Shown here one piece after another: positions 1 to 30,265 of a DNA stretch of 30,265 nt (position 1 is the first letter of the stretch; the number at the start of each line of letters is the position of its first letter). The DNA comes from a virus (Duplodnaviria > Caudoviricetes). The notes beneath the pieces were generated by a model. That model saw only the letters and a program-made list of their open reading frames with translations. It was not told where the DNA came from and searched no databases. The stretch spans positions 1 to 30,265 of IMG/VR virus record IMGVR_UViG_3300005590_000064, one strand, 5' to 3'. Position numbers and translations under genes: made by a program.

Positions 1-323
1 GCGGGCCGGTTCTCTATTATGCGATCATATCTCCGGTGCGCTGGCAGGCGGAGCTGCTGGCCGTGACGGCGGAAGCCGGCGACCGGATCTGGGGGCACAA
101 TGGCGAGCGCGCGCGTAGCGATGTCGTCAGTAAACGCAATATCCTTGCCCGGCATGACACTTACGCCACGGCGGCCGCGGCGCTAAGCGCCACACGGCGC
201 GTGATGGCGGCCGAGAAGGCGAATGCCATGCAGGCCTGGCGCGCCTACCGCAATGCCGTGCGGGCGGGCGAGCGCGCGATCGCGGCGGCGGCCGAGGCAA
301 GGGCCATCAGGAGGGCAGGCTGA
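1..323 (+). CDS. Hypothetical phage protein, 5'-truncated by the window edge
   Basis: The frame of ORF 36..323 is open back to position 3. Its stop overlaps the next start (TGATG at 321-325). Ala/Arg-rich and helical. Confidence 0.6.
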   Translation, partial: GPVLYYAIISPVRWQAELLAVTAEAGDRIWGHNGERARSDVVSKRNILARHDTYATAAAALSATRRVMAAEKANAMQAWRAYRNAVRAGERAIAAAAEARAIRRAG

Positions 324-721
324 TGGGAGAGGCAAACCAACAGAAAGAACGGCGTGATCGCACTCGCCGGATTGCCGAGGAGTTGATCCGGGAAGTCGAT
401 ATAGGGATGACGGTAAAGTTCCCCGAAGACGGCATGCGGAAATCCTATGTCTTCTACAATTCGCTGCTGGTGGTTCTGGAGGGAATGTCCCTGCATACCG
501 GTGGAATGCGCTCCAAGGAAATGGCGGTGGCCGTTGGCTATCTGATGACGGACGTTTTTAGCGGGATCGCTCAGGCGACCAGTCTGGAATATGCGGAAAA
601 TCTACGGAAGGGAGTGCTTGAGCATCTGGCGCGGCAGGACCTGACAGGAAACTCGAACATTGCCGGGTTTTCCAAGGACGCCGTAGCTGAGCACTTCAAG
701 CCAAAGAAGGACGCAGGCTGA
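323..721 (+). CDS. Hypothetical phage protein (132 aa)
   Basis: TGATG coupling at both ends; AGGAGGG upstream. Confidence 0.75.
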   Translation: MGEANQQKERRDRTRRIAEELIREVDIGMTVKFPEDGMRKSYVFYNSLLVVLEGMSLHTGGMRSKEMAVAVGYLMTDVFSGIAQATSLEYAENLRKGVLEHLARQDLTGNSNIAGFSKDAVAEHFKPKKDAG

Positions 722-849
722 TGGCGCGTAATCCCAAGGATCATCGCGAACTGAAGGACAGCGACTATGCCGTGCTCGGCAAGAAGGTCGCGGCGGCCTA
801 TGGATCTGCGCTGAAGCCGAAACCTGTGTTCCGGAGGAAGGGGCGATGA
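721..849 (+). CDS. Small basic hypothetical protein (42 aa, MARNPKDHRELKDSDYAVLGKKVAAAYGSALKPKPVFRRKGR), not in the ORF track
   Basis: Hand-translated. ATG 721 overlaps the upstream TGA, and its stop overlaps the ASCH start (ATGA at 846-849), so it fills the gap exactly. Confidence 0.7.
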   Translation: MARNPKDHRELKDSDYAVLGKKVAAAYGSALKPKPVFRRKGR

Positions 850-1355
850 CGTATTATATTGGTTTGCCCTACCGTGCCTTGTCTGTGAGACAGCCTTGGG
901 CTTGGGCGATTATCCATGGGGGCAAGGATATCGAAAACCGTGGCCGGGCGCCGGAGGGCGCAAAGCACCTGATTGGCAAGCGCTTTATGATCCATGCTTC
1001 CGGGGGGATGCTGCGCAAGGAATATAATGCAGCCGCAGAGTTCATGGCGTCGATAAACGTTAAGTGTCCGAGGCCTGAAGACTTGGTGCGTGGTGCCCTG
1101 GTCGGTCATGTTGCCCTTCAGGGTATCGTTAGCGAGAGTGAAAGTGACTGGTTCTTTGGTCCGCGTGGGCTTGTGTTAACTGATCCACGTGAAATTGATC
1201 CGGTTCCAGTCGTGGGTTGTCTCGGTTTTTACGATTGGCGTGCACGGATAGGTGGCGAAAAGCGGTCTCCTGATCGCTGGATGCTGCACTGGCCGCATAA
1301 GGCTGGGCGCCGGGCTAAAGTTCTGGTGGAGCCTGAGCAGGAGCGCCTGCTATGA
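846..1355 (+). CDS. ASCH (PUA-like) domain protein
   Basis: Signature ALSVRQPWAWAIIHGGKDIENR, then FMIHAS, RGALVG and WFFGP, typical of phage ASCH proteins. Confidence 0.9.
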   Translation: MTYYIGLPYRALSVRQPWAWAIIHGGKDIENRGRAPEGAKHLIGKRFMIHASGGMLRKEYNAAAEFMASINVKCPRPEDLVRGALVGHVALQGIVSESESDWFFGPRGLVLTDPREIDPVPVVGCLGFYDWRARIGGEKRSPDRWMLHWPHKAGRRAKVLVEPEQERLL

Positions 1356-2443
1356 GCGTTGCGCTGATCAAGTCGGCTGCCCTGGCACGGATCCGGGATC
1401 TGGTCCTGGTGCCGGCACTGGGGCTGGACGATGGCCGGGCGGACGGCATCCACTGGAAATGCCGCAATCCTCAGCGGGCGGATCGTGAGATTGGCAGCTT
1501 TGTGGTCGATATAGGCGGCAAGGCGGTGGGCCGGTTCAAGGATTTCGCCAGCGATGATGGCGGCGATGTGATCGATCTGGTCTCCTATTGTCTGGAAGGG
1601 CCGGGGCGTTACAAGACCCGTGAGGCGCGCGGCGCGGCGATTGCCTGGCTGGCAGACTGGACCGGCATGGGCGAGGCGCGCCCTGGCGGCGCAGGCCTCA
1701 GTGACGCAGAAAAGGCGCGCCGTGAAGCCGAGATTGCGGCTCAGCGTGCGGCGCGGGAAGAGGCAGAATTCCGCGAGCGCGACGACAAGGCACGCCGGGC
1801 GCATAGCTGGTGGCTGAGGCATGGCATCGCCATCAAGGGCACGCCGATTGAAACCTATATCGAAAAAGCGCGCGGGGTTCCGCTAAGTGCCGTCCCCCTG
1901 ACAGGAGCCATCCGCGCGCTTAGGCCCAGCGGGGAAAATCCCCGCTGGGCCATGTTTTCCGCCATGGCGCGTGACAGCAAAATCCGCGCCGTCCATTTGA
2001 CCTATCTGACCCCGGATGGCCGCAAGGCGGGCGTCGACCCGGCCAAGAAAATGTGGGGCGATGTGCGCGGCTCTGTCGTGCGGATCTCCAAGGGCAAGCT
2101 GAACGTGTCTCCGGAGCGGGCCGCGAAGACGGGCAAGACCGCAACCGTGGCGCTGTGCGAAGGCATCGAGGACGGTTTGACGATGGCCTTTCTGTATCCG
2201 GACTGGATGGTCTGGGCGGCTGGCAGCGTTTCAAACATGGCGGCCGTGGCAGAGGCGGGCTGGCCGCCCTGCGCGGACGATATGGTTCTGGTGGCCGACA
2301 ATGACGCTGAAGGCAGTGCCGGCGAGAAATCTTTTGAACGGGCGGTCAATGCCTTCCTCAATGTCAGTGAAGGCCGCTGTGTCCGTACCCTGAAACCGTC
2401 CGATGTGAAGGACATCAATGATGCCTGGAGGGCAAGTGCATGA
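1352..2443 (+). CDS. DNA primase, Toprim type, with a degenerate N-terminal Zn-ribbon-like domain
   Basis: N-terminal GRFKDFASDDGGDVIDL; RAVHLTYL..DGRKA; AKKMWG; Toprim motifs VALCEGIEDGL, LVADND and KDIND. Confidence 0.88.
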   Translation: MSVALIKSAALARIRDLVLVPALGLDDGRADGIHWKCRNPQRADREIGSFVVDIGGKAVGRFKDFASDDGGDVIDLVSYCLEGPGRYKTREARGAAIAWLADWTGMGEARPGGAGLSDAEKARREAEIAAQRAAREEAEFRERDDKARRAHSWWLRHGIAIKGTPIETYIEKARGVPLSAVPLTGAIRALRPSGENPRWAMFSAMARDSKIRAVHLTYLTPDGRKAGVDPAKKMWGDVRGSVVRISKGKLNVSPERAAKTGKTATVALCEGIEDGLTMAFLYPDWMVWAAGSVSNMAAVAEAGWPPCADDMVLVADNDAEGSAGEKSFERAVNAFLNVSEGRCVRTLKPSDVKDINDAWRASA

Positions 2444-3012
2444 GCAAGAAAGAACAAGCGGCTGTGGACGTGCCCGGCTGGGCGGCGCAGCAGGATTGGG
2501 TGATGCGCATTCCCGTGATGCAGCAATCGGTGCTGTTCTCTGCGGTGCGCGGGCCGGACAATGTGGCCAAGACGCATCCGGTGAAAGTGCTGATGCGCTG
2601 GTATCGTCGCTGCGTGCTGGTGTCGGCCTTTGACCGCCGCGCGCTGCTGGATCCGTTCGAGATTGGCGGGGGCAGTTTTACAGGGCCTTTCACGGATGAT
2701 CTGGCTGTCGAAATTCTGGGCGAGAAGCCGCGTGGGTCACAGGGCCAGCGCAAGGCCCTGGACGCGATGCGGGCGGTGTATCTGGGGCATGTCGATGAGC
2801 TGCCGCATCATTTTCAGCTTCACTTCATGCATGCGGCGCAGATTGTCGGTGTGCATCACAGCGAGCCCTGGATCCGCGAATGGTGGAAGGATTTCTACCT
2901 GATGATTGTGGATGACGCGCACCTGCAGCCGGAAAGCGATGACGACATGAACCGCCGGCTTTCCGACAATGAACCGGACTGGGCCGCCCGTGAAACAACG
3001 GCGGCGAGATAG
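2440..3012 (+). CDS. Hypothetical phage protein with a His cluster (190 aa)
   Basis: ATGA coupling to the primase; protein-like composition; motif DELPHHFQLHFMHAAQIVGVHH. Confidence 0.8.
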   Translation: MSKKEQAAVDVPGWAAQQDWVMRIPVMQQSVLFSAVRGPDNVAKTHPVKVLMRWYRRCVLVSAFDRRALLDPFEIGGGSFTGPFTDDLAVEILGEKPRGSQGQRKALDAMRAVYLGHVDELPHHFQLHFMHAAQIVGVHHSEPWIREWWKDFYLMIVDDAHLQPESDDDMNRRLSDNEPDWAARETTAAR

Positions 3013-3021
3013 GAGGGCGAG

Positions 3022-3522
3022 ATGGCGGCTGTGTATCGACTTGCATCGGGCCCGGATGATGGCTGGGATAGCGATCCGCGTACGGAGGCGCTGCGCGAGC
3101 GGATCGAGGATCTGGAATACGAGCTTGCCGATGCGCGGGGCGAAACGGTTGAGGGGGATCTCTATCCAAGTCCATGGGGAACTAGGTTCACCCCAGGTAT
3201 GCGAAAAGTCATCAATATTCTGGCGAGTGCCGCCCCGAAGCGTCTGATGTGGTGGGATATCCAGTCGCGATTGTATGGGGATGAGGAGCGGGTCAGCAAA
3301 ATTGCAGATAATTATATCTGCAGGGCGCGGCCTCTGCTTGGGCTTTTGGGGTTGCGGATTGAAACGGACTGGGGCGTCGGGCGCTACATGACCCGGGAGG
3401 ATGCCGAAAAATGGCGTCGCTGGTGCCGGATGACGCACCAGGGCGAGCCGCCCGCAGCCGATTACCCTCTAAAGCTAAAGTTCGGCTGGCTCGGCGAAAC
3501 GTATGGGCCGTATTATGGCTGA
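3022..3522 (+). CDS. OmpR/CtrA-type winged-helix DNA-binding protein lacking a receiver domain
   Basis: AGGAGG SD. RLYGDEERVSKIADNYICRARPLL..IETDWGVG resembles the CtrA C-terminal HLYG..KIIDVFICKLRKKL..IETVWGRG. N-terminal coiled coil LRERIEDLEYELA. Confidence 0.78.
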   Translation: MAAVYRLASGPDDGWDSDPRTEALRERIEDLEYELADARGETVEGDLYPSPWGTRFTPGMRKVINILASAAPKRLMWWDIQSRLYGDEERVSKIADNYICRARPLLGLLGLRIETDWGVGRYMTREDAEKWRRWCRMTHQGEPPAADYPLKLKFGWLGETYGPYYG

Positions 3523-5437
3523 GGATAATGTCACCGATCTGGAGGCGCGCCGTCTGAAGACGCGCGCAAAGCTGGGCGAGCCGAAGGACACGACGGCGCA
3601 GATTGCCCAGCAGATCCGCAATTATCGCGCCGGCAAGCAATTGTTCGGCCTGCCGCCGCAAAGGGGCAATCCGCCTACGGATCCTGCCACGGGCCTGCCG
3701 AAGAATTGCCCGGTCAAACCGCTCGGCCGGGAAGGGGATGTATTCTATTTCCTGAATGCGGCGGGCGGCCTGGGCGAGCTGACGCCATCGGCCAGCGGGA
3801 AGGGCCATATCGATGCGCTGTTTTCCGGCGCGTGGCCCTATCTGCTGTGGGCCTGGGGGCGGGTAAAGTGGCTGAAGGGCGGCGTTCCCCTGGATCAGGA
3901 GAATTATGACGCGGAGAAAGTCCGTGCAGCGCTGTTTGATGCGGCGACGGCCAAAGGGGCCTGGAATGATGTGGACATGGTGCGCGGCCGTGGGGCCTGG
4001 ATTGGCGCGAAGGGCGAGCTGATCCTGCACCTGGGCGACCATCTTCTGATCGATGGCAAGGAACGGGTCGAATGCGGCGAGCGCGACGGGTTCCTCTATC
4101 CCGGCCGTCCGCCGGTGCCGGGACCGGCAGTAGAGCCGTGCCTGGAAGGGCCGGAGAACGGCGCAGAGAAATTGCTGACCCTGTTCCGCAGCTGGCATTG
4201 GGGCCGTCCGGAGATTGACCCGCTGCTGCTGCTGGGATGGGTGGCGCTGGCCATGGTGGGCGGGGCTATCAACTGGCGCTCCACCATCTTTGTGACGGGC
4301 GATGCCTCGACCGGGAAATCCACGCTGCAAAAGGCCGTCTTTGCCGCGCTGGGCGGGGCGGTGGTGCATGCGGTGGATACGACGGCGGCCGGCATCTATC
4401 AGCGCCTGAAGCAGGACACCCTGCCAGTGATGGTGGACGAGCTGGAGAGCGACACGGGCAGCAGCAAGAAGCGCGCGATCATCGAGCTGGCGCGGGTGGC
4501 CAATAGCGGCGGCAAGATGCTGCGCGGCGGGCAGGACCATAATGGCCAGGAATTCAATCTGCGCTCTGCCTTTCTGTTTTCGTCCATCAATGCGCCGCCC
4601 CTGCAACCGCAGGACCGCAGCCGGATGGGCATGCTGAACCTGAAGGAGCTGCAGAAGCTGGAAGGGCGCGGCGTTGTGGACCTCAGCGAGGTGCATTTGT
4701 GGGGACGGCAGATGTTCCGCCGGATCCTGACCTGGTGGCCGAAGCTGCAGGCCCTGCGCGAAGAGGTGAATGCCTGGCTGATCGAGGATGCCGGACATGA
4801 CGGGCGCGGGGCGGACACGTTCGGATCCCTGATCGCGTTCGCACACGCGGCCCTGCACGATACGACGCCAACGGATGAGGAGCTGGCCTGGTGGTGCGAC
4901 CGGATGAAAGCCACGCAATTGTCTGAAATGGAAAGCCGCACGGCAAACTGGAAACTGTGTTTGCGCAAGCTGTTGCAGTCGCGGCCGGATGCGCTGCGCA
5001 CGGCGGCCCACAAGACCGTTGGCGCGCTGCTGCAGCAATTCATACCGGGCGAGCATAATGACAACTCAGCCTGCGATGTGGGCTGGCTGCGCAGCAAGCT
5101 GGCAGAGGTGGGCCTGGGCCTGAGCGGGCCCAAGCGGGGGCGGGCCGATTATCGCCATTTCTGGCTGTTCGTGCCGAATGATCATGCGTCCCTGACGCCC
5201 CTGTTTGATGGCTCCAAATGGCAAAGCGAAGCCGGCGCGCCCGGCGTGTGGACCGATGCGCTGCGCCAGGCCCCGCGCTGGGATGACCAGTTGAAAACAG
5301 GCGTCTACCGGCAGGGCAATGGCCGGGTGGGCGGCATGGCCCTGCGCGGCACGCTGCTGCGCCTGGAAGTATTGTTCGAGGCGGTGGGTGATGCCGCGAT
5401 GGACGGATCTGCAGACCTGGAGGAAGACGATGGATAA
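3515..5437 (+). CDS. Replicative helicase, superfamily 3 (partner of the Toprim primase)
   Basis: Walker A GDASTGKST, Walker B VMVDE, motif C FSSIN, Arg-finger-like QDRSR. Start is either 3503 or 3515. Confidence 0.85.
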   Translation: MAEDNVTDLEARRLKTRAKLGEPKDTTAQIAQQIRNYRAGKQLFGLPPQRGNPPTDPATGLPKNCPVKPLGREGDVFYFLNAAGGLGELTPSASGKGHIDALFSGAWPYLLWAWGRVKWLKGGVPLDQENYDAEKVRAALFDAATAKGAWNDVDMVRGRGAWIGAKGELILHLGDHLLIDGKERVECGERDGFLYPGRPPVPGPAVEPCLEGPENGAEKLLTLFRSWHWGRPEIDPLLLLGWVALAMVGGAINWRSTIFVTGDASTGKSTLQKAVFAALGGAVVHAVDTTAAGIYQRLKQDTLPVMVDELESDTGSSKKRAIIELARVANSGGKMLRGGQDHNGQEFNLRSAFLFSSINAPPLQPQDRSRMGMLNLKELQKLEGRGVVDLSEVHLWGRQMFRRILTWWPKLQALREEVNAWLIEDAGHDGRGADTFGSLIAFAHAALHDTTPTDEELAWWCDRMKATQLSEMESRTANWKLCLRKLLQSRPDALRTAAHKTVGALLQQFIPGEHNDNSACDVGWLRSKLAEVGLGLSGPKRGRADYRHFWLFVPNDHASLTPLFDGSKWQSEAGAPGVWTDALRQAPRWDDQLKTGVYRQGNGRVGGMALRGTLLRLEVLFEAVGDAAMDGSADLEEDDG

Positions 5438-5762
5438 GGCAGATGAAGCGGCCGGTCGGCTGATCAGTGAGCTGATGGAGCTGGCGCAGGCGGGGCGGGA
5501 AGGCGTCAAGGGCGACTGGGCCCGGATGAAAATGGCGATGGACGGCGCGGCCATGGATCTGCGCGAGGCGCTGACGCCGCATGGTGACCCGGTCTTCGTG
5601 CAAGTCGCTCCGAACCGGCGACCCTATCAATGCCTGCTGCTGTCGTTCGAATACTGGCGCGCGCGCGGATGTGTGCCCGGCTCTGCAAGCTGGGCGGCCG
5701 TGATGGGGGCCGGCGAGGCCTGCGGTGAGGCGATCCTGGAACATGCGAGGAGGGCGACATGA
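5430..5762 (+). CDS. Hypothetical protein (MDKADEAAGRL...)
   Basis: ATG 5430 follows GGAGG and overlaps the helicase stop; in frame with ORF 5319..5762; ATGA coupling downstream. Confidence 0.7.
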   Translation: MDKADEAAGRLISELMELAQAGREGVKGDWARMKMAMDGAAMDLREALTPHGDPVFVQVAPNRRPYQCLLLSFEYWRARGCVPGSASWAAVMGAGEACGEAILEHARRAT

Positions 5763-6061
5763 GCGCGCTGGTCTTCTATCGCGATGTGCGGGCCCTGACC
5801 CGTCGTCTGACGGACATGGAAGCCTATGGCCGCAGTGTCGCGCCACAGGTCGAGCTGGCCCATGACGCCCTGAAAACGCGCCTGGAGGCGGGGCATGGTG
5901 CGGGCGAGGCCTGCTTTCACCTGACCCTGGCCCTGTCCACGCTGGTGAGCGAGTGGCGCAAGACCGGGGAGATGAAAATCCTGGGCGTAGCCTGCATCCT
6001 CGGGCGGATCATAGAAGATGAGGCGGACGCGGCGGCTGCCGCGCTGCTGAGGGCGATCTGA
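5759..6061 (+). CDS. Hypothetical protein (100 aa)
   Basis: GAGGAGG SD; ATGA and TGATG coupling at the two ends. Confidence 0.72.
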   Translation: MSALVFYRDVRALTRRLTDMEAYGRSVAPQVELAHDALKTRLEAGHGAGEACFHLTLALSTLVSEWRKTGEMKILGVACILGRIIEDEADAAAAALLRAI

Positions 6062-6405
6062 TGCAGGGCGGCGAGATCTTCCGAACCGCAAAGGCGTTCT
6101 GCGAGGCCCCGGCAAATCCGTCGTGTGCGGAACAGCTGGAGCTTTCGCGCCGCACGGCACGCCTGGACGGCTGGCTGCAGCACTGGCCGCCCGCCTGGAA
6201 GGATTTCGCCGGCGATGCCTGGCAGGCCATGCACAACGCCCTGCAGGCGCAAGGCGATATCCGCAGGGCCCATGCGGCCGTGCTGGAAACCTATCTTGAC
6301 CGGCTGTCGGCCGCCCGCCGTGCGGCCGCCCGGCCATCCCGAAAACCCTCCCGGCTGACGCCTCGGCCGGAGGAACTGCCCCCGCAATGGTGGCAGAGAG
6401 ATTGA
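6061..6405 (+). CDS. Hypothetical protein (114 aa)
   Basis: TGATG coupling; last gene of the coupled run. Confidence 0.65.
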   Translation: MQGGEIFRTAKAFCEAPANPSCAEQLELSRRTARLDGWLQHWPPAWKDFAGDAWQAMHNALQAQGDIRRAHAAVLETYLDRLSAARRAAARPSRKPSRLTPRPEELPPQWWQRD

Positions 6406-6430
6406 TTGAGGCAAATGAAAGGATACGATA

Positions 6431-7366
6431 ATGAGCCTAGATGAAACTGCTATGGCTTCCGCTGTGTTTGGTGGAACGCAACCTTATTTTGGAACAAAAC
6501 GCATTGATGCCTGGCCTGAGGATCGCAATGGCGTGGGCGGAATGGGTGTGCGTTATCCTGACGGTTATGAAAGCTGGTCTCCGCTTGATGTCTTCGCGGA
6601 CGCCTATCAGCCTGTTTCAGCTCTAAGTTTTGGGCATGCGCTTGTCGCAGTGAAATCGGGCTATCGCATCGCGCGTTCAGACTGGAACGGAAAAGGTGCT
6701 TTTGTGGCCTACATGCCGCCGTTGCATCTGCCGCCATTCAACAGTCAGCACCCGGGGCAAAAGGTCAATGACCGGACAGCCAAATGGATCGGTAAGGATC
6801 AGCCGCTTGACTGTCAGCCCTATCTGGCGATGTACACAGCTGACAAGAAATGGGTGCCTGGCTGGCTTGCGTCCCAGACGGACATGCTTGCCAATGATTG
6901 GTATATTCTCGATGAGGTTGCGGCCCTGCCGGCTAAAGAGATTGAAGTTGCCCACGCGGCGGCCGCCCAGCCTGAGCAGGCCGAAGCCGTCGCGCCTGCG
7001 GGCAGTCTGACGGGGCGGCCGCTGCCGGGATCCGAGCCTGTCCAGGCCTCGGAAGGTGTGCAGGATGAGCCGCCTGAAATGGTGTCCGCCAAATCAGACG
7101 CGCCACAACTGGCCGCCGAAAAGGCCGTGCCCGAACCGTCCATTGGCCGGATCGTGCATGTGCGCAGTCAGTTTCCGGACCATCTGGGGGCAGACGTTGA
7201 GTATGCTGCGGCGATCATCACCAATGTCCGCTCGGGCTCATTGAATGTGGATCTGCATGTTATCCGCAATTGCGACTCGCCCATTTATCTGCCGGGCGTT
7301 CCCTATTCGGAAAATCGTGTTGCGGATGGCTATGCGGCGGCCTGGTCATGGCCACCGCGCGTCTGA
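6431..7366 (+). CDS. tad2: Tad2-like (DUF2829) anti-defence sponge domain fused to uncharacterised N- and C-terminal domains
   Basis: aa ~64-161 LSFGHALVAVKSGYRIARSDWNGKGAF...TADKKWVPGWLASQTDMLANDWYIL matches the Tad2/DUF2829 pattern (SFGxAL..R.GWNGK..TAD..W..SQTD.LA.DW). Own AAAGGA SD. Confidence 0.85.
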   Translation: MSLDETAMASAVFGGTQPYFGTKRIDAWPEDRNGVGGMGVRYPDGYESWSPLDVFADAYQPVSALSFGHALVAVKSGYRIARSDWNGKGAFVAYMPPLHLPPFNSQHPGQKVNDRTAKWIGKDQPLDCQPYLAMYTADKKWVPGWLASQTDMLANDWYILDEVAALPAKEIEVAHAAAAQPEQAEAVAPAGSLTGRPLPGSEPVQASEGVQDEPPEMVSAKSDAPQLAAEKAVPEPSIGRIVHVRSQFPDHLGADVEYAAAIITNVRSGSLNVDLHVIRNCDSPIYLPGVPYSENRVADGYAAAWSWPPRV

Positions 7367-7548
7367 CCGGGCCGAGGGGCCTGCCGCCATCGCGGCGGCG
7401 GGCCCTGCGCGCGGCCGAAGCCCGGGCCCGGCAAGAGCGCAAGGAAAAGACGGTCGTGACGCTGGATCTGGCGCAGGCGAAATTCTCCAGCGCCGGGTCA
7501 ATCGACTATGTGCGTTATGTCGAGCGTCAGGCCCCGATCGAGGCCTGA
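7348..7548 (+). CDS. Small basic hypothetical protein (66 aa, MATARLTG...)
   Basis: In-frame ATG within ORF 7270..7548, overlapping the tad2 3' end; stop abuts the convergent HTH gene stop. Confidence 0.5.
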   Translation: MATARLTGPRGLPPSRRRALRAAEARARQERKEKTVVTLDLAQAKFSSAGSIDYVRYVERQAPIEA

Positions 7549-7800
7549 TCAATCCAGCTGCAGCTGTTGCAGCAGGGCTTGCATGTCGAGCACCGATCGG
7601 GCGGCTTCGACCTGTTTCCGGTTGATCAGGCGATGCACCAGAAGCGCAGCGGCGGCCTTGGGCATGCCGGTGCGTTTCCAGTTTGTGACAGATTGCGCGC
7701 TCGCGCCGCCGGCCAGGCGGGCGATCTCCTTGTTGCTCATGTCCGGGGCTACCTGGTCCAGCAGCTTCCGGGTGTCGTCTTCAGTCAGGCGGTCTGCCAT
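7549..7800 (-). CDS. Cro/CI-type HTH DNA-binding protein (83 aa)
   Basis: SNKEIARLAGGASAQSVTNWKRTGMP helix-turn-helix; AAAGGGA SD on the minus strand. Confidence 0.78.
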   Translation of the reverse strand: MADRLTEDDTRKLLDQVAPDMSNKEIARLAGGASAQSVTNWKRTGMPKAAAALLVHRLINRKQVEAARSVLDMQALLQQLQLD

Positions 7801-7871
7801 TGTGCGAATCCCTTTGAGTGACTAGTGAGAGATTGGCCTTTCTGCGTGCCTCCACGGCGTGAGGAAGGCAA

Positions 7872-7911
7872 GGGCCCCGGCAGCCTCTTGGTCGATGTGC
7901 TGCCGGGGTCC
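7872..7911 (-). terminator. GC-rich hairpin just downstream of the membrane-protein gene (terminator or processing site)
   Basis: GGGCCCCGGCAGC (7872-7884) and GCTGCCGGGGTCC (7899-7911) form a 13-bp stem with one mismatch; only a weak U-tract follows. Confidence 0.5.
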
Positions 7912-7916
7912 GCTTG

Positions 7917-8855
7917 TTACCAGTCGCTGGAGTGTACCAGGATCGGCCCTTTAAAATGCGGCCGGTCGGCCATCAGGTCCCGTTCCAGTTTTTCCCAGAA
8001 TTCCGGTGTCTCCTCGTCTGCGGCCGGCGCAGGCTCCGGCTCGGCCGGTTTCGCCGGCTTCGCCTTGGCCCGTTCGAGCCGGGCCTGGGCGTTGATCCGG
8101 TCGATCTTCGCCTTTTCCTTGCGGTCCTGTTCGGCCTGCCAGTCAGCGAGGGCCTTGCGGTGCATATGGCCCGCGATGCCTTCGATCGTTGCAAAGGCGA
8201 TGGCAAGCGCCACCTGCAGCGCGCCGGACAGGATCCAGATCAGCTGATCATCGTACAGATCCGGCCGGGCGGGTTGCGGATGGGCCGCGTCCCAGCTGGC
8301 CAGTTCGGCCCTGGCTGTTTCCAGCTCGGGCGCGATTTCGGCCCGCTGGACCTTCCAGGCCTCCGTGCGCGCGGCGGTCGTCTGGGGGCCTGGCTGGTCG
8401 CTGAGGTCCAGAACGATGGCGTCAAGCCTCGCCTGGGCCGCTGTGACGGCCGCCAGGGGCGTTTGCCGAGCCTGTGCATGGCTGGCAATGGCCGCGTCCC
8501 AGGCGGGCTGTGTGGCCGTTTCCTCGTATCGCTGGAAGGCGATAGAGAGGCCGATACAGTCCACCGCGCCGAACACGATGATAATCGCGCCCAGCAGGGC
8601 CCGGCTGAACCCGCCCGCCCGGCTGAACAGGCCGATGACGGCCGGCGTGACCAGGGCGGACGCGCCGAACACAGCGCCGATGAACACCGCAAAGAAGCGG
8701 TTGATCGGCCAGAGCGGCACGGCCCACTGAACGACGGAAAACGCGCCCAGGAGGACGCAGACGATGTAGAGGACGAGCTTGACGCCGATCAGGCGCGGCC
8801 GCGTCGGCCTCTGCGATTTGGTGCCCTTGCGGGCACCCTTTGAGCGTAGGGGCAT
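7917..8855 (-). CDS. Membrane protein (about 4 TM helices plus a coiled coil); possible superinfection-exclusion or lysogenic gene
   Basis: Basic N-terminus, three hydrophobic helices, coiled coil, a fourth helix LIWILSGALQVALAIAF and a charged tail; GGAG SD 8 nt upstream. Function is inference. Confidence 0.8.
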   Translation of the reverse strand: MPLRSKGARKGTKSQRPTRPRLIGVKLVLYIVCVLLGAFSVVQWAVPLWPINRFFAVFIGAVFGASALVTPAVIGLFSRAGGFSRALLGAIIIVFGAVDCIGLSIAFQRYEETATQPAWDAAIASHAQARQTPLAAVTAAQARLDAIVLDLSDQPGPQTTAARTEAWKVQRAEIAPELETARAELASWDAAHPQPARPDLYDDQLIWILSGALQVALAIAFATIEGIAGHMHRKALADWQAEQDRKEKAKIDRINAQARLERAKAKPAKPAEPEPAPAADEETPEFWEKLERDLMADRPHFKGPILVHSSDW

Positions 8856-8910
8856 TGGTCAATCTCCACGTTGTCAAATAGCTGCCGGGCTTGGTCCTCC
8901 CGGCTGGCTG

Positions 8911-8939
8911 TGTATGCGCGTGAGATTTTAGCGTGTCAA
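8911..8939 (-). promoter_or_regulatory. Sigma70-type promoter for the minus-strand operon
   Basis: Minus strand TTGACA (8939-8934), 17 nt, CATACA; AT-rich UP-like tract at 8941-8990. Confidence 0.55.
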
Positions 8940-9185
8940 CCAAATAATATGAAGAAAGACCATTTTATCATAATAAAACGATGAAATTTATGTCGGCGGC
9001 CGTCCAGGCCGACGCCCTGACCCAGCGCCGAAGGCGCGGGCAATCATGTGCGCGCCGACCAGGCGCGCTCCGCCTCCCTCACCCCCTGCTTCGCGCACGC
9101 TGACGCGTGCAGCGATTTCGCCCCGACCCAATGAATTCAAGGCGCAAACGAAATCGCGCGCACCCTCCCGCACCCTGACCCTAAG

Positions 9186-9451
9186 GTTACAGTCATGAAT
9201 GCAGGCCGCTGGGTCTGGGGGTGTGTAACGCCGGTGAAACGATACAAAGCCGATGCCGTTACGGTCTAATGCGTTGATTTAATGAGGTAATTTTGTGTTT
9301 GTAACGCTGTGGCGCTGTAACGGTATGTTTTTTTCACGCGCGCGCGCGCGCAGGCGCAATCTTCTGTTTCATCGTTTCAGCGTTACAAGTGTATATAACA
9401 CACTGTTTTTATTGAAAAATGTGTGTAACGCAAGTGTAACGCTGTGGCGCT
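9186..9451. repeat. Cluster of GTAAC/TGTAACG-type repeats in both orientations around a (CG)n tract; candidate replication origin
   Basis: TGTAACG at 9224, 9300, 9316, 9424 and 9435; reverse GTTAC copies at 9186, 9258 and 9382; exact 17-bp repeat TGTAACGCTGTGGCGCT at 9300-9316 and 9435-9451; (CG)7C at 9337-9351; AT-rich 9391-9420. Confidence 0.65.
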
Positions 9452-9474
9452 TGGCGCGCCGGATTGGCCGAAAA

Positions 9475-9489
9475 CCAATAAAATATTGG
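9475..9489. promoter_or_regulatory. Perfect inverted repeat CCAATA-AAA-TATTGG upstream of terS (operator candidate)
   Basis: Seen directly; lies 10 nt before the terS ATG. Confidence 0.4.
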
Positions 9490-9499
9490 GATTTAGTCG

Positions 9500-10204
9500 A
9501 TGGGCGATAAGCGGTCTGGCTTCTCTGGCGCGGTTGCTGATGCGATCGATCAGGCCGATCCGCTCCTCGATGAGGTGGAGACGCTCGATCTGTTCGATGG
9601 TGACCCGGATGCGGGTTCTCCTGTGGGGGCGTCTTCGTTTGCCCAGGGGAAGGGGGGTGGGGTTGTCCAGCGCAAAAAGCCCGGGCGGCCGAAGGGGGCG
9701 AAGAACGTCAGCACCCAGCAGATGATCGACTTCATCAACAGCCGCTATCGCCATCCGCTGCTGGGCCTGGCCGATATCGCGGCGACGCGGCCGGAGGACA
9801 TCGCGCAGCTGATCCTGCCCAGGGACGAGGAGGGCCGGGTGCTGAGGCGCTGGGTTGGCAGCCTTGGGGATGGCAGTCTGGAGCCCTATCAGATCTCCAA
9901 GGATGACATGAAGTGGGCGCTGGACTTCTGGAAGCAGTGCACCATGGAGCTGGCCGAGTATCTGACGCCGAAGCAGCCGCGTGACCTGGTGAGCCCTGAA
10001 GGCCTGCCGCCGATCATCCACCTCAATCTCGGCGCGCAGATCGCGCCTGGCGTGGCGAGTGCCGGCGTGGCGCTGGGCTTCCCGAAAAACCCAGTAAATA
10101 CAGGGTATGAGGATGCTGATTACAGCGAAGTCCCACGCGATGAAGTCCCACAAACGCCGCAACCTGCAGCAAGTACAGCAGATCAGGAGCGGTCGGATGA
10201 CTGA
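9500..10204 (+). CDS. terS: Terminase small subunit-like DNA-binding protein
   Basis: KKPGRPKGAKNVST AT-hook-like motif, HPLLGLADIA, ELAEYLTPKQP; first gene of the late operon, upstream of terL. Confidence 0.7.
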   Translation: MGDKRSGFSGAVADAIDQADPLLDEVETLDLFDGDPDAGSPVGASSFAQGKGGGVVQRKKPGRPKGAKNVSTQQMIDFINSRYRHPLLGLADIAATRPEDIAQLILPRDEEGRVLRRWVGSLGDGSLEPYQISKDDMKWALDFWKQCTMELAEYLTPKQPRDLVSPEGLPPIIHLNLGAQIAPGVASAGVALGFPKNPVNTGYEDADYSEVPRDEVPQTPQPAASTADQERSDD

Positions 10205-10439
10205 TCCGAAATCAGTATCCCTTGCCGCTGCGCGCAGCCAGGCGCGGCCGTATCCAGGCGAAGTGACCCCCCCCGGGGGGGTGTCCCCCCCCACCCCCCA
10301 AAGCCATCCGCGCGCCTTCGATCGTGAGGGGCCCTTTGTGGATTTTTTGGATTTCCGGGGAGGATTGGTTGCGTTTCGCGCCCGGCCGAGTGAAACGAGG
10401 ACGGTGGGTCGGGGTGCGGGCGAAGGAAAACGCCCGTGA
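10197..10439 (+). CDS. Possible small ORF between terS and terL (80 aa), overlapping a G/C-run element
   Basis: AGGAG upstream, start overlaps the terS end and stop overlaps the terL GTG. Composition is low-complexity, so it may be non-coding. Confidence 0.35.
   Translation: MTDPKSVSLAAARSQARPYPGEVTPPGGVSPPTPQSHPRAFDREGPFVDFLDFRGGLVAFRARPSETRTVGRGAGEGKRP
10265..10299. other. C8-G7 palindrome plus C8 and C6 runs; candidate packaging/terminus signal or G-quadruplex
   Basis: GA-CCCCCCCC-GGGGGGG-TGT-CCCCCCCC-A-CCCCCC between terS and terL. Confidence 0.45.
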
Positions 10440-11989
10440 ACGGATCATCCGAAAGCGCGCTGATTTATGGGTATGAGCCGCCGGGGCCGGTCGGACACGC
10501 ATTCATCCATGACCTCCAGCACCCATTGTGCGGGATCATGGGACCTTTCGGGTCCGGTAAAACGAGTGCGTGTCCAGTAAAGGGTCAATTGATCTCTAGG
10601 CTCCAGCCGCCCAGTAAGAGCGATGGTGTGATCAGAAGTCAAGGCTATGTGATCCGCGCGACCTATCGTCAGCTGTGGGATAAAACCATTCCCAGCTGGA
10701 AAGATGTTTTCCCGGTCACCAGTGACTGGCCGTTCGAGGGCTCCAAGAACGGGCCGGCGACGCACCGGATCAAATGGCGTGAAATCAGCGCCCTGGGGCA
10801 GGCCGGGCGTGTGACAAAAGAGGATCCACGTTACTGGCAATGGTATGAGATGATCGTGCATTTCGTCTCCCTTCCGGAAGACGGTGTCGACGAATTCATC
10901 CGCGGGCTGCTGGCGACATGGATCTGGCTCAACGAGGCGGATACGCTGCCGGGCTATGCGGTGGGCGGTCTGCTTGGGCGTCTCGGCCGGTATCCGCCGC
11001 CCCACTTGCTGCCGGACAATGTGACGGCCGGTTTCAATGCCTTGCTCTGCGACTTTAACGCGCCCAATGAAAGCAACTGGACGTATGACCGCTTCATCCG
11101 CAATCCGACGCCGGGTACCAAGCTGCATGTCCAGCCGTCCGGATTTGATCCGAATGCGGAAAACCCCACGCTGCGCAAGTTGCGGCCGAAATATTATCAC
11201 GAGATCGCGGCCGATATGGCGGAATGGGAAGTCAACCGCTTCATCCGCAACAAGGTGGGGTATTCGCGCGATGGCAAGCCGGTCTATGAGACGTTTGACC
11301 GCGACCGTCACATTGCCGATCAGCAGCTGAAGCCATGGCGTGACGTACCGATCCTTGTGGGGGTTGATGGCATGCAGGATGCCGCCGCCGTCATTGGCCA
11401 GAAATATTTCGATGGCCGGACCCAGGACCTGCAGAGCCTTGTGACGCCGGATGGCAACAAGACGGATGCCGTGAGCTTCGGCAAGGCGCTGAAGGAAGTG
11501 CTGGCGGGTGAGTATCCCTACCATGCGGTTGTCTGCATGCTTGACCCGTCCTTGTGGAATTCGAACCCTGCCGATCCGGACTTCACGCCCTGGGCCGTGA
11601 ATTTTGCCGAGGCGTCAGGTCTGGTCTGCATCCCTGCGCCGACGAATGATATCTGGCGGCGGATCAAGGCCGTGCGCCAGGAACTGGACCGGGTGGTGGG
11701 TTCAAAGCCGGCGCATCAGGTTGACCCGTTCCGGAATGAAACGCTGATCGATGGGTTCACGTCCGGCTACAAAATCAAGAAGTCGAAAGGGGCAGACGGA
11801 AATTTTGCCGAGAAGCCCGACAAGCGAAGCCATTTTTCGCACGTGCATGATGCACGCCAGTATCTTGCATTGCTGAGAGGAACGCACACCGATGTGCTTG
11901 ACGCCGCAATCGAATTGCAGGCAGATCGGCTGCGGGCGGTTCGCGGCGCTGACACGATAGGTGGCGGCGCTGTTTTGAATGATTGGTGA
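10436..11989 (+). CDS. terL: Terminase large subunit
   Basis: Walker A GPFGSGKT, Walker B IWLNEA, coupling motif DFNAP, RNase H-like nuclease VGVDG...SHVHDARQY. Confidence 0.93.
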   Translation: MNGSSESALIYGYEPPGPVGHAFIHDLQHPLCGIMGPFGSGKTSACPVKGQLISRLQPPSKSDGVIRSQGYVIRATYRQLWDKTIPSWKDVFPVTSDWPFEGSKNGPATHRIKWREISALGQAGRVTKEDPRYWQWYEMIVHFVSLPEDGVDEFIRGLLATWIWLNEADTLPGYAVGGLLGRLGRYPPPHLLPDNVTAGFNALLCDFNAPNESNWTYDRFIRNPTPGTKLHVQPSGFDPNAENPTLRKLRPKYYHEIAADMAEWEVNRFIRNKVGYSRDGKPVYETFDRDRHIADQQLKPWRDVPILVGVDGMQDAAAVIGQKYFDGRTQDLQSLVTPDGNKTDAVSFGKALKEVLAGEYPYHAVVCMLDPSLWNSNPADPDFTPWAVNFAEASGLVCIPAPTNDIWRRIKAVRQELDRVVGSKPAHQVDPFRNETLIDGFTSGYKIKKSKGADGNFAEKPDKRSHFSHVHDARQYLALLRGTHTDVLDAAIELQADRLRAVRGADTIGGGAVLNDW

Positions 11990-11998
11990 GGCTGCCCC

Positions 11999-12196
11999 AT
12001 GAGTGGACTTTTCAAGCAGAACGTACCGGACGCGAAAACGGGGCCATCGAAGGATGACGAGCGTCAGCGCGCGATGGCGCTGGAAGCCCAGAAGCCGAAG
12101 GGCGGGCGCGGCACGACGATGCTGACCCAGGGCATGGCGTTTCCTGCGCTGGCCCCTGCGGGCACGCCACCGCCAACGAGGGCAACCACGGGGTAA
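11999..12196 (+). CDS. Small hypothetical protein upstream of the portal
   Basis: GAGG SD; GRGTTMLT motif resembles the small pre-portal proteins of podoviruses. Confidence 0.65.
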   Translation: MSGLFKQNVPDAKTGPSKDDERQRAMALEAQKPKGGRGTTMLTQGMAFPALAPAGTPPPTRATTG

Positions 12197-12200
12197 GGCT

Positions 12201-12515
12201 ATGGGCATGAGATCTGTTGTCGTGAAGACAAAGGGCTGGCGTCAGCTGGCCAAGGGCGCGCGGTTCGAGATCTGCAGTCATGACGGGGCGTGCCTGGTCT
12301 TCATCGGCAAGAAGACGCCTCCCGAAGAGGTGGGCGTGGTGGGGATGGAAATCCCGATATCCAGCCGGCAGGTGTTCGATGTGGGTGATGGCGAAACGGC
12401 CTGGGGGCAACTGTATGGCGTAACGTCCCGTTCCGTGGGGCGGGTGACCGTTCGGGAATTGCCGGGCGCGGTCTCGGTCAAATCGATCAGCAAGCGCGCG
12501 AAGGTGTCGAAATGA
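12201..12515 (+). CDS. Hypothetical beta-rich protein (104 aa)
   Basis: Fills the gap; ATGA coupling with the portal gene. Confidence 0.7.
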   Translation: MGMRSVVVKTKGWRQLAKGARFEICSHDGACLVFIGKKTPPEEVGVVGMEIPISSRQVFDVGDGETAWGQLYGVTSRSVGRVTVRELPGAVSVKSISKRAKVSK

Positions 12516-14164
12516 TCGATCCCGAACGCATCGATGAGCGCTCGAAAGATTTTGCGCGGGCGAAGCTGCAGCGGCTGGAGGAGCTGAAAACCATCCGGGC
12601 GGCGCGCGAACCGGAATTGCAGGAAATTGCTGATTATATTTGCCCGCGCCGGGATTTCACACTGACGCCCACGAAAGGCGCAACGCGGACCCGGCGTCTG
12701 ATGGGCACGACCGGCATGGTGAGCCATGAGCGTTTTGCAGCTGTGCTGTATGGTTACATGCTGAGCCCCGCCACGCCTTTTACGCAGCCGCGCCTGCTCA
12801 GCCGCGAGCCGACCTATGAGGAAGATGCCTATTTCGATTATGTGTCCCGGCGGATGCATACGTTCTTCGCGTCGGCCTCGAACACGTTCCGCACGACCAT
12901 GGCCGAAGATGTGCTGGATATTACCGGGTTCGGATCTTCGGTGTTGTGGCAGGACAAGACGCCGCAAGGCTCCAAATATCTCGCGGTGCCTTTCCGGCAA
13001 TGCTATTGGGACCAGAATGAGTGGGGCGAGATCGACACGAATTACCGTGTCTATGAGATGAGCCTGCGCCGCGCGGCCCTGAAGTGGCGGGACAGCCCGG
13101 CGCTTGCCAAGCGCATGGAGAATTCCCAGTCTCCGGAACATGAAATGGTGGAGGTCCTGCACCTGGTTGAACCTCGCGTAGGGGGCGTGCGCGGAAGCGT
13201 CCGCGAGGGCATGCCCTGGCGCGATGTGAACATTCTGACCGAGGCCATGGAAGTGCTGGATGTGGGCGGGCACAACCGGTTCAAATACAATATCGGACGG
13301 TTCAAGACCCGGCCGGGCGATCCGCTGGGCCAAGGCGCGATGTGGGCTGCGCTGCCTTTCTGCAAGCTGGAAAGCGCCGCCTTTGAAAGCTGGATCCGCA
13401 ATGCCGAGAAGCGGGCGGACCCGGCCTTGTGGACGATGCTGCCGCGCGGCACGGCCATCGACCGGCGGCCCGGACAGGTCAATTTCTTCAACCAGCTGAT
13501 GGCGGTGGGCATGCGGGATCCTCGCCATCTGATCCAGCATCTGGAAGAGGGCGGGGATACGGGCGTCAATACCGAGGTGCTGCGTTACCTCGCGAACCGG
13601 ATTGAAACGGCCACCTATATCGACTGGCTGACCCCGAATGAGGGGCCGCAGAAGACCGCGACGGAGGTCTATGACCTTCGGGATCTTCGCCTGCGGACCA
13701 TGGGCCCCATTGTCGCGCGGATGGAGCACGAGAAAATGACCGGCATTGCCGAACAGACCTATGAGGATCTGGACTCCCTTGGCTGGTTCGGGGACCCGCC
13801 CGCCAGCCTGCATGACGAGGAAATCGGTTTCGAGTTCAAGGGGCCGCTTGCGACCGCCCAGCGCCAGGGCGAGGGTGAAAGCATCCTGCGCACGATCGAG
13901 GCCGGCAGGGGCCTTGCCGAGATTGATCCGGATGTCGTGCATTTGTTCCGGTCCGAACCGACGGTGCGCAAGCTGGCAGACGTTTACGGCATGGATGGTT
14001 CCCTGCTGTCCTCGCCCGCCGAATATGCAGAGCGCCGGGAGGCGCAGCGCGAGCTGGGGAACATGCAGGAAGAAATGCAGGCCGCCACGGTGGCCTCCCA
14101 GGCGCTGCGTGACGGGGCGCAGGGCGTGGCCACGCTGCAGGCCGCCCAGGGCGGGGGCGCGTGA
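12512..14164 (+). CDS. Portal (head-to-tail connector) protein, T7 gp8/Bbp21-like
   Basis: 550 aa after terL; motifs EIADYICPRR, GEIDTNYR, KTATEV, MGPIVARMEHE, FKGPLATAQR. Confidence 0.92.
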   Translation: MIDPERIDERSKDFARAKLQRLEELKTIRAAREPELQEIADYICPRRDFTLTPTKGATRTRRLMGTTGMVSHERFAAVLYGYMLSPATPFTQPRLLSREPTYEEDAYFDYVSRRMHTFFASASNTFRTTMAEDVLDITGFGSSVLWQDKTPQGSKYLAVPFRQCYWDQNEWGEIDTNYRVYEMSLRRAALKWRDSPALAKRMENSQSPEHEMVEVLHLVEPRVGGVRGSVREGMPWRDVNILTEAMEVLDVGGHNRFKYNIGRFKTRPGDPLGQGAMWAALPFCKLESAAFESWIRNAEKRADPALWTMLPRGTAIDRRPGQVNFFNQLMAVGMRDPRHLIQHLEEGGDTGVNTEVLRYLANRIETATYIDWLTPNEGPQKTATEVYDLRDLRLRTMGPIVARMEHEKMTGIAEQTYEDLDSLGWFGDPPASLHDEEIGFEFKGPLATAQRQGEGESILRTIEAGRGLAEIDPDVVHLFRSEPTVRKLADVYGMDGSLLSSPAEYAERREAQRELGNMQEEMQAATVASQALRDGAQGVATLQAAQGGGA

Positions 14165-14526
14165 TGTTCCGGTTTTTTCAAAAGCGACGGGCAGGGGTGC
14201 GCCGGGCGGGCTTCCGGACGGCGTTCACGATGCAGGGGGATCCGGTCTTCCGGGATGAGCAGCGGCGGCGCGAGATCTATGCCAAGGTCTTCGGCACATC
14301 AGATGGCCGCATGGTGCTGGCCGATATCCTGATGGGCAGCGGCATTGCGTCGCCAGCCTGGACGCCCGGCCGTCCGCAGGAAGACGCGCAATTCAATTCG
14401 GGGTGCCATGCCATGGCGCTCCAGATCGCCGAGACCGCCGGTCTCAATCTCGGGGCGCTCGGCCAGGCCATGGTCGAGGGCCATCTTGAAGCCATGATGC
14501 AAGCTGAGGAGCCACAGCATGACTGA
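14161..14526 (+). CDS. Bbp19-like phage protein
   Basis: YAKVFGTSDGRMVLADIL...FNSG motif; position between portal and scaffold. Confidence 0.75.
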   Translation: MMFRFFQKRRAGVRRAGFRTAFTMQGDPVFRDEQRRREIYAKVFGTSDGRMVLADILMGSGIASPAWTPGRPQEDAQFNSGCHAMALQIAETAGLNLGALGQAMVEGHLEAMMQAEEPQHD

Positions 14527-15448
14527 TACCAACAACACGCCCGCCTCTCCACCGCCTCCGCCGCCAGTGGTACCTTCGACCACGCCACCGGCCGCGCCGC
14601 CGCCCCCGCCGCCACCTGCTTCCGAGGTGAATGCGGGGGCGGACTGGCTGACCAGTCTGAAGCCGGAATGGCGCGAGCATATCGAGAAAAACAAGTATCC
14701 GACCGATGACCAGAACACGCTGATGGAAACCCTGCTGATCAGCGATGTCGGCGCGATGAACAAGCTGGGCCGTCCGCAGTCGGATCTGATCATCAAGCCG
14801 AACGGGACATTCGAGGAAAACCGGGATGCCTATCTGCAGGGTATGCGGGCCTTTGGCGCGCCGGAAGACAAGGCCGGCTATGGGGAAGCCCCGACGATTG
14901 AGGGCATGGAGTTCAAGGATGGCATGTGGGACGGATTGACCGCAGCCTTTGCCGATATCGGCGTGCCTGAATTCATGGTGAAGCCTGTGCTGGAAAAGGT
15001 TGGCGAGCTGGTCAAGGGCCAGGTCGAGGGCGCAGCGGCCGATGTGAAGACGCCGGAACAGCTGAAGCAGGAAGGGATCGACGCCCTGGCTGGCGAGGTC
15101 GGGCAGGCGAAGGCGATGCAGATGCTGGATGACGCAACGACGCTGCTTAAGTCCAGGGAAGGGGGCGTGGAGTTTGCCCAATATCTCGATGAGAAGGGCC
15201 TGGGCAACGATCCGCGGATGGCCAAGTTCCTGTCCGGTATCATGGCTGACTACAAGGAAAGCGGCATTCATCTGGAGCCCGGCCAGAGCGGTGACGCGCC
15301 GGTCATGAGCAAGCAGCAGGCGGCAGCCGAGCTGGACAAGCTGGAAGCCGACCCGTCTTTCAAGAAGCGCCTGATGGACAGGACGGATCCGGGCCACAAG
15401 GCCGCCGTGGACAAGCGCGCGGAATTGGCAGCGATTGCCTTTGAATAG
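14519..15448 (+). CDS. Capsid scaffolding protein
   Basis: Poly-Pro N-terminus, acidic and helical, GLGNDPRM motif, C-terminal DPGHKAAV; directly upstream of the capsid gene. Confidence 0.82.
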   Translation: MTDTNNTPASPPPPPPVVPSTTPPAAPPPPPPPASEVNAGADWLTSLKPEWREHIEKNKYPTDDQNTLMETLLISDVGAMNKLGRPQSDLIIKPNGTFEENRDAYLQGMRAFGAPEDKAGYGEAPTIEGMEFKDGMWDGLTAAFADIGVPEFMVKPVLEKVGELVKGQVEGAAADVKTPEQLKQEGIDALAGEVGQAKAMQMLDDATTLLKSREGGVEFAQYLDEKGLGNDPRMAKFLSGIMADYKESGIHLEPGQSGDAPVMSKQQAAAELDKLEADPSFKKRLMDRTDPGHKAAVDKRAELAAIAFE

Positions 15449-15462
15449 TTTGCACGAGGCGC

Positions 15463-15524
15463 TTGACCGGGCGCGCAAATCACGCATGGAATGCACGCCA
15501 GAGTGCATCTGCATTCCATGCGTG
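15463..15524 (+). promoter_or_regulatory. Putative capsid promoter overlapped by a perfect 15-bp inverted repeat
   Basis: TTGACC at 15463-15468 with a -10-like TGGAAT at 15487; CACGCATGGAATGCA (15481-15495) pairs with TGCATTCCATGCGTG (15510-15524). Confidence 0.55.
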
Positions 15525-15661
15525 CGGGCCGGGGGGTCTCGTCTGACAGGCGGGGTCCGGCAACCGACGCCGGCAAAGCGGCCGTCAAACGCCAGGCGCG
15601 AGTCCGGAGATCCGGGGGGTTCAGCCGAATTGATCTGATTAATTTGGCAAGGAACACTCCA

Positions 15662-16612
15662 ATGAATGACGTAGTCAATCGTCTCGAAGGTCACAAGGTT
15701 GCGATCTTCGCGCGGAACATCGATCTGGTTCCGCAACAAAAGAAAAGCCGGCTGCTTTCGCATGTTGATGCGGATACGGCCTATTCCGAACATGGTGATC
15801 GCTGGATGGATGACACGATGGGTCTGTCCGATCCGCAAGAGGTCATGCAGGATGTGCGGCCGACGCCGGGCGGCGAAATCGACAAGTTCCGCCGGTTCGC
15901 GTTCTTCAGTACCTATGATGACGGCAAATGGGTCGGCACGCGCGAAAAGGCCGAACAGCTGGTCGATCCGACGAACAAGACCGTCATGGCGATGGGCGCC
16001 GGCCGGGAGCGTCGCCGTGACAAGAAAATCATGTCTGCCATGTATGATTCGATGTGGGTCAATGACGAGAATGGCACGCCGGGCCTGGTCGATCTGCCGT
16101 CTTCCCAGGTGGTCGCGGTCAATGACTGGACCTTTTTCAAAGGCAAGGCTGATGGGGGCGGTACGGCCCCGACGGAAGATGCCGGCCTGACCGTGCCGAA
16201 ATTGCGCAAGGCCAAGGTCATCGCCTCCAATCATATTATCGATGATATGGGCGGGGAATGGTGCATCGCCTATGAAGAGGAGGATCTGCAGAATTTGCTG
16301 ACCTCTGTCGAGGTGGCGAGTGCCGACTATAACAAGGTCCTGGCCCTGATTGATGGCGAGATTGATCTGTACAAGGGATTTCGCTGGGTCAAGGTCGACA
16401 ATGGCCGCTGCAAGTATAATGCGGCCACCACGACCGCGACCCTGCCGATCTGGCATACCGGAAACATCCAGTACAAGGAGCGTCCGCTTGTCACCACGCG
16501 CGTCGGGGAGCGGCCGGACTATTCCTATCGCTGGCATGCTTTCTATGAGGCGCAGGATTCCGTGCTGCGGCGCTTCGATACCGGCGTCATCCACGTGCTC
16601 TGCAAACGGTAG
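15662..16612 (+). CDS. Major capsid protein
   Basis: AAGGAA SD before ATG 15662; QQKKSRL, LVDPT..AMGAGRERRRD, SADYN..ALIDGEI..YKGFRW motifs of podoviral HK97-fold capsids; position after the scaffold. Confidence 0.9.
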   Translation: MNDVVNRLEGHKVAIFARNIDLVPQQKKSRLLSHVDADTAYSEHGDRWMDDTMGLSDPQEVMQDVRPTPGGEIDKFRRFAFFSTYDDGKWVGTREKAEQLVDPTNKTVMAMGAGRERRRDKKIMSAMYDSMWVNDENGTPGLVDLPSSQVVAVNDWTFFKGKADGGGTAPTEDAGLTVPKLRKAKVIASNHIIDDMGGEWCIAYEEEDLQNLLTSVEVASADYNKVLALIDGEIDLYKGFRWVKVDNGRCKYNAATTTATLPIWHTGNIQYKERPLVTTRVGERPDYSYRWHAFYEAQDSVLRRFDTGVIHVLCKR

Positions 16613-16655
16613 GACGGACGGGCTTCAGCCCTTCCATTCCTGAAAGGAACCGAAC

Positions 16656-17153
16656 ATGACTATTGAAACCGTATATGGCGAATACGTTCTGGGCCGGGCG
16701 AAGAATGCCCCGGTCCGGACCGGCCGTTTCCATAATTTCGACCAGACCTATCGCAACATCATGGATCATGCTGTCCTGCCCGCCGGGGCAGAGGCGACGT
16801 CCGTGATCTATCTGGCCGAAGTGAAGCCGGACAGCATCCTCTCGATGCTTGGCCTGCTGAGCTTCGATGCGCTGGGGGCCTCCACCACGCTGTCAATCGG
16901 GCTGGCGGATGATGCTGAAATCGGCCTGTCCGGCAAGGCGGCGCTGCTGAACGCCGCCGCGTCCACAGCCTCTGCCGGCAGCATGTCTGTCGGCGCGGCG
17001 ATTGACCGGGCCAACTGGTTCAAGCCGCTCTGGACCCTTGCGGGCCTGACGGCGAAGCCCACGAAAAAGGTGTCGCTGATTGCCACGCTGGGCGGGGCGA
17101 CATCGGCTGCAGGCGGGGATCTCGCCTGGGAAATTCCGTTTGTGACGTTCTGA
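16656..17153 (+). CDS. Capsid decoration/cement-like protein
   Basis: AAAGGA SD; 165-aa beta-rich Ala/Gly/Thr protein directly after the capsid gene and before a hairpin terminator. Confidence 0.65.
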   Translation: MTIETVYGEYVLGRAKNAPVRTGRFHNFDQTYRNIMDHAVLPAGAEATSVIYLAEVKPDSILSMLGLLSFDALGASTTLSIGLADDAEIGLSGKAALLNAAASTASAGSMSVGAAIDRANWFKPLWTLAGLTAKPTKKVSLIATLGGATSAAGGDLAWEIPFVTF

Positions 17154-17187
17154 TCTCCTGGCTCCAACTAGGGCTATGACGTCACAC

Positions 17188-17226
17188 GGCCCCGGTCGGC
17201 TCGCATCGGCCGGGGCCACCCCTTTA
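17188..17226 (+). terminator. Intrinsic terminator-like hairpin after the capsid genes
   Basis: GGCCCCGGTCG / CGGCCGGGGCC 11-bp stem (one G-U), 8-nt loop, then ACCCCTTT. The weak U-tract would allow readthrough into the tail genes. Confidence 0.6.
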
Positions 17227-17242
17227 AGAAAGACCGGCAAGG

Positions 17243-17875
17243 ATGGCGACCGAACACCAGATCAAGAACCGCGCCATAGGCCTGATCGGCGGTGAGCCAA
17301 TCAAGGACCCGAATGCCACGTCCGCCTATTCCGGCCGATCGCGCCGGGTGATCGATCTCTACGACATGGTCTACGAAGAGGCGTTGTCCCTCTGGCCCTG
17401 GACCTGCGCGCGCGGACGCAAGCTGCTGACACCGGCTGAAGAAAAGCCTGAATGGGGGTTCGGTTATCAGTATGCGCTGCCGGACGGGGCGATCTCCGTG
17501 CAGGCGGCCATGACCGGCGGGTGTGACTTCGAAGTCGAGGGCCGCTTTATCCTGACCGACCATCCGGGGCCGCTGAAGACACTGATCAGTATCCGGCAAC
17601 AGGAAGATTGGCTGCACCCGCTTGTTGCCTATCTAATCGCCTGCCGTCTGGCGCTGGCGGCCGTGATGGGGCAGGCCGAGAGCACAACCCTGCAGGAGCG
17701 TGTGAGGGGCTTTCAGCAAGACGCCTTTCTCGAAGCGACGCAGGCAGAGAATTCGCAAGGGTCCAGCCTTGCAAAGCTGGGCTCCGAATGGGTGCTGGCG
17801 GCGCAGACGGGATATGCGCCGGAGCTGCGTGTGGCGGGCATGATCCCGCCCGAAAGTTACTGGTTGAAGGGATAG
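17243..17875 (+). CDS. Tail tubular protein A / adaptor (T7 gp11-like)
   Basis: IKNRAIGLIG, WPWTCAR, WGFGYQYALPD, FEVEGRFILTD motifs; synteny. Confidence 0.85.
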   Translation: MATEHQIKNRAIGLIGGEPIKDPNATSAYSGRSRRVIDLYDMVYEEALSLWPWTCARGRKLLTPAEEKPEWGFGYQYALPDGAISVQAAMTGGCDFEVEGRFILTDHPGPLKTLISIRQQEDWLHPLVAYLIACRLALAAVMGQAESTTLQERVRGFQQDAFLEATQAENSQGSSLAKLGSEWVLAAQTGYAPELRVAGMIPPESYWLKG

Positions 17876-17878
17876 GGC

Positions 17879-20407
17879 ATGGCAGGGCGCGGGCGTCTGA
17901 TCCAGACCAATTTTTCAGGCGGCGAGCTGTCCAAGGCGGCACGCGGCCGACCGGATACGAATGTCTGGTCAGGCGGGCTGGAGATCAACCGGAATTGTGT
18001 CACGCGCCCGGCCGGGGCAAGTGACCGGCGCGGGGGGGCGGCCTATCTTGGGGATGCCAAGGCAGGCGCTGGAGACAAGAAATGGTTTGTCCTGCGCAAA
18101 GGCATTAATGACATTGTGCGGATCGAAGCGGGTGCCTACAGGTTTCGGTTCTGGGATGGCATGACCCGTCAATTGATTACATCCGGGGGCAGTCCGGTAG
18201 AGGTCGTCATTCCCTGGAGCAATGGCGAGTTGCAAGGCCTGCGCTGCTCACAGCAGGGGGATGTGCTCTGGTTCAGTCATGTGGGCCATGGCTATCCTAC
18301 CAAGGCACTGAAGCGCACCTCCCCCACCAGTTTTTCCCTGGTCGATGTTGACTATCTGGAGGGGCCTTTCAAAACGCTGCAAAGCAATGCACCGCTTCTG
18401 ACATTTGGGGCTTCTTCCGGATCCGGCGTCAGCTGCGGCGCGGCGTCCTCTTTGTTCAGTGCGGACATGGTGGGATCCCTGATCCGTGTCGAGGCTACGA
18501 CAATGCCGGATGTTGCCAGCTGGACATTTGATGTCCCGACCGAGCTGGGCGATTATTGCCGGAACGGAAACCGGATCTATGAATGCACGGACCGCGGTGA
18601 CCCCTTCAAGACCGGCAACAGTCCGCCGGTGCATGAAGCGGGAGCGTACTGGGACGGCACCTTCCGCGACAACATCCAGTGGACCTTTCGTGGGTATACG
18701 TATGGTCTTGCGGAGATTACGGGCTATACCAGCCCGACCAGCGTTACGGTCAAAATCCTGCAGCGCCTGCCATTCTATGGGGCGGCAAGCAAAACAAGCG
18801 ATGTTTACTATCTGGGGGCCCTGTCAGATGCAGAGGGCTGGCCGGCTGCGACGACGATCTTCGAGGACCGGTTCTGTGCCTTCGGCAGCGCTACCGATCC
18901 GGCGCGTTGCTTCCTCGGGCGCACCGAGTTGTACACGCCGGAAACCGCTGACATGCGGCCCGGTTTTGCGACCGAAACGCTGGATACGGATGCGGTGCGC
19001 CGGTCGCTCGCTGAAGGGGAGACGGCTCATATTGTCTGGGCCATGGTCATGGATGGTCTTTTGCTGGGTACGACAGTGGGGGTGCGCCAGCTGACAGGGC
19101 CGTCGGCGGATGAAGGGATTACGCCGGCCGGAGCTGTTCCGCGTACGGTAACTGAAATTCCCTGCAGCCCGGATCTTCCTGGTATCAAGGCTGATAATGC
19201 CCTGATCTATTCGGCGGTGGGAAACCAGGAGCTGATCGAGGTGAGCCGTCAGCGGGATGCCATACCGCGCAATTTGCTGGAACTGGCCGAGCATCTCACA
19301 GATGGGGGTATTCAGTCTTATTGCTGGCAGGGGCGGCCTGCCCGGATCCTGTGGGTCGTGACAGATCGCGGCCGCCTGCGTTCGCTGACCTATTCGCCGG
19401 AAAATGACACTTATGCCTGGGCTCCGCATCCGCTGGGAGGATCTTATGAGGGGCGCGAGCCCTGGGTGGATGATGTGTGTTCCGCGCCGGGCCCTGATGG
19501 GCGCGATGAAGTCTGGCTGATTGTCGCGCGGACAGTGAACGGGGCGACCTTGCGAACGGTGGAATATATCACGCGGCGGTTCGATCAGCATGTCATGCGT
19601 GTTGAAGACGCCTGCTGTCTTGATGCGGCCGCCTATGTGGATCTCTGGCAAGGGTACACGGCCTATGTCGAGGATCTGGGGGAGGGGCGCGTACAGCTGT
19701 CTGCCGGCTCCGGCCCGTTTGTGGCTGGGGATGTCGATCGGGAATTCTGGTTGACGGGGAATGGCAGCACATATGACCGTGCCGATGAGAAGATGCCTGT
19801 CAGGGTGTCCATAGACACAGTCGTCAGTGCAACGATTGCCGAGGCCTCCCTTATCGGGGGGTATGATGAAAGCCTCTGGAAGAACCGCACACTGCGCATT
19901 GCGCGGCCAACCAGATCCATAGGGGCTCTTGACTGGCTTGAGGGTGAGGAGGTCATGGTCAATGCAGACGGCCGGGCCTTTGGGCCTTTCACGGTTGCTT
20001 CCGGAGTGATCACGCTGACCGATAGCGCCGGCGGCGATGTCTGGATGGCCAGAGGCTGGATCGGTCTTGCCTATGAAAGTCTCCGCAGGTCATTGCCTGT
20101 CAATGGCGGGGAGGGGCTGGGATCTTCGCTGGGAGCGATGGGGCGGATCTCCGGTCTGACCGTGCTGACGGATGGTGTTGCCGAGGGGCGCGTGAAGCTG
20201 GTGGATCAGCCGGATGATTATGCCATTCCGCTGAACTGGCAGTTTGCCGAGGATCCATTGGGGCAAGCGCCTGATGCGGAAAGCAACGATCGCTGGCTGG
20301 ACCTTGAAACCGGCTATGACCGCGACAAGCAGATCGAGGTGATTGCAGATGGTCCGCTGCCCTGTTCCCTGACCGGCTTTGTCCTGAAGGTGGAGAGTTA
20401 TGGGTGA
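17879..20407 (+). CDS. Tail tubular protein B / nozzle (T7 gp12-like)
   Basis: QTNFSGGELS N-terminus, GWPA...FEDRF, LDWLEGEEV.V.ADG, PLPCSL C-terminus; 842 aa. Confidence 0.9.
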   Translation: MAGRGRLIQTNFSGGELSKAARGRPDTNVWSGGLEINRNCVTRPAGASDRRGGAAYLGDAKAGAGDKKWFVLRKGINDIVRIEAGAYRFRFWDGMTRQLITSGGSPVEVVIPWSNGELQGLRCSQQGDVLWFSHVGHGYPTKALKRTSPTSFSLVDVDYLEGPFKTLQSNAPLLTFGASSGSGVSCGAASSLFSADMVGSLIRVEATTMPDVASWTFDVPTELGDYCRNGNRIYECTDRGDPFKTGNSPPVHEAGAYWDGTFRDNIQWTFRGYTYGLAEITGYTSPTSVTVKILQRLPFYGAASKTSDVYYLGALSDAEGWPAATTIFEDRFCAFGSATDPARCFLGRTELYTPETADMRPGFATETLDTDAVRRSLAEGETAHIVWAMVMDGLLLGTTVGVRQLTGPSADEGITPAGAVPRTVTEIPCSPDLPGIKADNALIYSAVGNQELIEVSRQRDAIPRNLLELAEHLTDGGIQSYCWQGRPARILWVVTDRGRLRSLTYSPENDTYAWAPHPLGGSYEGREPWVDDVCSAPGPDGRDEVWLIVARTVNGATLRTVEYITRRFDQHVMRVEDACCLDAAAYVDLWQGYTAYVEDLGEGRVQLSAGSGPFVAGDVDREFWLTGNGSTYDRADEKMPVRVSIDTVVSATIAEASLIGGYDESLWKNRTLRIARPTRSIGALDWLEGEEVMVNADGRAFGPFTVASGVITLTDSAGGDVWMARGWIGLAYESLRRSLPVNGGEGLGSSLGAMGRISGLTVLTDGVAEGRVKLVDQPDDYAIPLNWQFAEDPLGQAPDAESNDRWLDLETGYDRDKQIEVIADGPLPCSLTGFVLKVESYG

Positions 20408-20849
20408 GTTCCGCGCGATTGCCCAGGTGGCTGATGTTCATATCTGTGAGGCACTGGCGCAACGTGTGGCGGCCGAGTTCGGCAAGGACTGGCCGGGGCT
20501 GCGGTTCAAGGGCGATGCCTGGGCCTATGTCGATGGCGGCCAGGCGCGGGGGATTGGTGGCATAGAGCCGGTCTGGAAAGGCCGGTATGTGCTCTGGTCC
20601 TATGTCAGCGAATTGTCAGTGGGGGACTGGCGCCGTGTGCTGAGGTTCACCCGGTTGCGGCTGCAGCGCGCTCTGGCCCAGCCGGACGTGAACCGCGTCG
20701 AGGCGACGGCCTTGCTGACCCATCCGCGCTATTGCCGCTTCCTGGAGCGGCTCGGCTTTCTGGCGGAAGGGATGCTGCTGAATTATTCACCGAAGGGTGA
20801 AGACATGATGATGTACTCGCGCGTTCCCGGAGGGGAGCCATCGGCATGA
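20400..20849 (+). CDS. GNAT-fold protein, T7 gp13-like
   Basis: GIGGI..W.G..VLW and RFLERLGFLAEG motifs; position after the nozzle gene. Confidence 0.75.
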   Translation: MGEFRAIAQVADVHICEALAQRVAAEFGKDWPGLRFKGDAWAYVDGGQARGIGGIEPVWKGRYVLWSYVSELSVGDWRRVLRFTRLRLQRALAQPDVNRVEATALLTHPRYCRFLERLGFLAEGMLLNYSPKGEDMMMYSRVPGGEPSA

Positions 20850-21331
20850 GTGGGTTTGAAATGCTGCTGGTCGCGCAAGCGGCGGGGACTGTCCTGCAGA
20901 CGGCCGGCGCGATGGTCGATGCGGAAACCGATAGCAAGATCGCGCGCAACAATGCCATCCAGACGCGGGCAGAAAGTGTCGAGGAGGCGGGGCTGCTTTC
21001 GGCCGAAGGGCGTCGGCGAAGTGCTGCCGCGAAAGTGCGGGCGGCCAGTTCCGGCCTGTCGCTGGACGGGTCTGCGCTGGATGTGATCGGGGAGCTGGAG
21101 GCCGAAGGAGAGTACCGTGCACGGACGGCCCTGCATGAAGGGCGCGTCCGGTATGACGGATACCGCGCTGAGCAGAAGAATGCCAAGAGCCGCAAGACAA
21201 CAAGTGCCGTGATCGGGGCGTCGCAACTCGGAGCCACCATGCTGACGGCCGGCATGAATTTCGGGAGCACGTCGGGATCATCCGCCGCCCTTCATGCGGG
21301 TGGCAAGGCAAACACGCTGGGAGGGCTCTGA
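20846..21331 (+). CDS. Small internal virion (ejection) protein, T7 gp14-like
   Basis: Ala/Gly-rich with hydrophobic ends; AASSGLSLDGSALDV motif; synteny. Confidence 0.8.
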   Translation: MSGFEMLLVAQAAGTVLQTAGAMVDAETDSKIARNNAIQTRAESVEEAGLLSAEGRRRSAAAKVRAASSGLSLDGSALDVIGELEAEGEYRARTALHEGRVRYDGYRAEQKNAKSRKTTSAVIGASQLGATMLTAGMNFGSTSGSSAALHAGGKANTLGGL

Positions 21332-23733
21332 TGCCGGTAAGAATTGATGCAGGCCGGTCGCGTGTTTCGGCTCCCAGGACGGGCGGTGTTGTCATTCGTG
21401 GCACGACAGGTGGCAGCAATGCGCGCGCCATCGGCAGCACCTTGTCTGACTTTGCAGATGGTCAGCTGCAACAAATCCGCGCTGAGCGTGCGGCCGAGCA
21501 GGCGGCTGCGGATCAGATCGATATTGCAAAAACCTCCAGCGCCGCGCGGCTTGAGTGGCAGAAGCGCCTGAATGACGAGCTGGATGCCTATGACGGGGCG
21601 GAGCCGGGATTTACGGAGAATTTCACCACGAGTTTCCGGCAGGATGCCGAGGCGCGGCTGGCTGGCCTCAATCCGCGCATTCGTCAGGCCGTCGAGCTGG
21701 ATCTTGTGCAATTTGGCGAGCGCCTGACGGCTGGGGCCATCGAGGGCGCGCGCGGCAAGCGCCAGGCCTATGTGATGCGCGGCCTGCGCGAGACGCTGGA
21801 CACGGAAGCGGAAGCCCTGCTGGCCTCACCCATGGATCTGGCGAGCGCGCTGGAAGGCCTGGAGCCGCTGACGGAAGCCGCCCCGGCGGCGTTGCGCGAC
21901 AAGTTCCGGGAGGAAGCGCGCGCGCAGCTGGCCAGCGCCTATGTTGACGGGCTGTTGCGCGATGATCCTTCCGAACTGCATTACCAGCTGGAAGCTGGCA
22001 TGCTGGACAGCGTGCTGGATGCAAAGCAGAAGGCCCAGCTGCAATCGACCGTATCGGGAACGATTGCGCGCCAGGCCAAGGCGGCGGAACAGGCGGCCCA
22101 TGCACGTCGTCGTGAAGAAGAAGGGGCTGCCAAGGATCTGGTTGCGCGGGTAGTTGCCTATGAGGGGGCAGGTCTTGCTGCCCCGCCGGATCTGCTGCAG
22201 GCGGCGCGGGATGCTGCGATCGGGATCACGGATCCCGGCCTGATCGAGAAGATGGAGCTGGCCAGCTACAAGCGCCGGACCAGAGGCAGTGGCGGGTCCA
22301 AAACGGCCAAACAGTCACTCGACGTGCTGGAGAAGACGCTTGAGGCAGGCCTTGCGCCGGCTCCGGAAATGATTGCGCGGGCGCGTGCTGACGTCGAGGC
22401 GTCCGGAACGGATGCGCTCTATCAGCGTCTCAACGATATTGCGGCGGCGCAGGAGATCCGGCAGGAGGCCGCGCTGATGCCAAAGGCCGATCTTGCCGCG
22501 CGCCTTGCGGAGATCCGGTCCGGCACGGTGACGGAAGAAGGGCTGAAGGAATTCCGTATCCTCAACAAGGTGGCCGCGCAGCGCGAGCGGATGGGCGGGG
22601 ATGACAATGTGGGCTGGGCCGAACAAAATGGCCTGGTCCTGCAGCAGCTGGATCTTGGCTCTGAAACGCTGGCGGGGGATTTATCCCGCCGCGTACTGCA
22701 GGCGGAAGCGCTGGCCGAGATGACCGGCGAAAAGCTGCAGGTTTTTTCGAAGGTCGAGCGCGCGCGGTTTGGCGAGGCGCTGGATGCCCTGCCGGCGGAT
22801 CAGCAGGCGGACATGCTGGCGCGGCTGACTGTTGGGGCGGGCGGCCGCTCCGGCGCCGTCATCCGCGAGCTGGCGGCGAAAAACCCTGTTTATGGACAGG
22901 CTGGATATCTGACGGCAACCGGGCGGGGAGATACCGCCCTGGCCGCGCTGCAGGGGGCAAAGCTGCTGAAGGAGCGTCCGGATCTCTTGCCGAGATCCAA
23001 GGCGGTGTTTTCCGAAGTCGAGAATGCCTATTTCGGAAACGCCATTCCTGCGGCGCGTCTGGATGTGCGCAAGGGCATTACCGACATGGCGCGGGCGATC
23101 TATGCCGGAGATCTCGCCCGTGAGGGCAAGGGGGCAAAGGATTTCGATGCGGATGAGTATCAAGCGGCCCTGCAACGCGCAGCCGGACAAAGCGGAGTGA
23201 CGGGCGGCATTGGCGACGTTGGCCGGGGGCGCATCCAGCTGCCGGCGCATATGACAGCCGATCAGGTAGAAGGGCTCGTCAAGTCGGCCGAAATCGAGGA
23301 CTGGGCCGCCTGGTCGCTTGGCGGTGTTTCCATGCCCTCCGTGATCGGAGAAAATGGCATGCAGCCGGTCGATGCGCGGTTCCTGAAGAAGTCCTATCTG
23401 ATCAGTGTGGGCGAGGGGCGTTATCAGGTGAGCCTGACAGATCCGCGTTTTGGCGCGCAATATGTTCTGGATGGGGACAGCTCACCAGACGCGCCACGCC
23501 CGTTCGTGCTTGACCTCAGTCAGGTTGACCCGGCCGTTGTGCATCAGCGCTTCGCGGCGTCCGCTGCGCAGGCGCGTGTGCGGGCGAGGACCGCCCCGAA
23601 GGCGCAGGACTGGGGCCGTGACGATCCGCGTTACCAGGACTATCTGAAGCAGCAAAGTGACAAGAAACCCATGAGTTGGGGGCGTGATGATCCGCGCTAC
23701 AAAGACTATCTGAAGAAGCAGGCGGACGACTGA
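21331..23733 (+). CDS. Internal virion (ejection) protein, gp15-like (800 aa)
   Basis: All-helical, Ala-rich, no Cys; TGATG coupling at both ends; synteny. Confidence 0.78.
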   Translation: MPVRIDAGRSRVSAPRTGGVVIRGTTGGSNARAIGSTLSDFADGQLQQIRAERAAEQAAADQIDIAKTSSAARLEWQKRLNDELDAYDGAEPGFTENFTTSFRQDAEARLAGLNPRIRQAVELDLVQFGERLTAGAIEGARGKRQAYVMRGLRETLDTEAEALLASPMDLASALEGLEPLTEAAPAALRDKFREEARAQLASAYVDGLLRDDPSELHYQLEAGMLDSVLDAKQKAQLQSTVSGTIARQAKAAEQAAHARRREEEGAAKDLVARVVAYEGAGLAAPPDLLQAARDAAIGITDPGLIEKMELASYKRRTRGSGGSKTAKQSLDVLEKTLEAGLAPAPEMIARARADVEASGTDALYQRLNDIAAAQEIRQEAALMPKADLAARLAEIRSGTVTEEGLKEFRILNKVAAQRERMGGDDNVGWAEQNGLVLQQLDLGSETLAGDLSRRVLQAEALAEMTGEKLQVFSKVERARFGEALDALPADQQADMLARLTVGAGGRSGAVIRELAAKNPVYGQAGYLTATGRGDTALAALQGAKLLKERPDLLPRSKAVFSEVENAYFGNAIPAARLDVRKGITDMARAIYAGDLAREGKGAKDFDADEYQAALQRAAGQSGVTGGIGDVGRGRIQLPAHMTADQVEGLVKSAEIEDWAAWSLGGVSMPSVIGENGMQPVDARFLKKSYLISVGEGRYQVSLTDPRFGAQYVLDGDSSPDAPRPFVLDLSQVDPAVVHQRFAASAAQARVRARTAPKAQDWGRDDPRYQDYLKQQSDKKPMSWGRDDPRYKDYLKKQADD
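23611..23721 (+). repeat. Intragenic duplication encoding WGRDDPRY(Q/K)DYLK(Q/K)Q twice
   Basis: Copies at 23611-23655 and 23677-23721, 66-nt period. Confidence 0.9.
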
Positions 23734-26700
23734 TGGGGGAATTCCTGGAGCCTGATGATCTGATGCCGGATTTTGTTCCGGCGCGTGCGGACGTGCTGCC
23801 GGACCCGAGTGCCGGGGACATTTTCGGGGCCAGTATGGAAGCCATGCGGGCGACGGATCTGACCAGTTCGGAAGCCGAAAATCAGGGCCGGGCCTTTGGC
23901 GAGATCTGGGACGGCATGCTGCAGTCTTTCGATGGTGATGCTGCGGCCATGTCAGAGGCACTGCAGGCCCAGCAGCCGCCAGCGTTGGCAGGCCTGGATG
24001 CAGAGCAAAGGGCGCGTCTCTCCGTCGGGATGGCGTATGACCTGGCCCAGCTGGAGCGTATCAGGGCCTATCGCAACAGTTTGCCGCCCGAGCAGCGTGA
24101 GACCATACCGGACCCCGACCGGCTGGAAGCGCGCGCAAGAGAGATTGCCCTGCAGCGCTATACGGAAGCCGAGGCGGTGATGAGCCAGGCGCGCGGTTTC
24201 GGAGAGGGCGCAGCCAAGTTCGGGGGCGGTATGGCCGGGGCGATGACGGACCCGGTGAATATCGCGGCGATGATGATCTTCAAACGGCCGCTGACGACGT
24301 TCCGGGGCGCGGTGGCCTATGGCGCGGTCACGTCCGGGGCGACCGAATTGGTGCTGCAGCCCGTCGTGCAGGACTATCGCGCCGAAGTCGGCCTGCCGGC
24401 CGGCTGGGATATCGGCTTTCAGAATGTGCTCTATGCGACGCTGGGCGGGGCTGTATTCGGCGCGGGCGAGGGCGGGCTGATCAAGCTGGGGCAGGCCCTG
24501 GACGCGCGCACGCGACAGGGCGTGGCCACGAATGTTGATTTGCAGGTGAAGGAGATTGTCGACCGCTATGCGGCGGGCAATCTGGATGCTGAAGGGGTGA
24601 AGGAGGAATTTGCCGCCCTGGCGCAGCGCGACCCGGCCTTTGCGGCCGCCATCGAGATTTCCGAACGCACGGCGGCGGCCGAAGCGGCGCTGGAGGAAAA
24701 TCCGTTCGGGCTCTCGCCTGAAGCGATGGAGGCGCACAATGCGCGCCAGATTGCCGGCCTGGCGGACCTCGCGCCCGAGATCGATCCGGAGCTGCGGCCG
24801 GAAGATGTTGCCCCGGCAGATCTGCCGCCGGCCCCGGCCGTGGCCGGCGCGGAGATTCCGCAGGCCTGGCAGGATATGGGGCTGGAGATTGTGGACTATG
24901 GATCGCTCGCCCGTGATCCTGACCGGTTCCAGTTCAAGGAAAGCGACCAGGACGGGGTGACGGATGCCTTGCGCGATGTTGAGGCCTGGGAGCCCGAACG
25001 CGCGGGCGTGCTGCTGGTCTGGGAAGCGACGGACGGCACGCGCTATGTGGCCAATGGCCATCAGCGCCATGCCCTTGCCGATCGGCTGACATCTGCCGGG
25101 GCAGACCCGATCAGCGGCCCGGCTTTCATCCTGCGGGAAAATGAGGGCGTGACCGCCGAAGCGGCCATGGTGCGCGGAGCCCTGATCAATATTGCCGAAG
25201 GATCAGGCACCAGCCTTGATGCAGCGCGGATCCTGCGGGCCGATGCGGATGCGGGCGCTACCCTGCCGCCCAGGTCGCCGCTTGTGAAAGAGGCCAAAGG
25301 CATCTCCCGCCTGTCTGATGAGGCCTTCGGGCTGGTGGTCAATGAAAAGATCAGTCCCCGCTGGGGCGCGCTTGTCGGGGCGCGGGTCGAGGATCCGGCC
25401 CTGCAATCGCAAATCGGCCTGGCGCTGCAGGGTGTGGATCCGCGCACGCTGACCGAAGCGGAGTCGATCATTCAGGATCTGCTGACTGTTCCGGTTGTCG
25501 AAGGCAGGACAGCCGATCTGTTCGGGGAAGCGGATTTCAAGCAGGCCCTGATTGCCGAGCGGGCAAAGGCCAAGGCGGCCGCCCTGCGTCTTCTGAGCCG
25601 GGACAAGCGGACCTTCGGCACGCTGACAAAGGAATTCCAGAATATCGAGGCCGAAGGGAACAGACTGGACCCGGCGGCCAATCGTGAGGTAGAACAGCAG
25701 GCCGCCCGTCTGAAAGAGCGGATTGAAAGGGAAGCCCATGTCAAAGGCGAAATCTCGGATGCCCTCTCCGACGCAGCCCGGTCCATCTCCGAAGGTGAGC
25801 CGGTCGAAGCGGCTGCAAGACGCCTTGTCCAGTCTCTCACCGGGCGAGCTGAAGGCGGCGGCCAGCGACGCAGCGCTGATGCGGGCGGCGACGGCGCGGA
25901 TCCAGCTGAAGGCGCAACAGCGGGCCGACGCGGAGCGAACCGGCTTGGTACCGGGCTCGCTGACCTCCTAAAGCGGCAGGGCGACGGCACCGAGCGGGTC
26001 ATAGCGGCCTATGCCGATGCCGAGGATTTCGGCCAGTCGGCCTTTGATCTGATCACAAAAGGCAAGGCACCGGATGCAAGCCCGGCGGCTGCAAACCGGC
26101 TGGCGTCAGCGGCCGTGAAGTGGCGCGGCAAGGTGTACAAGGGCAAGAACCATGGCGATGCCGTGCGCGCGGCCGAGGCGGCCAGCGGCGAGACGATTGC
26201 CGGCATTTCTGGCGGGCAGGGGGAAGCGGTCGCAGGCTTTGTCGATGCGCGGGGAAAATTCCTGTCCCGCACGGATGCGGCCCTGTCGGCCCTTGCCAGC
26301 GGGCAGGTGACGGATCCGGCCGTGCGGCGCGTCATCGAGGCCCGGATCAAACGCGGCGAGGACGTCCCGTTGACCACGGAACATGTCGATTTTTCCGCAG
26401 AAGGCGGACGGTTTACGAAAGCGTCCAGCCTGGGGCATCCGGGTTGGGATGCGGCACGTCGGGCCGGCATCGATCTGTCTCCGCAAGCGCGTCTGAAGCG
26501 CGCCGGTGAGATGGGGTTCAATACGGATGAAATGTTGTTTCATGGGACGAGCCGCGAGTTTGAAGCGTTCGATGCGAATGCCGCGAAGGTTTCCTCCTCT
26601 GACCAGGAAAGCGGTATCTTCTTTACGCCCCGCGCGCTCACGGCGGATCAGTTTGCCAGGTATGCCTCATCAGAGGAGGGAGGGTCCGGCAAGGAAATTG

Positions 26701-28013
26701 TCATGCCCGTGTTCGTTCGCGGAACGCTGCGGACAGTCACGAAAGATGAGTATTATAACAATCTGAAAAAGCTGGGGTGGTCTGATGAAGACATGCGCGA
26801 CGGCATGCTTTACGAGCCGCTTCTGTTCGCAAAAGTCATTAATGAAGCCAAAGCGCTAGACTATGACGGGGTGCGTTTTGTCGGTGTGAAAGAAACCAGG
26901 TTTGGTTTTCCAGCTGATCAGGTTGTTATCTTTGACCCAAAGAATATCCGGTCCATAAACGCCGTATTCAATCCGAAGTTTGATGGATCTGCCGATATTC
27001 TAGCGGCCAAATCGTCCACTACGCACCTCGCGCCCAGTGAGCTGGCGCGGATGGATACGCTTTTCGTCAAGGATGATGCGGCGCAGATCTCGCGTGCCCT
27101 GGCCGAGGCTGCCGCGTGTGCAGGAGGTGTACCAATGGCTGGCATGGGACAGATGGTGGCCGGATCGGCCGTCGGGCTGGGAGTGGGGCTTGGCCTTGCC
27201 GGGATGGCGATGACCTACGGAACCGAGCAGCAGCGGGATGATCGCTGGGAAGAATGGTTCCAGACGGATCCGGACATGGAATTCGAACGGGAAGTGCGGG
27301 CCGAATATGAGCAATTGAAGGCGGAACGGGTCGAGCAACGCGCTGCCGCCTTGTGGCGTGTGCAGTTGCAGCGGGCGACAGGGGAGGCGTTCCGTGAAGA
27401 TATCGGCCGGCTTCCTGCCTATATGAGCCAGATGCAATATAATACGTGGGCGGAACGGTTCACAGGTGTGGCGGCCGCTTTTCTGGATGACATGATCGGT
27501 CATGAAAGCGATGGTGACTGGCAGGCAAAAGCGCCGACCAGTTCGGCAACCGGCGGTGCGCAATTCATCGCCTCGACCTGGCGCAAGATGATGAAGGAAT
27601 ACGGCCCGCAATACGGGCTGACCCTGGACCCGTATTCGGCCGATGCGGATGAGCGCCAGCGTGTTCTGGAGCTGCGAACAGATCCGCGCTGGGGCACAGT
27701 GATGGCCGCCCTGTTTGCCAAGGACAATGCGATCTGGTTGCAGTCGCGCCTCGGGCGGCCAGCCACCCAAAAGGATGCCTATCTTGCGCACTTCCTGGGC
27801 CGTGATGCCGCGCTGAAAATGCTGAAGGCCGCGCCGGATGCCAAGGCTCCGGATTTGTTCCCGACGGAAGCGAAGGCCAATCCCAATGTGTTCTATCATG
27901 GCGGCAACATGACCCGGCCGCGTAGCGTGAAAGAGGTCATAGCCCGGCAGACGTCCGGCTTTTCCGGTGATCCCCTGTTCATTCATCCTGACGTGGCGGA
28001 GGGGCGGACATGA
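23733..28013 (+). CDS. Polyvalent ejection protein: membrane region, ParB/Srx-like domain, unknown domain, ADP-ribosyltransferase (ART-PolyVal-like), TM, lytic transglycosylase
   Basis: GVLLVWE..YVANGHQR (ParB-like); FHGT..GIFFT..VMPVFVR..YDGV..VIFDPKNIRS (ART); HES..SSATGGAQFIASTW..AYLAHFLG (SLT-type transglycosylase). Confidence 0.85.
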   Translation: MGEFLEPDDLMPDFVPARADVLPDPSAGDIFGASMEAMRATDLTSSEAENQGRAFGEIWDGMLQSFDGDAAAMSEALQAQQPPALAGLDAEQRARLSVGMAYDLAQLERIRAYRNSLPPEQRETIPDPDRLEARAREIALQRYTEAEAVMSQARGFGEGAAKFGGGMAGAMTDPVNIAAMMIFKRPLTTFRGAVAYGAVTSGATELVLQPVVQDYRAEVGLPAGWDIGFQNVLYATLGGAVFGAGEGGLIKLGQALDARTRQGVATNVDLQVKEIVDRYAAGNLDAEGVKEEFAALAQRDPAFAAAIEISERTAAAEAALEENPFGLSPEAMEAHNARQIAGLADLAPEIDPELRPEDVAPADLPPAPAVAGAEIPQAWQDMGLEIVDYGSLARDPDRFQFKESDQDGVTDALRDVEAWEPERAGVLLVWEATDGTRYVANGHQRHALADRLTSAGADPISGPAFILRENEGVTAEAAMVRGALINIAEGSGTSLDAARILRADADAGATLPPRSPLVKEAKGISRLSDEAFGLVVNEKISPRWGALVGARVEDPALQSQIGLALQGVDPRTLTEAESIIQDLLTVPVVEGRTADLFGEADFKQALIAERAKAKAAALRLLSRDKRTFGTLTKEFQNIEAEGNRLDPAANREVEQQAARLKERIEREAHVKGEISDALSDAARSISEGEPVEAAARRLVQSLTGRAEGGGQRRSADAGGDGADPAEGATAGRRGANRLGTGLADLLKRQGDGTERVIAAYADAEDFGQSAFDLITKGKAPDASPAAANRLASAAVKWRGKVYKGKNHGDAVRAAEAASGETIAGISGGQGEAVAGFVDARGKFLSRTDAALSALASGQVTDPAVRRVIEARIKRGEDVPLTTEHVDFSAEGGRFTKASSLGHPGWDAARRAGIDLSPQARLKRAGEMGFNTDEMLFHGTSREFEAFDANAAKVSSSDQESGIFFTPRALTADQFARYASSEEGGSGKEIVMPVFVRGTLRTVTKDEYYNNLKKLGWSDEDMRDGMLYEPLLFAKVINEAKALDYDGVRFVGVKETRFGFPADQVVIFDPKNIRSINAVFNPKFDGSADILAAKSSTTHLAPSELARMDTLFVKDDAAQISRALAEAAACAGGVPMAGMGQMVAGSAVGLGVGLGLAGMAMTYGTEQQRDDRWEEWFQTDPDMEFEREVRAEYEQLKAERVEQRAAALWRVQLQRATGEAFREDIGRLPAYMSQMQYNTWAERFTGVAAAFLDDMIGHESDGDWQAKAPTSSATGGAQFIASTWRKMMKEYGPQYGLTLDPYSADADERQRVLELRTDPRWGTVMAALFAKDNAIWLQSRLGRPATQKDAYLAHFLGRDAALKMLKAAPDAKAPDLFPTEAKANPNVFYHGGNMTRPRSVKEVIARQTSGFSGDPLFIHPDVAEGRT

Positions 28014-29317
28014 CGCCGGACTGCCGGGTTCGCGTGGCGCGGGCGCTGGGCCGTGATTTGAGTGATGCCGAAGCCGGTGAACTGGACGCGAGGCTCGCCC
28101 GGTCCGAGCGGTATTTGAGAAAGAATGACCCTGAGTTTGGCGGGCTGGACCGCAAAGGCCAGTTGGCCCGCGCGGCGGATCATGCCAGCGGCCTGCTGCA
28201 GGCTGAGGCTGACGGGCTTGTGCGAAGCTATGATATCGGCTTCCGGCTAAGGGAGGCCGGCCGGGATGCGCTGGGGGCTGATTTCGACGCCCTGGAGCGA
28301 TCCGGCCGTGTCACGATGATGGACCGGGCCAGCGACCTGCCGCAATACCGTAATGGCGTTCATGATGATGCGCTGGCCGTCACGCTGGATGATGGGCGTG
28401 TCGTCATGTTCCGGGACCGGATGAGCCCCGAAGCCGTGCCGGAAATCCTGCTGCACGAGGTTGGCGTGCATGCCGGCATGGAAGGCTATCTGGGCAGGCA
28501 GGGCTGGCTGGATCTGAAACAGCAGGCGGCGGACATGCTGGCGGCGGGCGATGAGGCGGCCCTGCAGGCCGCTGCGAGGGTTCCGGGCGATACGTCGCCT
28601 GCGCATTATCTGGAAGAAGTGATTGCCCATTGGGTGCAATTCGGGCCAGCCAGGGACCAGCTGGTCAAGACGGCCATGGGGAAGATGCGCGCCTGGATTT
28701 ATCGCCATATTCCCTGGGTGCGCGGGCGCGTGAGCCTGACGCATGCGATGCTGAAGGAGCTGGCCCAGGGCGCGCTGCGCCGTGAGACACGGCAGGCGCG
28801 GAAACTGGTGCGCCAGGGAGACGGTCCGCTGGCGAGTGTGCCGGCCGACGGGCAGGGGCGGTTTGCAAAATCTACCTCCCGCGTTTTGCCCTTTGAGGAA
28901 TTTTCCGCAGAGATGCGCGCCATCCGCGATGACTGGGCTGATGACGAGATTGCGCGCGCCTATGATCTGCATCGCATGATCATGAGCGTTGGCTCTGGCG
29001 AGGCCGGGCGTGTGGCCCCGTCCGCGCGGCCGCAGGAGGCGCGCGAACCTGTGCCGGATCAGGGACTGCAGGCGATGGCCGAAGATGCGCTGGAAGCGCG
29101 CGGGGGAGCCGGGACGGATCTGATTGCCGACAGCGATGCGCTGGAGGCGCGGTTGCGTGAGGATATCGAGGCGAGCGGCGCAGATCCTGAAGCCGCGCAA
29201 ATCACTCATCCTGACACGAATGAAACTGTGGCGGTAAAGCAGGTTCTGGATGAACTGGACCGTGAGCGGTCCATTCTGGAGCGCCTGCGCGGCTGTGCCT
29301 ATCCGGGAGGGGCATGA
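28010..29317 (+). CDS. Ejection-cluster protein with a zincin-like metallopeptidase domain (polyvalent-protein type)
   Basis: ILLHEVGVHAG (HExxxH variant) and downstream LEEVIAH; GGAGG SD and ATGA coupling at both ends. Confidence 0.8.
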   Translation: MTPDCRVRVARALGRDLSDAEAGELDARLARSERYLRKNDPEFGGLDRKGQLARAADHASGLLQAEADGLVRSYDIGFRLREAGRDALGADFDALERSGRVTMMDRASDLPQYRNGVHDDALAVTLDDGRVVMFRDRMSPEAVPEILLHEVGVHAGMEGYLGRQGWLDLKQQAADMLAAGDEAALQAAARVPGDTSPAHYLEEVIAHWVQFGPARDQLVKTAMGKMRAWIYRHIPWVRGRVSLTHAMLKELAQGALRRETRQARKLVRQGDGPLASVPADGQGRFAKSTSRVLPFEEFSAEMRAIRDDWADDEIARAYDLHRMIMSVGSGEAGRVAPSARPQEAREPVPDQGLQAMAEDALEARGGAGTDLIADSDALEARLREDIEASGADPEAAQITHPDTNETVAVKQVLDELDRERSILERLRGCAYPGGA

Positions 29318-30265
29318 TGAGCTTTAAGGATTGTATCGACAATGGCGAAGCCGAAGGCGTGATCCCGCCGGACCGGGCAAAGCAATTGCGGGAAGAATAT
29401 GGGCGGCGGCGTGACAGCTATCGTGACCTGTTCGGGGAGGATGCCGACCGGCTGGCCGCTGAGCACACATTTGACGCGCTGGAAGCCGAAGCGGCGCGTC
29501 AGCGGAAAGTGAAGGTTCTTACCATCCGCGCGCAGCAAAAGCTGGCCTTCGACATGCGCAGCTTTCGGGACGAGTTGGGTCGCGAAGACATGAAACAGGC
29601 TGGCCTTGCCCTGCTGGACTCGACCGTGTTTCAGGGCGGCATCGAGGGGGCCGACGCGCGGTATAAATCCCTGCGCGGACATTTTCACCGCATGATCCCG
29701 GAAGCCCTGCAGAAATTCACGACCAGGCTGACCGGCCAGCGCCGCAACCAGGCAGATATCGACAGGATGACCGATGCGCTGTTTTCCGGCGAGTTCGGCA
29801 AGGATGTGGCGGGTGAGCTGGCGAAGGCCGTGCACGACGCCATGGAAAAGGCGCGTCAGATGTTCAATGCGGCGGGGGGCTCCATTCCCAAACTGGAACG
29901 CTACGGCGTGCCGCAGGCCCATAGTGAGACCCGAATTCTGGAAGCCGGCTATGAGGCCTGGCGGGATTTCCTGCTGCCGCTGCTCGACCGGCGGCGGATG
30001 CTGAGCCATGCGACCGGGCAACCGCTTTCGGATGCCGAGCTGGAGCTGGCGCTGCATGATGTCTTTGAGGCAATGCGGACCGATGGCTGGTCGCGCAAAT
30101 CGGCTTCGGACGCAATACGGGGAACCTCCCTGGCAAACCGTCGGACCGATCACCGTTTCCTGCATTTCAAGGACGGGCCAGCCTGGCGGACGTATCAGGA
30201 GCGTTTTGGCGATGGGGATGCCTGGTCAGCCGTGCTGGGCTATCTGGACGGCATGGCGCGCGACA
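29314..30265 (+). CDS. Large internal virion (ejection) protein, gp16-like, 3'-truncated; not in the ORF track
   Basis: Hand-translated open frame from ATG 29314 (MMSFKDCIDNGEAEG...) to the window end; FNAAGGSIPKLERYGVPQAH and HRFLHFKDGPAWRTYQERFG motifs; GGAGG SD. Confidence 0.85.
   Translation, partial: MMSFKDCIDNGEAEGVIPPDRAKQLREEYGRRRDSYRDLFGEDADRLAAEHTFDALEAEAARQRKVKVLTIRAQQKLAFDMRSFRDELGREDMKQAGLALLDSTVFQGGIEGADARYKSLRGHFHRMIPEALQKFTTRLTGQRRNQADIDRMTDALFSGEFGKDVAGELAKAVHDAMEKARQMFNAAGGSIPKLERYGVPQAHSETRILEAGYEAWRDFLLPLLDRRRMLSHATGQPLSDAELELALHDVFEAMRTDGWSRKSASDAIRGTSLANRRTDHRFLHFKDGPAWRTYQERFGDGDAWSAVLGYLDGMARD

Follow-up and report, generated by a model that had tools for sequence, protein, structure and literature searches.

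We think it probable that the four cysteines of the ejection proteins described here form two disulfide clasps, each between a helix and a head, which re-join an ejection protein encoded by three genes (products of 1426, 435 and 818 aa). Ejection proteins of this type are encoded by three genes in this phage and by two genes or one in its relatives. The window, by which we mean the whole stretch of 30,265 nt that was analysed, carries an epsilon15-like ejection operon, the products of which are predicted from sequence to be packaged in the virion and ejected. Its genes are as follows:

17879..20407, + strand, tail nozzle (tubular tail B), a context gene (phrog_376, E 8.8e-111)
20400..20849, + strand, IVP-A-like gene (phrog_308, E 2.3e-4)
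20846..21331, + strand, small ejection protein (IVP-B-like), 161 aa, without Cys in its translation (phrog_418, E 3.4e-14)
21331..23733, + strand, epsilon15 gp15-like ejection protein, 800 aa, without Cys (phrog_992, E 4.8e-17)
23733..28013, + strand, piece 1, 1426 aa, corresponding to the N-terminal part of a polyvalent protein of gp16-like type, with Cys1129 as its only Cys
28010..29317, + strand, piece 2, a 435-aa head-peptidase-tail protein, the split-off gp16 C-terminal half
29314..30265, + strand, piece 3, a gp17-like (IVP-D-like) protein that runs off the window (phrog_684, E 4.2e-50)

The matches to phrog_376, 308, 418, 992 and 684 follow one another in the epsilon15-like order of nozzle, IVP-A, IVP-B, gp15, gp16 and gp17, as in phiV10, where the gene at the position corresponding to phrog_992 belongs to a family labelled 'head protein'. 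By analogy with T7 (PMC4819975) the product of the IVP-A-like gene would be an assembly factor that is not ejected. Piece 3, for which a full length of 818 aa was read from an identical longer contig (L001), is 27-28% identical to the gp17-like protein of phiV10 (tblastn E 4e-18), and upstream of it the gp16 homologue is present as two pieces, with the core in the 1426-aa ORF and the family tail in the 435-aa ORF. A search of NCBIfam with four proteins of the window phage assigned no family.

The original prediction counted only four cysteines across the five ejection-cluster ORFs, and translation bears this out, including the extension from L001: there are none in the 161-aa and 800-aa ORFs, one in the 1426-aa ORF (C1129, codon 27117), two in the 435-aa ORF (C5 at 28022 and C429 at 29294) and one in the last (C7 at 29332), which is still the sole cysteine of the 818-aa form. 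The 15 other proteins of the window have 48 cysteines in 5192 aa, and for the 3640 aa of the cluster 33.7 would be expected where four are seen (Poisson P 1.5e-10). Depletion by itself is not special, since 148 related polyvalent proteins have a median of zero cysteines. Three of the four lie within 10 residues of a terminus (chance 8e-5). All four had been said to sit at module ends; C5, C429 and C7 do lie at protein ends, and C1129 does not, with 297 residues beyond it. All four are conserved, C5 and C429 being invariant in 11/11 homologues, C7 in 11/11 and 63/63, and C1129 being the sole cysteine in 20/22, with the other two (P0031 and P0033) lacking cysteine altogether. The proposed N-terminal 'DC' motif did not survive alignment, in which only the Cys is invariant.

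The pair formed by C429 and C7, hereafter the outer pair, can be followed across the family, which is estimated at about 2,000 stored viral stretches. Its two ends are:

29210..29299, + strand, outer tail, the C-terminal helix of the family's gp16, with Cys429 (29294-29296) at its end, from the tail HMM and a model
29332-29334, + strand, outer head, the sole Cys7 of the 818-aa protein

The outer tail matches a tail HMM built without the window phage (E 1.6e-10), scores 18-38 bits against the marine-type tail HMM in 11/11 homologues, and in the model of the 435-aa protein C429 closes a helix of residues 409-430. Both cysteines were found in 183 of 192 loci with a gp17-like gene; of the remaining nine, six are cut at the 5' end, two have no upstream DNA and one is an orphan gene, such that the pair is present in 183/184 loci with sufficient DNA. 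In a non-redundant set of 72 loci, 69 tail-bearing proteins have no cysteine besides the tail Cys and 71 headed proteins have none besides the head Cys, which is always at position 4-7 (72/72) and never replaced by Ser or Ala in the aligned heads (63/63, 7/7 and 11/11). An unselected sample of 401 genomes gave five new loci, four with the pair and one an orphan gp17.

Epsilon15-like gp16 and gp17 are found in two arrangements, encoded by separate genes or fused into one protein. Amongst 148 peptidase-bearing proteins 37 end in a gp17 domain, 30 of which also have the gp16 N-terminal core; none of the 37 has a cysteine near the junction and 30 have no cysteine at all, a count that should not be read as 37 independent events because the fused proteins may be few lineages. 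Of the unfused proteins with a gp16 core, 31/35 do have a cysteine (24 terminal, 7 internal). The absence of cysteine from the fusion junctions therefore suggests that the tail/head pair likely takes the place of the peptide bond between the gp16 and gp17 parts.

The original prediction knew of no description of such a plug-in system; a tail-to-head disulfide at the same position has been solved by cryo-EM in cyanophage A4, between gp27 Cys1715 and gp26 Cys5, with the C-terminal helix held in a cleft (PMC12002296; PDB 9K2V). In the passages of that paper covered here the bond is described as stabilising, and neither its conservation nor fused forms are discussed. C1715 and C5 are the sole cysteines of A4 gp27 (1717 aa) and gp26 (1114 aa), and both are kept in 5/5 A4-family phages examined. 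A4 resembles the window phage in having four ejection proteins in the same gene order, with a sole Cys where the long C-terminal helix of the penultimate one ends and another at residue 5 of the last; here C429 ends a C-terminal helix and C7 is no more than 10 residues from the start of the last ejection protein. The difference is that A4 has one clasp, whereas two are proposed for the window phage. HMM searches linking the A4 and the epsilon15-type proteins gave no match, hhalign reached a best probability of 1.2% with two weak colinear segments, and in VIA the A4 chain 9k2v_E scored only Z 5.2 over 86 aligned residues. The tail-head disulfide itself is already known from A4; its likely family-wide use and the probable acquisition of a second clasp are added here.

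It is rather unlikely that the ends dock without a disulfide, with the Cys binding a metal, serving as small residues where helices cross tightly, or reacting in another way, for example with a host thiol oxidoreductase. Virions are assembled in the reducing cytoplasm, which would suit such docking, as would the unproven homology to the A4 proteins. Nevertheless A4 has its disulfide at the same position, and a single Cys per partner that is never Ser or Ala and is missing from fusions fits a one-to-one covalent link. With disulfide clasps the tail helix would dock on the helical head while the virion assembles in the cytoplasm, and oxidation would lock the docked ends once the virion has been released, as in A4; the partner of C429 would be C7 (818-aa protein) and that of C1129 would be C5 (435-aa protein).

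The 435-aa protein has 11 full-length homologues including itself, and two features precede its outer tail:

28010..28213, + strand, inner head, a copy of the epsilon15-type gp17 N-terminus with Cys5 at 28022-28024 (phrog_684 positions 1-69, E 2.1e-5)
28262..28804, + strand, zincin-like metallopeptidase (MPTase) domain, H149-E150-H154 (28454-28471) with E202/E203, from motif and model

The inner head scores 24-47 bits against the epsilon15-type head HMM in all 11 homologues (hhalign 98.9%), and none of the 11 gave a positive score with the marine-type head HMM. The peptidase motif, initially given as HExxH, reads HExxxH, a form present in 143/148 peptidase-bearing relatives; H149, E150, H154, E202 and E203 are invariant in 11/11 homologues. 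In the model strands 101-104, 121-125 and 131-134 precede the HExxxH helix (140-154), giving the helix with a downstream Glu and a three-stranded sheet flanked by helices, and from motif and model the domain is zincin-like and a predicted peptidase. It is matched by 904 clusters at E<=0.001; an iteration started from locus L202 was not used, as it had picked up gp16 segments unrelated to the domain. VIA with the 435-aa model gave a best Z of 6.2 and no clear fold, with the zincin 3e11 a weak match at Z 5.0, and Foldseek with the 435-aa and 818-aa models returned nothing at E<=0.001. A search for other proteins of 239-762 aa with the 435 head, insensitive in that it also missed known homologues, returned only the protein itself, and neither loci for P0023 nor the 435 family in GTDB genomes were found.

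On the first reading this gene was extra cargo, equipped with a head and a tail, that had been inserted between gp16 and gp17 genes which were themselves intact. The presence of both modules is in keeping with this, as are the absence of HExxH/HExxxH from the unsplit gp16 of the fetched loci (0/70) and the different peptidase that L202 places between the same kinds of ends. It is nonetheless very unlikely, for the relative P0048 is one 1801-aa chain with a single terminal Cys, and this chain joins the gp16 core of the window phage (52% identity over residues 24-732), its peptidase region (46%) and its tail region (38%). Furthermore the 435 tail fits the lineage of its own phage, and it is the 435 head and the Cys helix upstream that look to have been imported together. 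Homology identifies the 435-aa protein as the gp16 C-terminal half, with peptidase and tail, capped by an epsilon15-type gp17 head, and the inserted element was probably an internal gp16/gp17 junction and not the 435-aa gene.

The upstream side of this junction lies in the 1426-aa protein, which is matched in phmmer by 54/72 family gp16-like proteins, mostly over residues ~100-730, and which continues with:

26532..26960, + strand, ART-PolyVal domain (PF18760, E 4.3e-12)
27030..27131, + strand, inner tail, a likely helix ending at Cys1129 (27117-27119), from homologue conservation and a weak profile match
27156..27212, + strand, Gly-rich hydrophobic segment, residues 1142-1160 (top 19-residue hydropathy of the protein, 1.67)
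27450..27938, + strand, phiKZ gp144-like lytic transglycosylase (phmmer to 3bkh/9xps, E 2.5e-23)

The ART-PolyVal slot holds variable cargo, with zeta toxin, LPD22, LPD23 or HTH domains there in homologues. The hydrophobic character of residues 1142-1160 is kept among homologues and this is possibly a membrane-inserting helix. A separate internal start past C1129 (GGAGG, 7 nt, ATG at M1135) was set aside because the Met is absent from several homologues. With the hydrophobic segment and the transglycosylase lying beyond C1129, the chain would be branched and not linear.

The C1129 helix had no match to either tail HMM (epsilon15-type or marine-type; best 3.4 bits), and by hhalign it reached probabilities of only 3.5-15%. 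Against a broad tail profile its window was the best of 66, at only 15% probability. In bridging proteins a hydrophobic segment comes after an epsilon15-type tail Cys, and P0165 and P0037 continue with a transglycosylase of the window type. A plain epsilon15-type tail, favoured by the bridging proteins and the broad profile alone, was not confirmed by HMM or direct hhalign (1.5%), and the region around Cys1129 appears from these comparisons to be an eroded epsilon15-type gp16 tail. Predicting the complex of 435[1-95] with 1426[1092-1136] gave ipSAE 0.55, against 0.01 for the best of three controls, with contact agreement of at least 74% and partner pLDDT of at least 60. The mark for such predictions is reached by 116/157 solved pairs and 2/215 mismatched pairs; this score is counted as weak because between the mark and 0.60 lie only 18 solved pairs and both mismatched ones. 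The pairing of tail and head peptides set out in the original prediction passed weakly for the C1129 helix with the 435 head, and of its docking modules both heads and the C429 tail are homologous to the family-wide docking ends.

Should only the outer clasp be real, C1129 and C5 would be engaged otherwise, in C1129-C1129 homodimers, in a C5-C429 ring or with pieces 1 and 2 competing for the 818-aa head. The lack of a significant match between the C1129 helix and family tails speaks for this, as does the weak complex score, with which no contacts were returned, yet we regard it as unlikely. The 435 protein has an epsilon15-type head and a marine-type tail, whereas head and tail subtypes agree in 72/72 two-gene loci (60 and 12), a figure scored leave-in and confounded by descent. 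Moreover internal epsilon15-type tails do exist in the bridging proteins, and a gene with the Cys helix and transglycosylase has a headed middle gene directly after it in 6/6 readable distinct loci (the window, L093, L098, L099, L201 and L202; the count does not extend to the genes downstream of P0021-23, P0026-27, P0029, P0031 and P0033). In L202 the cassette is the same, although the gp16 N-terminus is unrelated and the peptidase is another one.

Taking two clasps as the preferred reading, an epsilon15-type gp16/gp17 junction (tail Cys, hydrophobic segment, transglycosylase, stop and gp17 head) would have entered a marine-type gp16 gene by recombination within its cargo region, and this transplanted junction probably split the gene and supplied the second clasp. 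We propose that the split was tolerated because the insert carried its own clasp; the gain would be a free C-terminus bearing a wall-lytic enzyme. Most speculatively, covalent continuity would let the pieces pass through the tail threaded as a single chain, as T7 gp16 is, and reduction in the host cytoplasm may free the peptidase piece.

The gp15-gp16-gp17 operon of epsilon15, phiV10, BcepC6B and VP2 is syntenic and homologous (phrog_992, phrog_684), with the same terminal Cys pair. It differs in that the window phage encodes gp16 by two genes, which add a further head and an internal Cys helix, and that this gp16 bears polyvalent cargo (ART, peptidase, transglycosylase). Hardies et al. (PMC4819975) placed epsilon15 gp17 within an extended IVP-D family, with gp15 and gp16 as IVP-C candidates; the mapping of the family onto IVP-C and IVP-D is unsettled because the same authors have the tail-bearing protein of Pf-WMP3 as IVP-D. 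The best match of the 818-aa model, top of 48,161 chains, was the PhiM1 ejectosome chain 8vb2_A residues 564-997 (Z 8.1, rmsd 5.8, 245 aligned), a Z within the helical-protein background, and a PDB sequence search with the 818-aa protein and alignment A1 gave nothing significant. T7 gp16 and the tetrameric ejection protein of PhiM1 are single chains, unlike the pieces of the window phage. The polyvalent proteins of Iyer et al. (PMC5512222), which are large and carried in the virion, likewise include ART, ParB-like and lysozyme domains and an MPTase of the HExxxH variant. There the domains are fused in one chain and autoproteolysis is proposed, the words 'cysteine' and 'disulfide' being absent, whereas the window phage has pieces that we propose are re-linked by Cys. 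A Klebsiella screen with dsbA hits concerned other phage families and was set aside.

More broadly, and somewhat doubtfully, the clasp could be a general portable substitute for the peptide bond in podophage ejection, with one, two or three genes, subtypes that do not cross-react and so fix the order, a mobile stop/start cassette, cargo release on reduction, and satellite-like elements with an orphan headed gp17 that may plug into the tail of a helper. For podophages the question is how several ejection proteins stay together and pass one after another, in a set order, through the narrow tail. What epsilon15 gp16 and gp17 do is poorly defined, and the Cys pair gives a handle of two residues, one per partner. 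A bond known from one cyanophage structure is extended to a likely family-wide device, which suggests a natural route for attaching proteins to the ejectosome for delivery into bacteria.

The gene order of the window (terminase, portal, capsid, adaptor and nozzle, then the phage protein families phrog_308, 418, 992 and 684) matches that of phiV10, and by its sequence the window is assigned to an epsilon15-like podophage. In the available text of Hardies et al. (PMC4819975) epsilon15 gp17 is placed in the T7 IVP-D family. A model of the 818-aa protein, the last of the ejection cluster, has a pLDDT of 83.6 and as its top structural match a PhiM1 ejectosome chain, at a Z of 8.1 that lies within the helical-protein background. 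The 800-aa protein (window 21331-23733) ends in a short motif of ~13 residues, present twice and absent from the ends of the relatives inspected.

Translation of the window ORFs reproduced the Cys counts and coordinates of the original prediction: the cluster has four Cys against 33.7 expected in 3640 aa at the rate of 15 other window proteins, three of the four lie near termini (P 8e-5), and C7 is the sole Cys of the last ORF at its full 818 aa too, as read from an identical longer contig. Few Cys are usual in such proteins, the median being 0 among 148 relatives, and the case therefore rests on Cys position and conservation. Cys1129 had also been placed at a module end; it is instead internal, 297 residues before the C-terminus of the 1426-aa protein, and is followed by a Gly-rich hydrophobic segment and then a phiKZ gp144-like transglycosylase. 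Directly past C1129 (window 27121-27137) a GGAGG lies 7 bases 5' of the ATG of M1135, where translation might also begin and yield the hydrophobic segment and transglycosylase as a product of their own; this Met is retained in one homologue subgroup only.

The outer pair comprises a tail, the helix ending in Cys found at the gp16 C-terminus (here C429 of the 435-aa protein), and a head, the Cys-bearing gp17 N-terminus (here C7), and on sequence comparison it is family-wide. Among 197 loci, the genome of cyanophage A4 excluded, 192 have a gp17-like gene, and the predicted conservation is borne out in 183 of these, gp17 having a Cys 4-7 residues after its start and the product of the gene upstream a Cys among its final 16 residues; the remaining nine are six loci cut at the 5' end, two with <200 bases upstream and one orphan gene (L052). 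Eighty loci carry a gp17 84-100% identical to that of phiV10, and redundancy removal at 80% head identity leaves 72; the tail-bearing protein has no other Cys in 69 of these, and the head-bearing protein none in 71. No sequence departs from the head Cys in three alignments (11, 63 and 7 sequences; 27-45% identity). Among 401 genomes sampled regardless of Cys, five further loci turned up, the pair being present in four and the fifth holding an orphan gp17. Gaps of 250-1900 bases separate tail and head in L002, L003, L006, L088, L104, L106, L189 and L193, with an unrelated ORF inside the gap in at least L002 and L088, and since the pair is retained across them the junction tolerates insertions. 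The orphan gp17-like genes (L052 6977-9292; L229 9232-11847, G311:C11) keep the head Cys with no gp16 gene upstream, and lie on small elements with genes that read as integrase-like and replication-like, possibly satellites docking on a helper phage's tail.

One instance of the tail-head bond is already in print, the gp27 Cys1715-gp26 Cys5 disulfide of A4 (PMC12002296). Each is the sole Cys of its A4 protein, and both Cys ends are present in 5/5 A4-family phages examined, one having two extra Cys in gp26. Homology of A4 gp26/gp27 to epsilon15 gp17/gp16 was sought by HMM, hhalign and structure comparison, and no significant match was found; by analogy the epsilon15-like clasp would work as that of A4 does. 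In L230 (9194-11899) the first few residues of a divergent gp17-like head resemble the A4 gp26 start, a stretch too short for evidence. Searches of full-text literature, in which most subscription papers are not covered, turned up no description of a second clasp, of clasp conservation across the epsilon15-like phages or of fusions lacking it, and the A4 supplement alignments may bear on conservation. Neither "cysteine" nor "disulfide" occurs in the available main texts of PMC8954989, PMC4819975, PMC5512222, PMC11440229, PMC12391199 and PMC10386132, and of the preprints 10.64898/2026.06.25.734500 and 10.64898/2026.02.16.706137.

The 435-aa family profile matched 904 clusters at E<=0.001, and of the best 150 of these 148 were taken, two alignment members being excluded. 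A gp17 domain lies at the C-terminal end in 37, with a gp16 N-terminal core detectable in 30 of them, and those with the core are, as judged from sequence, natural gp16-gp17 fusions, a word that names the joined state and implies no direction of change. From 120 residues before to 40 after the estimated junction 0/37 have a Cys; 30 of the 37 are Cys-free and the whole set totals 12 Cys over 70,037 aa, whereas 31 of 35 unfused gp16-core proteins carry Cys (exactly one in 30; 24 terminal, 7 internal) and four have none. The nominal Fisher P of 2e-16 counts fusions as independent and overstates the contrast, as they may be few lineages, and the pattern is what a link replacing a peptide bond would predict.

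The inner pair is C1129 and C5, the latter in the 435-aa head. All 11 full-length homologues of the 435-aa protein keep C5, C429 and the HExxxH/Glu ligands, and the predicted peptidase is consistent with the HExxxH group of MPTases that PMC5512222, in the text available, describes in polyvalent proteins. Among 22 homologues of the 1426-aa protein (1004-1817 aa), which differ in their middle cargo (ART, zeta toxin, LPD22, LPD23, HTH), 20 have no Cys but C1129, and in the remaining two this Cys and the helix are both missing. The 435 head, matched to the epsilon15-type gp17 N-terminus at 24-47 bits in 11/11 (hhalign 98.9%), is a copy of it; this phage's own gp17 has a marine-type head, with which the 435 head shows no match, and the 435 tail is marine-type too (18-38 bits). 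A headed middle gene comes next after the Cys-helix/transglycosylase gene in 6/6 distinct readable loci, in two of which (L093, L098) it is cut before its tail, and L202 has the same cassette despite a different peptidase and gp17 head, its gp16 N-terminus showing no BLAST similarity.

The C1129 helix matched no tail HMM. In hhalign its Cys falls opposite that of the tail, and the helix is the top-ranked of 66 windows against the marine and broad tail profiles, though at only 3.5-15% probability; against the epsilon15-type profile it is not the top window. In P0110, P0121, P0128, P0138, P0139, P0152, P0158, P0165 and P0176 a tail plainly of epsilon15 type (97% by hhalign) leads into a hydrophobic extension, and P0165, P0037 and P0104 run on into the same transglycosylase as the 1426-aa protein. 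The extension past the tail Cys in the nine gp16-like proteins is 128-260 aa, hydrophobic segment first. The tail-head interface expected by the original prediction was modelled for one pair, 435[1-95] with 1426[1092-1136], which scored 0.55 against 0.01 for the best control (contact agreement >=74%, partner pLDDT >=60); it passes a mark reached by 116/157 solved and 2/215 mismatched pairs, but is rated weak, as 18 solved pairs and both mismatches reach it at <=0.60.

The 435-aa gene had been proposed as cargo inserted between intact gp16 and gp17 genes, and the peptidase motif is indeed in 0/70 unsplit gp16 of the compared loci; this is nevertheless very improbable given P0048, a single 1801-aa protein with one terminal Cys, 52% identical to residues 24-732 of the 1426-aa ORF and 46% (peptidase) and 38% (C-terminal part) to the 435-aa ORF. 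As P0048 spans both, the 1426- and 435-aa pieces sum to one gp16, of which the 435-aa protein is a split part. The simplest history of this split gp16 would be that an epsilon15-type junction (in order tail Cys, hydrophobic segment, transglycosylase, stop and gp17 head) recombined into the gp16 cargo region, carrying its own clasp.

With the anatomy, the conservation, the homology of both heads and of the outer tail and the lack of junction Cys in fusions established, subtype matching and the weak model suggest that C1129 pairs with C5 and C429 with C7. As in A4, each helix would dock in a cleft and then be locked by a disulfide once out of the reducing cytoplasm; speculatively, the three proteins might then thread as one chain, and reduction in the next host might release them.
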